64,000 bases of DNA from an uncultured Gemmataceae bacterium (GTDB lineage Bacteria > Planctomycetota > Planctomycetia > Gemmatales > Gemmataceae). Below, one piece after another: positions 1-64,000 of the stretch. The translations under genes and the position numbers were made by a program. The stretch spans positions 233,420-297,419 of the forward strand of contig CAVVPN010000010.1 in the NCBI GenBank assembly GCA_963750165.1. The letters are read 5' to 3'. The first letter of the stretch is position 1. Each line of letters opens with the position of its first letter. Below the pieces are notes generated by a model. That model was given only the letters and a program-made list of their open reading frames with translations, was not told where the DNA came from and searched no databases.

Positions 1-921
1 ACGGTCGTGGTCGGCGCCCACTACGATCACCTGGGCCGCGGCGAATACGGCAGCCTGGCCAAACCGGAGGACCGCAAGCAGATCCACCACGGGGCCGACG
101 ACAACGCCTCCGGCAGCACGGCGGTGATGGAGCTGGCCCGCCGCTTCGGCGCCATGAAGAACCGCCAGGGGCGGCGGCTGGTGTTCATGAGCTTCAGCGG
201 CGAGGAGCGCGGCCTGCTCGGCTCAGCGTTCTACTGCAACAAGCAGCCGCTGCTGCCGCTCAAGGACACGGTGCTCATGCTCAACCTGGACATGGTCGGC
301 CGGCTCCAGGACAACAAACTGCTCTGCGAGGGCGTCAAGACCGGCACCGGCTTCGAGGCGCTGGTGGACAAATTCAACGAGAAGTACAGGTTCGCGGTCA
401 GCAAGCGGCCGGGCGGGTCCGATTACAGCGATCACGCTTCGTTCTACCGTCAGGGCGTGCCGGTCCTCTTTTACTGGACGAACACGCATCCGGACTACCA
501 CCGCCCCAGCGACACGGCGGACAAGATCAACCTGGCCGGCATGAAGAAGATCGTGGACCTGTCGCAGGACGTATTGACGTACTTCGCCACCACGCCGGAG
601 CGGCCGAAGTACCAGAAAGTGGCGGCCGACACCACGACGACGCCGCGTGTCAAGGGGCCGACGCTCGGCATCGCGCCGGACTACAACGACAAGAAGGACG
701 GCCTGCTGATCGCCAGCGTGTCGCCGGGCCGGCCGGCGGAGAAGGCGGGCCTCAAGTCCGGTGACAAGATTGTGTCACTGGCCAACCGTGAGGTGCGCGA
801 CATCCAGACGTACATGGCGGTGATGGCCACCGTCCAGGCCGGCCAGCCGATTGAGGTGGTGGTGCTGCGCCAGGGCAAGCGCGTCACGCTCAAGGTGACG
901 CCGGACGGGCCCAAGAAGTAA
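1..921 (+). CDS. M28 family peptidase with C-terminal PDZ domain (5'-truncated by window edge)
   Basis: GAHYDHLG, GADDNASG, FSGEERGLLGS, NLDMVG, SDHASF, YHRPSD motifs; C-terminal LGI...PAEKAGLKSGD PDZ. Confidence 0.92.
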   Translation, partial: TVVVGAHYDHLGRGEYGSLAKPEDRKQIHHGADDNASGSTAVMELARRFGAMKNRQGRRLVFMSFSGEERGLLGSAFYCNKQPLLPLKDTVLMLNLDMVGRLQDNKLLCEGVKTGTGFEALVDKFNEKYRFAVSKRPGGSDYSDHASFYRQGVPVLFYWTNTHPDYHRPSDTADKINLAGMKKIVDLSQDVLTYFATTPERPKYQKVAADTTTTPRVKGPTLGIAPDYNDKKDGLLIASVSPGRPAEKAGLKSGDKIVSLANREVRDIQTYMAVMATVQAGQPIEVVVLRQGKRVTLKVTPDGPKK

Positions 922-974
922 AGCGAAAAGACGAAACCCACGAAAAAAGACCGAAAGAATAAGGAGACAAGAAA

Positions 975-1025
975 GAACACCAACCCGGTTTAGCCGCGAC
1001 GCGCGGCTAAACCGGGTTGGTGTTC
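975..1025. terminator. Perfect 24-bp inverted repeat (hairpin/REP-like) between convergent genes
   Basis: GAACACCAACCCGGTTTAGCCGCG-acg-CGCGGCTAAACCGGGTTGGTGTTC. Confidence 0.7.
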
Positions 1026-1053
1026 GGCGACTCCTTACTTCGGATGGCCGGCG

Positions 1054-1149
1054 TCACCACTTGAAGCTGTACTGCAAATAGAACAGGTCCGGCGCCGGCA
1101 TGACCCCCGCCTTTTGCAGGTAATCGCCCAGGAACAGCTGGGAATAACC
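1054..1149 (-). pseudogene. C-terminal remnant of an outer-membrane beta-barrel (alginate-export-like) gene
   Basis: Translates as GYSQLFLGDYLQKAGVMPAPDLFYLQYSFKW*, ending in the Y-x-F-x-W beta-signal; no upstream gene body. Confidence 0.5.
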
Positions 1150-1193
1150 GGAACTTTCCTTGAGCCGGTTCCGCCGGCCCCACGCGAAGAGCA

Positions 1194-3434
1194 TCATCGC
1201 GCCAGCGGAAACGCCCTCACCTTGGTCGCGGATTGCGACAGCAGCCGGCCGCCGTGGATCACCAGATTGCCGAGCAGTTCCGTCTGCGGTAGCGCCTGCC
1301 GCGCCACCACCTGGCCGCGTCCCAGGTCAATCGTCCACAGGGCCACCGTTTTGCCGCGCACCGGCAGCGTACACAGGCCGTCGGCCCCCAGCACGCCCAG
1401 GCCGGTCGGCTCGTCAATGGCCAACTTCCACACTTCGCTGCCGTCCTGCAATGACAACGCCCGGCAGTGGTCGCGGCCGACCAGCAGCACCCGACCGCCG
1501 TGGACGCCCGCCACGTAGTGCGCGCCGTCGCGCTTGACCCGCCAGCGCGGCTTGCCGTCGCGCAGGTCCAGGCAGTGAACGGCGTCGTCGTCCGGGCCGG
1601 CGTAAATCACCGCGCCGGCGTGCAGCACCGGCGCCGACGCCCGCCAGGTGGGCCGCCGGAACGTGAGCTTTTCGGGTTTGGTTTCGCCGGTCGGTCGGTA
1701 ACCGTGCATCCAGAGCACCGTCTGCGTCGCCAGGTCCACGCCGAGCAGGACGCCGGCGTTGGTCGGGCAGACCAGCACACCATCCTGGTAGGCCAGATGG
1801 CACGCCTGCGTTCGCCGGTTCGGGTCGGCAAAGAATTTCTCCTGCACGGTCGCCAGCGGCTGCACCGACAGCGCTTCGCCCCGGGCGGGATCGACGCACA
1901 CCAGGCGGAGGGTGCCGTCGTTCTTTTCGTTGAGCACGTAGAGTTTGTCGGCGAGCGGCAGCGGGGCGCCGAGGAAGTGGCTCTCGTGGAACGGGTCTTT
2001 CTTGTCTATGTTCCGGGGTTCAAAGCCCTGGCCGAGCCGCCAGGCCAACTTGCCGGTGTCCAGCTCGAACGCCTGCAGGTTGTTCCAGAACACGCGCGGC
2101 TTGATGTCCTCGCTGTACTGGTCGGGGGTGGTCCGGACGTTGTTCGACAGGAAGGCGGGCGGGACCGGCACCGCCAGGTCATCGACGCTGAACACAAACT
2201 TGTGGTCGGTGGACAGCGCGCCGATCTGCTCGTTCTCGAAGACGACCGGACTGCGCCCGTCCTTGTCGTAAGCCGTCAACCAATTGTCCACGATCGGACG
2301 AACGAGGTTTTTGCCGTCCGGGATCATCAGAATTCCAAGACTGCTTTCAAACGGCGTGCTTTTCCACCAAATTTCACCAGGCTTGATGACCACGTTGCCG
2401 TCCCGGTACTCCCGCAGCGTTGCTGCGGTGATCCCGCAGTAAGTGAGGTACGCCACCTGGTTGCCGACGACGATGGGGGAAGCGCTCGGGGCCAGGAAAC
2501 CGTTGTTCTTCTGGAGGTTGGCCAGTGCCTTCTTGAGCCACTCCGCGGCTCTCGGACTCGGGTCAGGGTCGTCGCCCCTGTCCATCCGGTCCATCATGGT
2601 CGGCCGCGCCCACTGCTGGGCCTTGACCTTCGGCACGCCCGCCGGCCCATAACCGTTGCGCGCCGCGTTGCCGCGGAACAGCGGCCAGTCACCCGTCGCG
2701 ATCTTGATGCGCTCCAGCTCGACTTCCAGGTCCTTCAGCTTCACGGGCTCCTTTTGCAGCAGCACTTGCAACCGCCTCACCAGCCGATCCGCGTTGGCCT
2801 TGTCGCCGGCGCGGCGGTACGCGGCCGCCGTCCGGTGCAGCAGGTCCGCCTCCGCCTTCGCAGCCGGCGGCCGGCGCAGCGCCTGATCCAGGCACAGCGC
2901 CGCCTCCAGGCGCCGCCCCTTGCCGGCGTGCGCTTCGGCCAGCAGCAGCAGCGCCTCACGGCCCGCGTCGGTGTGCGCGAAGCGCCGCGCCACCTGCGCC
3001 AGCAGGGCCGCGTCCTTCTGCTGCCGGGCCTTCTTGAACAGCGCGTCCGCCTGGGGCCCGGCGTGTTTCCGATAGGCCGCCAGTCCCGGCGGCGGCAGGG
3101 CGGCCAGCTGGGCGTCGGCGACGGTGTGCGGGCTGAGCCAGTGGGTTGTCTCCTTGCCGTCGGCCCACCGCCGCGGCACCGGCACCAGCACGCCCGGCGA
3201 CACGTCCAGCAGTTGTTGCAGCCCGAGGGCGGCGTCCGGCCACTCCTGTTTCTTGAGCGCGTTCGTCGTCACGCGCAGCAGGTCGGACAGCGCCGCCCAC
3301 TGCTTCGGGGTGTTGGCCGACTGATCGACGGCAACGGTCGTGACCGGCGCGTCTGGCGGTTGCTGGGCCGCCGCCGGCGCGAGGCCGAGCAGCAGGCCGG
3401 CGAACAGCGACGGAATGAGGCGTAGCGTGGACAT
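1194..3434 (-). CDS. Secreted PQQ-like beta-propeller (BamB-like repeat) protein with TPR-like N-terminal region
   Basis: Signal peptide MSTLRLIPSLFAGLLLGLAPAAAQ; DWPLFRGNAARNG; repeated xDxxTGKxxW propeller motifs. Confidence 0.8.
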   Translation of the reverse strand: MSTLRLIPSLFAGLLLGLAPAAAQQPPDAPVTTVAVDQSANTPKQWAALSDLLRVTTNALKKQEWPDAALGLQQLLDVSPGVLVPVPRRWADGKETTHWLSPHTVADAQLAALPPPGLAAYRKHAGPQADALFKKARQQKDAALLAQVARRFAHTDAGREALLLLAEAHAGKGRRLEAALCLDQALRRPPAAKAEADLLHRTAAAYRRAGDKANADRLVRRLQVLLQKEPVKLKDLEVELERIKIATGDWPLFRGNAARNGYGPAGVPKVKAQQWARPTMMDRMDRGDDPDPSPRAAEWLKKALANLQKNNGFLAPSASPIVVGNQVAYLTYCGITAATLREYRDGNVVIKPGEIWWKSTPFESSLGILMIPDGKNLVRPIVDNWLTAYDKDGRSPVVFENEQIGALSTDHKFVFSVDDLAVPVPPAFLSNNVRTTPDQYSEDIKPRVFWNNLQAFELDTGKLAWRLGQGFEPRNIDKKDPFHESHFLGAPLPLADKLYVLNEKNDGTLRLVCVDPARGEALSVQPLATVQEKFFADPNRRTQACHLAYQDGVLVCPTNAGVLLGVDLATQTVLWMHGYRPTGETKPEKLTFRRPTWRASAPVLHAGAVIYAGPDDDAVHCLDLRDGKPRWRVKRDGAHYVAGVHGGRVLLVGRDHCRALSLQDGSEVWKLAIDEPTGLGVLGADGLCTLPVRGKTVALWTIDLGRGQVVARQALPQTELLGNLVIHGGRLLSQSATKVRAFPLAR

Positions 3435-3529
3435 GACGAATGCTCCTGGTTGTCTGGGCCGGACTGTGTGATTGTCGCGCGCCGCCGGCCGAGATACCAG
3501 GAGCAAATGAGACCGTGCCGTCACTTCCC

Positions 3530-3584
3530 GTGGTGCAGGCGGCTCGCCTGCAGCGGACTGCCGCAGGCGAGCCGCCCGCACCAC
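3530..3584. repeat. REP-like palindrome (GTGGTGCAGGCG...CGCCYGCACCAC family), copy 1
   Basis: Imperfect inverted repeat; near-identical arms at 29774-29830. Confidence 0.8.
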
Positions 3585-3595
3585 GGCCAGAAATG

Positions 3596-4765
3596 TCACG
3601 GGGCCTTCTTCAACGTGAACTCCTCGAAGCCCACCGCGAACGGCGTGGTGCTCGAATTGATTACCGACAGGCCGACCTTCAACCGAGCCGGCCAGAGTGT
3701 GTCAATCGGGTGCAGTTTTTTCCACTTGCTGCCGTCAAAGGAAATGCTGCCGAAGATGCGACTGCCCTTGCGTTCCATGCGCAGGTAGCAGTCGCCACCG
3801 GGGAAGACCTCGTTGTGCAGCGCCCCGCGGTAGCCGGCCTCGCGCTCCTCGAACAGCACAATCGTACCGATTTTTTTGTTGCGCAGCATGGCGCCGCGCT
3901 CCAGGCGGATGAAGTTGTCGGAGTTGTTCCAGATCAGGATGCCGGCGCCGTGGAAGGGCACGCCCTTGGGGTTGGTCGATTTGCCGCCCGGCTTGAAGTC
4001 GCCCGTCACCTTCACCGTGACGACGAAATCGCCCTCGACCGTTTGCAGGACGCGCGGCGAGTTGAGCTTGCCGGTGTCGGGGTTCAGGTCGTGCCAGGTG
4101 CCCGGCACCGTGATGGTTAGTTTCTTGGCGTCCGGTAGGAACACGCAGTCCTTGCCCGGGTTGATGGCCAGGCCCCAGCCTTTCAGTTCCATGCCCGTCG
4201 GCTCCGGCTCCGGTTTGCCGGCCGCCCGCACCTGGCCCGGCCCCAGCGTCAGCGAACCGAGGAAGCGGCCCGTGTCCACGGGCAGTTCCCGGTTCGGCGC
4301 CGACACCACCATGACCGCGTAAATCGACCGGCCATCCAGGTACTCACGGACGCGGATGGTGACCGTGCCCTCTTCCGCGATCGGTTTGCCGCGGACGGTG
4401 AAATCGCGACCGATCCGGCCGTCGGCCCGCACCTTCTTCTGGCTGAGTACCTTGCCGTTCCACTCCTCCGCCAGGAAGTCGCGCTCGGCGTTGAGTTCCG
4501 CCTCTTCAGTGCCCTTGACGATGGCCGTGGGGTGCTCGATCTTGTAGGCGATGTAGTAGGCGTTTTGCGCCTTGCAGCCGAGGACCAGAATCTTGATGGT
4601 GCCGCCGGCCCCCTTGCGCATGCGCGACTTCTGCATGGTCAGCTTGCCGGGCATTTCGACCGAGAACTGCCCCGCTTTTGAGGTGATGGTCTGCCACGAG
4701 GTTTGTGCGGGCGCCGGTAAGAAACCGGCCGCAGCGAACAAGGGGATGAGTGCAGCGAGGCGCAT
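3596..4765 (-). CDS. Secreted protein with C-terminal DUF1349/concanavalin-like domain
   Basis: Signal peptide; NSPRVLQTVEGDF...AGILIW...YLRMERKG...SFDGSKW...VGL pattern. Confidence 0.7.
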   Translation of the reverse strand: MRLAALIPLFAAAGFLPAPAQTSWQTITSKAGQFSVEMPGKLTMQKSRMRKGAGGTIKILVLGCKAQNAYYIAYKIEHPTAIVKGTEEAELNAERDFLAEEWNGKVLSQKKVRADGRIGRDFTVRGKPIAEEGTVTIRVREYLDGRSIYAVMVVSAPNRELPVDTGRFLGSLTLGPGQVRAAGKPEPEPTGMELKGWGLAINPGKDCVFLPDAKKLTITVPGTWHDLNPDTGKLNSPRVLQTVEGDFVVTVKVTGDFKPGGKSTNPKGVPFHGAGILIWNNSDNFIRLERGAMLRNKKIGTIVLFEEREAGYRGALHNEVFPGGDCYLRMERKGSRIFGSISFDGSKWKKLHPIDTLWPARLKVGLSVINSSTTPFAVGFEEFTLKKAP

Positions 4766-4933
4766 CGGTTGGCCCTCCGGTGAACGGGGACTGGGAAAAG
4801 CACACGCAGCGACGGTCCCGCTCTCCTGCCGTCAGGCGAATGGCTACCGGCGGTGCTTCGCAAGAGATAACCCCGGCGGCGCGCCGCGGTTGCACTCGGG
4901 CGCTGGAAAGTGGCGGTTTGGTTCGGGGAAAGA

Positions 4934-5168
4934 TCAGTCCAGGTACGCCCGCCGGGCCGCCTGATCCTCGTCCAGCGCCAGGGGCAATTCCGGCAAGGGC
5001 TGACCGACCCTGAGGAGGCGACGCCAGAGAACGATTTGTGTGCCCATTTCCTCGTCGCAGGGCATGGGGCTGCCGATCCGATAACTGATCACATGCGAGC
5101 AGTTGCGCCAGCCAGAGCCGGTGAACGCCGTCCCCGCCCCGTTCGTCCTTCCAATCGTGCAGCGGCAT
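4934..5168 (-). pseudogene. Internally deleted DUF4058 family gene
   Basis: Starts MPLHDW...HRLWLAQL; ends LRVGQPLPELPLALD...AYLD*; both termini resemble the intact paralogue at 5463-6188. Confidence 0.6.
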
Positions 5169-5228
5169 GACCTGGCCTCCCCGCCAGCAGAACAAAGAGG
5201 TCATCCGCAAGGAAAAGTGCGGAAAAGG

Positions 5229-5423
5229 TCATCGCGCGTTCTGCCCGTCCGAAGCCCCGGTTGCATCGTCCTTCGCTTCGGGTGACGGCTTGCGGAACCC
5301 ATACGGGCAGTGCCGGCAACCGCTCTGACAACAGTAACCGCGGCGCCGCAGGAACTCCGCGGTGAACACCCAGCGGCCGCCCTCGACGTAGTAGTCCCGC
5401 CCCGGCACCAGTTGCTCTGCCAT
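5229..5423 (-). CDS. Small Cys-rich protein (DUF5522-like)
   Basis: DYYVEGGRWVFTAEFLRRRGYCCQSGCRHCPYG. Confidence 0.8.
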   Translation of the reverse strand: MAEQLVPGRDYYVEGGRWVFTAEFLRRRGYCCQSGCRHCPYGFRKPSPEAKDDATGASDGQNAR

Positions 5424-5462
5424 GACCGTCTGCGACAGCCGCCGCCCTCCGCGTGTTGCCCG

Positions 5463-6188
5463 TCAGGAGATGTGTAACAACCGACAGGTTTCCTCGTAAC
5501 CCGGTTCGAGCGGCAGCAGCACGCGGAGGTCGGGGGTCAGCCAGAGCGGCAGCGTCGGCAGCGGCTGCCCCAGTGTCATGGGAACATACCACACGTCGAG
5601 CAGGGACCGCTTCGGTGACCGTTTGCGGTTCCGGGTCGTGACCGCGTACAGGGGCGGCGGCGCCGGGTCGAGGCGCGGGTCCGCGGCGCCGGACACTTCC
5701 AGCAGGTCCGCATACAGGTTGAACTGCTGGGCCGTGACCAGATCCACGATCGCGACGCAGATGTCGCGCTGCAGGAGGGCCGCGAGCTTGGCCACGAACG
5801 CCCCGCGGCTTTCCGGCCGGTCCTTGTTCGACGGGCTGGCGATCTCGATGGCCGCGACCAGCTGCCGGCCGTGTTCGGCGTCGTAAATGCGCACCTCGTA
5901 CTCGCTCGGGTCGGGCAGGTCCACTTCCAGGGTCCGAGCGGGTTCCGGGGTTGTCGCGGTGATGACACTACCGTTCCCCGTACCAGGAGCGGATTCGATC
6001 ACTATCGGCTCATTCACCTGACAGTCCACCGCGAATGCTTTTCCCAAATGGGCAATCGGTGCGGCGACGTAACCCGAGGGGAGGAGATCAAACAGTTGCC
6101 GGACGATCGTGGCCGGCCACATGCCGTGCAGTTCGTTCCAGGAGTGGTGTTTGCTCACGGGCGGATGAAAGTGGTCGCGCAATGGCAT
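5463..6188 (-). CDS. DUF4058 family protein (Uma2/PD-(D/E)XK-like)
   Basis: MPLRDHFHPP, LVAAIEIASPSNKDRP, GQPLPTLPLWL, LEPGYEETC. Confidence 0.85.
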   Translation of the reverse strand: MPLRDHFHPPVSKHHSWNELHGMWPATIVRQLFDLLPSGYVAAPIAHLGKAFAVDCQVNEPIVIESAPGTGNGSVITATTPEPARTLEVDLPDPSEYEVRIYDAEHGRQLVAAIEIASPSNKDRPESRGAFVAKLAALLQRDICVAIVDLVTAQQFNLYADLLEVSGAADPRLDPAPPPLYAVTTRNRKRSPKRSLLDVWYVPMTLGQPLPTLPLWLTPDLRVLLPLEPGYEETCRLLHIS

Positions 6189-6243
6189 GGTGTGATCCCT
6201 CCCGGCGCGGCCGCCGGAGGTCCGGCAGCCGCGCCCAGTTTTG

Positions 6244-8508
6244 TTACTCCGCGAACTTCGCCGCGCCGTCGCCCAGATTCACACTGGCCGTGCTCACCTG
6301 GCGGATGCGCTTCTCCCTGACCTCCACGTCCAACCGCTGCAGCAGCTCCGGCACGCTCATAGCGCCAAGATCGCCATCCACGCGGTCGCGCACCGCCACG
6401 GTCTGGTTGGTCTGCTCCTTGTCGCCGACGACCAGCATGTACGGAATCTTTTCCAGCTGCGCCTCGCGAATCTTGTAGCCGATCTTCTCCGGCCGGTAGT
6501 CGCCGCTGGCGCGGTAGCCGCGCTCACGCAGCTGCGTCTCGACGGTGCGGGCGTAGTCGTTGAAGCGCTCGCTCACGGTCAGCACACGGACCTGTTCGGG
6601 GGCCAGCCACAGCGGGAACGCCCCGGCGAAGTGCTCGATGAGAATGCCCATGAAGCGCTCCATCGAGCCGAACGGGGCGCGGTGGATCATCACCGGCTTG
6701 TGCGTCTTGTTGTCGGCGCCGACGTACTCCAGGTCGAAGCGCTTCGGCAGGTTGTAGTCCAGCTGCACGGTGCCGAGCTGCCATTCGCGGCCGATGCAGT
6801 CGCGCACCACGAAGTCGATCTTCGGCCCGTAGAACGCCGCCTCGCCCGTTTCCGCGGTGTACTTCATGCCGAGCTTGCTGACGACCTCCACGAGCGTTTT
6901 TTCGGCGTTGTTCCAGTCCTCGTCGCTGCCGACGTACTTGCCGCTGCCCGGGTCGCGCAGGCCGATGCGGACGCGGTAGTCGGTCAGGCCCAGGCAGTCC
7001 AGCACGAAGCGCACCAGTTCGATGTTCGAGTGCATTTCGGCCTCGACCTGTTCGGGCGTCATGAACAGGTGGGCGTCGTCCTGGGTGAAGCCGCGGACGC
7101 GGGTCATGCCGTTCAATTCGCCAGTCTGCTCAAAGCGGTAGACGGTGCCGAACTCCGCCAGGCGCACCGGCAAATCGCGGTAGCTGCGCGGCTCCGCCTT
7201 GTAAATCTGGATGTGGTGCGGGCAGTTCATCGGCTTGAGCAGGTAGCCTTCCTTGGTCTCCAGCCAGCGCAGCAGCACCTGGCCGGCGTCCGCCGGGGTC
7301 GAGGCCTCGTGCAGGCCGGGGACCTCGATCCCGACCGCGTCCAGTATCCGGATGGCGGCGCGGCGGGTCATCTCCAGGCGCTCCGCGTCGCTGCCGGCCT
7401 TGCGGTACTCCTCGGCCAGCAATTTGTACTCGGCCAGGTCGAGCAGTTCCTTGAACGCATGCTCTTTCTTCTCGTCCAGGTGGCCCGCTTCGAGGCGGTA
7501 CTGCGCCAGGTCCACCGCGGCGGCGATGGCGTTGAAGTACATCGGCGGGAACTGGGCGTCGCGGTAGTACGGGAAGTGGCCGCTGGTGCGGTACATCTCC
7601 AGCCGGCCGATGTGCGGCGTGTACACCGGCTGATAGCCGCGCTTGACCAGCTCCTCTTTGATGAACGCCTCCAGGATGCCGCGGACGATGGCGCCCTTCG
7701 GCATCCACAGGATCAGACCGCTGCCGGCCATCGGGCTGATGGTGAACAGTTTCAACTGCTTGCCGAGGACGCGGTGGTCGCGCTTCTTGGCCTCCTCCAG
7801 CTGCTGCAGGTAGGCGTCCAGTTCCTTCTGGCTGAAGAACGCGGTGCCGTAGAGGCGCTGGAGCTGTTTGCGGTTGTTGTCGTTCTTCCAGTAGGCGCCA
7901 GCGACGCTGAGCAGCTTGAAGGCGCCGACCTTGCCGGCGTGCGGGATGTGCGGGCCGCGGCACAGGTCGATGAACTCGCCCTGGCGGTAGAAGCTCAGGG
8001 TCGGAAAATCTTTCAAGGTGTCGTCGATGTTCTCGACCTTGTAGCCCTGGCCCATGTCCTGGCAGAGGGCGCGGGCCTCGTCGTGCGGGCGCTCGAAGCG
8101 CTCGAACGGCTCGGCGTCCTTGATGATCTTGCGCATCTCCTCCTCGATGCGCGGGAAATCCTCCTCGCGGATGGGGGTGGGCGAGTCCATGTCGTAATAG
8201 AAGCCGTTCTCGATGGTCGGGCCGAAGGCGAGCTGCACGCCGGGGAAAAGGCGCAGGACCGCGCGGGCCATGATGTGGGCGCAGCTGTGGCGGAGCACGT
8301 CGAGGGCGTCGCGGTCCTTGTCGGTGAGGATCTGGAAGGTGTGTTCGCCCTCGGGCAGCTCGCGGTCGAGGTCGGTAATGGCGCCATCAACCTTGGCGGC
8401 GACGGCGGCCTGGGCGAGGCGCTTGCCGATGCCCTCGGCGATGTCGCGCGGTCGGGCGCCGGGCGGGGCCTGTTTGACGGAGCCATCGGGGAGCTTGAGA
8501 GTCGGCAT
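6244..8508 (-). CDS. thrS: Threonine--tRNA ligase
   Basis: TGS domain (LPDGS), RHSCAH, DLCRGPH, RDHRVLG, LKPMNCPHH, RVRGFTQDDAH, FYGPKID, MIHRAPFGSMERF; likely start ATG 8508. Confidence 0.98.
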   Translation of the reverse strand: MPTLKLPDGSVKQAPPGARPRDIAEGIGKRLAQAAVAAKVDGAITDLDRELPEGEHTFQILTDKDRDALDVLRHSCAHIMARAVLRLFPGVQLAFGPTIENGFYYDMDSPTPIREEDFPRIEEEMRKIIKDAEPFERFERPHDEARALCQDMGQGYKVENIDDTLKDFPTLSFYRQGEFIDLCRGPHIPHAGKVGAFKLLSVAGAYWKNDNNRKQLQRLYGTAFFSQKELDAYLQQLEEAKKRDHRVLGKQLKLFTISPMAGSGLILWMPKGAIVRGILEAFIKEELVKRGYQPVYTPHIGRLEMYRTSGHFPYYRDAQFPPMYFNAIAAAVDLAQYRLEAGHLDEKKEHAFKELLDLAEYKLLAEEYRKAGSDAERLEMTRRAAIRILDAVGIEVPGLHEASTPADAGQVLLRWLETKEGYLLKPMNCPHHIQIYKAEPRSYRDLPVRLAEFGTVYRFEQTGELNGMTRVRGFTQDDAHLFMTPEQVEAEMHSNIELVRFVLDCLGLTDYRVRIGLRDPGSGKYVGSDEDWNNAEKTLVEVVSKLGMKYTAETGEAAFYGPKIDFVVRDCIGREWQLGTVQLDYNLPKRFDLEYVGADNKTHKPVMIHRAPFGSMERFMGILIEHFAGAFPLWLAPEQVRVLTVSERFNDYARTVETQLRERGYRASGDYRPEKIGYKIREAQLEKIPYMLVVGDKEQTNQTVAVRDRVDGDLGAMSVPELLQRLDVEVREKRIRQVSTASVNLGDGAAKFAE

Positions 8509-8714
8509 GGAGGTGTGTCCTGAAAAGAGTATGGCCACCCCTACAACGGGTGAACCTGACCCCGGGACACCCATCCGGGGGCCGGGGTTCGGGCGGACGG
8601 GGGTATTGTATGCCACGCCTGCGGGGGAAGGAGGGAAGGGCGTGGCGAACCGATCCGGGGTGCGGTAGAATCCAGCCATGCAGGTGGACGTGCAGGCAAA
8701 AGGGGTGCTGGACA

Positions 8715-8960
8715 ATGGTTGAGGGAACCTACGGCCGGCTGGATCAGTTGTTACGCTCGCTGGGGTTTACCATGCGCTTGTTTGAAGGAAAGACGCGGGT
8801 ATACGAGCACCCGGAAACGGGCGCGCTGATGGCAGTCCCGACCTTTCCGATGGACACGCCGGTCTACCCCCATCACCTGCTCGGAGTGCGGGCGATGTTG
8901 AAGGCGTACGGCCTGGCAGATCCGACGGACTTCGAGAGGCAACTCCAGAAGGCGGGTTGA
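8715..8960 (+). CDS. Small HicA-like (dsRBD-fold) protein
   Basis: 81 aa; LLRSLGF...VYEHPETGALMAVP...VRAML pattern; no HicB partner seen. Confidence 0.5.
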   Translation: MVEGTYGRLDQLLRSLGFTMRLFEGKTRVYEHPETGALMAVPTFPMDTPVYPHHLLGVRAMLKAYGLADPTDFERQLQKAG

Positions 8961-9082
8961 AGGCCAGCGCCGTGGCGCCAAGGCGGCCCCGAATCCGCCA
9001 TACGAAATCCCCAACCCGATGCAGTCGGTGCCACTGCCGATTCCTGGCGCGACAATTCCTCGACTTTTTGGGAGCCCGAAGT

Positions 9083-9535
9083 ATGACGCTTGCTCAGGTG
9101 GGGAAGTACATGCCTGAAGGGCTGCGTGCCCTCTCGAACCTGACCACCATGCTGTTCGAGGCCGTCACGGCCTGCCAGGTGTCGGTGAAAAAGGCGGTCG
9201 GGTGGGATTACATCGGCCTGAACCTGGACGGCAAATACTACATCGGGTTGAACTTCTCCGAACCGGAAATGCTGTGGTTCGTCACGCGCTGCCGGATCGA
9301 CGCCGAGGCCGCGGCCAAACTCGGCGTCGGCGAACTGACGGAGGAAAATTGGGTGCCCGGCCGTTACCGTTGGTGGCGCGGCGTCGAGCTGGATTCCGAA
9401 GCCGTCCATTTCTTCGCGCGTTCCAAGGTCAGCCAGATGCAGTGGCTGGAGAGCTTCCTGCGAGAATATCTGGCCCAGGCCCGGTCGATTGAGACGACGG
9501 ACCAACCGCCGATCCCCGACGAACCCCAGGAATGA
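9083..9535 (+). CDS. Hypothetical protein, possibly a 5'-truncated C-terminal fragment
   Basis: Open frame 8957-9535 with coding-like bias from about 9040; first ATG 9083. Confidence 0.45.
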   Translation: MTLAQVGKYMPEGLRALSNLTTMLFEAVTACQVSVKKAVGWDYIGLNLDGKYYIGLNFSEPEMLWFVTRCRIDAEAAAKLGVGELTEENWVPGRYRWWRGVELDSEAVHFFARSKVSQMQWLESFLREYLAQARSIETTDQPPIPDEPQE

Positions 9536-9689
9536 GGCGGCGGGCGGCCTGCGATCCACATTCCGCACGGAACGCGGTCTCCTGGTTGAGCGCCTCCGAC
9601 GGCGCATCTATAATGTCCAGAGTGACGCCACGCGCCGGGCTTCGGCCGAGGCGCCAAGTGTCCCCGCTTCCAACGGGAAAGGTCGAGCC

Positions 9690-10718
9690 GTGTACGTCAA
9701 CCGTCTGCGACTGCACAACGTCAAATCGTTGCACCGGGATATTCCGGAGGGTGGCGGCCCCCTTCCGGAGCCAGCCCGGCGTCGCCTTTTGCTGCAAGGA
9801 GCGAACGGCAGCGGCAAGACGACCATTTTGGAAACGATTCAAACGCTGTGGAAGCTTTGGGGAGAGTGGATTGAGGAGGGCCAAGGGGCTGATTTCAGCA
9901 AAAGGCCTCCAAGCATTTTCATACACCCATCCGTCGATTTGATTGCTGCCATGGAAGTTGTAGGTATTCCAAACGCTCCGCCGCTCTGGATTTGTGAAGG
10001 ATCACCCGCGGCATGGACCGCCCTCAAGGAGTCCCACCCGGGGGCCATTTTCGCCGGCCGCATTGTTTATGAGCATCAGGACACCATTCGACTGCCTCCA
10101 AACAATTTCCTCGTGTTGCGCCACCGCAGCCTTGCTGGGGCAGAGCCATTTCCGAACATCGTCTACTTTCCACCAGAGGGCCGGACTATTCGGGCGCCGG
10201 AAAAGACACGCGCCGAGATCATCGACACAACGCAGTTTAATTGGACTGCGGTTTACGACTCGGCCGTGAATCTTGACTCCATCCTCTTGACGGTCCAGGC
10301 CTTGACTCCGGAGCGCTTTGAGGAATGCCTCCGACTCGTCAACCTGGCCCTGGAACACCGACAAAAGCGGATCACGGGATTCGGACCCAAGGGCCGACTG
10401 GTTGTGGAAGGCACTACCGAGGCAGGGTTTCCCTACCAGCACCCAATCGAAGCCCTCTCGTCGGGGGAGCGACAGATGTTGCTGCTGGTCGGTTTTATCG
10501 TGGCCTTCCTGCGGCCTGGGGGAATCGTGCTCCTCGACGAACCGGACCTGCACATTCACATCGGGATGGTTGACCAGCTACTGGAAACACTGGAATGGGT
10601 CGTCCGCAAGCGGAACGGGCAACTGATCGTCGCGTCGCACTCCGAGCGGGTTTGGGATTGGTTTGTTCGTGAGGAAGAGCGGATTCAGCTGGGTGAGTGG
10701 GTGGGAAGAACCGCATGA
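9690..10718 (+). CDS. ABC-type ATPase (AAA_21/AAA_15), AriA-like
   Basis: GTG start VYVNRLRLHNVKS; Walker A GANGSGKTT; signature LSSGERQ; Walker B LLDEPDLHIH; ASHS. Confidence 0.9.
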   Translation: MYVNRLRLHNVKSLHRDIPEGGGPLPEPARRRLLLQGANGSGKTTILETIQTLWKLWGEWIEEGQGADFSKRPPSIFIHPSVDLIAAMEVVGIPNAPPLWICEGSPAAWTALKESHPGAIFAGRIVYEHQDTIRLPPNNFLVLRHRSLAGAEPFPNIVYFPPEGRTIRAPEKTRAEIIDTTQFNWTAVYDSAVNLDSILLTVQALTPERFEECLRLVNLALEHRQKRITGFGPKGRLVVEGTTEAGFPYQHPIEALSSGERQMLLLVGFIVAFLRPGGIVLLDEPDLHIHIGMVDQLLETLEWVVRKRNGQLIVASHSERVWDWFVREEERIQLGEWVGRTA

Positions 10719-11563
10719 GCACACCGCCAAAGCCCATCCCAGCTCTCCAGCGTATCTTGCTCGGATTTCCTGGAAAACACCTTCTGCTCGTCGAGGGGCC
10801 GAACGACAAGGCCGTCTATGAGGCGTGGCTCAAGAAACTCGCCCACCCGCATCAGTTCGCCGCCAAGGTGGTCGTCGAGAAGGTTGACGGCAAGCGGGCG
10901 GTGCTCTCGTCCCTGGAATGGTTCCGCAACCACGGCGGCAACCCGGGCAACCTGTTCGGCCTGGTAGATCGTGACGAATGGGACGCCGCCACGGTCGCCG
11001 CCCAGACTGCCGCATTGCCGCAACTGCGGATCGTTGCCGGTCGCGACTGCCTGGAAAGCTATTTCGCCGACCCCGACGAACTCGAACCAAGTCTCCAGGC
11101 CGAGAACCCGGCCTTCGCCGTTCAGTTCCCCGCCTTCCGAACGCATCTCCAAAGCAACCTGTTGGACCGGGTAGCTCACTGGGCGTTGTTCACCACCACC
11201 GAGCACCTCAAAGAACGGATGGCCGCAGCAGTCTATCCGGGCGCCTTTCACGCCACGGTTCCGATCCCATCCGACGCCGACATCCAGAATCGTTTTCAAG
11301 TCTGGGCGGCGCTCGTTGCCCATCCGCAACTGTTCGACGAGTTTGACCGGCTGCGATCCCAGGCGCTGGGGGCCGCGGCGACAGTGCAATATCGGTCCCA
11401 CGTGTCGGGCAAGCGTTTCTTTGAAGAGGTCGTACACCCGGCACCGGAAGGGTTGCAGCGGTTCCGCCAAAAGTCGGATGTCACCTGGCGACTCGATCTC
11501 GCCGAGAACGCCCCACACGTCCCGGCTGACATCGCTGGCATCCTGCAACCGCTTCTGGCTTGA
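10715..11563 (+). CDS. TOPRIM-like nuclease (DUF4435/AriB-like)
   Basis: LLVEGPND, GKRAV, GLVDRD, CLESYF; ATGA overlap with the ATPase. Confidence 0.75.
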   Translation: MSTPPKPIPALQRILLGFPGKHLLLVEGPNDKAVYEAWLKKLAHPHQFAAKVVVEKVDGKRAVLSSLEWFRNHGGNPGNLFGLVDRDEWDAATVAAQTAALPQLRIVAGRDCLESYFADPDELEPSLQAENPAFAVQFPAFRTHLQSNLLDRVAHWALFTTTEHLKERMAAAVYPGAFHATVPIPSDADIQNRFQVWAALVAHPQLFDEFDRLRSQALGAAATVQYRSHVSGKRFFEEVVHPAPEGLQRFRQKSDVTWRLDLAENAPHVPADIAGILQPLLA

Positions 11564-11791
11564 AAGCCACAGCGGCTGTCCACAGAAGTTTTTCCAGGTA
11601 GATGATTGACGCCGCCGCGCCGCCGGCGGGGAAAATGGGGACGCTTCTCGCAACTTACTGGCAGTTAACGAGAAGCGCGATAAATCACCCTCGTTTGTCA
11701 AGGACTACCTGTTGTTCGCCCTGCGGCGCTCAAAACCCCCGCCCGAAACCCGTATGCTGGCCTGTGGACCCTGTGGCAAGGAGATGACCCC

Positions 11792-13165
11792 ATGCGAACA
11801 CAATTGCTTCTGACCGCGGCGGCGCTGCTCGTCGCCGGCACCCTGCTCGGCACGCCGGCCGCGCCGGCCTCGTCCGGTGCCCCGCCCCAGGCCGGCGACC
11901 CGGCCGATGTCCAGCTCGCCAAAAAAGTCGCGGCGCTGGTCGAGCAGGACGAGCAGCGCCTCGTCGAGATCTTCAAGCACGTCCATGCCAACCCCGAACT
12001 CGGCTTTCAGGAGGTCAAAACGGCCGCCCTCATCGCGAAGGAGTTCAAGGCCCTCGGCTACGAGACGCACACCGGCATCGGCAAGACCGGGGTGGTCGGC
12101 ATCCTGAAGAACGGCCCCGGCCCGGTGGTGATGTTCCGCGGCGACATGGACGCGCTGCCGGTGCGCGAGCAGACCGGCCTGCCCTACGCCAGCAAGGCGA
12201 TCGCCGCGACTGCCACCGGCTTCGTCCCGGTCATGCACGCCTGCGGCCACGACACGCACGTCACGTTCCTGATCGGCGTGGCGAAGGTGATGAAGGAACT
12301 GAAGGCCGAATGGTCGGGGACGCTCGTCCTCGTGGCCCAGCCGGCCGAAGAGATCATCCAGGGGGCGCGGGCGATGGTCAAGGACGGCCTGTACGACAAG
12401 GCGCCGAAGCCGGACGTGCTCATCGCGTCGCATGTGACGCCGATGCTACCGGTGGGGACCGCGTCCGCCCGCGCCGGCAAGCGCATGGCCGGGACCGACC
12501 AGATCGACATCATCATTCGCGGCGTCGGCGGCCACGGCTCCGCGCCGCAGCGCGCGAAGGATCCGGTCGTGATGGGGGCGCTGGCGGTGATCGAGTACCA
12601 GAGCCTGGTACACCGCAGCGTCGATCCGCAGGAGCCGGCGGTCATCACGGTCGGCGCGTTCCAGGCGGGCGACGCCAACAACGTCATCCCGGACAGGGCG
12701 ACCCTGAAGGTCAACCTGCGCTGGTATAACCCGAAGGTCCGCGCGCAGTTGATCGCGGGGATCAAGCGCGTCACCGACGCCATCGCGGTCGCCGCCGACG
12801 TCCCCAAGGACAAGATGCCGCTGTACGTCATGAAGGGCAGCGCCGGCCCGATGTTCAACGACGAGGTTGCCACGAAGCGGGCCCAGCGCCCGCTCCAGCT
12901 CGCCCTCGGCAAGGACAGGGTCCTGCCCGGTCCGTCGCCGACGATGGGGTCGGAAGACTTCCAGGACCTGGCGGCGCCCTACCCCGAAACCAGGGTCCTG
13001 TTCATCAACATCGGCTGCGGCCCTGCTGACGTCCTGGAGAAACTCAAAAAGGGCATCCGGCCCGCGTTGAACCACAACCCCGGTTTCCGGGTGGAACTGC
13101 CGGCGGTCGCCGCCGGTACCCGGGCCGATGCCCTGGTGTTGCTGGAGTTCCTGAAGAAAAAGTGA
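11792..13165 (+). CDS. M20 family amidohydrolase, secreted
   Basis: HANPELGFQE, RGDMDALP, MHACGHDTH, QPAEE, GGHGS, MGSEDF. Confidence 0.93.
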   Translation: MRTQLLLTAAALLVAGTLLGTPAAPASSGAPPQAGDPADVQLAKKVAALVEQDEQRLVEIFKHVHANPELGFQEVKTAALIAKEFKALGYETHTGIGKTGVVGILKNGPGPVVMFRGDMDALPVREQTGLPYASKAIAATATGFVPVMHACGHDTHVTFLIGVAKVMKELKAEWSGTLVLVAQPAEEIIQGARAMVKDGLYDKAPKPDVLIASHVTPMLPVGTASARAGKRMAGTDQIDIIIRGVGGHGSAPQRAKDPVVMGALAVIEYQSLVHRSVDPQEPAVITVGAFQAGDANNVIPDRATLKVNLRWYNPKVRAQLIAGIKRVTDAIAVAADVPKDKMPLYVMKGSAGPMFNDEVATKRAQRPLQLALGKDRVLPGPSPTMGSEDFQDLAAPYPETRVLFINIGCGPADVLEKLKKGIRPALNHNPGFRVELPAVAAGTRADALVLLEFLKKK

Positions 13166-13217
13166 CCGGTGGTCCGTGGCCGCACTCAGAAAAGGAGGCG
13201 CGCTTGCTGGGATCTGA

Positions 13218-13264
13218 CCCGTTAACGTTTCACGCACCCGGCAAGTGCGCGAAACGTTAACGGG
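13218..13264. repeat. Inverted repeat (GAAACGTWAACGGG family); related element at 14928-14980
   Basis: CCCGTTAACGTTTCACGCAC / GTGCGCGAAACGTTAACGGG. Confidence 0.65.
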
Positions 13265-13314
13265 GCCGTCGTCAGGAGTTCTCCCTGAATTGTAGGATTT
13301 TCTCCGCTACCTGA

Positions 13315-13344
13315 TTGACGCCACCGCGCCACCGGCGGTATAGT
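13315..13344 (+). promoter_or_regulatory. Sigma70-like promoter upstream of the DUF1501 gene
   Basis: TTGACG-18 bp-TATAGT. Confidence 0.55.
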
Positions 13345-13451
13345 GCAGGGAAAGGTTTAACCACCCACGGCTGCGCAACCGGACCACCCTACCCCGACTT
13401 CCCGCCTGCCAGCCGGCGCACAGCGAACCCACCAACCAGAGGACTCCGGCC

Positions 13452-14912
<1,461 letters not shown>

Positions 14913-14927
14913 CGCCGGGTGCGCGCG

Positions 14928-14980
14928 AAACGTAAACGGGGGCAGCAGGGCGCCGGTCCCAGCTGACCCCGTTTACGTTT
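14928..14980. repeat. Inverted repeat/terminator-like element after DUF1501
   Basis: AAACGTAAACGGGGGCAGC / GCTGACCCCGTTTACGTTT. Confidence 0.6.
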
Positions 14981-15102
14981 TGTCAAAACGTTTTGAGCCA
15001 GCATGAAACGAAATGACGGGCGGGAGGTGCAACTATACTCGACGCGGGGAAACCTGACACGAGCCCAGTATAACCCTCTCGCCGTCGTTTTTTTATGCGG
15101 CT

Positions 15103-15633
15103 TTACACCGCGTTCGCGGCCTGAACCGCATTTCGGGCGGCGTCACCAGCCGAACCGTTCGCCGAAGCGGGAAAAGAAAACGGCTCTTCCGTTTTTAGGT
15201 GCGGGTTATCGGCCCGATTCTCAATTTTCCCTGGAAAAATCGTGGGGTACGTGATCGTCCGTTCACCGAAAATCCAGTGTTTCGCACCTAAAAACGGAAG
15301 AGCCAAGAAAACGTCTATCGGGTTTATTGGGTCTCTGGACTCAAAGAAATCAGCGGCCACGGCCCGCCCTGTCTGGTCGTTGAATTTCACCCAAGTCCAC
15401 CCGGAGCGGCCGGTCCAAAAACGAAAGGTGTAGCCCTCGGCTGAAACGGCTTCTTCGTCGGCGACTCCAAAAAGCTCCCTTACTTCCGGGAGCGTCAGCC
15501 CCTTTACGCGATAGACGTTCGCCCTGGTGACGCGATCCGGGCGCGGCGTGTTCGTCAGCACGAAGGCCAGTGCCGCCGCAGTCACCGTCGCAAAGGCAAG
15601 CAGACCCCATCTCAGCAGTCGTCGCTTGCCCAT
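15103..15633 (-). CDS. Membrane-anchored SmpA/BamE-like small protein with C-terminus altered by the MITE
   Basis: N-terminal TM; VTRANVYRVKGLTLPEVRELFG; without the MITE it ends IDVFFSRFGERFGW*. Confidence 0.6.
   Translation of the reverse strand: MGKRRLLRWGLLAFATVTAAALAFVLTNTPRPDRVTRANVYRVKGLTLPEVRELFGVADEEAVSAEGYTFRFWTGRSGWTWVKFNDQTGRAVAADFFESRDPINPIDVFLALPFLGAKHWIFGERTITYPTIFPGKIENRADNPHLKTEEPFSFPASANGSAGDAARNAVQAANAV
15182..15304. mobile_element. 123-bp MITE with ISL3-type ends
   Basis: Perfect 22-bp TIRs GGCTCTTCCGTTTTTAGGTGCG; 8-bp TSD AAGAAAAC at 15174-15181 and 15305-15312. Confidence 0.88.
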
Positions 15634-18600
15634 GACTCACTCCCCTGGCGCCCCGCCGTCCGGTGTAGCCGGGTTTTGCTGACCTTGCTCGCGCTCGATT
15701 TGCGCGTGGCCAGGTACTCCAGCAAGTCCGCCGCCTGCTGGGCGGTCAGGCCGGCCAGCTGGCCGTCGGGCATCAGCGAGGTCCGCGACGGCCGCAGTTG
15801 CTCCACGTCGCCAGCCGGCAACACAATCTCCTTGTTCTGCCCGTCGCGCAGCACCACCTGCTTGTCGTCGCGCTTCACCAGCAGCCCCGTGACCGAGCGG
15901 CCGTCCGCCACCTGGGCGCTGTAGGCGGCGTACTTCGGCTCGATACGCCGCGACGGCTCCAGAATGCTTTCCAGCAAATCCGCGCGCGACCGCTGCTTGC
16001 CAATGACCGTCAGGTCCGGCCCAATCGGCGTACCACGGTCGCCGACCTTGTGGCAGCTGCCGCAGTTGACCGTCTGCGACCAGAACAGCTTTTCGCCGCG
16101 GCCGGCGTTCCCCGCCAGCGCCAGAATGGCCCGCGGCCGTGGGTTCGAGCCGAGTTTGCGTTCGCCCTTCTCGCCGGCGGGGAAGTAGCCCTCGAACAGA
16201 TCGCGCACCGGCCCGGCCGGCAGTTGTGCCGCCGCGGCCAGCAATTGGGCACGCGCGGCAGGCTTCAGTTCGCCGCGCCCGAGTTGCCGCGCTGCCAGCA
16301 GCGCGGACCGCGGATCGGCCAGCAATTTTTGCGGCGGCCCGTCGGTCGCCGGCGGCTTGGCCTTGCCCGCCAGGCCGCCGATCCATTGCTCGATCAACCG
16401 CAGCCCCGCCTCGTCGGGCAGTTCGGAGCCAATGTGCGGCATACGATCGCGGCCGAACTTCGCCATGCGGTAGTACAGTGTGCTCGCCCACGGATCGCCC
16501 GGCTTGATGAGGCAGGCGCCCGGCAGCCCGAAATCGCCGCGCGACGGCCGGACGCCGACCGCCCGCATCTGCTGCACCGCGACGGGGAACTGCAACCGCA
16601 GGTTCACCGCCCCGCCGCCGCCGTCCGCATGACAGTGGCCGCAGTTGGCGTGCAGGTACGCCCGCGCCCGTGCCTCCAATGGCTGCTGCGCGTCCGTCGG
16701 GTTCGCCAGCTTGCGCTCTCGGCCGGCCGCGGCGTCGTCGAACAGCGGCAGCGGTTTGCCGTTGCCGCCCATGCGCTGAATCAATCCCACCTCCGAAAGC
16801 GCCACAAGCTGGTTGCGGCCGTCAGGCCCGGGTCGATTCAGCTGCTCCGGCTGGAACGCCAGCGCGTACTCCGACCAGGCGCTATGGCACAACATGCACT
16901 GGCTGCGGCTGTGGAACTGCCAGACGCGCCGTTGCTTGCCCACGCTCACTTCCTTCTCGGCGCCGTCGGCGGGCACCAGGTCGGCGTCCGCCTGGTCGTC
17001 CCGCCACGCGAAGGTGTAAGCGCGCCAGTCCACGCCGTCGAAATGCAGCAACTGCGTCTCCAGCCGCCGGCTGCCCAGCGACAGCGTCCGCACCAGCACC
17101 GCGTCCTTCGGGAAGTGCAGACGGAAGCGGTGCCAGTCCACCATGCCCGGGATCGGCCGACCGCCTCCGGTGTACAGGGCGGCAGAAAACTTACCCGGGA
17201 AGGCAACAAAATGCTCCGCCGTGGCGCCGTCCTGCCACTGCCGGCTGTTCACGGTGAACGGCAGCACCCCGGCCGCCGGCGTGTGCTCCTTCACCGAGGC
17301 GAACAATCCCGTCTCGGATAGCTTCGTCGGAAAGTCCGCATTGCGGCCGGCGGCATCGTTGCGCGCGATGGTGTGGACCGTGCCGCCGTCGTAATCGAGG
17401 AAGTACAACTCGCCGTGTTTGTCCTCGCCGAAGGCGACGATGCGCACGGATGGTTTGGCGATCTCCGGCATCTCCTTCGTGCGGTCGCCGTCGAAGCGCG
17501 CGGCCCAGAGTCGGCGTGTCTCCCAGTCGCCGAAGACGTAGGCGCCGCGCAGTTCGGGGAACTTCTTGCCGTGGTAGACGCGGCCGCCGGTGACGCTGCA
17601 GGCGATGGTGTGCGACAGCTCGATCAGCGGCGGGATGATTGGCGTCGGCCCGGCCTTGCCCGGCTTGATCGGCTGCGGCCCCTCCATCGCCGCCCAGCCG
17701 TAGTTACCACCCTTCTCGACCCGATGCACCATCTCCCACAACTCCCAGCCCACGTCACCAACGAACAGCGCCCCGGTCTGGCGGTCGAAGCTCATCCGCC
17801 ACGGGTTACGGAAACCGTAGGCCCACACCTCCGGCCGCGCCCCCTTCAGCTTCACGAAGGGATTGTCCTTTGGCACGGCATAATTCTTGCTCTGGTCCTT
17901 GTGGTCGATGTCAATGCGGAGGATGGACGAGAGCAGATCGGAGATGTCCTGGCCGGTTTCAAACGGGTCAGGCGGATTGGGGTCGGCAGCGTCGCCGGTG
18001 GAGATGTAGAGCATGCCGTCGGGGCCGAAGTGGAGGTCGCCGCCGTTGTGGCCGCCCTGCATGAAGGTGAGCACGATTTCCTCGCTGGCCGGGTCGATCC
18101 GCGGCGGGTCGGTGTTGGTGACGGTGAAGCGCGAGACGCGCGTGCCGTCCGCCAGGTTCCGCTGCCGCTGCTTCGGCAAAATGGTGTAACAGACGAAACA
18201 CTGACGGTTCTTCGCAAACTGGGGGTGGAAGGCCAGGCCGTAGACTGCCTCGAAGCCCCGGGTTTGCGGGTGCAGGTGGATCTTCTTGAGTTCTTTGGGC
18301 AGATCGCAGAACAGCTCCGCCCGGGCGTCCGGTTTGTCCGCGAAGGAGTAGAGCACGCCGCGCTGCTCGCCGACGAAGAGGCGGTCGCTGCCGGGACAGC
18401 GGGTCATCAGCAGCGGGTGGTTGAATTTCAGGTTCGGGAAGGCGCGGACCACCTTGAAGGGCGGCGGCGGGTCCGGCGAGCCCACGACGCGCGAAGTCGT
18501 CCAGGGGACGCGGCCAGCCTTCGGGGGCTGGGCCTTCTGTGGGCCGGTCGGCTCGGCCGCGGAGGGGGCGAGCCACGCCAGCAGCCCGGCCGCGAACAGG

Positions 18601-18635
18601 GACAACGCCGCCAGGGCCAGGGGACGGTACGGCAT
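15612..18635 (-). CDS. PQQ-dependent sugar dehydrogenase-like protein with three c-type heme motifs
   Basis: HNGGDLHFGPDGMLYISTGD, YGFRNPWRMSFD; CMLCH, CGHCH, CGSCH; IGPDLT...SLMPDG. Confidence 0.9.
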   Translation of the reverse strand: MPYRPLALAALSLFAAGLLAWLAPSAAEPTGPQKAQPPKAGRVPWTTSRVVGSPDPPPPFKVVRAFPNLKFNHPLLMTRCPGSDRLFVGEQRGVLYSFADKPDARAELFCDLPKELKKIHLHPQTRGFEAVYGLAFHPQFAKNRQCFVCYTILPKQRQRNLADGTRVSRFTVTNTDPPRIDPASEEIVLTFMQGGHNGGDLHFGPDGMLYISTGDAADPNPPDPFETGQDISDLLSSILRIDIDHKDQSKNYAVPKDNPFVKLKGARPEVWAYGFRNPWRMSFDRQTGALFVGDVGWELWEMVHRVEKGGNYGWAAMEGPQPIKPGKAGPTPIIPPLIELSHTIACSVTGGRVYHGKKFPELRGAYVFGDWETRRLWAARFDGDRTKEMPEIAKPSVRIVAFGEDKHGELYFLDYDGGTVHTIARNDAAGRNADFPTKLSETGLFASVKEHTPAAGVLPFTVNSRQWQDGATAEHFVAFPGKFSAALYTGGGRPIPGMVDWHRFRLHFPKDAVLVRTLSLGSRRLETQLLHFDGVDWRAYTFAWRDDQADADLVPADGAEKEVSVGKQRRVWQFHSRSQCMLCHSAWSEYALAFQPEQLNRPGPDGRNQLVALSEVGLIQRMGGNGKPLPLFDDAAAGRERKLANPTDAQQPLEARARAYLHANCGHCHADGGGGAVNLRLQFPVAVQQMRAVGVRPSRGDFGLPGACLIKPGDPWASTLYYRMAKFGRDRMPHIGSELPDEAGLRLIEQWIGGLAGKAKPPATDGPPQKLLADPRSALLAARQLGRGELKPAARAQLLAAAAQLPAGPVRDLFEGYFPAGEKGERKLGSNPRPRAILALAGNAGRGEKLFWSQTVNCGSCHKVGDRGTPIGPDLTVIGKQRSRADLLESILEPSRRIEPKYAAYSAQVADGRSVTGLLVKRDDKQVVLRDGQNKEIVLPAGDVEQLRPSRTSLMPDGQLAGLTAQQAADLLEYLATRKSSASKVSKTRLHRTAGRQGSESWASDDC

Positions 18636-18839
18636 GGGGAAGCCACTCCGGGAGGGTCGTTGGCGGATGAGTAGTGCGTTCATTGTAGCGAATCGCATCC
18701 GGGGCGTTGAGCACGAAACGGGCCGTGCGGCCCGGTGGCCCCTGCCCCCAGAGTTACTGGGTTGGCCGGACGGACACCAAATGGTGGGGCGGGCGACCAG
18801 GGGCAAACGGCGTACACTAGGGCGCATCGCGGTCTGTTC

Positions 18840-18896
18840 GTAGCGGAAGTCGCCAGACTTCCGTAGCGGCTTCGGAAGTCTGGCGACTTCCGCTAC
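18840..18896. repeat. REP-like palindrome (GTAGCGGAAGTCGCCAGACTTCCG)
   Basis: Perfect 24-bp arms, each itself internally palindromic. Confidence 0.8.
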
Positions 18897-18968
18897 CCCA
18901 AACGCCAACCGCTCTGGCGGTCATTGAGTCAACCGAACCCATTCTCGACCTGCACCCGGAGGTATGTC

Positions 18969-20818
18969 ATGGCCGATCCCCAACAGAATTGGAAAGAACT
19001 GGCTGCCCAGTTACGCATCGACAGCATCCGCTGCACCACGGCCGCAGGCTCAGGCCACCCGACCTCCGGCATGTCGGCGGCGGACCTCATGGCGGTCCTG
19101 CTGGCGAAGTACCTGCGCTATGATTGGCGCAGCCCCACCACCCCAACAACGACCGGCTTATCTTCAGCAAGGGCCACGCCTGCCCCGTGCTGTACGCCAT
19201 GTACAAGGCGGCCGGCGCCATCACCGATCAGGAATTGCTGACCCTGCGGAAGCAGGGCAGCCGGCTGGAGGGCCATCCCAACCCGCACGTGCTGCCCTAC
19301 GTGGACGTGGCCACCGGTTCGCTCGGCCAGGGCCTGCCGATTGGCGTCGGCATGGCGCTCAACGCCCAGTACCTGGACAGGCTGCCTTACCACGTGTGGG
19401 TCGTGCTCGGCGATAGCGAGATGGCCGAGGGATCGATCTGGGAGGCGTTCGACAAGGCTTCCTATTACAAGCTCCACCAGCTGATCGCCATTTTGGACAT
19501 GAATCGCCTCGGCCAACGGGGCGAGACCGACCTGGGCTGGAATAGCGCCGCTTACGCCGCGCGGGCCCGGGCCTTCGGTTGGCACGCCATCGAACTGGAC
19601 GGCCATGACGTCGCCGCGGTAGACAAGGCGTACGGCGAAGCCCTGCAACAAAAGGACAGGCCAACCGTCCTGGTTGCCAAAACCGAGAAGGGCCACGGCG
19701 TCTCCTTCCTGGCTAACAAGGAAGGCTGGCACGGCAAGGCGCTGTCCGCCGACGAGGCCAGGGCGGCGATTGCCGAACTGGGCGGGGAGCGCCGCATCGT
19801 GGTTGCCGTGCCAAAACCCGAGGACCGCCGGCCGCCCGCCCTTCCAGCCGCCCAGCCGCTGCGGCCACCGACGTACGAGCTCGGCAGCAAGGAAGCGACG
19901 CGCAAGGCCTATGGCGACGCCCTGGTCGCACTCGGTGCGGCGCGGGCCGACGTGGTGGCGCTGGACGGCGAGGTGTCCAACTCCACGCACGCCGATGAAT
20001 TCAAGAAGGCTTATCCGGATCGGTTCTTCGAGATGTTCATCGCCGAACAGCAATTGCTGGGCGCTACGGTTGGCCTGGCCGTGCTCGGCAAGCGCGCGTT
20101 CGCGTCCACCTTCGCCGCCTTTTTTACACGCGCTTACGATCAGATCCGCATGGCCGCCATTTCCAACGCCACCATCCACCTGTGCGGCAGCCATGCCGGC
20201 GTGAGCATCGGTTCGGACGGCCCCTCGCAGATGGCCCTCGAAGACCTGGCGATGATGCGCGCGGTTTGCGGCAGCACGGTCCTGTACCCCTGCGATCCCA
20301 ACCAGACGGCTCAGCTGGTGGGGGCGATGGTTGATCTCAAAGGGATTTCGTTCCTGCGCACGACCCGCGAGAAAACGCCGGTGATCTACCCGCCCGGCGA
20401 AAAGTTCCCCGTGGGCGGCAGCAAGGTCATCCGTCAATCCGACAAGGACAAGGTGGCGGTCATCGCCGCGGGCATCACCGTGCATGAGGCGCTCAAGGCC
20501 CACGACGCACTGAAGCAGGAGGGGATCGCCGTGCGCGTGCTCGATGCCTATTCGGTCAAGCCGATCGACCAGGAGGGGCTGCGTCGCGCCGCGGCAGAAG
20601 CCGGCGGTAAGTTGCTGGTGGTCGAGGACCACTGGTTCGAGGGTGGCCTGGGCGACGCGGTGCTGGACGCTTTTACCGGCCCTGGCGTCAAGATGCCGAC
20701 CGTGATCAAACTGGCGGTGCGCAAGATGCCCGGCTCGAGTTCGCCCGCCGAGGAGCTCAACTCCGCGGGCATTGATGCCGGGCATATTGTTCGGGCGGTG
20801 AAAGGGTTGGTGCAATAA
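18969..20818 (+). CDS. tkt: Transketolase, with a frameshift near 19130-19145
   Basis: AGSGHPTS in one frame; DRLIFSKGHA, LEGHP, TGSLGQG, GDSEMAEG, IAEQ, DGPSQM in another. Confidence 0.92.
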
Positions 20819-20828
20819 AAATCCGGCG

Positions 20829-20855
20829 GAAAAGGGCCGTGCACGGCCCCTTTTC
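20829..20855 (+). terminator. Rho-independent terminator
   Basis: GAAAAGGGCCGT-GC-ACGGCCCCTTTTC after the tkt stop. Confidence 0.7.
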
Positions 20856-21108
20856 TGTCCGCGAAACGGCTGTCACGGGGCCCGATCGCCTGGACCGTCC
20901 GCGCCGTACCGAACGCTGCGCTGCCCGTGACCGGGCGCGCGTCCTGGTCCCACCAGGCACGCAGCCGGCTCAGCGCGCACGGCACGTGAACTCCCTGTTC
21001 GGCCGCGGAGGGCGCCGGGGGGCCGGGGTGTCGTCCAGTCTGTGGGTGACGCGCCCCGGCGGTTGGTGTATCCTGAGCTTGTCGCCGGAGCATCCACGGG
21101 GCAAATCG

Positions 21109-21369
21109 ATGTCCGCTACCGAACCACGCCTGAGTCGAGAAGAACTCGCCCGCCGGGGTGACGACACATTCACGCGGCAGGTCCGCCCTGCCCTCCGCCC
21201 GGAGGACAACGGCAAGTTCGTCGCCATCGACGTGGAATCTGGCACCTTCGAGGTGGACGAGGACGAGCACGCGGCGGTAACCCGGTTGTACGGCCGGGTG
21301 CCCGGCGCGCAGGTCTGGCTCGTCCGGGCCGGCTACCCGGCCACCCACCGGCTGCGGGGCGGCCGGTGA
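21109..21369 (+). CDS. Small protein typically paired with clan AA proteases
   Basis: EELARRG...GKFVAIDVESGTFEVDED...WLVRAG; GTGA overlap with the protease. Confidence 0.75.
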   Translation: MSATEPRLSREELARRGDDTFTRQVRPALRPEDNGKFVAIDVESGTFEVDEDEHAAVTRLYGRVPGAQVWLVRAGYPATHRLRGGR

Positions 21370-21737
21370 TCCGTGGCACCGTGAACGCCAACCGCGAGCC
21401 GGTCGTCCGCCTCCGGGTTCGCGGCCCGGGCGGGGTGGTGGCGGACGTGGACATGGTCGTGGACACCGGCTTCACAGGGGCACTGGTGCTGCCGGCAGCG
21501 GTCGTGGCCGCCCTCGGCCTGCCGTGGCGGTCGGGCGGGACGGCAGTGCTGGCGGACGGCTCGACCCAGCAGACGGACTACTACGAGGCGGAACTGGAGT
21601 GGGGGCCGGGGTGGCTGTCGGTGCTGGCGATGTCGGTCGGCCCGGAAGCGCTGCTGGGGATGCGGTTGCTCGCCGGCCACCGCTTGGCGGTCGAGGGCTC
21701 CCCGGGCGGTTCGGTGGAGATCGTCCCGTGGCCGTGA
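21366..21737 (+). CDS. Clan AA (retropepsin-like) aspartic protease
   Basis: VVDTGFTG, LADGS, ALLGMRLL. Confidence 0.88.
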   Translation: MIRGTVNANREPVVRLRVRGPGGVVADVDMVVDTGFTGALVLPAAVVAALGLPWRSGGTAVLADGSTQQTDYYEAELEWGPGWLSVLAMSVGPEALLGMRLLAGHRLAVEGSPGGSVEIVPWP

Positions 21738-21800
21738 GCGCCGGCGCCCGCTACGGAGCGTAAAACCGAAAACCGAGCCTGAGCGGGCGCAACATAATCA

Positions 21801-22007
21801 GTGGTTCGGCAGCGCGGCCTGGCGGCGATTCGGCGCAGCGACCTGTTCCGCCACTGGCTGCTCGGCTTCGGCTCCGGCGACCTGCTCGTGAAGACCGCAG
21901 GCGCCCACGCGCAGCAGTTCGAGATGCATAATGTTCTTTTTGTCGGGAACAAGCTCCAATTGATCCAGCAGATGCTCCAGACGCGCGAAGTGGTGAGCGG
22001 CAAATGA
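21801..22007 (+). pseudogene. Probable C-terminal fragment of a conserved protein
   Basis: Coding-like FRHWLLGFGSGDLLVKTAGA...; no convincing start or RBS. Confidence 0.4.
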
Positions 22008-22117
22008 TCTTGCGAGCGCGGCGCCAGGACCCTGGACCGCCGCAGGGCGATGCGCGTACCGGCGACCCAGACCCGCGCCCCACTCGTGTTGGCGGGCTGC
22101 CGACCCGTCGCGACGGG

Positions 22118-22972
22118 TCAATAGCCGTCCTGCGGAAACACGTTACCCCTCGGGTCTGTTTCCCCAGCCCCCGGTAAGTCCGCGCGGGCCACCCCGTCAG
22201 CAAAGATCATCAACCACACATCCGGTTCCCGCTTGTCCTCGGGGCAGCCGTCGAGAATAAGCCCGCCGTCGGGCAGGCGCACGCCCTCGCCCGGCCCCAG
22301 GCGGAGGCGGACCGGCGGGTAGTCGGGGGCGGCCCGCAGCCAGCGCCGGCCCAGTTCGCCCACCGACGCCGGCCCCGGAGCGTCCAGCCCCCGCGCGCGC
22401 AAATCCCGTTCCTGCCCGGGGCCCGTGAGGTTGAGGAACACCAGCGCCGTCGCCTCGTCACCCAGATTGACGCAGCCCCAGAGGCGCGGCGGTTCCGGCG
22501 GCACGGGGAGAGCCGTGGCGGGCTCCACGCCCGGCGCCAGCCCCGCCGGGCAATCGGCCGCCGCGTCCCAGCGCAGCGACCGCTGCCCCGGCCGGCCGAC
22601 CACCGCCTCGGCCCACGCCCCGGGGGGCGGCGGCACCTGTTTGAAGGCTAAGAAGGCGGTGACCCGGCCCAGAAACTCCTCGAACCCGGGCAAGGGGCCG
22701 GCGCCGACCGCGCCCGCCTGGTCCAGTAATTGCCACCAGAACGACCGTAAATGCTCCGGCAGCGCGAACAGCCAGAGCCCGTCGCCGTCGCCCTCCGGGG
22801 GGGCCGTGAGCAGGGCCAGTTCCGCCCCCGTCGGGGCGAGCCAGGGTGGGCGGGGGAAGAACCGGCCGTCCTCCTCGACGACCCCCTGCCCCAGGCGCAG
22901 CCGGGCCGGCCAGTCAGGCTCGACGTGGAAGTGGGGGGCGACCGCCAGCCGGCAGCCGGGGTGCAGGGTCAT
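22118..22972 (-). CDS. RiPP-cluster protein of unknown function (possible DSBH/dioxygenase-like fold)
   Basis: ATGA-coupled to the radical SAM gene; CVNLGDEA...FLNL...PDYPPVRLRLGPGEG...ILDG...PDVWL. Confidence 0.6.
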   Translation of the reverse strand: MTLHPGCRLAVAPHFHVEPDWPARLRLGQGVVEEDGRFFPRPPWLAPTGAELALLTAPPEGDGDGLWLFALPEHLRSFWWQLLDQAGAVGAGPLPGFEEFLGRVTAFLAFKQVPPPPGAWAEAVVGRPGQRSLRWDAAADCPAGLAPGVEPATALPVPPEPPRLWGCVNLGDEATALVFLNLTGPGQERDLRARGLDAPGPASVGELGRRWLRAAPDYPPVRLRLGPGEGVRLPDGGLILDGCPEDKREPDVWLMIFADGVARADLPGAGETDPRGNVFPQDGY

Positions 22973-24162
22973 GCGCGGGCCTGTTCAGGGTCAAGGGTGT
23001 GGCCACCGCCTGCGCGCTCCAGCCGGTCCAGGGACACGTCGATGCAGACCTGCTTGTGCAGGCGGCAGAACAACGTCTCCGTGGAGTCGAACGTGCCGTT
23101 CTCGAAGTACTTGTTGCCCGGGGGGCCGCCGCCGCAGAACGGGAAGTATCGGCAGGTGGCCCGGCAGCGCTCGACGCCCGCCGCGACCTCGGCCGCCAGC
23201 CGCCGGTACCGCGCGTCGGCCAGCACGCGCGCCAGCGGGTCGGCGGCGACGTGGCCCACCGCGAAGTCGCCGTGCCGCGGGCTCGACAGGCCGAGCAGCT
23301 CCGGCGAGAAGGTGCTGAAGTTGCCAGCACAATCCACGTTCACGATCGCCCACGGGTTGTTTTCCTGGGTGCGCGAGCCGGCGCCGAAGCGGACGGGGTG
23401 CCGCAGGGCGCCCGCCGCCGTCTCGAATTCGCGGACCCGCAGGGGCGGGTCCGCGCCCAGGGCCAGGTCGAGGAAGCGCGTCAGAAAACGGCGGAAGCGC
23501 TCGGGCGTCCCCGCCGCCTGCAGCGACGACGCGGCGTGCGGCCCCTCGATCTCCTCGACGTTGAAGCCGACGGCGGTGATGCCGTGCGCCCCGTAGAAGT
23601 CGAACAACTCGTCGGGATAGTCCAGCGCGTCGGCGGTCAGCACGGTGATCACGTCGAAGGGGACCTGGTGCCGGTGCAGCAGGGAAATGCCGGCCAGGAC
23701 GCGGTCGAGGGTGCCCTGGCCGCGGCGCGTGCGGCGGTGGCGGTCGTGCAGGAAGTGCGGACCGTCCACGCTGACGCCGAGGTGGGCCTGGTGGCGGAGG
23801 AAGTAGTCACACCACGCGTCGGTGATGAGGGTGGCGTTGGTCTGGAAGGACTGCACGACCGGGACACCGGCGGTGTTGTGCCGTTCCAGACGCCGCGCCG
23901 CGTCGTCGTAAAAGGCGACGGGCACCACCAGCGGCTCGCCCGCGTGCCACAGGAGCGTGAAGGGGTCGCGGGCGAGGCCGCTGGCGAAGACCCAGCGGAA
24001 GGTCTGGTCGAGGGTCTCCGGCGTCGCCCGCCGGGCGGACAGCCGGTCGGGCAGGTAGCAGTAGGAGCAGTCGATGTTGCAAAACGGCGTCGGCTGCAGG
24101 ACGAGCAACTCCAGCGGCCCGGGGGCCGGGGCGTCGAGCGCGGCTGCGTGCCCGGGGGTCAT
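22969..24162 (-). CDS. grrM: Radical SAM/SPASM peptide maturase, GrrM/OscB (cyclophane-forming) family
   Basis: LLVLQPTPFCNIDCSYCYLP, WHAGEPL, QTNATLI, GFNVEEIEG, STFSPELL, CRATCRYFPFCGGGPPGNKYFENG...TETLFCRL. Confidence 0.9.
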   Translation of the reverse strand: MTPGHAAALDAPAPGPLELLVLQPTPFCNIDCSYCYLPDRLSARRATPETLDQTFRWVFASGLARDPFTLLWHAGEPLVVPVAFYDDAARRLERHNTAGVPVVQSFQTNATLITDAWCDYFLRHQAHLGVSVDGPHFLHDRHRRTRRGQGTLDRVLAGISLLHRHQVPFDVITVLTADALDYPDELFDFYGAHGITAVGFNVEEIEGPHAASSLQAAGTPERFRRFLTRFLDLALGADPPLRVREFETAAGALRHPVRFGAGSRTQENNPWAIVNVDCAGNFSTFSPELLGLSSPRHGDFAVGHVAADPLARVLADARYRRLAAEVAAGVERCRATCRYFPFCGGGPPGNKYFENGTFDSTETLFCRLHKQVCIDVSLDRLERAGGGHTLDPEQARA

Positions 24163-24170
24163 GGCCGTCC

Positions 24171-24512
24171 TTAAAAGTTGCGGAAGGCGCCGTTGGCGAA
24201 GCCGCCGTTGCGGAAGCCGCCGTTGGCGAAGCCGCCGTTGCGGAAGCCGCCGTTGGCGAAGCCGCCGCCGTTGCGGAAGCCGCCGCCGCCGGCGTTGCGG
24301 AAAGCTCGGTTCACGAAGGACACCGGGTAAGTGCCCTCGGCCGTTTCGACGGCCGGGGGGAGGAGGTCGGCGCGCTCCTGCGGGTCCTGCGCCGCCGCCG
24401 CCCGGGCCGCGGCCACGGGGGCCGCCGCGCAGGCGACGACCACGGCGCCGGCCGTCTGCACCAGGGCGCCCAGAAGTTCCTTGAGGAATTGCCGACGGTG
24501 TTGTCCGCTCAT
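24171..24512 (-). CDS. grrA: Gly-rich repeat RiPP precursor (GrrA/OscA-like) with nine FxN motifs
   Basis: RRQFL leader; core FVNRAFRNAGGGGFRNGGGFANGGFRNGGFANGGFRNGGFANGAFRNF; 8 bp upstream of the maturase. Confidence 0.88.
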   Translation of the reverse strand: MSGQHRRQFLKELLGALVQTAGAVVVACAAAPVAAARAAAAQDPQERADLLPPAVETAEGTYPVSFVNRAFRNAGGGGFRNGGGFANGGFRNGGFANGGFRNGGFANGAFRNF

Positions 24513-24692
24513 GCGTCACCTGTCGTAGAGGAAGAAAGAATGGCAATGGGTGGTTTAGGCGGCGCCGCGCCGGGCGTCAACGAGGCGCGAAAAAAAACGG
24601 CAGATTGTCGGTCCGCCCCGTTGACTTGCGTGGTAGTCCGCGCGTACAACAACGCCGTCGCATCGGTCCCCATCATTTCAAGGAGTTTGCAC

Positions 24693-25295
24693 ATGTCGCG
24701 GTGGATTCGCTGCCTGTGGCTGGTCGGCCTCGTGGCCGTGTCGGTGCCGCTGTCGGTGTCGGCACAAAAGGGGAACCAGGGCGAGATGGTCGCCAACCCC
24801 TACTACAAATTCTGGGCGGACTCCAAGCCGGGTTCGACCGTGGTCCACAAGGAAGTGTCCAGGGCGGGCGACGCCAAACCCGGGTCCGCCGACGAGGACG
24901 TGAAGCTGATCGCCCGCAAGGTCATCGAGGTGAGTCCGAAGCGGGTGGTCGTCGAGACGGTGGTGACCGAGGAGGAATATTTCGGCAGGGTGCAGGCGGC
25001 GCCGACGCGGCACATTTTCCCGGCCCAGATCCGCAAGGCGGCCCTGGAGCGCTTCCTGACCGAGACCGGCGCCAAGGCCGGCGAGGAGTCGCTGAAGGTC
25101 GGCGGCAAGGAGTACAAGTGCAAGACCCTGGCCGCCACGATCAAGGCCGGCAGCGGCGAGGAGACCCAGTACGAGTTGTGGCTGTCGCAGGACGTGCCCG
25201 GGAGCATCGTCAAGCAGGTCCGCACCACCCGCAGCCAGGGCAAGGTGATTGCGGAGACGACCATGACCCTGGTGACGTTCAAGCGGGCCGATTGA
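24693..25295 (+). CDS. Secreted hypothetical protein
   Basis: RBS AAGGAG; signal peptide; NPYYKFW...GEESLKVGGKEYKC...WLSQDVPG. Confidence 0.75.
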   Translation: MSRWIRCLWLVGLVAVSVPLSVSAQKGNQGEMVANPYYKFWADSKPGSTVVHKEVSRAGDAKPGSADEDVKLIARKVIEVSPKRVVVETVVTEEEYFGRVQAAPTRHIFPAQIRKAALERFLTETGAKAGEESLKVGGKEYKCKTLAATIKAGSGEETQYELWLSQDVPGSIVKQVRTTRSQGKVIAETTMTLVTFKRAD

Positions 25296-25318
25296 CCGGC
25301 GGCCGAATCGGGGTAGCG

Positions 25319-25384
25319 AAAAAAGGGTCGGGAGTCGATATTACGATTTTTCGGAATCGTAATATCGACTCCCGACCCTTTTTT
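25319..25384. repeat. Perfect 30-bp inverted repeat (GGGTCGGGAGTC-type REP / bidirectional terminator)
   Basis: AAAAAAGGGTCGGGAGTCGATATTACGATT-tttcgg-AATCGTAATATCGACTCCCGACCCTTTTTT. Confidence 0.8.
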
Positions 25385-25432
25385 TGAACCTTTTTTTGAA
25401 CTGGCCGAGCCGTTGTTGCAGATGCGTTGCCG

Positions 25433-26050
25433 TCAGCGGAGGGCGCTGCGTTGCCGTGCCTCGGAGTAAGCGGCTTCGACATCCACGGGCACGGGTTCCT
25501 CGACCCCGCGCAGCCACAGCGGCAGCACCGGCAGGGGCTGGCCCACGGTCAGGGGGACCGGCCAGACGCTCACCTTCGCCTCCGCGCCGCGCCGGAACGG
25601 TCGGTAAGCGGCCGCGTAGGTCGAGGGGGTACCGGGGAAGCGCGGGGCAGTGCCGACGATCAATCGCGCCATCTGGTCGTGCAGGTTGGACCGGCGTTCC
25701 GTCACGACATCAATGATGATCAGGCCGATGCCGGCGTTGAGGTAGTTCAGGCACTTCATGGCGAAGGCCCGGCGCGTGGCGGGGCGGCCTTGGTTGCTGG
25801 GGCTGACCAGCTCGATGGCCGCCACGAGCGTCGGACCGGCTTCGACGTTGATGACGAGCACCGTGAACTCGGGGGTGAAGACGGCGTCCATCTCCAACGT
25901 CGGGGTGGACGGCGACCAGGCCGGCGCGGCCAACGTCGCCACACCGCCCACGGCGGGAGCGGCCGGACCGGATACGGCGTCATTGCCGGGGAGCCGATCC
26001 GTGGCGACGTCCACTGCGATACGGCCGCGCGACACCTGGGCCGGCTGGCG
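25433..26050 (-). pseudogene. 5'-truncated DUF4058 family gene
   Basis: LVAAIELVSPSN, GQPLPVLPLWL, VEAAYSEA present; MPLxDH N-terminus absent; 5' boundary approximate. Confidence 0.65.
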
Positions 26051-26201
26051 GACTTCCTCGCCCCGCTGCTGCCCACCCTCCGCGCCCGCCTCGGGGCCTG
26101 ACCTCCCAGAGGCGAACGACGCAGACCGACCGGAGGCGCGCTGAGTATGTCCCCCGAACAGCACTCGACCCGATCCGCTGCGACACGCCAACCGTGGTGC
26201 A

Positions 26202-27101
26202 TCACTTCTTCTTTTCCACGGGTGTGTCCTCACGGTTGCCCCACTCCGCCCAGCTGCGGTAGTAGTTGCGCACGTCGTTCGCGCCCATCAACTCCAGCGC
26301 GAATGCCATCACCGCCGCCCGGCCGCCGGACTGGCAATACGTGACGTTCGGCTGCTTCAGGTTGATGCCCGCGTCCTGGAACAGCTTCGCCAGCGCCGCC
26401 GCACTCTTGAAGCGCGTCGTTTTGGGGTCGATCAGGTCGATATAGTTCAGGTGCTTCGCTCCAGGGATCGCGCCGGCCTTCTTCGCGGTCTTCACCTCGC
26501 CGCGGTTCTCGCCCTTGGTTCGCGCGTCCACGATGCAGGCGTCGCCCCTGTCCTTGAGCAGGGCGAGCACGTGTTCGCGTGTCGCCAGGCGCTTGGCTTG
26601 CGGTTGCCACTTCGCTTTCGTCATGCTGGCCTCACGCTGGGACTTCTCCACCGGGTTCTTCGCCTGCACCCAGGCGTCCCAGCCGCCGTTCACCAGCCGC
26701 ACGTCCTTCACGCCCCAGTAACGCAGAATCCACCAGACGCGGGCCGCATCGCGCACGTCATCGGAGTACACCGCCACGCGCTGCTCCGGCAACACGCCCA
26801 CCTTGCCGAGCAGCTTTCCCCACAGTTCCGCGTCCTGCGGCGACTTCGCGAACGCCTTCGCCCACACCGCCGCGTCCACATGAAACGCTCCGGGGATGTG
26901 CCCCTTGTCGTACTCCTTCCGCGAGCGCGTGTCGAGGATCAGCAACGCCGGGGCGGTCAACTTCTGCTCCAGTTTCGCCTCCATCGGCAATTCCCCAACC
27001 TCGATCAGCAGGTTCGGCCGCGCGTACTTGCCGTCTTGCCCGGCGGCGGCCGCCGGCAGGACCAGCACCAGCAACCCCCAACTCCACCATCGCGTGCGCA
27101 T
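26202..27101 (-). CDS. Exported tandem-rhodanese sulfurtransferase
   Basis: Signal peptide; DTR...GHIPGA; AARVWW; YCQSGGRA; YRSWAEW. Confidence 0.9.
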   Translation of the reverse strand: MRTRWWSWGLLVLVLPAAAAGQDGKYARPNLLIEVGELPMEAKLEQKLTAPALLILDTRSRKEYDKGHIPGAFHVDAAVWAKAFAKSPQDAELWGKLLGKVGVLPEQRVAVYSDDVRDAARVWWILRYWGVKDVRLVNGGWDAWVQAKNPVEKSQREASMTKAKWQPQAKRLATREHVLALLKDRGDACIVDARTKGENRGEVKTAKKAGAIPGAKHLNYIDLIDPKTTRFKSAAALAKLFQDAGINLKQPNVTYCQSGGRAAVMAFALELMGANDVRNYYRSWAEWGNREDTPVEKKK

Positions 27102-27245
27102 CGTTTCTTCCTCCCGTGGCCAGAGTCCTGCGTTGATTGACTGCCGCTCCGGTTTACGGTAGCCCAACGGTGTTGGCTTGGCGAGCCGCTGCGGTTAGAA
27201 TCAGGCACCTGGAAGTCCGTCGGCAGTCCGCACGAGGATCCCCCT

Positions 27246-28535
27246 GTGAGCAACCCTGAAGCGAAAATCCACATTATCGGCGTCGGCAGCGACGGGCTGT
27301 CCGGCCTGACCAGCCGCGCCCGCGACCTGCTGCTCAGCGCCGACATCCTCTACGGCTCCGACCACGCCCTCGCCCTCGTGGCCGACGCGCCCGGCCGCAA
27401 GGAACGCCTTGGCGCCGACCTGCAAGAGGCGGTCAAGACCCTTGAAGGCCAGCTCGGCCGTCAGCGCGTCGCCCTCGTCGCCAGTGGCGACCCGCTCTTC
27501 TACGGCGTCGCCCGCTACCTGTGCGACCGCCTCGGCAAGGATCATTTTGAAGTGCTGCCGCACGTCAGCAGCATGCAGCTCGCCTTCGCCCGCATCAAGG
27601 AAAGCTGGGAGGAAGCCTTCCTCACCAACCTGGCGACTCACTCCCTCGACAACGTGCTCGACCGCATTCGCGTCGCGGAGGTCGTCGGCCTGTTCACCAG
27701 CGAACGCGACGATCCGCCGGCCATCGCTCGCCAGCTGCTGGCCCGCGGCCTCGACTACTTCCGGGCCTACGTCTGCGAAAACCTCGGCGGCCGCGACGAG
27801 CGTGTCACGCAGGGCGAACTGAGCGACATCGCCGAGATGGAGTTCGACCCACTCAACGTGATGATCCTGAAGCGCAAACCGGGCCGGCCCGACCTGCGCC
27901 GCAGCCCGGCCCGCTTCCGCCGCTTCGGCAACCCCGACGACGTGTTCGCCCAGAGCCGGCCCAAGAGCGGCCTCATCACCCAGGCGGAGGTCCGCGCCAT
28001 CGCGCTGGCGCAGCTCGACGTGCAGTCGGGCTCGGTGGTCTGGGACATCGGTGCTGGTTCCGGCGCGGTTGCCGTTGAGTGCGCCCAGCTGGTCGGCTCG
28101 CCCGGCGTCGATGGCAGCGGCGGCGGCATGGTCTACGCCATCGAACAGGACGCCGCGGATTATCACCTGATCCTGGCCAACGCCGAGGCGTTCGGCGTTC
28201 GCAACCTCAAGGCGGTCCTCGGCACCGCGCCGGGCGTCTTCGCGGGGCTGCCGCCACCGGATTCGATCTTCGTCGGCGGCACCGGTCACGAGGTGTCGCG
28301 GCTGATCGAAGCGGCTTTTCGGGCGCTGCGGCCCGGCGGCCGGCTGGTCGTCAACCTGGCGACACTGGAAGCGCTCAACATGGTCTACGCTTTGCTGAAA
28401 CAGCTGGCGGGGCCGGTGCAGGTGCTGCTGGTCAACCTCGCTCGCGGCATCGAACAGCTGGAAACGCTGCGGTTTGAAGCGATCAATCCGACTTTTCTGC
28501 TCTGTGTCACGAAGTCCGGGCCAAATGAGACGTAG
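27246..28535 (+). CDS. cbiET: Precorrin-6Y C5,15-methyltransferase (CbiE/CbiT fusion)
   Basis: IHIIGVG, ASGDPLFYG, VCENLGGRDE, WDIGAGSG, FVGG. Confidence 0.92.
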   Translation: MSNPEAKIHIIGVGSDGLSGLTSRARDLLLSADILYGSDHALALVADAPGRKERLGADLQEAVKTLEGQLGRQRVALVASGDPLFYGVARYLCDRLGKDHFEVLPHVSSMQLAFARIKESWEEAFLTNLATHSLDNVLDRIRVAEVVGLFTSERDDPPAIARQLLARGLDYFRAYVCENLGGRDERVTQGELSDIAEMEFDPLNVMILKRKPGRPDLRRSPARFRRFGNPDDVFAQSRPKSGLITQAEVRAIALAQLDVQSGSVVWDIGAGSGAVAVECAQLVGSPGVDGSGGGMVYAIEQDAADYHLILANAEAFGVRNLKAVLGTAPGVFAGLPPPDSIFVGGTGHEVSRLIEAAFRALRPGGRLVVNLATLEALNMVYALLKQLAGPVQVLLVNLARGIEQLETLRFEAINPTFLLCVTKSGPNET

Positions 28536-28659
28536 AATTCAATGACGGGATTGGCTGGGCCGCCGCGGCCCGGCCGATAAAGACCGGGATTTCGGATTTT
28601 GCCCTGTCCGCCTTTATCAGATAAAATAATAATACCCGGGCGCAGGACGCGCCGCCCCG

Positions 28660-29772
28660 ATGACCCCGCGAGCAGTTGAGGAGAGACCTGTGGCCGACGT
28701 ACCTGTCCTCGAATCCAACGGTGCCACCGCGACCCTGCTGCCCGGGGTCGCCACCGGTGACGAATACCTGTCCGCCGAGCAGTGTTTGGAGGTCTATCGC
28801 CTGATGGTCCGCTCCCGGGCGCTGGAAGAGCGGATGATCAAGATGAGCAAATCCGGCGAGGGTTATTTCTGGATCGGCGGCCCGGGCGAGGAGGCGTTCA
28901 ACACCGTCCTGGGCTTGCAGGTCAAAAAAGGGAGCGGACCCGCCTTCGACTACCTGCACCTGCACTACCGCAACAGCGCCACGATGGTGGCGATGGGCAT
29001 GCCGCTGATCGACGGCATCCGGCAAATGGCCATGAAGGCAACCGACCCGCACTCCCGCGGTCGCAATTTCCCCGGGCACTTCTCCTGCCGGGACTGGAAC
29101 ATCATCCCGGTCAGCTCCGTTATCGAAATTCAGTTTGCGATGGCCCCTGGCACGGCGCTGGTGCAGAAGCGGCACGGCGGCGCTGGTGTCACCGTTGTCG
29201 TCGGCGGCGACGCGGGCACGGCAGAGGGCGATTTCGCCTCGTGCCTGGTCTGGAGCACACGGCCGGGCAACGAACTGCCGGTGCTGATGGTGGTGATGAA
29301 CAACGGCTGGGGCATTTCAACGCCGGCGTGCGGCCAGCACGGCGAGCACCACATCATCGACCGCGGCCAGGCGTTCGGCATCCCCGGCGAGGTGGTGGAC
29401 GGCAACGACCCGGTGGCCAGCTGGTTCGCGGTGCAGCGAGCGCTGGCGTATTGCCGCGCGACGCGACGGCCATACCTGCTGGAGGCGCTGGTGTCGCGGC
29501 TGCACGGTCATTCCTCATCCAGCGGGGCACACCGCGTCAAGAATGAACCGGACTGCATCCCCCTGTTCGAGCAACGGCTGCTCGAAGCGCACGTGCTGGA
29601 CGCGGAGACGGCGGAGCACATCCGCACCGAGGCCCAGGCGGAGGCCAACGACGCGGTGGATCGGGTGCATCAGGAGCGCAACCCGGAGCCGCAGGACATT
29701 TATTTGCACACCTACGCACCCAGTCCCGTGGACGCGGTGTATCCGGGCGACTACACGGGGCTGCCGAGCTGA
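28660..29772 (+). CDS. 2-oxoacid dehydrogenase E1 alpha subunit
   Basis: TPP motif GDAGTAEGDF...NNGWGIS; VDGND; RLHGHS. Confidence 0.92.
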   Translation: MTPRAVEERPVADVPVLESNGATATLLPGVATGDEYLSAEQCLEVYRLMVRSRALEERMIKMSKSGEGYFWIGGPGEEAFNTVLGLQVKKGSGPAFDYLHLHYRNSATMVAMGMPLIDGIRQMAMKATDPHSRGRNFPGHFSCRDWNIIPVSSVIEIQFAMAPGTALVQKRHGGAGVTVVVGGDAGTAEGDFASCLVWSTRPGNELPVLMVVMNNGWGISTPACGQHGEHHIIDRGQAFGIPGEVVDGNDPVASWFAVQRALAYCRATRRPYLLEALVSRLHGHSSSSGAHRVKNEPDCIPLFEQRLLEAHVLDAETAEHIRTEAQAEANDAVDRVHQERNPEPQDIYLHTYAPSPVDAVYPGDYTGLPS

Positions 29773-29773
29773 C

Positions 29774-29830
29774 CGTGGTGCAGGCGTCTCGCCTGCGGGG
29801 CGGTTTCGCAGGCGAGACGCCTGCACCACG
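29774..29830. repeat. REP-like palindrome, copy 2 of the 3530-3584 family
   Basis: CGTGGTGCAGGCGTCTCGCCTGCG / CGCAGGCGAGACGCCTGCACCACG. Confidence 0.8.
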
Positions 29831-29851
29831 ACCTGAGAAGGAAGGCGATTC

Positions 29852-30910
29852 ATGGCCACGCTGGTTCAGGCCGTGCGCATGGCCCTGCACTACGGCGAGG
29901 AGCACCTGGGCGTCACCGACATTTTCGGCGAGGACGTGGGGCCGCCGCTGGGTGGCGTTTTCACCGCGACGCAGGGGCTGCGAACGGCGTGGAACTCGCC
30001 ACTGGACGAGCGCGGCATCGTCGGCACCGCGATGGGCATCGCCTACGCCGGCGGCCGGCCGGTCGCCGAGATTCAGTTCTGCGACTACGGCTTCAACACC
30101 ATCGACTTGCTGAAAGTGGCCGGCAATCAGCGCTGGGCGGGCAACGGTCAGTTCGACATGCCCATCGTGCTGATGACGCCAAGCGGCTCCGGCATCCGCG
30201 GCAGTCTGTATCATTCGCACTCGTTCGAGAGCTGGGCGAGCCGGCTGGCGGGCTGGAAGATCGTCATGCCGAGCAACCCGCTGGACGCCTACGGCCTGAT
30301 GCTGTCGGCCATCCGCGAGCCGAACCCGGTGCTGGTGCTGCTGCCCAAGGCGCTGCTGCGCGTCCGCGGCACGCAGCTGCTGCCCGGTGAGCCGGCGGAC
30401 GAGAACCAGCTGAAAAGCATGATCGACGCGCCGGTCGGCGACCGCAGTCAGTGGCAGCCGCGCTGGCCGGAGCTGGAACCGTACTTCGTGCCGCTGGGCA
30501 AGGCGAACCTGGTGTGTGAGGGTGACACCGCCACCGTCGTCAGCTACGGCCGGACGCTGCCGCTGTGCGCCCAGGCGGCGGACCAGCTGCACAAGGAAAA
30601 CGGACTGACGTTCGACGTGCTCGATTTGCGCAGCATCTTTCCGTATGACTGGGCGGCCATCTCGCAGAGCGTGCTCAAAACGGGCCGCGTGCTCATTGTC
30701 AACGAGGACACCGAGGTCACGAATTTCGGCGAGCACCTGCTGCGGCGCGTGGTGGACGAGCATTTTTACGACCTGCTGGTGCGGCCGCGCGTGCTGCTGG
30801 GCAAGCACGTGCCGGGCATCGGGCTGAACCAGGTGTATGAGCAGAACAGCGTGCCGCAGTTGAAGGAGATCAAGGCGGCGCTGCACGAGGTGGCGACAGA
30901 GCAGGCTTGA
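29852..30910 (+). CDS. 2-oxoacid dehydrogenase E1 beta subunit
   Basis: GEDVG..GGVF, NSPLDE, AEIQFCDY, HSHS, DLRSI. Confidence 0.93.
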   Translation: MATLVQAVRMALHYGEEHLGVTDIFGEDVGPPLGGVFTATQGLRTAWNSPLDERGIVGTAMGIAYAGGRPVAEIQFCDYGFNTIDLLKVAGNQRWAGNGQFDMPIVLMTPSGSGIRGSLYHSHSFESWASRLAGWKIVMPSNPLDAYGLMLSAIREPNPVLVLLPKALLRVRGTQLLPGEPADENQLKSMIDAPVGDRSQWQPRWPELEPYFVPLGKANLVCEGDTATVVSYGRTLPLCAQAADQLHKENGLTFDVLDLRSIFPYDWAAISQSVLKTGRVLIVNEDTEVTNFGEHLLRRVVDEHFYDLLVRPRVLLGKHVPGIGLNQVYEQNSVPQLKEIKAALHEVATEQA

Positions 30911-30911
30911 A

Positions 30912-30983
30912 CCGGCGAGCGGCGCGGCGTCAGCCCGCCGGTATTGCACAGCACCGGCGGGCTGACGCCGCGCCGCTCGCCGG
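30912..30983. repeat. REP-like palindrome with perfect 31-bp arms
   Basis: CCGGCGAGCGGCGCGGCGTCAGCCCGCCGGT / ACCGGCGGGCTGACGCCGCGCCGCTCGCCGG. Confidence 0.8.
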
Positions 30984-30998
30984 ACGGGGGTGAGGGTT

Positions 30999-32249
30999 AT
31001 GGACTTTCCGCTGCCACAACTGGGCGAAGGCGTCTACGAGGCGGAGTTGGTGCGCTGGCTGGTGAAGCCCGGCGACGTGGTCAAGCGCAGCCAGGCCCTC
31101 ATGGAAGTGATGACCGACAAGGCGACGATGGAGGTGCCGGCGCCGTTCGCAGGCAAGATCACCGCACTGCAGGCCGAGCCGGGCCAGACCGTCAAGGTCG
31201 GTCAGGTCATGCTGTCCTACGCCGACGCCGCCCAGCCCGAGCCCGCCGTCGCCGCGGCCCCCGTCTTGGCGAACTCCACGACCGCAAATTGCCAGGCGGC
31301 CGCGCAGCGCAGCAGCAACGGCCCGGTGCCGGCGGCGCTGCCGGTCAAGGCGGCGCCGTCCGTGCGCTGGATGGCCCGCAAGCTCGGCATCGACATCGCC
31401 AGCATCCACGGCACCGGCCCCGACGGCCGCGTCCTCATTGAAGACCTGTCCGGCGCCGTGCAGCGCACCGCGTCCGCCGCGCCGCCGACGCGCACCGCCG
31501 TGGAGCTTCGCTTCGACTACGGCAAACCCGGCACACGTATCAAGCTGGTGGGCCTGCGCCGCAAAATCGCCGAGCGCATGGTGCAGTCGAAGACGACGGT
31601 GCCGCACTACACCTACGTCGATGAGTGCGACGTGACGGAGTTGGTGCGGCTGCGCGAGGGGCTGAAGGAGGCGGCGGGGCAGGCGAGCGTCAAGGTGACG
31701 TACCTGGCGTTCGTGGTCAAGGCGGTGGCGGCGGCGCTGCGCGAGGTGCCGATCGTCAACGCCTCGCTGGACGAGCAGGCCGGCGAGATCGTGCTGCACG
31801 ACCGCTACGACCTTGGCATCGCCACCGCGACGCCGGCCGGCCTGATCGTGCCGGTGCTGCGCAACGCCCACAAAAAAGACCTGTTCCAGATCGCCCGCGA
31901 CATCGAACGACTGAGCGGCGACGCCCGCGCCGGCCGGTCGCAGCTGGAAGACCTGCGCGGCGGCACCTTCACGGTCACATCGATTGGCAACATCGGCGGC
32001 CTGTTCGCGACGCCGATCCTCAACCCGCCGGAAGTGGGCATTTTGGGCGTGGGCAAAATCGTGCGGCGGCCGGTGTTCGATGACGCCGGCAACGTGCGGC
32101 CGGCGGACCTGGTGTACCTGTCGTTCTCGTTCGACCATCGCGTGCTGGACGGGGCGGTCGGAGCGGCGTTCGGCAACGCGGTGATTCGCCAGCTGCAAAA
32201 CCCGGTGGCGCTGCTGATGCCGTCGGCCTCGGAAGCGGGGGCGCCGTGA
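30999..32249 (+). CDS. Dihydrolipoamide acyltransferase (E2)
   Basis: Lipoyl motif EVMTDKA; E3-binding GTGPDGRV; FDHRVLDG. Confidence 0.95.
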   Translation: MDFPLPQLGEGVYEAELVRWLVKPGDVVKRSQALMEVMTDKATMEVPAPFAGKITALQAEPGQTVKVGQVMLSYADAAQPEPAVAAAPVLANSTTANCQAAAQRSSNGPVPAALPVKAAPSVRWMARKLGIDIASIHGTGPDGRVLIEDLSGAVQRTASAAPPTRTAVELRFDYGKPGTRIKLVGLRRKIAERMVQSKTTVPHYTYVDECDVTELVRLREGLKEAAGQASVKVTYLAFVVKAVAAALREVPIVNASLDEQAGEIVLHDRYDLGIATATPAGLIVPVLRNAHKKDLFQIARDIERLSGDARAGRSQLEDLRGGTFTVTSIGNIGGLFATPILNPPEVGILGVGKIVRRPVFDDAGNVRPADLVYLSFSFDHRVLDGAVGAAFGNAVIRQLQNPVALLMPSASEAGAP

Positions 32250-32809
32250 ACTACCGTAAACTCCTGGTGATCGCGGCGGTGATACTGCTGGTGGTCGGCG
32301 CGGTCCTGGTGCCGCTGTACCTGACCGGTGACGGGGGGACGGCCTGGACCTATGACGATCCCAAGGGCTTCCGGCTGAAGCTGCCGTCCGATGAGTGGAA
32401 GCAGGTCAGCACGGACACGGGGCTGACGGCGTTCGCGAACCGCAAGCGCTCGCTGCAGGTGCAGGTGCGGGCCGAGCCGCAATCCCGTAAGGAATTCCTG
32501 GAGAAAACGGTCCCGGACTTGAAAGCTAGCCTGGTCGCGAAGCGTGCCCTGATCGTGGGCAACCCCGAGTTCGTGCAAGGGGAGAACGCGGCCGGCAACC
32601 CTTACGTACTCTGCCGGTTCCAGGCCCGCATGAGTCGTCAAGGGGGCGCGGGCTGGGTGGCGGTATCCGCTACCTGGTGCCAGCGCAAAGAACTGCTCGT
32701 CCTGGTGGAGATGGTCCAGGACAGCGCGGGGAACGCTGTCGCGCAGGACCAGGGCGACGCGGAGTTCTTCGAGCAGGCCAGCAAGTCTATCTGCCTGTCG
32801 GTGGAGTGA
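32246..32809 (+). CDS. Membrane-anchored hypothetical protein
   Basis: GTGA overlap with E2; N-terminal TM. Confidence 0.65.
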   Translation: MNYRKLLVIAAVILLVVGAVLVPLYLTGDGGTAWTYDDPKGFRLKLPSDEWKQVSTDTGLTAFANRKRSLQVQVRAEPQSRKEFLEKTVPDLKASLVAKRALIVGNPEFVQGENAAGNPYVLCRFQARMSRQGGAGWVAVSATWCQRKELLVLVEMVQDSAGNAVAQDQGDAEFFEQASKSICLSVE

Positions 32810-33108
32810 CGCAGGCGGCCTGAACGGCACATTTCGGGTCTCCATCTACGCCAACGATGTCCGCTCACTCAGGGCCGTTGCCGTCGGTCTCGCGGATCAG
32901 GAAGCCGGTGGCGCAGTCGTGACCCGCGAAGTCCAGGGTCAGCGTCGTGCTGACTGCACGACGCCTTTGCCAGGGGCTGGAGCATCGAGTCGGTGCAGGT
33001 TGAGGTCCGCCCCAATAAACCTGCAGCGATTTTCATCACCGATCGATCTCGCCCATGACGACCTCAAGAGGCCCGTTTTTCCCAGGAAAAATGGCCTTTT
33101 TTGGTTTC

Positions 33109-33132
33109 GATGCACCTTATGATGCACCTTAT
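33109..33132. repeat. 12-bp tandem direct repeat upstream of the integrase (candidate arm-type sites)
   Basis: GATGCACCTTAT x2. Confidence 0.7.
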
Positions 33133-33178
33133 CGACGAAGATTCCGAACTTTAAGGCGCTTACCGGCTTCTTCCTCGC

Positions 33179-34279
33179 ATGAAGAAGCCATTCCCTTGGT
33201 ACTCCGATAGCCGGTCGGGCGGCGGCTGGTTCGTCAAGCTCGACGGCGAGCAACATTTCCTTGGCAAGCACCCCGCCGACGCCCCGAAACCGAAGAAAGG
33301 TCGGGGCGGTCGGTGGAACCCGCCACGGATCATCCTTGATGAATTCTACAAGCTGATGACCCTTGGGGACACGGCCTCGGAGTCAGACTACACCTTCGAG
33401 ACGATCTGTGCCCTCTACGTCAGGGAACTGGAAGAAACGAATCCCGACCTGGCAAAGCGCTATGAGCAGACGACGCTGCAACTCTGCCGTTTCGAGTACA
33501 GGGGTACACGGGTCGGCAAGCTGCTTGTCAACGCAGAACTCGAAGGGATTCACCTTCGGAAGTGGGCCGAGACTTTCCCCTCCGACCAGACGCAACGGAC
33601 GTACATCAACTGCTGTAAGGCGGTGCTGACCTGGGCGGTCAGAAAAAAGGGCATCAACATCAGCCACAACCCGTTTCTGTCCGTCAAGTCGCCGAAGATC
33701 GAAAGTCGGGCTGTCGTCATCAGTCTTGAGGAACACGAGGCGCTGCTCAAGTTCTGGAACAACGACCGCTTTTGTGACTTTCTTCAGGCGTTGTGGTTCA
33801 CCGGCGCACGACCTGGAGAGATCGCCAAGATCGAGGCGAGGCACCTGAAGAATGGCCTGTGGCGGCTGGACCCCAGCGAACACAAGACGGGCCGGGTCAC
33901 GGGGAAGGACCGAGTGATCGGTGTTTGTGATGAGTTGTACGAAATCGTGGACCGACTTACGGCGAAGTACGCTACCGGACCGATTTTTCGCAATATGTAT
34001 GGTCGCCCCTGGACAACGCAAGCCTCGTTCGTCCGATTCGAGACGGCACGGGCGAATAAACTCATCAGGAAGGAAGTCACGCCCTACGCCTATCGACACG
34101 CCTGGGCCACACACGCCCTGGAAAACGGGAGACTCGACATCTACGAAGTAGCGAAGGCTCTCGGCCACCAGACCACGCAGATGGTAATGCTGCACTACGA
34201 CCATTCCCGGAAGAACGCCGAGCATCTTCGGGACATCTTCCAGAGGGCGAGGCGAACTACTCCTCCTCCAGCTTCTTGA
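33179..34279 (+). CDS. Tyrosine recombinase/integrase
   Basis: TGARPGEI, EHKT, YAYRHAWAT, LGH, LHYDH; N-terminal arm-like WFVKLDGEQHFLG. Confidence 0.93.
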   Translation: MKKPFPWYSDSRSGGGWFVKLDGEQHFLGKHPADAPKPKKGRGGRWNPPRIILDEFYKLMTLGDTASESDYTFETICALYVRELEETNPDLAKRYEQTTLQLCRFEYRGTRVGKLLVNAELEGIHLRKWAETFPSDQTQRTYINCCKAVLTWAVRKKGINISHNPFLSVKSPKIESRAVVISLEEHEALLKFWNNDRFCDFLQALWFTGARPGEIAKIEARHLKNGLWRLDPSEHKTGRVTGKDRVIGVCDELYEIVDRLTAKYATGPIFRNMYGRPWTTQASFVRFETARANKLIRKEVTPYAYRHAWATHALENGRLDIYEVAKALGHQTTQMVMLHYDHSRKNAEHLRDIFQRARRTTPPPAS

Positions 34280-34928
34280 GGAAGCGGTAGGCGGCATCAC
34301 CCTTCTTGAACTGGAACTGGCACGGGCGCTTTCTCCGTGGAACAGGCACCGTATGAACATCGGGGCCGTCCTGGACACCCTGGACCGTGTAGCGGGCCAT
34401 GTACTCTTCAACCCACTCACGGCGGGTGCGAAGCCACCGTCCGTCCTTCACGGCCCTGATCCGACCGTCCAGAAGCCGCTCACGGGCCTCGGTGTAGGAA
34501 CACCCCAGCATTTCAGCCACGTCTCGTGTCGTCATTGCGCCTTGCTGACTTGGCCCTCGGCGACCCTCCGAAAAAGCCGGTGCATCGGACGTTTCGTTCC
34601 CGCCAGCCTTGGTGAAGGTCGAAAGACATGCCTCCAGCCGGCCAGCGATCTCCTCCATCCGGCTCGCCGGTGATCCGGTGCCCTGCCCACCGGCAGGACC
34701 AATCGCCGCCTGCTGCTCCCACGATGTCATCGAGTTCCAGCGAAAATGCTCGTAGACCTCTCGAAGCGTGACCCACTCCGGGCAGTTCGAGGCGATCTCA
34801 ATGTCGTTCCCCGCCACCACGACTTGGGCGACGACCGGGCCACCAGCACCGTGGCCGAGGATGACGGTTCGTTCGGCTTCGGGCAGTTGCGACGAAATAA
34901 AGGCGATCATTCTGCGACGGTCGGACAT
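34257..34928 (-). CDS. Excisionase-like HTH protein with N-terminal extension
   Basis: MTTRDVAEMLGCSYTEARERLLDGRIRAVKDGRWLRTRREWVEEY; convergent overlap with the integrase. Confidence 0.75.
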   Translation of the reverse strand: MSDRRRMIAFISSQLPEAERTVILGHGAGGPVVAQVVVAGNDIEIASNCPEWVTLREVYEHFRWNSMTSWEQQAAIGPAGGQGTGSPASRMEEIAGRLEACLSTFTKAGGNETSDAPAFSEGRRGPSQQGAMTTRDVAEMLGCSYTEARERLLDGRIRAVKDGRWLRTRREWVEEYMARYTVQGVQDGPDVHTVPVPRRKRPCQFQFKKGDAAYRFLKKLEEE

Positions 34929-35201
34929 GGCAGGCGTCTCTCCTTGCACGCTCATCCGATAGCTGGTCAAAAGTGCCTGGCCGGTGTCGGGCCGTCGTCC
35001 GACCGAGGCGTAGCGGAACTGTCTGCAAAGCGGCCACAAAAACACGCTCCCGCAGCGGGATAATACTTCGGGAAGCGAGGGTTGTAAACTAACTGCGGCA
35101 AACAGAGGAAAAACGCCGCCCCGGTGCCTCCGTCTGCGTGCTGATCTGCCTGTGGGCCAGCACCGGGCGATGGGGGCCGGGCTACAGAAGGCAATCGGGC
35201 C

Positions 35202-35885
35202 GTGGCACGAGAAGAGAAACTGAAGCTGGGCAAGGATGCTGCCTTCGTCAAGAGCCGCTTCAAGCGTCTGCGCCAGGAGAACGAAACCTGGGAGGCCGAC
35301 TTCCGGGCGCTGCCCAAGCCGATCACGCAGAGCGAGACGCACTACCTCGGCCTGGTCGTTGCCCAGCCGGACGCCTCCCTCCTGGCCGAGAGCCACGTCG
35401 AGGGCAGGCCGAGCGTCAACGACCTCGCCACGCTACTGGCTCACGCCATGCGCCGCCCGTTGACCGGGAAATCGCACCGGCCCCGGCGCATCCACGTCCG
35501 GGGGCACCACCAGTGGCGAGAGCTATTCCCGCACCTGGCTGAACTCGGCATCGAGGTCGCCGTGCAGAAGGAATTGCCGCAGGTCGAGGAAGCCTACGAG
35601 GCCCACTTGCGGCAGTTGCGAGAGGCCCACCGGGTCGGCATGGTCGAACCAACCAAGGAGCAGATCGGCGTCGAGAAAATGTTCCCGGCCATCGCTCAGT
35701 GGGTCCGGGGTTACGGCCACGTCGAGATCGGCGACCAGGAGATGTTCGGCTTCGTCGTGCGGGCGCTGGACTACGGCGGTCTGGTCTTCGAGGACGACAA
35801 ACCGGACACGCTGGCCGAGGCGATGGCGGCGCTGGAGAAGGGATTGACCGAGTATTTCGAGCGGGAAGGGATCGAGATTGAGTAG
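35202..35885 (+). CDS. Hypothetical protein
   Basis: Coding-like ORF; DLATLLAHAMRRP...RPRRI. Confidence 0.7.
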   Translation: MAREEKLKLGKDAAFVKSRFKRLRQENETWEADFRALPKPITQSETHYLGLVVAQPDASLLAESHVEGRPSVNDLATLLAHAMRRPLTGKSHRPRRIHVRGHHQWRELFPHLAELGIEVAVQKELPQVEEAYEAHLRQLREAHRVGMVEPTKEQIGVEKMFPAIAQWVRGYGHVEIGDQEMFGFVVRALDYGGLVFEDDKPDTLAEAMAALEKGLTEYFEREGIEIE

Positions 35886-35921
35886 TCGCTGGGGAGCGGC
35901 ATCTTTCATGAGAGACAGCGA

Positions 35922-36275
35922 ATGTATCAGACGAAGGTGCGGGAGAGTCTGTTGCCGTGGGCCGACCTGGGCATGGCCGGCGTGACGATGAAAGTGCTGC
36001 ACAAGGATGAGGCCACAGGGGCGATGGCCGTCCTGACCCGATTGGAACCCGGTGCGGTCATCCCTGCCCACTGGCACACCCAAGCCGACGAGACGGTATA
36101 CGTCCTCGAAGGCGACTTCGTGGAAGACGGCGAGAGCTACGGGCCGGGGAGCTACTTCCGGGGCAAGGCCGGAACGATGCACGGCCCACACTCGACCGTC
36201 GAGGGCTGCACGGTCCTGACCCACTTCAGCGCCGGACTTGACTTCCAGACCGGACCCGTGCCGCAGGAGGCGTGA
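35922..36275 (+). CDS. Cupin (ChrR-like)
   Basis: PAHWH...ETVYVLEG...GTMHGP. Confidence 0.85.
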   Translation: MYQTKVRESLLPWADLGMAGVTMKVLHKDEATGAMAVLTRLEPGAVIPAHWHTQADETVYVLEGDFVEDGESYGPGSYFRGKAGTMHGPHSTVEGCTVLTHFSAGLDFQTGPVPQEA

Positions 36276-36376
36276 GGAGGTCGGACAGAAACAGGAAACG
36301 AGCGCTGGGCAAGCTGAACTCCCTCACCCGGCACGGGGCCGGTCAGTGCCGGCGACCAGTTCCGTCAACCCCTCGC

Positions 36377-36625
36377 TCACGTCGGCTTCTTCTTTTCACT
36401 TTCACGCAGTTTCTCCAAGAAGCGATAGCCGGTTCCACCTTTCTTCAACTTGATGTGCCCCAGCCGACGCCGAGGCGGGTTCGGCACGGTGAACATGCCC
36501 GGTTCACTGTTCGCCGCCTTAATCGTCTTCTCGGCGATGTACGCCTCGATCCACTCTCGCCGAGTCCGCAGCCAGCGACCGTCCCGGATCGTGCGAATCC
36601 GACCGTCCAGCATTCGCTCCCTGGC
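36377..36625 (-). pseudogene. Second excisionase-like gene, 5'-truncated at the IS3 end
   Basis: ARERMLDGRIRTIRDGRWLRTRREWIEAY...KKGGTGYRFLEKL, clearly paralogous to 34257-34928. Confidence 0.8.
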
Positions 36626-36688
36626 TGAACCTCCCCACGAATGGTGGACACCCAGTTAAGAGTGTAAACTCTCCTGAGGAGGTCCATC

Positions 36689-36985
36689 ATGGCCAGAACC
36701 CGACGTACCTACACCCCGGAGTTCAAGCTCGAGGCCGTCAAGCTCGTCACTGAGCAGGGCTACTCCGTCGCCGAGGCCGCACGCTCCCTCGGCATCCACG
36801 AGACCCTGCTCCGCTCCTGGAAGCAGGCGCTGGAGGCCAAGGGCGGCCAGGCCTTCCCCGGCCAGGGCAAGCTCTCCCCCTTCGAGGAAGAGAACCGCCG
36901 CCTCCGGGCCGAGAACCAGCGGCTCCTGGCGGAGCGCGACATCCTAAAAAAAGCGACGGCGTTCTTCGCCAGGGAGGCGACATGA
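36689..36985 (+). CDS. IS3 transposase OrfA
   Basis: RRTYTPEFKLEAV...ERDILKKATAFF; slippery AAAAAAAG at 36946-36953. Confidence 0.95.
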   Translation: MARTRRTYTPEFKLEAVKLVTEQGYSVAEAARSLGIHETLLRSWKQALEAKGGQAFPGQGKLSPFEEENRRLRAENQRLLAERDILKKATAFFAREAT

Positions 36986-37836
36986 CCTTCCGCTTCATCG
37001 AGGAACACCGCGGCCAGTGGCCCGTGCGCCTGCTCTGCGAAACCCTGGAGGTCTCGACCGCCGGCTACTACGCCTGGCGCGACCGCCCCGCCAGCGACCG
37101 CGCCCGGCGCCGCGACACCCTCCTCGTGGAAATCCGCGCCATCCACGCCGAGGTCAAGGCCCGCTACGGCAGCCCGCGCATCCACGCCGAGCTGGTCGCC
37201 CGGGGCCAGGACTGCTGCGTCAACACCGTGGCCCGGCTCATGCACGACCACGACCTCCGGGCCAAGACGGCCCGCAAGTTCCGCTGCACGACCGACTCCA
37301 ACCACGACCTGCCCGTGGCCGCGAACCTCCTGGATCGGCAGTTCAACCCCGCCGCGGCCAACGAGGCGTGGGTGGCGGACATCACCTACATCCCGACCCG
37401 GGAGGGTTGGCTGTACCTGGCTGTCGTCGAGGACCTGTACTCGCGGCGGGTGGTGGGCTGGTCGATGGCCGACCACCTGGAGAGCCGGCTGGTCGTCGAT
37501 GCCCTGGAGCTGGCGGTGCAGCGCCGGCTGCCGGGGGAGGGGTTGCTGGCCCACTCCGACCGGGGCAGCCAGTACGCCAGCGACCACTACCAACGCCTCC
37601 TGGGCAAGCACGGCATCACCTGCAGCATGAGCCGCCGGGCCGACTGCTGGGACAATGCCCCGATGGAGAGCTTCTTCGCCTCCTTGAAGAAGGAACTGGT
37701 GCACGACGCCGACTTCGCCACCCGGGCGGAGGCGCGGGCGGCGCTCGTCGAGTACATCGAGGTCTTCTACAACACGCGGCGCCGGCACTCGTCGCTGGGG
37801 TACGTGTCCCCGGCCGAGTATGAACAGTCCGAATAA
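36982..37836 (+). CDS. IS3 transposase OrfB (DDE)
   Basis: YGSPRI, WVADITYI, HSDRGSQY, DNAPMESFF. Confidence 0.95.
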   Translation: MTFRFIEEHRGQWPVRLLCETLEVSTAGYYAWRDRPASDRARRRDTLLVEIRAIHAEVKARYGSPRIHAELVARGQDCCVNTVARLMHDHDLRAKTARKFRCTTDSNHDLPVAANLLDRQFNPAAANEAWVADITYIPTREGWLYLAVVEDLYSRRVVGWSMADHLESRLVVDALELAVQRRLPGEGLLAHSDRGSQYASDHYQRLLGKHGITCSMSRRADCWDNAPMESFFASLKKELVHDADFATRAEARAALVEYIEVFYNTRRRHSSLGYVSPAEYEQSE

Positions 37837-37967
37837 CCGTTAACCCCGTGTCCACTTTTCGTGGGGAACTCCAGGCGTCGAGCAAATCGGACTCGCTATC
37901 CACGAAAGAGAAGACCTTGGCTTCTGATGGGGACCAGGAAAGTCGAGCAACTGAAGGAAGAATAACG

Positions 37968-39005
37968 ATGACTCTCCCAAGAATAACGTGGACCCTGGCC
38001 CTCTACTTGATCGTGGCTTCAGCCGCCTCGGCCCAGCACCAGATCGTTTGCTCTGCCGAGGCAGCAGGCGGATACGCTGCCTTTCCTGATGTTTGCCGCC
38101 TGAAAAACGGCGACCTCTACTGTGTCTTCTACTCCGGTTACGGTCACGTCTCGACGCCCAATGACAAGTGGCCCAAGGGAGGGCGCATCATGGCCGTGCG
38201 CTCGACCGACAACGGCAAGACCTGGGGCAAGCCGGTCGTCGCCATCGACACGGACCTGGATGACCGTGATCCCTCCGTCGCCTGCCTCAAGGACGGCACG
38301 CTCCTGCTGAATTGGTTCACGGTCCAGAAAAATCAAGCCGCCGTCATGCTCGCCCGCTCCACCGACAACGGCAAGACCTGGAGCGAGCCGGTTCAACTCA
38401 AACTCGATTCACTGTACTCGTTCGCCTGTTCTTCACCCGTGCGCCAACTGGCTGATGGGTCGCTGATCCTGGGCCTGTACTGCGAGGACGAGAAGGCCAA
38501 GAAGACCTTCGGGGCCACGATCAGGTCCAACGACGGCGGCAAGACCTGGAAAGACCTGGCGTACATCGGCGACAAGGCCGACATCTACCTTGACGCCGAA
38601 ACCGACGTGGTGCCCCTGAAGGACGGCAAGCTGCTGGCAGCCCTGCGGTCGTCCAAGGTGGACATGCACTACGCCGTCTCGGAGGATTCCGGCAAGACCT
38701 GGGGGCCGGTCAAGTCCTTCGGCTTCAAGGGGCACTGCCCGTACTTCCTGCGTCACAGCAGCGGAGTCATCCTCCTGGGCCATCGGGTGCCTGCCACGTC
38801 GCTCCACTGGACCGCCGACGAGGGCAAGACGTGGAACGGCCCGGTCAAGATCGACACCGTGGGCGGTGCCTATCCGAGCATGGTCGAGTTGCCGGACGGC
38901 CTGGTGTACTGCGTCTACTACGAGGAAGGCAAGGGGTCGAGCATTCGGGCCGTGCGGCTGCGGGTAGACACGAAGGGCGTGACGGTTGTGGACAAGAAGG
39001 ACTGA
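37968..39005 (+). CDS. Secreted BNR/Asp-box sialidase-family protein
   Basis: Five SxDxGKTW Asp-boxes; signal peptide. Confidence 0.88.
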   Translation: MTLPRITWTLALYLIVASAASAQHQIVCSAEAAGGYAAFPDVCRLKNGDLYCVFYSGYGHVSTPNDKWPKGGRIMAVRSTDNGKTWGKPVVAIDTDLDDRDPSVACLKDGTLLLNWFTVQKNQAAVMLARSTDNGKTWSEPVQLKLDSLYSFACSSPVRQLADGSLILGLYCEDEKAKKTFGATIRSNDGGKTWKDLAYIGDKADIYLDAETDVVPLKDGKLLAALRSSKVDMHYAVSEDSGKTWGPVKSFGFKGHCPYFLRHSSGVILLGHRVPATSLHWTADEGKTWNGPVKIDTVGGAYPSMVELPDGLVYCVYYEEGKGSSIRAVRLRVDTKGVTVVDKKD

Positions 39006-39018
39006 TGGTGGTGCAGCA

Positions 39019-40301
39019 ATGACGTTCAAAAGGAGCCTCTGGATGATCCGTTGCGCATTGGTAGTGGCCGCATTCCTGACCGTGAGCCTGACCGGGTTCG
39101 CCCAGGACAGGAAAGGGCCGCTCGCCGACCTGCCCAGCAAGCCGGGTGCGCACGTCGAGAAGATCAAGGCGATGGGCGACAACGAGTGGCTGAAGCTCGG
39201 TGCCCCCGCCGCAGACCCGAAGTGGGGCAAGGCACGGGGAAGTGCCTGGGCGCTAAAGCCCTGATCCTCGCACCGGACAAGCGGGGAGCCTTCCTCTACG
39301 GCGAAGGCGTCCACGCTTACGTCAAGCCGGATGGGCACGTCATGGACGACCTGTGGTTCTACGACATCAACCAGCACGCCTGGACTTGCCTCCACCCCGG
39401 AACGGACACGAAGACGTTCACGCAGCGGGTGAAGGACGGGCAACTGTTGATCGACGAGAGCGGGCAGTTGACCGACGACGGCAAACGGCCCGTGCCGCTG
39501 CACCCCCTGGTTCACGCCTGGGGCTACCTCGCTTACGACTCCGACCGCAAGAAGTTCGCCTTCCTCAGTTGGTCCGCTGGCCCGGTCCCCCGGTACTTCC
39601 TGGGCGGCGAGAAGCAGATGGACGAGGGGCTGAAACTGCTCGAAGGGCAGATGAAGGGCAAGAAGAAGGCGGTCTTCTCGCCCTGGTTCTACGATGTGGC
39701 GTCGGGCGAGTTCGAGCGGTCCCCCACGGCGAACCCGACCGCCATCAACGCCGGTGGGTTCCCGCAACTCCACTACCTCCCCTCCCGGAAGCAGTTCCTC
39801 GCCGTGGGGTCCGACACGGTGGCGATCTACGACCCGGCGAAGAACCTCTGGACCGACGCCAAGCCCAAAGGGCCGTCGCCCAAGGGGTACGACGCCTGCG
39901 GCTGCCACGACACCAAGCGGGGCCGCATCTACCGGAACGACGGCGACGGCTCGAAGGGGGAAGGACTCATGGCCTACGACATCGGGGACAACACCTGGAG
40001 CCACCTGAAGCCCACCGGGACCGCACCGGAGCCGGCCAACACGAACGCAGCGTTCTACGAGTACGACGCCCGCCTCGACATCGTTGTGGCCGTCCACTTC
40101 AAGGGAAAGAAGCCAGGTATCTACGTCTACGACCCCAAAAGCAACTCCTGGGCGGACCCGATACCGTTCCCGGCAGACGGCCCCAAGTTCCCGTTCGCCG
40201 CCAACACGTTCTTCGACCGGGAGTTGAACGCCTACTTCTGTCACGTCGCCGGCGACAGCAAGGACGACGGCGTGATGTGGGTGTATCGGTACAAGAAGTG
40301 A
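39019..40301 (+). CDS. Secreted Kelch-like beta-propeller protein, frameshifted near 39245-39262
   Basis: Signal peptide in one frame; repeated YDxxxNxW motifs in the other. Confidence 0.7.
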
Positions 40302-40347
40302 GCAACAGGCACTTGCGCATGGACCGGATGACCTACGGTGGGACAAC

Positions 40348-40431
40348 GAGGAAGGCAAAGGCTCAAGCATTCGGGGCGTGCGCCTGCGGGTGGACACGAC
40401 GGGCGTGACGGTCGAGGGGAAGAAGGAGTGA
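40348..40431 (+). repeat. Diverged direct repeat of the sialidase 3' end (38922-39005)
   Basis: EEGKGSSIRGVRLRVDTTGVTVEGKKE* vs EEGKGSSIRAVRLRVDTKGVTVVDKKD*. Confidence 0.85.
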
Positions 40432-40443
40432 GGGGGCGCAGAA

Positions 40444-40875
40444 ATGGCTCGCAAAAAACTCTCCCGCAACGATCCGTGCCCCTGCGGCAGCGGCAAGAAG
40501 TACAAGCACTGCTGCTACCGCAAGGGCGTCGAGGCCGACCTGGGGTCAGGTCGCCAGCAGCCGCAGTATCCCATCGGCACCGTGGCGATGTACGGCCCTG
40601 ACGACAAGACGACCACGAAGATCGCCGCAGGCGTGATCCTCCATGACGGTGCCGAGGCGATCATGCAGCGGTGGGTGGCGACGGACGTGACGACCAACCC
40701 GAAAGTGCAACAGGAGTTGAAGGACTTCTTCCTTCAGCACGGCGTCAAGCAGGTGGCGATGAGCCAGGGGAACATGGGGTGCCCGCACGAGGAAGGTGAG
40801 GACTTTCCCCACGGCGAGGACTGCCCGTTCTGTCCGTTCTGGAAGGGCAAGCAAGGTAGCAACAGAAAGGATTGA
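40444..40875 (+). CDS. SEC-C metal-binding domain protein
   Basis: RNDPCPCGSGKKYKHCC; C-terminal GCPHEEG...CPFCPFW. Confidence 0.85.
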   Translation: MARKKLSRNDPCPCGSGKKYKHCCYRKGVEADLGSGRQQPQYPIGTVAMYGPDDKTTTKIAAGVILHDGAEAIMQRWVATDVTTNPKVQQELKDFFLQHGVKQVAMSQGNMGCPHEEGEDFPHGEDCPFCPFWKGKQGSNRKD

Positions 40876-40878
40876 CCG

Positions 40879-41292
40879 ATGGTAAAACCACGAAAAGCCT
40901 GGACCTTCAGCCCTGGCAAAAAGCCCAAGTCGGCCTTGCCCGGCACGCTCAAGGGCGAAATGGACACCAAGGCCAGGGAACTGATCGAAACGGTCCTCAA
41001 GCCCAAGCATGTCCAGCCGCCGCCAACGGGCCACCAGTTGAACTACATCACCGACATCGCAACCAAATGGCTTGGCTCGAAGTGCTACTTCGTTTCGATC
41101 TACGCCTGCCCTGGCCCGAACGCCATCGCCCCCAATTTCGAGACGAATTTCGCCCGCATGGAATATGTCGGCAACGCCAAATTCGCCCTGTCGTTCATGC
41201 GACACACCGGCCAGTGGGTCCAACTGCACAATGCCCTGACCGTGGATGAATGCCTGAAGGCGATCCAGGATGATCCCTGGTTCGTGCCGTGA
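40879..41292 (+). CDS. Hypothetical protein
   Basis: Coding-like ORF; FARMEY...LSFMRHTGQW. Confidence 0.75.
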   Translation: MVKPRKAWTFSPGKKPKSALPGTLKGEMDTKARELIETVLKPKHVQPPPTGHQLNYITDIATKWLGSKCYFVSIYACPGPNAIAPNFETNFARMEYVGNAKFALSFMRHTGQWVQLHNALTVDECLKAIQDDPWFVP

Positions 41293-41341
41293 GTGTCTGA
41301 CAGAATTGAGCCGGCCAACCAACAGAGGATGGAGTTTTCAC

Positions 41342-41668
41342 ATGAGCGTGCCTGACGAAGTACGGCGTGACGCTGAGAAGACGGGTGAACTTGTCCGCAA
41401 GAAACTGATGGAAATCATGGACTTGCAGGCGGACATCGACGCCCTGTTGCGAGACAAACATCCCACACCGTTCGGATCGAAGAACTGGCAGTACGCCGAC
41501 ATCGAATCCTTGCAGCGGCTTGTGGCGATGACGGCGATCCAGTTCGTCCTTTTCGAGCCGGTGGGGAGGGTGAAGGGCAACGAGGACATCAAAGATGCTG
41601 CGGAGAAATTGGTGTCGCTGCTCTCGGAGCAATTGAAGACGCTCAAAACGAAGAAATCCGACTGGTGA
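41342..41668 (+). CDS. Hypothetical protein
   Basis: RBS GGAG; helical 108-aa ORF. Confidence 0.6.
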   Translation: MSVPDEVRRDAEKTGELVRKKLMEIMDLQADIDALLRDKHPTPFGSKNWQYADIESLQRLVAMTAIQFVLFEPVGRVKGNEDIKDAAEKLVSLLSEQLKTLKTKKSDW

Positions 41669-41673
41669 AGTAC

Positions 41674-41864
41674 ATGGAACAGAAGACCGTCGAAAAACTC
41701 GAAGAGAAGATCGAAGAAGCCATCGCCGAGATCATCGTGAAGATGGGCCTCAAGAAACTGCCGCTCCTGCCGGCCCGCCGGCCCGCCACACCATGCACCT
41801 GATGGCGAAAGCTGCGGTGACGGTCTACGAGGCGGCGGTCGAGAATCAGCGACGAGAGGAGTGA
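41674..41864 (+). pseudogene. Small helical protein disrupted by an 8-bp duplication; paralogue of 54927-55112
   Basis: MEQKTVEKLEEKIEE...LPLLP; CCGGCCCG duplicated at 41770-41785. Confidence 0.8.
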
Positions 41865-41866
41865 AC

Positions 41867-42202
41867 ATGGCCTTTGACGAAATCCTCGCCGCTCGCATTC
41901 GTGATGCCCTGGCCCGGAAGAAGAACATCGAGGAGAAGAAGATGTTCGGCGGCGTCGGCTTCCTTCTCAACGGCAACATGCTCGTCGGCGTGTGGAAGCG
42001 CTCGATGATCGCCAGGCTCGGCCCCGATAACTACGACGACGCACTCCTGGAACCGCACGTCCGGGAATTCGACATCACGGGCAAGCCGATGAAGGGCTGG
42101 GTGCTAGTTGAGCCGGAAGGCGTCGAGGATGATGAGCAGTTGAAGGAATGGATTCAGCAGGCGGTTAAGTTTGTTGGGAAGTTGCCGGCGAAGGAGAAGT
42201 AG
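41867..42202 (+). CDS. TfoX/Sxy N-terminal domain protein
   Basis: EKKMFGGVGFLLNGNM...TGKPMKGWVLV. Confidence 0.88.
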   Translation: MAFDEILAARIRDALARKKNIEEKKMFGGVGFLLNGNMLVGVWKRSMIARLGPDNYDDALLEPHVREFDITGKPMKGWVLVEPEGVEDDEQLKEWIQQAVKFVGKLPAKEK

Positions 42203-42251
42203 TCATGTCCAGGTTGCAACTCGCCATCGAATGGATCGTCTGGAGGAAGTG

Positions 42252-42959
42252 ATGAAATCGACCGTCGATGAAATCCGGCAGCGGTTCGACGCCGACGTGG
42301 AACGGTTCTCCAATCTCGAAACCGGCCAGTCGGCCACGGTCGATGCGCCGATGGCGATGGCGCTGGTCGCCCAGGCAGCAGCGGCCACGACACCGCACGC
42401 CCACCATGTTCTCGACGTGGGCTGCGGGGCCGGCAACTACACCCTCAAACTGCTGGAATCCCTGCCAAACCTCGACGCCACCTTGATCGACCTGAGCCAG
42501 CCGATGCTCGACCGGGCCAGGGAGCGGGTCAGCCGAGCGACCGCTGGCTGCATCACGACCATCCAGGGCGACATTCGAGCGATCAACCTTGCTGCCGGGG
42601 AGTTCGACATCGTGCTGGCGGCTGCGGTGCTGCACCACCTACGCACCGATGACGAATGGCGGGCTGTCTTCACAGCGTTCCACCGGGCGCTGCGCCCTGG
42701 CGGCTCGGTGTGGGTCTTCGATCTGGTCGAGAGTTCGATCCCTGCGGTCCAGGAACTCATGCGCCGGCGTTACGGAGAGTACCTGACCCGGCTGAAGGAC
42801 GAAGCCTACCGGGACCATGTGTTCGCCTACGTCGAGAAAGAGGACACGCCCCGACCGCTGCTCTTCCAACTGGAGTTGCTGCGTCAGGTCGGGTTTTCGC
42901 AGGTCGAAGTCCTGCACAAAAACGTCTGCTTCGCCGCCTTCGGCGCTGTCAAAGCCTGA
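42252..42959 (+). CDS. Class I SAM-dependent methyltransferase
   Basis: VLDVGCGAG, VLHHL, LRPGG. Confidence 0.9.
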   Translation: MKSTVDEIRQRFDADVERFSNLETGQSATVDAPMAMALVAQAAAATTPHAHHVLDVGCGAGNYTLKLLESLPNLDATLIDLSQPMLDRARERVSRATAGCITTIQGDIRAINLAAGEFDIVLAAAVLHHLRTDDEWRAVFTAFHRALRPGGSVWVFDLVESSIPAVQELMRRRYGEYLTRLKDEAYRDHVFAYVEKEDTPRPLLFQLELLRQVGFSQVEVLHKNVCFAAFGAVKA

Positions 42960-43026
42960 CGCTCTCATCGCTGCCGAAGGTGCATCCGGCAACATTTCGG
43001 CTGACCTCGAAGCCGAGAAAGATTCA

Positions 43027-43054
43027 TTGACAAGTCGGAAGGTTCCGATATAAT
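43027..43054 (+). promoter_or_regulatory. Consensus sigma70 promoter with a palindromic operator in the spacer
   Basis: TTGACA-16 bp-TATAAT; TCGGAA-GG-TTCCGA at 43035-43048. Confidence 0.85.
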
Positions 43055-43073
43055 CGAGTATCGGAGGCACACG

Positions 43074-43394
43074 ATGACCGCCAAGACGAAAACGCCGCCT
43101 GCCCTCACCGACCTGAAAGCTCTGGAACAGGCGGCGGAATGTCTCAAGACTCTGGCCCACCCGCACCGTCTGCGCATGGTCCAGATGCTCCTGCGAGGCC
43201 GCTACACGGTCGGTGAACTGGCCGAGGCGTGCGGCATCCCCAGCCACATGGCCTCTGAACACCTGCGGCTCATGCAGCGATGCGGCTTCATGACCAGTGA
43301 AAAGGACGGACGCAACGTGTACTACCAAATCGCCGAACCCCACCTGGCGAACATCATGACCTGCATCGAAGCCCGGTTCGGCGGCACGGGCTGA
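43074..43394 (+). CDS. ArsR/SmtB family regulator
   Basis: LKTLAHPHRLRM...TVGELA...SEHLRLM...DGRNVYY; four Cys. Confidence 0.92.
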   Translation: MTAKTKTPPALTDLKALEQAAECLKTLAHPHRLRMVQMLLRGRYTVGELAEACGIPSHMASEHLRLMQRCGFMTSEKDGRNVYYQIAEPHLANIMTCIEARFGGTG

Positions 43395-43480
43395 ATTTTT
43401 TTCGCCTGACGTATCGTAATGTCGGGACATAAACAACAATGAAAGACAATCCCGAACCTGCGACGGGAGGAGGCAGAACG

Positions 43481-43660
43481 ATGGAAGTCCTGATTCCCCT
43501 GGGCGTCCTCCTGATCTGGATCGTCCTGCAAGCCTGGGTGCTGCCACGCCTCGGTGTGAAGACCTGAATGAGCGGAACTTGCGAGCCGAGTTCGGCTCCT
43601 CCCCGTGTCGAGAACCAAAAACCACCAACCGTTTCCGAGGACGAAAGGAGATCGCAGTGA
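43481..43660 (+). CDS. Candidate small membrane selenoprotein (in-frame UGA 43565-43567); otherwise a 28-aa peptide
   Basis: RBS GGAGGAGG; MEVLIPLGVLLIWIVLQAWVLPRLGVKT-UGA-MSGTC...RRSQ*; hairpin 43583-43598; final TGA overlaps the next GTG. Confidence 0.6.
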
Positions 43661-44229
43661 CCGTCACGACCATCAGCCCTCAGCAGCTTGCTGAATTGTG
43701 CAAGGCCGGGAAGATCGAACTCATTGACGTGCGGACGCCGGTGGAGTTCCGGGAGTTGCACACGACTGTTGCCCGCAATGTGCCCCTGGACCGGCTCGAC
43801 CCAGCAGCGATCATGCAGGCCCGCAATGGAAGCAAGGACGAGCCGCTGTACATCATCTGCCGCTCCGGGAGCCGAGGCCAGAAGGCGTGCGAGAAGTTCC
43901 TGGAGGCAGGCTTCTCAAACGTGGTCAACATCGAGGGCGGCACCCTGGCGTGCGTCGAAGCCGGCCTGCCGGTCGTCCGTGGCAAGAAGGCCATTTCGCT
44001 GGAGCGGCAAGTGCGGATTGCGGCGGGATCGCTCGTGCTGCTGGGCGTGCTGCTCGGCTGGTTGGTCCACCCGGCCTTCCTCGGACTGTCCGCCTTCATC
44101 GGGGCCGGGTTGGTGTTCGCCGGCATCACGGATACCTGCGGCATGGGGATGATGCTGGCCCGGATGCCCTGGAACCAGGTCAAGGATGCCTCGACCGGCT
44201 GTTGTGCGACGAAGGAGGTCTGCTCATGA
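43657..44229 (+). CDS. Rhodanese + DUF2892 (YgaP-like) membrane sulfurtransferase
   Basis: IDVRTPVEF, ICRSGSR, SLERQVRIAAG, GLVFAGITDTCGM; GTG start with RBS AAGGAG. Confidence 0.9.
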   Translation: MTVTTISPQQLAELCKAGKIELIDVRTPVEFRELHTTVARNVPLDRLDPAAIMQARNGSKDEPLYIICRSGSRGQKACEKFLEAGFSNVVNIEGGTLACVEAGLPVVRGKKAISLERQVRIAAGSLVLLGVLLGWLVHPAFLGLSAFIGAGLVFAGITDTCGMGMMLARMPWNQVKDASTGCCATKEVCS

Positions 44230-45887
44230 AACTGCTCATCGTCGGTGGCGTGGCCGGGGGCGCATCGGCAGCCGCCCGTGCCCGCCGCCTCTCGGAAGAC
44301 GCCCACATCATCCTGTTCGAGCGGGGGCCGGACGTGTCGTTCGCCAACTGCGGCCTGCCGTACTACCTGGGCGGCGAGATCGCCGAGCGGGACAAACTGC
44401 TCGTCGTCACGCCGGATCGGCTGCGGACCCGCTTCAACCTCGACGTGCGGGTGCGGACCTCGGTGGAACGAATCGACCGGGCGGCAAAGAAGGTCCATGC
44501 CCGTGACCTCGCTTCGGGCCGGGAGTACGACGAAACCTACGACAAGCTGATCCTCGCCCCAGGAGCGGCACCGCTGCGCCCGCCGCTGCCCGGCATCGAC
44601 CTGCCCGGCATCTTCACCCTGCGAAACTTACAAGACGTGGACCGCATCAAGGGCAGGATGGACCAGGGCGTGAAGCAGGCCGTTGTCATCGGAGCGGGCT
44701 TCATCGGCCTGGAACTGGTCGAGAACTTCGTGGGCCGGGGCATTGCAACCACGGTGGTCGAGTTGCAGGACCAGGTGTTGCCGCCGTTCGACAAGGAGAT
44801 GACGACGCCCCTCGCCCAGGAGTTGGCGAGCAAGGGCGTGGCGCTGCTGCTCGGCCAATCCGCCGAGTCGTTTGAGTCGGCCCCCGATGGCTTGGTCGTC
44901 CGCCTGAAGTCGGGCCAACGGCTTCCGGCCCAACTGGTCGTCCTCGGAGTCGGCGTGCGCCCGGAGAACAAGCTGGCCGTCGAGGCGGGCCTGGAGGTCG
45001 GCCCCCGTGGCGGCATTCGGGTCAACGAACAACTTCAGACCAGCGACCCGGACATTTATGCAGTCGGTGACGCCATCGAGATCAAGGACTTCGTGACGGG
45101 CGACTCGACGCAGGTGCCGCTGGCGGGTCCGGCGAACCGCCAGGGCCGCATCGCCGCCGACAACATTTTTGGACGGTCGGCCCGCTACCGAGGAACCCAG
45201 GGCACGGCCATCGTCCGGGTCTTCGACAAGACGGCGGCGATGACCGGCGCTTCGGAGAAGGTGTTGAAGCGGTCGAAGCGCTCCTACCGCAAGGTCTACG
45301 TTCACCCGACGCAGCACGCCGGCTACTATCCCGGTGCCGAGGCAATGACCCTGAAGTTGCTCTTCGACCCGGAGACGGGAAAGGTGCTGGGGGCGCAGGC
45401 CGTGGGTGGTGACGGCGTGGACAAGCGGATCGACGTGCTGGCCGTGGCGATCCAGGCGGGCATGACGGTCTTCGACCTGGAGGAGATGGAACTGGCCTAC
45501 TCGCCGCAGTACGGCTCGGCCAAAGACCCGATCAACATGGCGGGCTTCGTGGCGGGCGGGCTGCTCCGAGGCGACCATCCTCAAGTGGATGTCGAGGCGG
45601 TCCTGGCCGCTCCTGCCGGCGAAGCCCCGTACCTCGTGGACGTGCGGACGCCGCAGGAGTATGCAGACGGGCACATCCCCGGAGCCGTCAATCTCTCGGT
45701 GGACGACCTGCGGCCCCGGCTGGGCGAACTGCCCCGTGACCGCCAGATCGCTGTGTACTGTCAGGTAGGGCAGCGGGGCTACCTGGCGACTCGCATCTTG
45801 AAGCAGGCCGGGTTCCAGACGGCGAACGTCGGCGGCGGATACAAAACCTACCGGCTGCTGCACCCGACATCGAACGGGGTCCGGTGA
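44226..45887 (+). CDS. CoA-disulfide/persulfide reductase with rhodanese domain (CoADR-RHD/Npsr)
   Basis: GGVAGG, SFANCGLPY, GAGFIG, AYSPQYGSAKDP, YCQVGQRG. Confidence 0.93.
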   Translation: MKLLIVGGVAGGASAAARARRLSEDAHIILFERGPDVSFANCGLPYYLGGEIAERDKLLVVTPDRLRTRFNLDVRVRTSVERIDRAAKKVHARDLASGREYDETYDKLILAPGAAPLRPPLPGIDLPGIFTLRNLQDVDRIKGRMDQGVKQAVVIGAGFIGLELVENFVGRGIATTVVELQDQVLPPFDKEMTTPLAQELASKGVALLLGQSAESFESAPDGLVVRLKSGQRLPAQLVVLGVGVRPENKLAVEAGLEVGPRGGIRVNEQLQTSDPDIYAVGDAIEIKDFVTGDSTQVPLAGPANRQGRIAADNIFGRSARYRGTQGTAIVRVFDKTAAMTGASEKVLKRSKRSYRKVYVHPTQHAGYYPGAEAMTLKLLFDPETGKVLGAQAVGGDGVDKRIDVLAVAIQAGMTVFDLEEMELAYSPQYGSAKDPINMAGFVAGGLLRGDHPQVDVEAVLAAPAGEAPYLVDVRTPQEYADGHIPGAVNLSVDDLRPRLGELPRDRQIAVYCQVGQRGYLATRILKQAGFQTANVGGGYKTYRLLHPTSNGVR

Positions 45888-45931
45888 GCGGGGAATCTCG
45901 TCGGAGGCAGCCGGGTATCAGAGGAACGACC

Positions 45932-46546
45932 TTGCGCTTCTACTCCGACGTGATCTTCCCTCGACTTTGCGACCTCCTCCTGAACAGGCCGCTGGTGGCA
46001 CGGCACCGGCGACAACTGCTCGCCACGGTCTGCGGCGACGTTCTGGAGGTCGGCTTCGGGACGGGCCTGAACCTGCCGCACTATCCCGCCCAGGTCCGCA
46101 GGATCACCACGGTCGATCCGAACGCCGGGATGCAACGGCTGGCACAACAGCGTGTCAGAAGGTCCAAGATCGAAGTTGACCAGCGTGTTCTCAACGGTGA
46201 ACGTCTCCCCTTCGAGTCTGACCACTTCGATTGCGCCGTCAGCACGTTTACCCTGTGCAGCATTGAGGACGTGGGCCAAGCCTTGAGCGAAGTGTACCGG
46301 GTACTAAAACCGGGAGGTCGCTTCCTGTTCCTGGAGCATGGCCTCAGCCCGGAGCCGAAGGTCCAGAAGTGGCAGCGCCGGCTGAACTGGCTGGAAAGGT
46401 GCCTGGCTGATGGCTGTCGCCTGGACCGCAACATGAAGGAACTGGTCGCCGCCCAGCCCTTCTCGTCCGTGGAAGTCGAAGAATTCTACCTGGAAAGAAC
46501 GCCGAGAACGCACGGCTACCTCTACCGGGGCGTTGCCGTCAAATGA
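45932..46546 (+). CDS. Class I SAM-dependent methyltransferase
   Basis: LEVGFGTGLN, FTLCSI, LKPGG, LEHG; TTG start with RBS. Confidence 0.88.
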   Translation: MRFYSDVIFPRLCDLLLNRPLVARHRRQLLATVCGDVLEVGFGTGLNLPHYPAQVRRITTVDPNAGMQRLAQQRVRRSKIEVDQRVLNGERLPFESDHFDCAVSTFTLCSIEDVGQALSEVYRVLKPGGRFLFLEHGLSPEPKVQKWQRRLNWLERCLADGCRLDRNMKELVAAQPFSSVEVEEFYLERTPRTHGYLYRGVAVK

Positions 46547-46914
46547 GCATGTCGGCCTTGCCGCTGATCCAAGTCGGCACCGATCACCTGCTGCCGGACC
46601 AAGAGCCGCTGGGGCGAACGCAATCTGGCTGTACAACCAGACCAAATGCGTGAGCCTACTACCGCCTGTTTTTTTCTGAGTTCTCTTCCTTTTCTCTTCG
46701 GTCAGGTGTATGATTCTGATAACCTTCAACTACATTTCACTGACTTCCAAATCACAACACATTACTGCCAGGAATTCCGGGTTGCGAGCAAAAGGACGTT
46801 GCCCCGGCAATGATGCCGAAAACGGAACAATCCTCCGAATGCCTACACGGAGATTCAATAAGTGGCAATGTCGTTGATCTTTGAAAAGTCACGGTCGAAA
46901 AGTCTTTGGGCTTA

Positions 46915-48063
46915 TTACCACGGCATGAAAGTTGCTCAAAAGTCCGTTGGGAGAATAACCGCGACACTCCGAGACGGAGACTGCTCATGTCCATCCAGTT
47001 ACCTGACGCCCGCCAGTTGTCGGATGAAGCCCTCCAGGTGCTGCGTCTGCGCGCCTTACGGGGGATCGAGTTGGGCTACTCCGAGTTGGATCTCGCCGAA
47101 CTCCTGGGCGTCTGCCACGAAACCATCAGTCGCTGGTGGACGGCCTACGTCGCCGACGGCCTGTCTGCCCTGCCCGGCGGTCGCAGCGGCCGGCCGCTCG
47201 GTTCCGGGCGCTACTTGTCCGACCCGCAGGCCGAGCGCATCCGGGCGTGCATCGACCTGCACTCCCCGGAGGAAGTGGGCATCCCGCACGCCTTGTGGAC
47301 GCGCCGCGCCGTGCGCGACCTGATCCGCCAGGAGTTCGGCATCGACCTGGCCGAGCGCACCGTCGGCGCGTACTTGCGCCGCTGGGGTTACACCTCCAAG
47401 AAACCGAGCCGGCACGCGCGGCAGCAGGATCCCGACGCGGTCGAGGAGTGGTTGCTGGAAACCTACCCCGCCATCGAAGCCCAGGCTGAGCGCGAGCAGG
47501 CGGAAATTCTGTGGACCGATGAGGTCGGCGTGGCGGCCGATCACCACCCCGGTTACGGCTACGCCCGCCTCGGAGCACGCGCGACGATGGAGGTGCCTAA
47601 GCCCCACCTCCGGGTCAACCAGATTTCGGCCATCAGCAACGAGGGGACGGTACGGTTCATGACTTACCAGGGCGCGCTCGACGCGGCGGTGTTCCTGATG
47701 TTCTTGACCAAGCTGATCGCAGGGGCGACGCGGAAGATGCTGCTGATCGCGGATCGGCTGCAAGCCCACAAGACGCCGGCGGTACAGGCCTGGGTGGAGG
47801 CGCACCGGGACCAGATCGAGGTGTTTTATCTGCCGGCGTATTCGCCGGAGTTGAACCCAGTGGAGTATTTGAACAACGACATGAAGGGTACGGTGAACGA
47901 GGCGGGCCTGCCGCCCGACCGGCCGACGTTGCAGGGCCGGTTGTTGGACTTCATGAAACGCTTGGTTCGGGTGCCGGATCATGTGATAAGTTACTTTCTA
48001 CATCCGTGGACTCGGTACGCTGCCCCGGTAGAATTGATTTGATCTTATTTCGTGCCGGGGTAA
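46915..48063 (+). mobile_element. IS630 family insertion sequence
   Basis: IRs TTACCACGGCATGAAA / TTTCGTGCCGGGGTAA; TA duplication at 46913-46914 and 48064-48065. Confidence 0.92.
46987..48042 (+). CDS. IS630 transposase
   Basis: WTDE, DRLQAH, LPAYSPELNPVE. Confidence 0.93.
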   Translation: MSIQLPDARQLSDEALQVLRLRALRGIELGYSELDLAELLGVCHETISRWWTAYVADGLSALPGGRSGRPLGSGRYLSDPQAERIRACIDLHSPEEVGIPHALWTRRAVRDLIRQEFGIDLAERTVGAYLRRWGYTSKKPSRHARQQDPDAVEEWLLETYPAIEAQAEREQAEILWTDEVGVAADHHPGYGYARLGARATMEVPKPHLRVNQISAISNEGTVRFMTYQGALDAAVFLMFLTKLIAGATRKMLLIADRLQAHKTPAVQAWVEAHRDQIEVFYLPAYSPELNPVEYLNNDMKGTVNEAGLPPDRPTLQGRLLDFMKRLVRVPDHVISYFLHPWTRYAAPVELI

Positions 48064-48509
48064 TACACCATGAAGACCAAGACACAAAGAAAACCTACAC
48101 GAGCATCAGGAGGCAAGGCGCTGAAACCACCAAGGACAAAGGCGCAAAGACAGAGAAGAAGGAAGCATGGGAACTGGCTGGATGTAGAGATGGACAGATA
48201 CCTTCAACTGAGTTACACATGAGGGTGTTTAATCCTCCATAGTGGCCCTGCGGCCTCGCAATACGCCTCCGATGGCCCAAGCCCTGCCTGGGGCGATTCA
48301 GGCGTCTCCAGGGCCATCCTGGGCGATCTAAAGGGCATTTGGAACCGACCCGTGAAATGTCCGCATCGCAGCCATTCTCAAGCAAATCCCTTTCATTTCG
48401 ATGTTATCCCGCTGCTCCTGGGCCTGTGCCGACCATGACCGAGGACTCCTGGCTCCATCACGGCTACAATGCCATCCTGAAATGACGGGCCGACATGAGA
48501 GGAACCGAC

Positions 48510-48995
48510 ATGCAACTCATCACCGTGAAGATCGAGAAGCCCGACGACACCAACTTCATCCTGGGCCAGACGCACTTCATCAAGTCGGTCGAGGACATCC
48601 ACGAGGCGCTGGTCGGGGCCGTGCCCGGCATCAAATTCGGGCTGGCCTTCTGCGAGGCTTCCGGCAAGTGTCTGATCCGCTGGTCCGGCACCGACCCGGC
48701 CATGACCGAACTGGCGAAGAAGAACGCCGCCGCCATCGGAGCCGGCCACTCGTTCATCGTGTTTTTGGGTGACGGCTTCTTTCCGCTGAACGTGCTGAAC
48801 ACGCTGAAGATGGTGCCGGACGTGTGCCGCATCTATTGCGCCACGGCCAACCCCACGGAGGTCATCCTGGCCGAGACGGAAGCGGGCCGGGGCATCCTCG
48901 GCGTGGTGGACGGGTTCTCCCCGAAGGGCGTCGAGGACGAGGACGAGATCAGGTGGCGGAAGGACTTCCTGCGGCAGATCGGGTACAAGCTGTGA
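48510..48995 (+). CDS. Adenosine-specific kinase family (DUF355)
   Basis: NFILGQTHFIKSVEDI, AFCEASG, CATANP, GVVDG, IGYKL. Confidence 0.88.
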   Translation: MQLITVKIEKPDDTNFILGQTHFIKSVEDIHEALVGAVPGIKFGLAFCEASGKCLIRWSGTDPAMTELAKKNAAAIGAGHSFIVFLGDGFFPLNVLNTLKMVPDVCRIYCATANPTEVILAETEAGRGILGVVDGFSPKGVEDEDEIRWRKDFLRQIGYKL

Positions 48996-49053
48996 CGGGA
49001 CCGAGTGATTGAGAGCAGGTGAAGGAGAGTTCGTCGGGAATTCTGCAACGGGT

Positions 49054-49368
49054 CTATTTCATCAGCAACAGCATCATGACCACCTGCGTCTTCACCTGGA
49101 TGGTGTGGCGCAGGCCCGTTGGCATGTGGACCCAGGTGCCGGGCTTCGCCTCGTGCTTGTCGTCGCCCAGCGTCACCGTCGCCTCCCCCTGAAGGAAGTG
49201 CAAGACGGCGGGCATTGAGGCGGTGTGTTCGGATAGCTCTTCGCCCTGGCCGAAGCCGAAGATCACTACCTTCAGTCGGTCGTCGTTGAACAGGGTGCGG
49301 CTGAGGATTCCCTTTTCGGGCGGCTGGACTTCCTTCGCCAGATCGACGAACAGCGTGTAGTCGGTCAT
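49054..49368 (-). CDS. Cupin domain protein
   Basis: GEELSEHTA...MPTGLRH. Confidence 0.85.
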   Translation of the reverse strand: MTDYTLFVDLAKEVQPPEKGILSRTLFNDDRLKVVIFGFGQGEELSEHTASMPAVLHFLQGEATVTLGDDKHEAKPGTWVHMPTGLRHTIQVKTQVVMMLLLMK

Positions 49369-49373
49369 GACCT

Positions 49374-49919
49374 TCAGCCTCCTTCGAGCGCCTGCTCCCA
49401 CCCGACCACTTCGTTGCCGAAATTCTCGTGCAAACTGGTCAGCCCTCGTTCCTTCTCGACCTGCGAGAAACGACCCGTCACGTCGGCATCGTCAGCCTCG
49501 CTCATCACCCGTTCGGCCATGTGGAAGAGGACGTTGTTCTCCTTGAAGATGTGCTGGCGTAGCAAGGGGATATACTGCCGGGCAGCGTCAACAAAGGTTT
49601 GGGCGTCGAACGGCTGCGCCTGGCTCGCCTCACGCATCCGGCCCACGCAGTCCCGGCCCAGGACATGCTCGTGAAGCATGACGCCAATCGGCCCGCCCTG
49701 TTCGGGGATGCCTCGTTTCTTGAGGACAGGGAAGAACACGTCCTCTTCCTTGGCATGGTGGCACTGGTCGGCAAACTGCTGGAAGAACCGGGCTGCCCAC
49801 TCCGAGAAACCAGCAGGGAGGGACTGTCCCGCTTCGAGACATGCCACGGCTTTTTCGAGCAGGCTCAGGCCACGTTCGATCAGGTCGTGTTCGGTTTTCA
49901 GACGCTCGACGGCTTTCAT
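49374..49919 (-). CDS. Hemerythrin domain protein
   Basis: EHDLI, HHAKEE, MLHEH, HIFKENNVLF. Confidence 0.9.
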   Translation of the reverse strand: MKAVERLKTEHDLIERGLSLLEKAVACLEAGQSLPAGFSEWAARFFQQFADQCHHAKEEDVFFPVLKKRGIPEQGGPIGVMLHEHVLGRDCVGRMREASQAQPFDAQTFVDAARQYIPLLRQHIFKENNVLFHMAERVMSEADDADVTGRFSQVEKERGLTSLHENFGNEVVGWEQALEGG

Positions 49920-49970
49920 GACGACCTCTTTGATTCACGTCAGCCTCTCGGCTGTGCGTAGGACGCCTTC

Positions 49971-52235
49971 TCACGGAACCGCATCCAGTTCTTTCCTTGG
50001 CACAACAGGCTCATTCTCCCCCGTTCGGATCGAATGGCCTGTCTTCAGCCCAGCCACGAACCACACCAGGGCGACGGCTCCCAGGGCGAAGATGGTGTCG
50101 CCAGGTACACGCAGCCAGCGAAGAGTCTGCATGACCTCGGTGTGCATAAACTCTGGACTGCGAGCGTACCAGTAGCCTTTTTCGACCGAAGCCCAGGTCT
50201 GCATCAACCCGACCGGCAAGAGGCTGATGACGCACATCGCCATCAGGCCGATGTTCATGGACCAAAATGCGAACTTGAGAGTTCCTTCTTTCCACACGAG
50301 GCCCGGCAGAAGCGCCCGCAGGCACATGAGCATCAGGCCGATTCCCAGCATCCCGTAGACGCCGAAGAGGGCGGCATGGGCGTGTACTGGAGTCGTGTTC
50401 AAGCCTTGCATGTAGTAGAGGGCAATCGGCGGGTTAATCATGAAGCCGAACAACCCGGCCCCGACCATGTTCCAGAAGGCCACGGCCACGAAGAAGTAGA
50501 TCGGCCACTTGTACTTCTGGACCCAGGGGGTCGCTTTCGACATGCGCAGGTCTTCCAGGGCGGGATAGGCGACCAGAATCAGCGGCACGACCTCCAGGGC
50601 GCTGAACACCGATCCCCAGGCCAGCGCCACCGTGGGAGTCCCCGCAAAATACAGATGGTGCAGCGTGCCGATGATGCCGCCCGCCAGGAAGATCGTGGCC
50701 GACAGCAAGGAAGCCTGGGCAGCCAAACGAGGCGTGACCAGGTTGAGCCGGTAGAAGAAGAAAGCGATTACCGTGGTCGCAAAGACCTCGAAGAACCCTT
50801 CCACCCACAGGTGAATCACCCACCAGCGCCAGTATTCCACAATCGACAGATGGGTGTGCTGGCCCCAGGTGAGGCCGGCACCGTAGAACAGGCCAATGGC
50901 GGTCGAGGCCATCAAGAAAATCAGGAGCAAGTGCCGCTGTTCGCCGGACTTCTTCAAGGCCGGAACGACCACTCGCACGACCAGCGCCAACCAGAGCAGC
51001 AGGCCGACGAAGAGGCCGATCTGCCAGACCCGGCCCAGGTCGATGTACTCGTAGCCCTGGTGTCCGAAGTAGAAGGAGGCGCTCGGCGAGAGTTGGTTCT
51101 GGATGCTCAACCACTGACCGGCCATCGACCCGACCACGACCACCAGCAGGGCCACGAACAGGATGTTGACGCCGAGCCGCTGGCCGGCTGGTTCCGACCC
51201 GCTGACCAGCGGCCCAATGAACAGCCCAGCGGCGAGCCACGCCGTCGCAATCCAAAGCACGCCGAGTTGAAGGTGCCACGTCCGAGTCACGCTGTAGGGA
51301 AGCCATTTCGAGAGAGGAATGCCATAAAAGCCGTCGCCCTCGACCCCGTAATGAGCGGTGACGACGCCGAGCAGGATTTGCACGAGGATCATTGCCGCCA
51401 CGACCCAAAAATACTTGACCGTGGCTAGCTGTGACGGCGTGGCCTTCCAGCCAACGATGGGATCGGCTTCGGGAACCGGCCCCGTGGGGCGTTCCTGCGT
51501 TTGCGAGGCGTACCACCAAACCATCGCTCCGATCCCGGCGAGCAGCATGATGACGCTCACGCCGGTCCAGACCACGGCCTCGCCGGTCGGGCGATTGCTG
51601 ACCAGCGGCTCATGCGGCCAGTTGCTCGTGTAGGAAAGGTCGGCCCCAGGGCGGTTGGTGGACGCCGCCCAGGAGGTCCAGAAGAAGAAAGCGGCCAACT
51701 GGCGCAGCTTGTCCGGGTCGCTCTGCGCTCCTTTGGGGATGGCATAGTTCGTGTTGCCGTTGCCGAACACGTCGGCGTAGTGCCGCAGGTTCGACTCGAA
51801 CGCCCTGGCTCGCACCGGGTCCACGGTGATCGTATGCTTGGCGGGATCGAACGTGTTCGTGCGCATCAGGCGTTCAAGACGCTTCTGAAGTTGGGCTTGC
51901 TGTTCTGGCTCGATCTGGTCGTATTCCTTCCGGTAGGTCGCCGTGGCCCAATCGTTGAGGATGAACACGCATTCCCGGTGCAGCCAGTCCGCCGACCAGT
52001 CCGGTGCGACGTAGCTGCCGTGGCCCCAAATCGACCCAACCTCCATGCCGCCCATCGCCTGCCAGACGTTCTGCCCTTTCCCGATGTCGCCGCCTGGGAT
52101 GACCACCTGGCCGTCCGTGGCGACGACTTGATCCGGGATCGGCGGCTGTTCCTGGTAGATGCGGGTGCCGACCCAGCCAAGAACGGAGAAGGAAGCCAGG
52201 ACCACGATGCCAAAGGCCAGCCAGAGTTTCTTCAT
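49971..52235 (-). CDS. norB: Quinol-dependent nitric oxide reductase (qNOR)
   Basis: WGHGSYVAPDW, WWVIHLWVEGFFEVF, GTLHHLYF, HAHAALFGVY. Confidence 0.95.
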   Translation of the reverse strand: MKKLWLAFGIVVLASFSVLGWVGTRIYQEQPPIPDQVVATDGQVVIPGGDIGKGQNVWQAMGGMEVGSIWGHGSYVAPDWSADWLHRECVFILNDWATATYRKEYDQIEPEQQAQLQKRLERLMRTNTFDPAKHTITVDPVRARAFESNLRHYADVFGNGNTNYAIPKGAQSDPDKLRQLAAFFFWTSWAASTNRPGADLSYTSNWPHEPLVSNRPTGEAVVWTGVSVIMLLAGIGAMVWWYASQTQERPTGPVPEADPIVGWKATPSQLATVKYFWVVAAMILVQILLGVVTAHYGVEGDGFYGIPLSKWLPYSVTRTWHLQLGVLWIATAWLAAGLFIGPLVSGSEPAGQRLGVNILFVALLVVVVGSMAGQWLSIQNQLSPSASFYFGHQGYEYIDLGRVWQIGLFVGLLLWLALVVRVVVPALKKSGEQRHLLLIFLMASTAIGLFYGAGLTWGQHTHLSIVEYWRWWVIHLWVEGFFEVFATTVIAFFFYRLNLVTPRLAAQASLLSATIFLAGGIIGTLHHLYFAGTPTVALAWGSVFSALEVVPLILVAYPALEDLRMSKATPWVQKYKWPIYFFVAVAFWNMVGAGLFGFMINPPIALYYMQGLNTTPVHAHAALFGVYGMLGIGLMLMCLRALLPGLVWKEGTLKFAFWSMNIGLMAMCVISLLPVGLMQTWASVEKGYWYARSPEFMHTEVMQTLRWLRVPGDTIFALGAVALVWFVAGLKTGHSIRTGENEPVVPRKELDAVP

Positions 52236-52324
52236 GGACGCACTTCCTTCGAGTACCCGAACTCGACTTTATCGGTGCTATTTGAATGAGTACCGAACCG
52301 ACCCGCACGAGCTACGCCCTTTGC

Positions 52325-52921
52325 TCAGGCCACGGAAACCAGCGCCGGGCTTTCCTGGTAGTGGCGGTTGATGAGGTCGTTTTGCAGCCAGAGCAACTTG
52401 CCAAAAGCCCGCAGCGTTCGGATTTCCTGCCCCCGCTCCAAGTTCAGGCTCAAAATCGTGTTGGTCAGGGCGTCGGCAACAAAGCCGAGCAGCGCATTCA
52501 TTTGCACCAGGGGCACGGCGAGTTCTTTGGCCCCTGCCTTCGACGTGTGCATCTTCCCGACCGTATCGAGGTAGGCGACCATCTTCTCGTCGTAGGGTTT
52601 GCTGACGAGTGCAGTCAGGTAGCGGGCAAGGTGTTCCTTCCGGTAGCGAATCATCTCGTGGTCTTGGGTCACTTCATCGAGAGATTTCGGCACGACCCCT
52701 TCGTAGCCGGTCTGCCGAGGGAGGAAATGTCTCCAGGTGGCGTCGTAGCGGTAAAGTTGATCGTAGACGGCATTCACCAGCGCTGGTACGACCGGGGCGA
52801 GGGCGGACGCAGCGGCATGAATCGCAGCGATGTCCTCCGCACCAAATCCGATGAACTCGGACGTGTACCGGAAGCGATAGGTGAGGTCCGACTCAAGGCG
52901 TTTTTCGTTGACGTGAATCAT
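52325..52921 (-). CDS. Single-domain protoglobin-type globin
   Basis: EFIGFGAED...VNAVYDQL...YLDTVGKMH...KLLWLQND. Confidence 0.8.
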   Translation of the reverse strand: MIHVNEKRLESDLTYRFRYTSEFIGFGAEDIAAIHAAASALAPVVPALVNAVYDQLYRYDATWRHFLPRQTGYEGVVPKSLDEVTQDHEMIRYRKEHLARYLTALVSKPYDEKMVAYLDTVGKMHTSKAGAKELAVPLVQMNALLGFVADALTNTILSLNLERGQEIRTLRAFGKLLWLQNDLINRHYQESPALVSVA

Positions 52922-52968
52922 CGGTGTTCCTCCAGGACATTCGGGTTGACGGCGGGCAGCCAAAGCCG

Positions 52969-53037
52969 GATAATTGGATAACGATGTCCAATTATCGACT
53001 AGAATACCGTGGCCGAACTGGATGTCAAGGTCCAGTT
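52969..53037. promoter_or_regulatory. Two palindromic operators (AAYTGGA-N8-TCCARTT) between the globin and Rrf2 genes
   Basis: GATAATTGGA-8-TCCAATTATC (52969-52996) and AACTGGA-8-TCCAGTT (53016-53037). Confidence 0.75.
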
Positions 53038-53058
53038 TTGCCGGTCGAGGAAAAAATC

Positions 53059-53505
53059 ATGTTCTCGCAGACGGTCGAATACGCATTGCGGGCCGTCGTT
53101 CACCTGGCGGATCAAGCGCCGTCTCCTCGGACCACCGAGCAAATTGCGACGGCGACTCAGGTGCCCAAACCCTATATGTCGAAGGTGCTACAAGGCTTGT
53201 GCCATGCCAAGATCGTGCAGTCGAAGCGTGGTTTGGGCGGCGGCATGGTCCTGACGAAATCCCCGTCCGATTTGACGATTCTGGAGGTCGTCAATGCGGT
53301 GGAACCGATTGGCCGAATTCGAGAATGCCCGCTCGGATTGACGGCCCACGGCGTCCGTCTGTGCCCATTGCATAAACGGTTGGACAGTGCTTTGGCGATG
53401 GTGGAAGAAGCATTTCGGCAAACGACCTTGGCCGAGATTCTGGCCGAACCGACCGAAAGTTATCCGCTGTGCGATTTTCCGGGCAGAATCAGCCTGAAGT
53501 CGTGA
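53059..53505 (+). CDS. Rrf2 family regulator
   Basis: MFSQTVEYALRA, SKRGLGGG, CPLG...LCPLH. Confidence 0.92.
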   Translation: MFSQTVEYALRAVVHLADQAPSPRTTEQIATATQVPKPYMSKVLQGLCHAKIVQSKRGLGGGMVLTKSPSDLTILEVVNAVEPIGRIRECPLGLTAHGVRLCPLHKRLDSALAMVEEAFRQTTLAEILAEPTESYPLCDFPGRISLKS

Positions 53506-53554
53506 CAGACGGCTGGGACAACCTGGCAGCGGCTACAAGTTGTGATGAATCGTT

Positions 53555-54910
53555 GTGAAATCCGTCGAACGAATCCTTGTTTTGATGGCAGTGGTCATCG
53601 CCGTGTCCCTCGGCCTTGCCGGTGAGAAACGTCCGCTCCGGGATGGCTCAGACCGCATGGCCTACCTGAACAACGGCATCATCAAGGTCGGGGTGGACCT
53701 CGACAGGGGCGGGAGCATTGGCTTCCTCGCCGATGTCAGGAAGGGCGGCAACGTCGTCAACGTCCACGACCTGGGCCGGTGGATCGGCCAGTCGTACTAC
53801 GCCGGCCCCAAGCCCTTCGGCACGGCGCACCCGGCCTGGAAGGACTGGCCCTGGAACCCGGTCAGCGCCGGCGACGTGTACGGCAACGCCTCGAAGCTGG
53901 TCGAGAAGACGAACGACGGCAAGACGCTCTACGTCAAGTCGGTCCCGATGCAGTGGGCCTTGAAGAAGGTGCCGGGTGACTGCACCTTCGAGACGTGGAT
54001 CACGCTGGAGGGCCGCAGCGTCCGGGTCTGCAACCGCCTGACGAACCAGCGGAAGGACCAGAAGCAGTACCCGGCGCTGGACCAGGAGTTGCCGGCTGTT
54101 TACACCATCGGCAAGCTGCACCGTCTGATGACCTACACCGGCGACAATCCGTTCGCCGACAAGCCCCTCACGGAGATTCCCAGGCGACCGGCGAAGGACG
54201 GCAGGCCGCAGTGGGCGACGTTCTTCGCCACCGAGCATTGGGCCGCTCTCGTGGACGATGATGATTGGGGGCTGGGCGTCCTCCATCCCGATGTCGTTCG
54301 GTTCCTGGGCGGCTTCCACGGCAAGCCGGACACGGGTGGCCCCAACGACGATCCGACCGGCTACCTCGCCCCCGTGCGCCAGGAAATTCTCGACTACAAC
54401 ATCGTGTACGAATACCGCTACACGCTCGTCCTGGACTCCCTGGCGAACATTCGCCGGGAAGCCTCCAGGCAGCGTCCAAAAGTTGCGGTCCCGGACTACC
54501 GCTTTACGAAGGACCGCCAGCACTGGTGGCTCGTGAACGCCCAGGACACGGGCTTCCCGCTGAAGGATTGCTGGCGGCTGAAGGTCGAGCAGGACGATCC
54601 GCAGTTGTTCGGGCCTGAAAGGTGCTGGCAGGCGAAAGACGCCCCCACAATCTTCGTTCGGGCAGCTTACCGGACGACGAACAAGACCGCCGAGTTGTTT
54701 TGGGAAACCGCCGACAAGCCGGGGTTTCGTGGGGAACAGAGCGTGAAGTTCGCCATCGTACCGGATGGGAAGTTCCGTACCTACGAAGTGGACCTGTCCT
54801 CGTCGGCGACGTATCGAGGTACGATCAGGCGGCTACGGTTCGATCCCGTCGAAACGGGACGGCTCGGCGAGACGGTGGACGTGGAGTTCATCTCTGCCGA
54901 GAAGGAATAG
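53555..54910 (+). CDS. Secreted hypothetical protein (possible carbohydrate-active)
   Basis: Signal peptide; HDLGRWIGQSYY, WPWNPV, QELPAVY; C-terminal RLRFDP. Confidence 0.7.
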   Translation: MKSVERILVLMAVVIAVSLGLAGEKRPLRDGSDRMAYLNNGIIKVGVDLDRGGSIGFLADVRKGGNVVNVHDLGRWIGQSYYAGPKPFGTAHPAWKDWPWNPVSAGDVYGNASKLVEKTNDGKTLYVKSVPMQWALKKVPGDCTFETWITLEGRSVRVCNRLTNQRKDQKQYPALDQELPAVYTIGKLHRLMTYTGDNPFADKPLTEIPRRPAKDGRPQWATFFATEHWAALVDDDDWGLGVLHPDVVRFLGGFHGKPDTGGPNDDPTGYLAPVRQEILDYNIVYEYRYTLVLDSLANIRREASRQRPKVAVPDYRFTKDRQHWWLVNAQDTGFPLKDCWRLKVEQDDPQLFGPERCWQAKDAPTIFVRAAYRTTNKTAELFWETADKPGFRGEQSVKFAIVPDGKFRTYEVDLSSSATYRGTIRRLRFDPVETGRLGETVDVEFISAEKE

Positions 54911-54926
54911 GTTGAAGGAATGCACG

Positions 54927-55112
54927 ATGATGGACCAGAAGACCGTCGAGAAGCTGGAAGAGAAGATCGAGGAATCTGTTGCCGAAGTCATCGTGAAGAT
55001 GGGCCTGAAGAAGCTGCCGCTGCTCCCCTCACGATATACGATCCAGATGATGGCGAAGGCTGCCGTCGCCGTCTACGAAGCAGCGGTCGAGAATCAGCGA
55101 CGAGAGGAATGA
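54927..55112 (+). CDS. Small helical protein (intact paralogue of 41674-41864)
   Basis: MDQKTVEKLEEKIEESVAEVIVKMGLKKLPLLPS...AAVENQRREE. Confidence 0.75.
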   Translation: MMDQKTVEKLEEKIEESVAEVIVKMGLKKLPLLPSRYTIQMMAKAAVAVYEAAVENQRREE

Positions 55113-56042
55113 ACATGCAGAAATCGGTTATCACGCTGGCCCTGGTCGGCCTGATGGCGCACTCGACATTCGCCCAAGACACGCCGAAGCAAGCCGATCC
55201 GCTCGGCCCCGGCGACCACACTCGCACGCTGATGATGGGTGAGCAAAAGCGCACTTACCTTGTCCACATCCCGAAGGGCTACGACCCGAAGAAGCCTGCG
55301 CCCGTACTCCTGGCGCTGCACGGGGCGGCGATGAATGGCTCGATGATGGTCTGGTTTTCGGGCCTCAACAAGACATCCGACAAGGAGGGTTTCATCGTCG
55401 TCTATCCCAGCGGCACCGGCACCGGCCCGTTCCTCACCTGGAATGCAGGCGGCTTCAAGGGCAAAAAGGCCGACGACGTGGCCTTCATCGGCAAGCTGCT
55501 CGACGACCTGGGCACCGTGGTCAAGGTGGACGAGAAGCGGGTCTACGCCTGTGGCATGAGCAACGGCGGGATGATGTGCTACCGCCTCGCCGCCGAACTG
55601 TCCGACCGGATCGCCGCCATCGCTCCCGTGGCCGGGACCATCGCCATCGAGGAGAGCAAGCCGAAGCGGCCCGGTGCCGGTCATCCATTTCCACGGAACG
55701 AAGGATACCCTCGTCCCGTTCGAGATGGTGAAGGGGAAGACGCCTGCTTTCATGAAGCTGAAGGGAGTTGAAGAGTCGGTGCAGACCTGGGTGAAGCTGA
55801 ACGGCTGCGACGAGAAGCCCAAGACGGAAACGATCTCGAAGGACGGCGATGAAATGAAAGTGACCCGGAAGACCTACTGCGGCGGCAAGGACGGGGCCGA
55901 GGTCGTGCTGGTCGTCATCGAGGAAGGCGGTCACACCTGGCCCGGCCAGCAGCCGCCCGTGGGTTTCATCGGCAAGTCGGCCAAGAACATCTCGGCCAAC
56001 GACCTGATGTGGGAGTTCTTCCAGAAGCACAAGTTGAAGTGA
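55109..56042 (+). CDS. PHB depolymerase/LpqC-type esterase, frameshifted near 55670
   Basis: LALHG, GMSNGG, FHGTKD, GGHTWPG split across two frames. Confidence 0.85.
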
Positions 56043-56187
56043 CCCGTTCCCGGTGCTGCCACCCACTCTCGTACCCTTCGGGTGACGAACCCGCCGATGG
56101 CCTCGTGGATGGACGTGTATCTCGACCACGACGCCGACGACGTGGCTCAATGACCACGCCGCCGACGCCGTACTTCAGCGTAACGGC

Positions 56188-56634
56188 TCAACACGGCTTT
56201 GGAACCAGAGGTTGCCCGCCTTCGAGCAGGCTCTTGAGGTTGGACAGCACCGCAGGCCAGCCCCCGCTGATACCCGTGAAGAATTTGACATCCTTCTCGT
56301 CGAGTTCGTCGTGAGTGAGCGTCAGCTTCACCACTGGTCCGTGTTGTTCAAGCTGGAATGCGACACGGGTGAAATGCTCCGCACCCCCGGCCACTCGAAA
56401 CGTGTAGGAAAGCAGGCGGGGCGGGTCGCATTGCAGCACTTTACCGTGCCAGTCCTTGTCAGCGACTCCATTGTGGATTTTGAAGGGTGAGCCAACTTTC
56501 CAATCAGACTCGATGCGACTGCCGAACCAATACTTCTCGGTGAAGTCGGCCTTCGTCAGCGCCTCCCACAGCTTTTCCGGGGTTGTGGCGATGTAGGTGA
56601 CGTACACGAATTTCGGCTTACTCGTCGTTTCCAT
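56188..56634 (-). CDS. SRPBCC/AHSA1 domain protein
   Basis: YVTYIATTPEKLWEALT...GWPAVLSNLKSLLE. Confidence 0.9.
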   Translation of the reverse strand: METTSKPKFVYVTYIATTPEKLWEALTKADFTEKYWFGSRIESDWKVGSPFKIHNGVADKDWHGKVLQCDPPRLLSYTFRVAGGAEHFTRVAFQLEQHGPVVKLTLTHDELDEKDVKFFTGISGGWPAVLSNLKSLLEGGQPLVPKPC

Positions 56635-56944
56635 CGTTCTTTTCCTCCAGGATTTTCTTGAGTTGGTGAATCGCTTCCAGACGGTGGCGCTCGAACTTGT
56701 TGATCCAGCGTTCGTAAATTTCGTGGATCGGGACCGGGTTGAGGTAGTGCAGTTTCTCACGACCTTTTCGTACTGTGACAACCAGATTAGCTTCTTCCAG
56801 CAGGACAAGATGCTTTGTGACCGCCTGCCTTGTCATGTTCAGGTGTTCGCACAACGCCCCCAAAGTCTGCCCGTTGTCGGCGTGAAGCCGGTCGAGTAGA
56901 TTTCGTCGGGTCGGGTCGGCCAGCGCCTTGAACACGTCGTCCAT
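56618..56944 (-). CDS. ArsR family regulator
   Basis: MDDVFKALADPTRRNLLD...TKHL...GREKLHYLN. Confidence 0.92.
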   Translation of the reverse strand: MDDVFKALADPTRRNLLDRLHADNGQTLGALCEHLNMTRQAVTKHLVLLEEANLVVTVRKGREKLHYLNPVPIHEIYERWINKFERHRLEAIHQLKKILEEKNDGNDE

Positions 56945-56967
56945 GTCGGTCGTCCTCTCCCAATAAT

Positions 56968-56992
56968 ATGCAACCATTTGGTTGCATGTCAA
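56968..56992 (-). promoter_or_regulatory. ArsR operator overlapping a -35 TTGACA
   Basis: ATGCAACCA-TT-TGGTTGCAT palindrome at 56968-56987. Confidence 0.8.
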
Positions 56993-57184
56993 GGGCGGTC
57001 GCTGGGTTTTCGACTTTTCTTCATGGCCCTCTGCGGTGCAGCGGCTAGCCTCGCTACCCACCACATGCTGTTCGCAACGAGGCTGGAAGCCTACATCATC
57101 AGCAACTACGCTTAACGGGCTGAGGGTGAACCAGCAGTTGCCAAGCTGGACGGTGAACTCAATGAAAAAAAAGAGGCCAGCGCC

Positions 57185-57213
57185 TTGACAATGAACAGAC
57201 AGGTCTGTATACT
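57185..57213 (+). promoter_or_regulatory. Sigma70 promoter with a TetR operator
   Basis: TTGACA-17-TATACT; ACAGAC-AG-GTCTGT at 57195-57208; second copy at 57827-57844. Confidence 0.85.
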
Positions 57214-57219
57214 TTGAGC

Positions 57220-57801
57220 ATGGGACGCACACGAGAGACTTCTGAAGCCCGCCAGCGCATCCTGGAAACCGCCGACCGGCTGTTCTACCAGGACGGCCTC
57301 CGGGCAGTCGGCATCGACCGAATCATCGCCGAGGCCGAAGTCGCCAAGATGAGCCTCTACAAGCACTTTCCGTCCAAGGACGACCTGATCCTAGCTGTTC
57401 TGAAATACCGAGAGCAAGGCGTGTTGGAGTTCTTCCGCTCGGCGATGGAGCAGCACGGCAAGAAGGCGAAGAACTCGTTGCGTGCCTTCTTCGCCGCCCT
57501 CAAGGAGTGGTTCGAGACGCCGGGCTTCCGGGGCTGCGCTTTTCAGAACGCCGCCGTCGAACTGGCCGATCCCGCCCACCCCGGCACGGAGTTCGTGCGG
57601 GGACACAAGGAGCGGTTCAGCGAGTTCCTGCGGGGTCTGGTCGAGGAAGCCATCGGAAAGTCGGCGGCGAAGGTGGCCCCCGCCGTGGCCCTGCTCGTGG
57701 AGGGGGCCGTCGTGACCGCCGTGATCCAGGGTTCGCCGGATGCCGCCGACGTGGCCCGTGACGCCGCTTTGAAGCTGGTGGCCGAGGAGAAAAGTGTGTA
57801 A
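57220..57801 (+). CDS. TetR/AcrR family regulator
   Basis: RILETADRLFYQDG...SLYKHFPSKDDLI; RGCAFQNAA. Confidence 0.93.
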   Translation: MGRTRETSEARQRILETADRLFYQDGLRAVGIDRIIAEAEVAKMSLYKHFPSKDDLILAVLKYREQGVLEFFRSAMEQHGKKAKNSLRAFFAALKEWFETPGFRGCAFQNAAVELADPAHPGTEFVRGHKERFSEFLRGLVEEAIGKSAAKVAPAVALLVEGAVVTAVIQGSPDAADVARDAALKLVAEEKSV

Positions 57802-57826
57802 CTCTTCTCTCTTTTTGGCATCGTAA

Positions 57827-57844
57827 ATACAGACCTGTCTGTAT
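57827..57844. promoter_or_regulatory. Second TetR operator
   Basis: ATACAGAC-CT-GTCTGTAT. Confidence 0.8.
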
Positions 57845-57884
57845 GTTTCTTGCCCCTGTCATCGCCCGTATGAGGAGTCTGAAC

Positions 57885-58427
57885 ATGGAACGAATCACTC
57901 CCGTCAACCTGCAAAACGTCCAGGGTCGAGCCAAGGAACTGCTCGACGCCGTGAAGGCCAAGTTTGGTATCGTTCCGAACTTGACCCGTGCGATGGCCGT
58001 TTCGCCGTCCGTCCTCGACGCCTACCTGGGATTCAGCGGCGCACTCAGCCACGGTGTTCTGTCGGCAAGGGTGCGAGAGCAACTGGCCCTGGACGTAGGC
58101 GAGGCGAACCACTGCGACTACTGCGTGTCGGCGCACTCGGCCATCGGCAAGCGGCTTGGGCTGACCGATCAGGATGTCCTCGACAGCCGGCGAGGAACGT
58201 CCGCCGATCCGAAGACCGACGTGCTGCTCCGCTTTGCCCGGACGGTGGTAGCGAAGAAGGGAGTGGTCGAAGATGCCGACATCGCCGCCGTGCGGGATGC
58301 CGGCTACGGGGACGCCGAGATCGCCGAGGTCGTGGCCCACGTCGCCCTGAACATTTTCACGAACTACTTCAACCATGTCGCCGGCACGGCCATCGACTTC
58401 CCCAAAGCACCGGCTCTTTCCGCCTGA
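57885..58427 (+). CDS. AhpD/carboxymuconolactone decarboxylase family peroxidase
   Basis: VPNL, NHCDYCVSAH, NIFTNYFN. Confidence 0.9.
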   Translation: MERITPVNLQNVQGRAKELLDAVKAKFGIVPNLTRAMAVSPSVLDAYLGFSGALSHGVLSARVREQLALDVGEANHCDYCVSAHSAIGKRLGLTDQDVLDSRRGTSADPKTDVLLRFARTVVAKKGVVEDADIAAVRDAGYGDAEIAEVVAHVALNIFTNYFNHVAGTAIDFPKAPALSA

Positions 58428-58487
58428 GTGACGGCATTCGGCACGGCCTGCCTGTCGTGGCGGGCCGTGCCATTCGGAGGGTTTTCC

Positions 58488-59175
58488 ATGCACCATTATC
58501 CGAGCGACATCGCCTTCAGCCCCGCCGTGAAGAACGTCCAGACGGCGAAAGGCTCACGAGCCAGTTACGCCAAGGTGGAACGCCGGGGCTGGCGAACCTG
58601 TGTGACGCCGGACCTGGCCGAGTTCCTGGCGGGGCTGGATATGTTCTACCTGGGCACTTCCAGCGCCGAGGGGCAGCCGTACATCCAGCATCGGGGCGGA
58701 TCGCCCGGCTTCCTGAAGGTGCTGGACGACAAGACGCTCGCCTTCGCCGACTTCGGCGGCAATCGCCAGTACATCACGTTGGGAAACCTGTCCGAGAACC
58801 CGAAAGCGTTCATCTTCCTGATGGACTACGCCAACCAGCAGCGGGTCAAGCTGTGGGGCACCGCCAGGGTGGTCGAGGATGACGCCGAGTTACTGGAGCG
58901 GCTGCGTGACCCCGACTATCCGGGCAAGGTCGAGCGGGCCATCGTCTTCTCCATCCCGTGGCCGCTGGCATTCGGAAAAACCAGGCAAACCTGATTGCGA
59001 AGGTTTACTTTCGGAAAAGTCCGCATGGGTCAGTAACTGCCCCCAGCACATCCAGAAGCGGTTTTCGCAGCGAGAAGTCCAGCCGGTGATCGAGCAACTA
59101 CAGCGCCGCATCAGCGAGTTGGAGGCGCAGTTGGCGCACCGGCAGGCCCAGGAGTCCATCCCGTCGCCCGCTTGA
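58488..59175 (+). pseudogene. Pyridoxamine 5'-phosphate oxidase family protein interrupted by a 64-bp insertion (58956-59019)
   Basis: PYIQHRGG, DFGGNRQY; IVFSI-[insert]-SAWVSNCPQHI. Confidence 0.8.
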
Positions 59176-59265
59176 GACGGTCAACGCCCAGGCAGATACC
59201 TTCTGGTAGGGTGGTCGCCCAGGGGCGGCTGCCGACGACGGACCTTCCCTCACAAGGAGTTGAAC

Positions 59266-60144
59266 ATGACGATTCCAAAAGTAGCGTACCGCACCGTGAA
59301 CATCGACAGCCTGGACATCTTCTACCGGGAGGCCGGCCCAAAGGACGGCCCGACGATCTTGCTCCTGCACGGCTTCCCGACTTCCTCGCATATGTTCCGC
59401 AACCTCATCCCGGCCCTGGCCGACGAGTTCCACTTGGTCGCCCCGGACTACCCCGGCTTCGGCTATAGTGCGGCCCCGCCCGTGGGCCAGTTCGACTACA
59501 CCTTCGACAAGCTGGCCGACGTGGTGGAAAAGTTCACCGAGAAGGTCGGGTTGAAGAAGTACACGCTCTACGTCCAGGACTACGGCGCTCCAGTCGGCTA
59601 CCGGCTGGCGGTCAGGCACCCGGAGCGTGTGACCGCCCTAGTGGTGCAGAACGGCAACGCCTACGAGGAGGGGCTGGACAACGATTTCTGGAAGCCGCTC
59701 AAGGCGTACTGGCAGGATCGCTCCGAGAAGAACGCCGAACCGCTTCGAGGTTTTCTCAAGCTGGAAGCGACCAAATGGCAGTACACGCACGGGGTCCGCA
59801 ACGTGGAGGCAATCAGTCCCGACACCTGGACCATCGACCAGGCGCTTCTTGATCGGCCCGGCAATCAGGAGGTCCAGTTGGCGCTGTTCTACAGCTACGG
59901 CAGCAATCCGGCGCAGTACCCCCGCTGGCACGACTACTTCCGCCAGCACCAGCCGCCGACCCTCATCGTGTGGGGCAAGAACGACACGATCTTCCCGCCC
60001 GCTGGGGCCGAGCCGTACAAGAGGGACTTGAAGACCGTCGAGTACCACCTGCTCGACACCGGCCACTTCGCCCTGGAGGAAGACGGCGACCAGATCGCCG
60101 ACCTCATGCGGCAGTTCTTGCGGAAGCACGCCGCCACGAAGTAG
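59266..60144 (+). CDS. Alpha/beta hydrolase
   Basis: [24 protein letters not shown]. Confidence 0.92.
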
Positions 60145-60183
60145 CGTCTTCTTCTCTCCGAGGATTCGTGGAGGAACCTGTCC

Positions 60184-60768
60184 ATGCACTACGACTTCAT
60201 CGCCATCCCGGACGCCGACGTGCCCCAGGCCGTCGAGCCGGTCTTCCAGCACGTCGTCACCACCTACGCCAGCGAGGCGAACAAGACCGTCAGCGTGTGG
60301 CGATCCGTGCCGGACGGGCTGCTCGACTTCAAGCCGCACGAGAAGACCAACCCGATCCGCACGATCCTGGTCCACCAACTTCTTTCGGAGCGGCGCTTCT
60401 TCGCTCAGTTCGTCGGCACCCAGGAGCCGCCCGTTGAAGAACTCCTCCCTCCTGGCGAGAAGCCCGTCGTTCAGGCGTACATCGAGAAGTACGTCTGGCT
60501 GGTGAAGCAACGGCTGCCGCAGTTGGCGCAGGGCACCGCCGCCTGGTGGCTGGAGAGCCGGCCCTTCTTCGGCGGCTTGCAACGGGAACGGATATGGGTG
60601 TTCTGGCGGCGGGTCTTGCACACCTGCCACCACCGGACCCAGGTGCAGACGTGGCTGCGGCTGGCCGGGCACGAGCCGGTCCCGGCCATCTACGGCCCTT
60701 CTGGCGACGTGAAGTGGGACGAGGCCGACCCCACCTACTCGCTGGAGGCGGCGAAGCGTGGCGGTTGA
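60184..60768 (+). CDS. DinB family protein
   Basis: HQLLSE...HTCHHRTQ...IYGPS. Confidence 0.88.
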   Translation: MHYDFIAIPDADVPQAVEPVFQHVVTTYASEANKTVSVWRSVPDGLLDFKPHEKTNPIRTILVHQLLSERRFFAQFVGTQEPPVEELLPPGEKPVVQAYIEKYVWLVKQRLPQLAQGTAAWWLESRPFFGGLQRERIWVFWRRVLHTCHHRTQVQTWLRLAGHEPVPAIYGPSGDVKWDEADPTYSLEAAKRGG

Positions 60769-60823
60769 TCGCCTACCTTGCTACGCCCGAATTGTCAAAG
60801 AATCGGCTTGACTCCTGCCGATA

Positions 60824-60836
60824 GTTGCATATACAA
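60824..60836. promoter_or_regulatory. MarR operator (identical copy at 61346-61358)
   Basis: GTTGCATATACAA upstream of both the MarR gene and its downstream gene. Confidence 0.8.
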
Positions 60837-60865
60837 TTAATGTGACAGCAAGGAGCCGCACGATC

Positions 60866-61318
60866 ATGGACAAAGCCACGAACAGCAACATCGACACGAT
60901 CTCCAAGACGTGCATCGCCGTGCGCCTGCGGCTGCTGAACCGGGTCGTGACGAACTTCTACGACGACGCCCTGCGCCCGCTGGGCCTGAAGGTCAGCCAG
61001 TTGAACATCCTGATCGTGACCGCCCGCCTCGGCCTCGCCCGGCCCGCCCAGGTCTGCGAGATTCTGCAACTCGATGCGTCCACCCTGAGCCGCAACGTCA
61101 AGCCGTTGCAGGCCCACGGCTGGCTGGAGGTCGTGCCGGAAGAAGATGCCCGTGCCCAGCCCTTCCGCTTAACGTCCCAGGGAAGGCGGCTGATCGAGAA
61201 GGCGGTGCCGGCCTGGGAGCAGGCCCAGCGCCAGGCCACCGAACTGCTGGGGAGCGAAGGGGTTGCCTTGCTCGACAAAGCCGCCAAGAAGGTGGGCGGG
61301 CCGGGTGGCAAACGCTGA
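60866..61318 (+). CDS. MarR family regulator
   Basis: TCIAVRLR...YDDALRPLGL...DASTLSRN...LTSQG. Confidence 0.9.
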   Translation: MDKATNSNIDTISKTCIAVRLRLLNRVVTNFYDDALRPLGLKVSQLNILIVTARLGLARPAQVCEILQLDASTLSRNVKPLQAHGWLEVVPEEDARAQPFRLTSQGRRLIEKAVPAWEQAQRQATELLGSEGVALLDKAAKKVGGPGGKR

Positions 61319-61375
61319 TCCGTCCGGTGTTTTTTTCGAGACATGGTTGCATATACAAATACAAGGGGCGTCATC

Positions 61376-62723
61376 ATGAACCTCGCCGAACATCCGACCG
61401 TGCGGCGCTTCCACGAAAACCAGGAGAAACGCCCCGGCATCGCCGAGCCGCCAAAACCCCTTGATGCGGCCTGGCTCCGTCAGCTTTGCCTCGACTGCGG
61501 GGCCGACGACGCCGGGCTGGTCGAAATCAGCCGTCCCGCCCTGGACGACCAGCGAGGCGACATCTTGCGTGTGTTTCCTGCGACCAAGACGCTCCTCAGC
61601 TTCGTCTGTCGCATGAACCGGGAGCCGATCCGCAGCCCCGCCCGCTCGGTGGCGAACCTCGAATTCCACCACACCGGAGATCACGTCAATGAGATCGCCC
61701 GCAAGATCGTGGCGACCCTGGAGCGCCAGGGCGTTCGGGCGCTGAACCCGGCGATGGGCTTCCCGATGGAGATGGATCGCTTTCCGGGTGGCAAGATTTG
61801 GGTGGTGTCGCACAAGCCGGTCGCCGTCGCTGCTGGCCTGGGGCACATGGGCATTCACCGCAACGTCATCCACCCCAGGTTCGGCAACTTCATCCTGCTG
61901 GGGACCGTCCTGATCGGTGCCGAAGCAACCGCCTACGACCAGCCGATCTCGTACAACCCGTGCCTGGAATGCAAACTCTGCGTGGCGGCGTGCCCGGTCG
62001 GAGCCATCGCCCCGAACGGAGACTTCAACTTCTCGGCCTGCTACACGCACAACTACCGGGAGTTCATGGGCGGCTTCACCGATTGGGTCGAGCAGATCGC
62101 CGACAGCAAGGACGCCCTGGACTACCGCAAGAAGGTGTCCGACCCGGAATCGGCGTCGATGTGGCAAAGCCTCTCCTTCGGGCCGAATTACAAGGCGGCG
62201 TACTGCCTGAGCGTCTGCCCGGCTGGGGAAGAGGTCATCGGCCCCTATCTCACCGACAAGGCCGGGCATCTGCGGGAGGTCGTTCGTCCGTTGCAAGAGA
62301 AGCAAGAGACGGTTTACGTCGTTCCCGGCTCGGACGCCGAGGAGCATGTGGCCCGCCGCTTCCCCCTCAAGACGATCAAGCGAGTCGGGAACGGACTGCG
62401 GCCTCCGGACCATCCAGCGCTTCTTGTCGGGCTTGCCTCTGGTGTTTCAGCCAGGAAAGGCGGCGAAGTTGAACGCCGTCTATCACTTCACCTTCACCGG
62501 CAAGGAGGAAAAACAGGCGACTGTCACGATCCGGAACGGCACCTTGCAGGTCCAGGACGGTCATCAGGGCGAGGCCGACCTGCGAGTGACCGCCGACAGC
62601 GAGACATGGCTGGGCTTCCTGGCGAAAGAGCGAAGCCTGCTGTGGGCCTTGCTGCGCAGGCGCATCCGCATCAAGGGGTCGCCGAAGCTGCTCGTGGCCT
62701 TCGGCAAGTGTTTTCCGTCATGA
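61376..62723 (+). CDS. QueG/reductive-dehalogenase-like 4Fe-4S protein fused to SCP2, frameshifted near 62403
   Basis: SHKPVAVAAGLG, CLECKLCVAACP, YCLSVCP; SCP2-like C-terminus (YHFTFTG...ADLRVTAD...IRIKG). Confidence 0.8.
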
Positions 62724-62775
62724 GAGAGCGTTTCGCCCTCGGTTTCAACCAAATTCATCAACACAGGAGCAAGAC

Positions 62776-63526
62776 ATGAACACGTTCACGAACAAGGTCG
62801 TCGTCGTCACGGGCGGCAACAGCGGGATGGGCCTGGCAGCCGCCCAGGAGTTCAGCCGGCGTGGTGCCAAGGTCGTCATCAGCGGTCGGGACGAGAAGAC
62901 GCTGGCCGCAGCCGCAGCGTCCATTGGCGGCGACACGCTGGCCGTGCGTGCGGACGTGGCTCGGCTCGGTGATCTCGACGATCTCTTCGCCCGCACCAAG
63001 AAGAAGTTCGGCTCCATCGACGTGCTGTTCGTCAAACGCCGGGATCGCCAAGTTCGCCCCGTTCGAGCAGACCACCGAGGCGATGCACGACGAAATCCTG
63101 GACATCAACTTCAAGGGGGCATTCTTCACGGTCCAGAAGGCGCTGCCGCTGCTCAAGGACGGCGGGGCCATCGTCATCAACACGTCCGTCGCTGCCGGGA
63201 AATCCATGCCGAACGGCAGCGTCTATGCGGCGAGCAAGGCGGCGCTGCGGTCGCTGACCCGGACGCTGGCGGCGGAACTGCTCGGTCGAAGAATCCGGGT
63301 GAACGCCGTCGCTCCCGGCCCGATTGCAACGCCCATTTTCGGCAGGAACGACGCCACCCCCGAAGCGGCGAAGCAGTTGGCGGACGGCTTCGCCCAGCAT
63401 GTGCCCATGAAGCGCCTGGGTGAGTCGGAAGAGGTCGCCAAGGCCGTGATCTTCCTCGCCTCCGACGATGCGTCGTACATCACCGGCGTCGAACTCAACA
63501 TCGACGGCGGCATGGGCCAACTGTGA
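62776..63526 (+). CDS. SDR family oxidoreductase, frameshifted near 63035
   Basis: TGGNSGMG, NAG, YAASK, IRVNAVAPG, DGG. Confidence 0.9.
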
Positions 63527-63615
63527 GCGACCGAAGCATCCCCGGAAGCAGAATTCTCCTGCCGAGTTTTCAGCGGTCATGGACGAATCGGTTCGATTCT
63601 GAAAGGAGAGAAACG

Positions 63616-64000
63616 ATGCTGAACGACAAGACGGTGCGGGGCACCAACTTCACCTGTGTCCACGCCGGCCCGAAGGAGGGATGGACGGAATTCCGCCTGG
63701 AGCCGCCCGACGTTCCAAGGCCAGCCAAGGGCAAGATGTTTCTGCGGAACCTCCTGGGGTCGGCGGGCCTGGAAATGTCGCTGAACGTGGTCCCGCCCGG
63801 CAAGGGCATTCCCTTCCTGCACAAGCACCAGCAGAACGACGAAGTTTACGTCATCGTCGGAGGCCGGGGCCAGTTTCTCGTGGATGACGAGTGCATCGAC
63901 GTGGCGGAAGGCTCGGCCCTGCGCCTCGGCCCGACTGGCGGCACGGGCCTGGCGGAACAACTCCGATGCGCCGTTGTACTTCCTGTGCCTCCAGTACCGG
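63616..64000 (+). CDS. Cupin domain protein (runs off window; apparent frameshift near 63930)
   Basis: RBS AAGGAG; PFLHKHQQNDEVY...G.G.F.VD. Confidence 0.75.
   Translation, partial: MLNDKTVRGTNFTCVHAGPKEGWTEFRLEPPDVPRPAKGKMFLRNLLGSAGLEMSLNVVPPGKGIPFLHKHQQNDEVYVIVGGRGQFLVDDECIDVAEGSALRLGPTGGTGLAEQLRCAVVLPVPPVP

Follow-up and report, generated by a model that had tools for sequence, protein, structure and literature searches.

The stretch of DNA analysed here, to which we refer as the window, is 64,000 nt long and comes from an uncultured Gemmataceae bacterium (GCA_963750165.1, contig CAVVPN010000010.1, positions 233,420-297,419, forward strand). In it a small gene sits between an ArsR repressor gene and a run of overlapping genes that encode a rhodanese-YgaP fusion, a CoADR-RHD reductase and a methyltransferase. 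The features of the locus are the following.

43027..43054, plus strand: sigma70-type promoter of arsR, perfect TTGACA-16-TATAAT, overlapped by an operator-like inverted repeat (43032-43051)
43074..43394, plus strand: ArsR/SmtB-family repressor gene (NF033788 match above cut-off)
43374-43397: terminator-like site, ahead of the inverted repeat 43411-43430
43411..43430, no strand: inverted repeat of the ATATC-N10-GATAT type that resembles an operator, 70 nt ahead of the small gene
43466..43473, plus strand: ribosome-binding site GGAGGAGG, 7 nt ahead of ATG 43481
43481..43660, plus strand: gene of a predicted small membrane selenoprotein, 59 aa with UGA read as Sec
43565..43567, plus strand: in-frame UGA, predicted Sec; a Cys codon in homologues of selA-less genomes
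43580..43582, plus strand: Cys codon of the U-x4-C motif, +5 from the UGA, conserved in the family
43583..43598, plus strand: SECIS-type hairpin, loop 43589-43592, G at loop position 2
43657..44229, plus strand: fusion of rhodanese and YgaP-like membrane domain (PF00581, PF11127), active-site Cys motif present
44226..45887, plus strand: CoADR-RHD/CoAPR-type CoA-disulfide/persulfide reductase with C-terminal rhodanese domain (PF07992, PF02852, PF00581)
45884..46546, plus strand: class I SAM-dependent methyltransferase (PF08241), which ends the run of overlapping genes

The frame of the small gene opens with ATG 43481 and runs through 28 sense codons to TGA 43565-43567; 30 more codons lead to a second TGA at 43658-43660. 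A preliminary description of this DNA had reported the ribosome-binding site, the start codon, a 28-codon transmembrane segment and the in-frame UGA, and the sequence bears out each of them. The product is predicted to consist of a helix at about residues 2-25, Sec29, Cys34 and then a low-complexity tail. The closing TGA shares the letters GTGA with the GTG start of the rhodanese gene at 43657. This overlap had been put forward as translational coupling. The overlap is there, but the rhodanese gene has a Shine-Dalgarno-like sequence of its own and need not depend on coupling. For this reason, and because in many related loci the next gene downstream is convergent, we set aside the idea of a coupling to the rhodanese gene that depends on selenium. 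Both catalytic Cys motifs, that of the rhodanese-YgaP fusion and that of the reductase, are present in the translations, and by these and by its domains the operon resembles the cst-like ones. The best NCBIfam match of the reductase is TIGR03385, below the cut-off of that model.

Several features lie around the operon. About 3 kb downstream, on the minus strand (49374-52235), there is a quinol-type nitric oxide reductase with NorB domains, then a hemerythrin-domain gene and a cupin; together with the operon this stretch may possibly belong to a larger island of redox-stress genes. The region lies between two insertion sequences, one at 46906-48042 with DDE_3 and HTH_33 domains and the other at 36689-37836, which we take from its translated frames to be IS3-like. 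Outside the window, the same contig carries an array of 16 tRNA genes (C10 88560-90125); arrays of this sort occur on mobile elements. The host also has a decayed second copy of the operon (C1:481043-481280, L128), in which a premature TGA replaces a Trp codon in the helix of the small gene and the reductase is fragmented. Transposase-like frames are found upstream.

A protein family with an in-frame UGA

The small gene belongs to a family with a simple layout: one N-terminal membrane helix, the motif PxxG(V/I)xT-[U/C]-Mxxx-C and a variable tail. Among the species genomes of GTDB, a scan gave 599 candidate stretches, of which at least 212 were confirmed, and 80 were kept (81 rows with the window). 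By title, the 80 fall into ten phyla: Acidobacteriota (40), Planctomycetota (19), Myxococcota (6), Thermodesulfobacteriota (4), Chloroflexota (3) and others. Among the matches listed, TGA stands at the site in every one of the 81 rows (first homologues and window) and TAA or TAG in none, while the terminal stops of the same frames are 43 TGA, 22 TAA and 16 TAG. A wider set of 111 rows has 110 TGA and one TGC; in the set drawn from the host's class the site holds only TGA, TGC/TGT or TGG.

Reading continues beyond the UGA as if it were coding. In 174 distinct UGA rows the codons from +1 to +15 are free of any stop, Cys stands at +5 in 161, the P, G and T ahead of the UGA are 98-99% conserved, and Ser at +2 is encoded by all six of its codons. 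The other two frames meet a stop within 12 codons of the UGA in 38 and 28 of 108 rows. Conservation in the family is strongest on the membrane-proximal W-x-L-P-x-x-G-V-x-T face. The check asked of homologues was whether they keep UGA or Cys together with a downstream M-x-x-x-C. The homologues read at the DNA level have no TAA or TAG at the site, and the residues after the UGA are conserved.

Protein searches extend the family to 1,111 matches at 90% clustering and 1,489 at 50% clustering. Among 254 proteins read, the site is Cys in 175, Trp in 19 and another residue in 12; 46 end there and two could not be parsed. The Trp entries are probably the work of gene callers that read UGA as Trp. Cys is found at +5 in 169 of 176 Cys-form proteins, and many of these forms have an extra Cys in the tail; in DNA, a TGC or TGT codon was read at the site in 23 rows. 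Met directly follows the Cys in 142 of 176 uninterrupted Cys-form proteins; the ATG behind the UGA therefore encodes a conserved residue rather than a new start. Members are annotated as hypothetical or uncharacterised, among them a Cys form from a cultured organism, Gimesia alba (QDT43003.1, hypothetical); one truncated form is labelled DUF606. One Planctomycetota cluster in a protein atlas, at 0.88, serves as a lead only.

Some members depart from the common form. A U-AVP subgroup from Myxococcota and Acidobacteriota (L068, L077, L082, L083, L091, L092) has no Cys at +5, and its Cys equivalents occur among the protein matches (P0212, P0252). A single 208-residue record, P0228, runs from a Cys form in frame into a thioredoxin domain, being either a fusion or an assembly error. 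Two matches that suggested longer forms look like overextended start sites. A search of plasmids gave no match to the family.

The stem-loop at 43583-43598 was also part of the preliminary description and is confirmed. It has a 6-bp stem and an AGUU loop that starts 21 nt after the UGA, with a folding energy of -10.6 kcal/mol. In the model for bacterial SECIS elements the loop has 3-9 nt, lies 16-37 nt downstream of the UGA and has a G in its first two positions (PMC13188914). Judged by the window alone, the hairpin does not reach significance (z -1.0 to -1.9). An Rfam scan of the region (42900-44300) gave no match to a SECIS family. The free RNA favours a rival pairing, with a closing-pair probability of 0.10 for the hairpin; this becomes 0.97 once at least 6 nt after the UGA are masked, which mimics a ribosome at the UGA.

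It is the family that lifts UGA and hairpin above chance. We used a strict test (at least five contiguous pairs, a loop of 3-5 nt, 16-27 nt from the UGA), which is our own implementation of the published constraints and not bSECISearch. It replaced a first, permissive test (101/108) that passed a Cys gene too. The strict hairpin is found in 99 of 108 distinct UGA rows, against a mean of 14.8 after synonymous recoding (maximum 23 in 200), 7.5 after shuffling, 9 of 83 terminal stops and 333 of 3488 TGA stops of long host ORFs. Hence the signal exceeds chance in both parts: all 81 rows have TGA at the site, compared with 43 of the 81 terminal stops, and the hairpin, present in 99 of 108 rows, is found in at most 23 after recoding. 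In most rows the loop lies 17-24 nt from the UGA. Within classes there are stems with changes on both sides, the classes having been picked for having stems. In the class set, from which four misregistered UGA rows were excluded, the hairpin is present in 65 of 72 UGA rows and in 2 of 23 rows with Cys. One of these two, G378, is a nearly identical copy of the UGA gene in G502 and still has the hairpin, which looks like a recent change from Sec to Cys.

Selenocysteine machinery and Cys forms

If the UGA is read as Sec, the gene should be found where the machinery is. The host genome has selA, selB and selD, each above cut-off, a tRNA-Sec of 71.6 bits, and a gene like that of formate dehydrogenase alpha, which has both an in-frame UGA and a hairpin. 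A second tRNA-Sec that ARAGORN predicts on C11 was rejected: it pairs poorly and is not in the Rfam list.

Two samples of 301 genomes each were searched. In that of the host's phylum 40 genomes matched and 32 were read, eight weak matches (E above 0.002) being left out. The reading gave 30 UGA genes, one Cys gene and one false match (G175, on the opposite strand of another gene). All 30 UGA genomes have selA (29) or selB (the remaining one), whereas the Cys gene is in a closed genome, G300, without selA or selB. The baseline for selA in this phylum is 226 of 301. Sec is thus used by most of its genomes, and further small selenoproteins may have been overlooked likewise.

The sample of the host's class was searched with a profile of the Cys form, and all 93 matching genomes were read: 71 have a UGA copy, 20 only Cys, one has Trp with a premature stop, and one (G500) was dropped as doubtful. 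There selA occurs in 67 of 71 UGA genomes versus 1 of 20 Cys-only genomes (Fisher p 9e-15, which kinship overstates); selA or selB is found in 68 of 71 UGA genomes, the selB test having covered two of the 20 Cys-only ones. One of the selA-less UGA genomes, G573, has selB and selD. In three others, G411, G366 and G374, a search for selA, selB and selD that covered all but 24 kb of G411 found none. The G366 copy is decayed, with most of the helix and the second Cys lost; the G411 copy has no hairpin; the G374 copy looks largely intact, and its close gene relatives show Cys (G378) or Trp and a stop (G336). Beyond the phylum, the genomes of 50 of the 61 loci not titled Planctomycetota were searched, and 47 have selA; it was not found in the other three UGA genomes, which may be incomplete. 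There are related genomes among the samples, hence these counts overstate independence. A gene tree of 43 columns needs eight Sec/Cys changes, of which its well-supported branches force only one. The distribution of sel genes in the host and in UGA genomes had been named earlier as a check. UGA does track the Sec machinery, and Cys forms are found in selA-less genomes.

Several stages of Sec loss can be seen side by side in one set of related copies, L131 (G378), L171 (G374), L208 (G336), L227 (G366) and L152 (G502). The states among them are UGA with selA, UGA where the machinery is lacking, Cys beside a remnant of the hairpin, Trp together with a premature stop, and loss of the helix by deletion. 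A selA-positive genome, G418, has a Cys and a UGA copy (L158, L186) about 10 kb apart on one contig.

Topology, neighbours and regulation

AlphaFold2 models a Cys member as one helix (residues 2-25, pLDDT above 90) with a tail of low confidence (about 60; pTM 0.38). Hydropathy likewise points to a single membrane helix. Lys and Arg average 0.2 before the helix versus 3.6 after it (153 rows), and 97% of the rows fit an orientation with the N-terminus out and the C-terminus in, to which the positive-inside rule points. The U-x4-C pair would therefore sit at the cytoplasmic face. The available text on YgaP places its rhodanese domain on the cytoplasmic side (PMC4730233), i.e. at the same face. 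A complex predicted for a Cys form with a YgaP-type membrane dimer scored 0.02 and counts neither for nor against contact.

For the neighbourhood, 66 upstream and 63 downstream neighbours were scanned with Pfam; local profiles were built from them and counted within 1.6 kb. Around 125 UGA loci we find rhodanese, YgaP-type and ArsR genes (28 each), DUF302 (27), CoADR/SQR-like (17), thioredoxin-like (13), DsrE (6), RND (6), TauE (4), metallo-beta-lactamase (4) and YeeE (2). At least one of eight sulfur-transfer marker families lies within this distance at 64 of 125 UGA loci and 11 of 14 Cys loci versus 3 of 700 random host tiles, a contrast that is an upper bound because the profiles derive from the same loci and the loci include close kin. 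DUF302, which itself has no assigned function, was counted as a sulfur marker on an association that we assume. Gene order varies widely, and the sulfur-transfer theme persists across loci. The link to rhodanese, YgaP-type and CoA-persulfide-reductase genes, proposed from the window, thus holds across the family but for only about half of the UGA loci: 61 of 125 have none of the eight families within 1.6 kb, and the top single family reaches 28. In ten Acidobacteriota loci, mostly titled Vicinamibacterales, the small gene comes after DUF302 and faces a convergent hemerythrin-domain gene (L024, L028, L029, L031, L032, L035, L040, L042, L058, L062).

A repeat of the ATATC-N10-GATAT type occurs in the window both at the arsR promoter (43032-43051) and ahead of the small gene (43411-43430). 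Where the ArsR gene is co-directional, 9 of 12 loci have an inverted repeat ahead of the small gene, compared with 3 of 14 where it is divergent and 4 of 113 others; shuffles give 0.4. In 9 of 12 loci of the window's clade the repeat is 39-82 nt upstream. Since the repeat is found both near the small gene and over the arsR promoter, the small gene is probably the first gene of an ArsR-repressed unit. The two repeats may be the operator of a subgroup of ArsR proteins that have four Cys but not the BigR/SqrR pair. We take the ArsR here to have a Cys in its last helix and to lack the helix-2 Cys of BigR/SqrR. In an alignment it fills only the C-terminal Cys position of that pair, and it scores 50.7 bits with the BigR model NF040642, the cut-off of which is 155. 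SqrR/BigR sensing, in the available text of PMC9774590, relies on two conserved Cys (Cys41 and Cys107 in SqrR). Contigs of relatives at 80% likeness span arsR, the small gene and the rhodanese gene; as they come from other strains and contigs cannot show transcription, they are left out of the evidence. RNA runs account for small shares.

Possible function and comparison with known systems

The UGA at 43565-43567 is very likely recoded as Sec, to judge from the evidence described above. This agrees with the preliminary description, which had proposed a membrane selenoprotein with U-x4-C. It had also named three findings that would count against this: TAA or TAG at the site, no conservation beyond the UGA, and UGA forms common in genomes without Sec machinery. 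All three came out in its favour. What the protein does is a more speculative matter. The explanation that we prefer, with somewhat better than even confidence, is a 59-residue single-pass membrane selenoprotein whose U-x4-C forms an anchored redox relay for the sulfur of persulfides or polysulfides. For the relay role as such, which we read from motif and neighbourhood, we would put the chances just above even.

Such a relay might work as follows. SelB would read the hairpin and insert Sec. With the N-terminus outside, Sec and Cys would lie just within the cytoplasmic face. The selenolate could then attack a sulfane sulfur, either of membrane-dissolved polysulfide or of a persulfide on the rhodanese/YgaP protein, and Cys+5 would resolve the adduct to give a selenenyl-sulfide. 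Re-reduction would fall to CoA and the CoADR-RHD reductase or, in other loci, to thioredoxin; in Enterococcus, according to the available part of PMC9405070, CoADR-RHD reduces CoA persulfide. ArsR would control the unit through the repeat 43411-43430, and Cys forms would do the same chemistry without selenium. Besides the UGA genomes in which no Sec machinery was found and the UGA loci with no marker neighbour, further observations count against this explanation: U-x4-C differs from the thioredoxin-type spacing, the ArsR lacks the BigR/SqrR Cys pair, and the U-AVP subgroup lacks Cys+5.

Other suggestions can be made. Instead of being a catalyst or carrier, the protein could attend a membrane protein (a YgaP-type DUF2892 protein, an RND pump, YeeE or TauE) as a small accessory subunit with a redox switch, much as AcrZ does with AcrB. 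The highest conservation, on the face next to the membrane, is what a binding surface would show, and in several loci an RND gene, a stand-alone YgaP-type gene, DUF302 and the small gene form a run, with YeeE or TauE flanking in others. We consider this unlikely, as there is no constant membrane partner (YgaP-type in 28 of 125 loci and RND in 6 of 125 within 1.6 kb) and many loci have thioredoxin only or no marker neighbour. Somewhat less likely still, the Sec and Cys could form a site at the membrane that binds Hg, Cu, As or other soft metals and metalloids as part of an ArsR- or MerR-type response. ArsR is a neighbour in 28 of 125 loci, the 66 upstream neighbours include MerR twice and an ArsP permease once, the extra tail Cys of many Cys forms would suit, and the available rows of a 2026 review table list metal-binding and MerT-like families among small selenoproteins. 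Against these observations, mer/ars core enzymes do not recur among the scanned neighbours, where rhodanese, YgaP-type, DUF302, CoADR/SQR-like, DsrE, TauE, YeeE and metallo-beta-lactamase predominate.

Very unlikely, in our opinion, is a sort of miniature SELENOK/SELENOS: a membrane relay that thioredoxin feeds and that serves thiol-disulfide or peroxide chemistry in general, with no special tie to sulfane sulfur. About half of the loci have no sulfur markers and 13 of 125 have a thioredoxin, TlpA or peroxiredoxin-type neighbour, and SELENOS is described, in the accessible part of PMC10298544, as a disordered membrane reductase and peroxidase; yet sulfur-transfer genes are enriched far over background, also at 11 of 14 Cys loci. 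Least probable of all, and already largely refuted, is that translation does end at the UGA and yields a membrane peptide of 28 residues, with the next ATG restarting a short peptide or the hairpin serving otherwise: ATG directly follows the UGA in 75 of 108 rows, 46 of 254 database forms end at the site with 29 residues and three UGA genomes lack Sec machinery, but Met stands behind Cys in most uninterrupted forms as well, 32 of 108 UGA rows have no start codon after the UGA, TAA/TAG is never at the site and the UGA/Cys state follows selA.

Returning to the persulfide relay, we conclude that the family is real and widespread, that it is very probably undescribed, and that a role in reactive-sulfur handling is likely. 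A wider claim would be that this is one of the more widespread unrecognised families of bacterial selenoproteins, to judge from its size (1,489 clusters at 50% identity) and from its spread over at least ten phyla and 93 of the 301 genomes sampled in the host's class. It would provide the minimal, membrane-anchored Sec-Cys catalyst missing from persulfide-clearance operons, match SELENOK/SELENOS in architecture and tie selenium supply to sulfide tolerance. We hold this claim at a little short of even.

Gene callers cut the protein at the UGA or miss the gene, and a widespread selenoprotein is thereby filed as hypothetical peptides of 29 residues. No match was found in NCBIfam 20.0, which holds recent selenoprotein models, for 81 UGA-form or 81 Cys-form members, nor in Pfam for the window protein or the 81 Cys-form members. 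The best E-values, 0.002-0.3, are to unrelated membrane families, and no member reaches a relevant HMM of TsoB, UXX-star, KCU-star, MerT-like, YeeE and other modelled selenoprotein families. Literature searches on the family returned nothing. It is not described in the available parts of a 2026 review with its family table, the new families of deep-Sep, BSepDB and a 2026 preprint on SECIS features; Haft and Tolstoy 2025, Deng 2026, Table S2 of BSepDB and the figure and supplements of the preprint could list it.

With known bacterial selenoproteins the family shares an in-frame UGA, a bSECIS-type hairpin, Cys homologues and restriction to Sec-utilising genomes (PMC13188914). None of those in the accessible rows of the 2026 review table is a single-helix membrane protein of 50-70 residues with PxxGVxT-U-x4-C. 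If our interpretation is correct, one helix with a juxtamembrane U-x4-C and no folded domain would be a new architecture in the bacterial selenoproteome. TsoB (NF045694, UxxxxU; rhodanese/DsbD fusion-like), compared by its table row, has the same five-residue chalcogen spacing and a link to rhodanese. It is, however, a fusion with a rhodanese domain, which the small family does not have, and NF045694 is not among the matches of the family. SELENOK and SELENOS are also small membrane selenoproteins, and a single helix with a disordered soluble tail is what the model predicts here too. This is analogy and not homology, and a Pfam search gave no match of the family to either. In the accessible part of PMC10298544, SELENOS is disordered and acts as a reductase and peroxidase in vitro, and SELENOK is a 10 kDa cofactor of another enzyme. 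The Sec of SELENOK is in the C-terminal region, whereas here it is residue 29 of 59, about four residues past the helix, with the Cys five further on.

The closest likeness in gene content is to persulfide-clearance operons of the cst type, with a sensor, sulfurtransferases and a CoA-persulfide reductase (PMC9405070, available part), and to E. coli YgaP (PMC4730233, available part). With the former the locus shares a repressor, a rhodanese and CoADR-RHD in one unit, and with the latter a rhodanese fused to a YgaP-type membrane domain. The accessible text of these two sources mentions no selenoprotein or small membrane partner. The cst-like operons use CstR, while the repressor here is an ArsR without the BigR/SqrR Cys pair. 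If the relay is real, persulfide-clearance operons would gain a membrane-anchored selenium component. At about 60 residues, and with natural Sec and Cys versions, it would be an unusually simple system in which to ask what selenium gains over sulfur in sulfane-sulfur chemistry.
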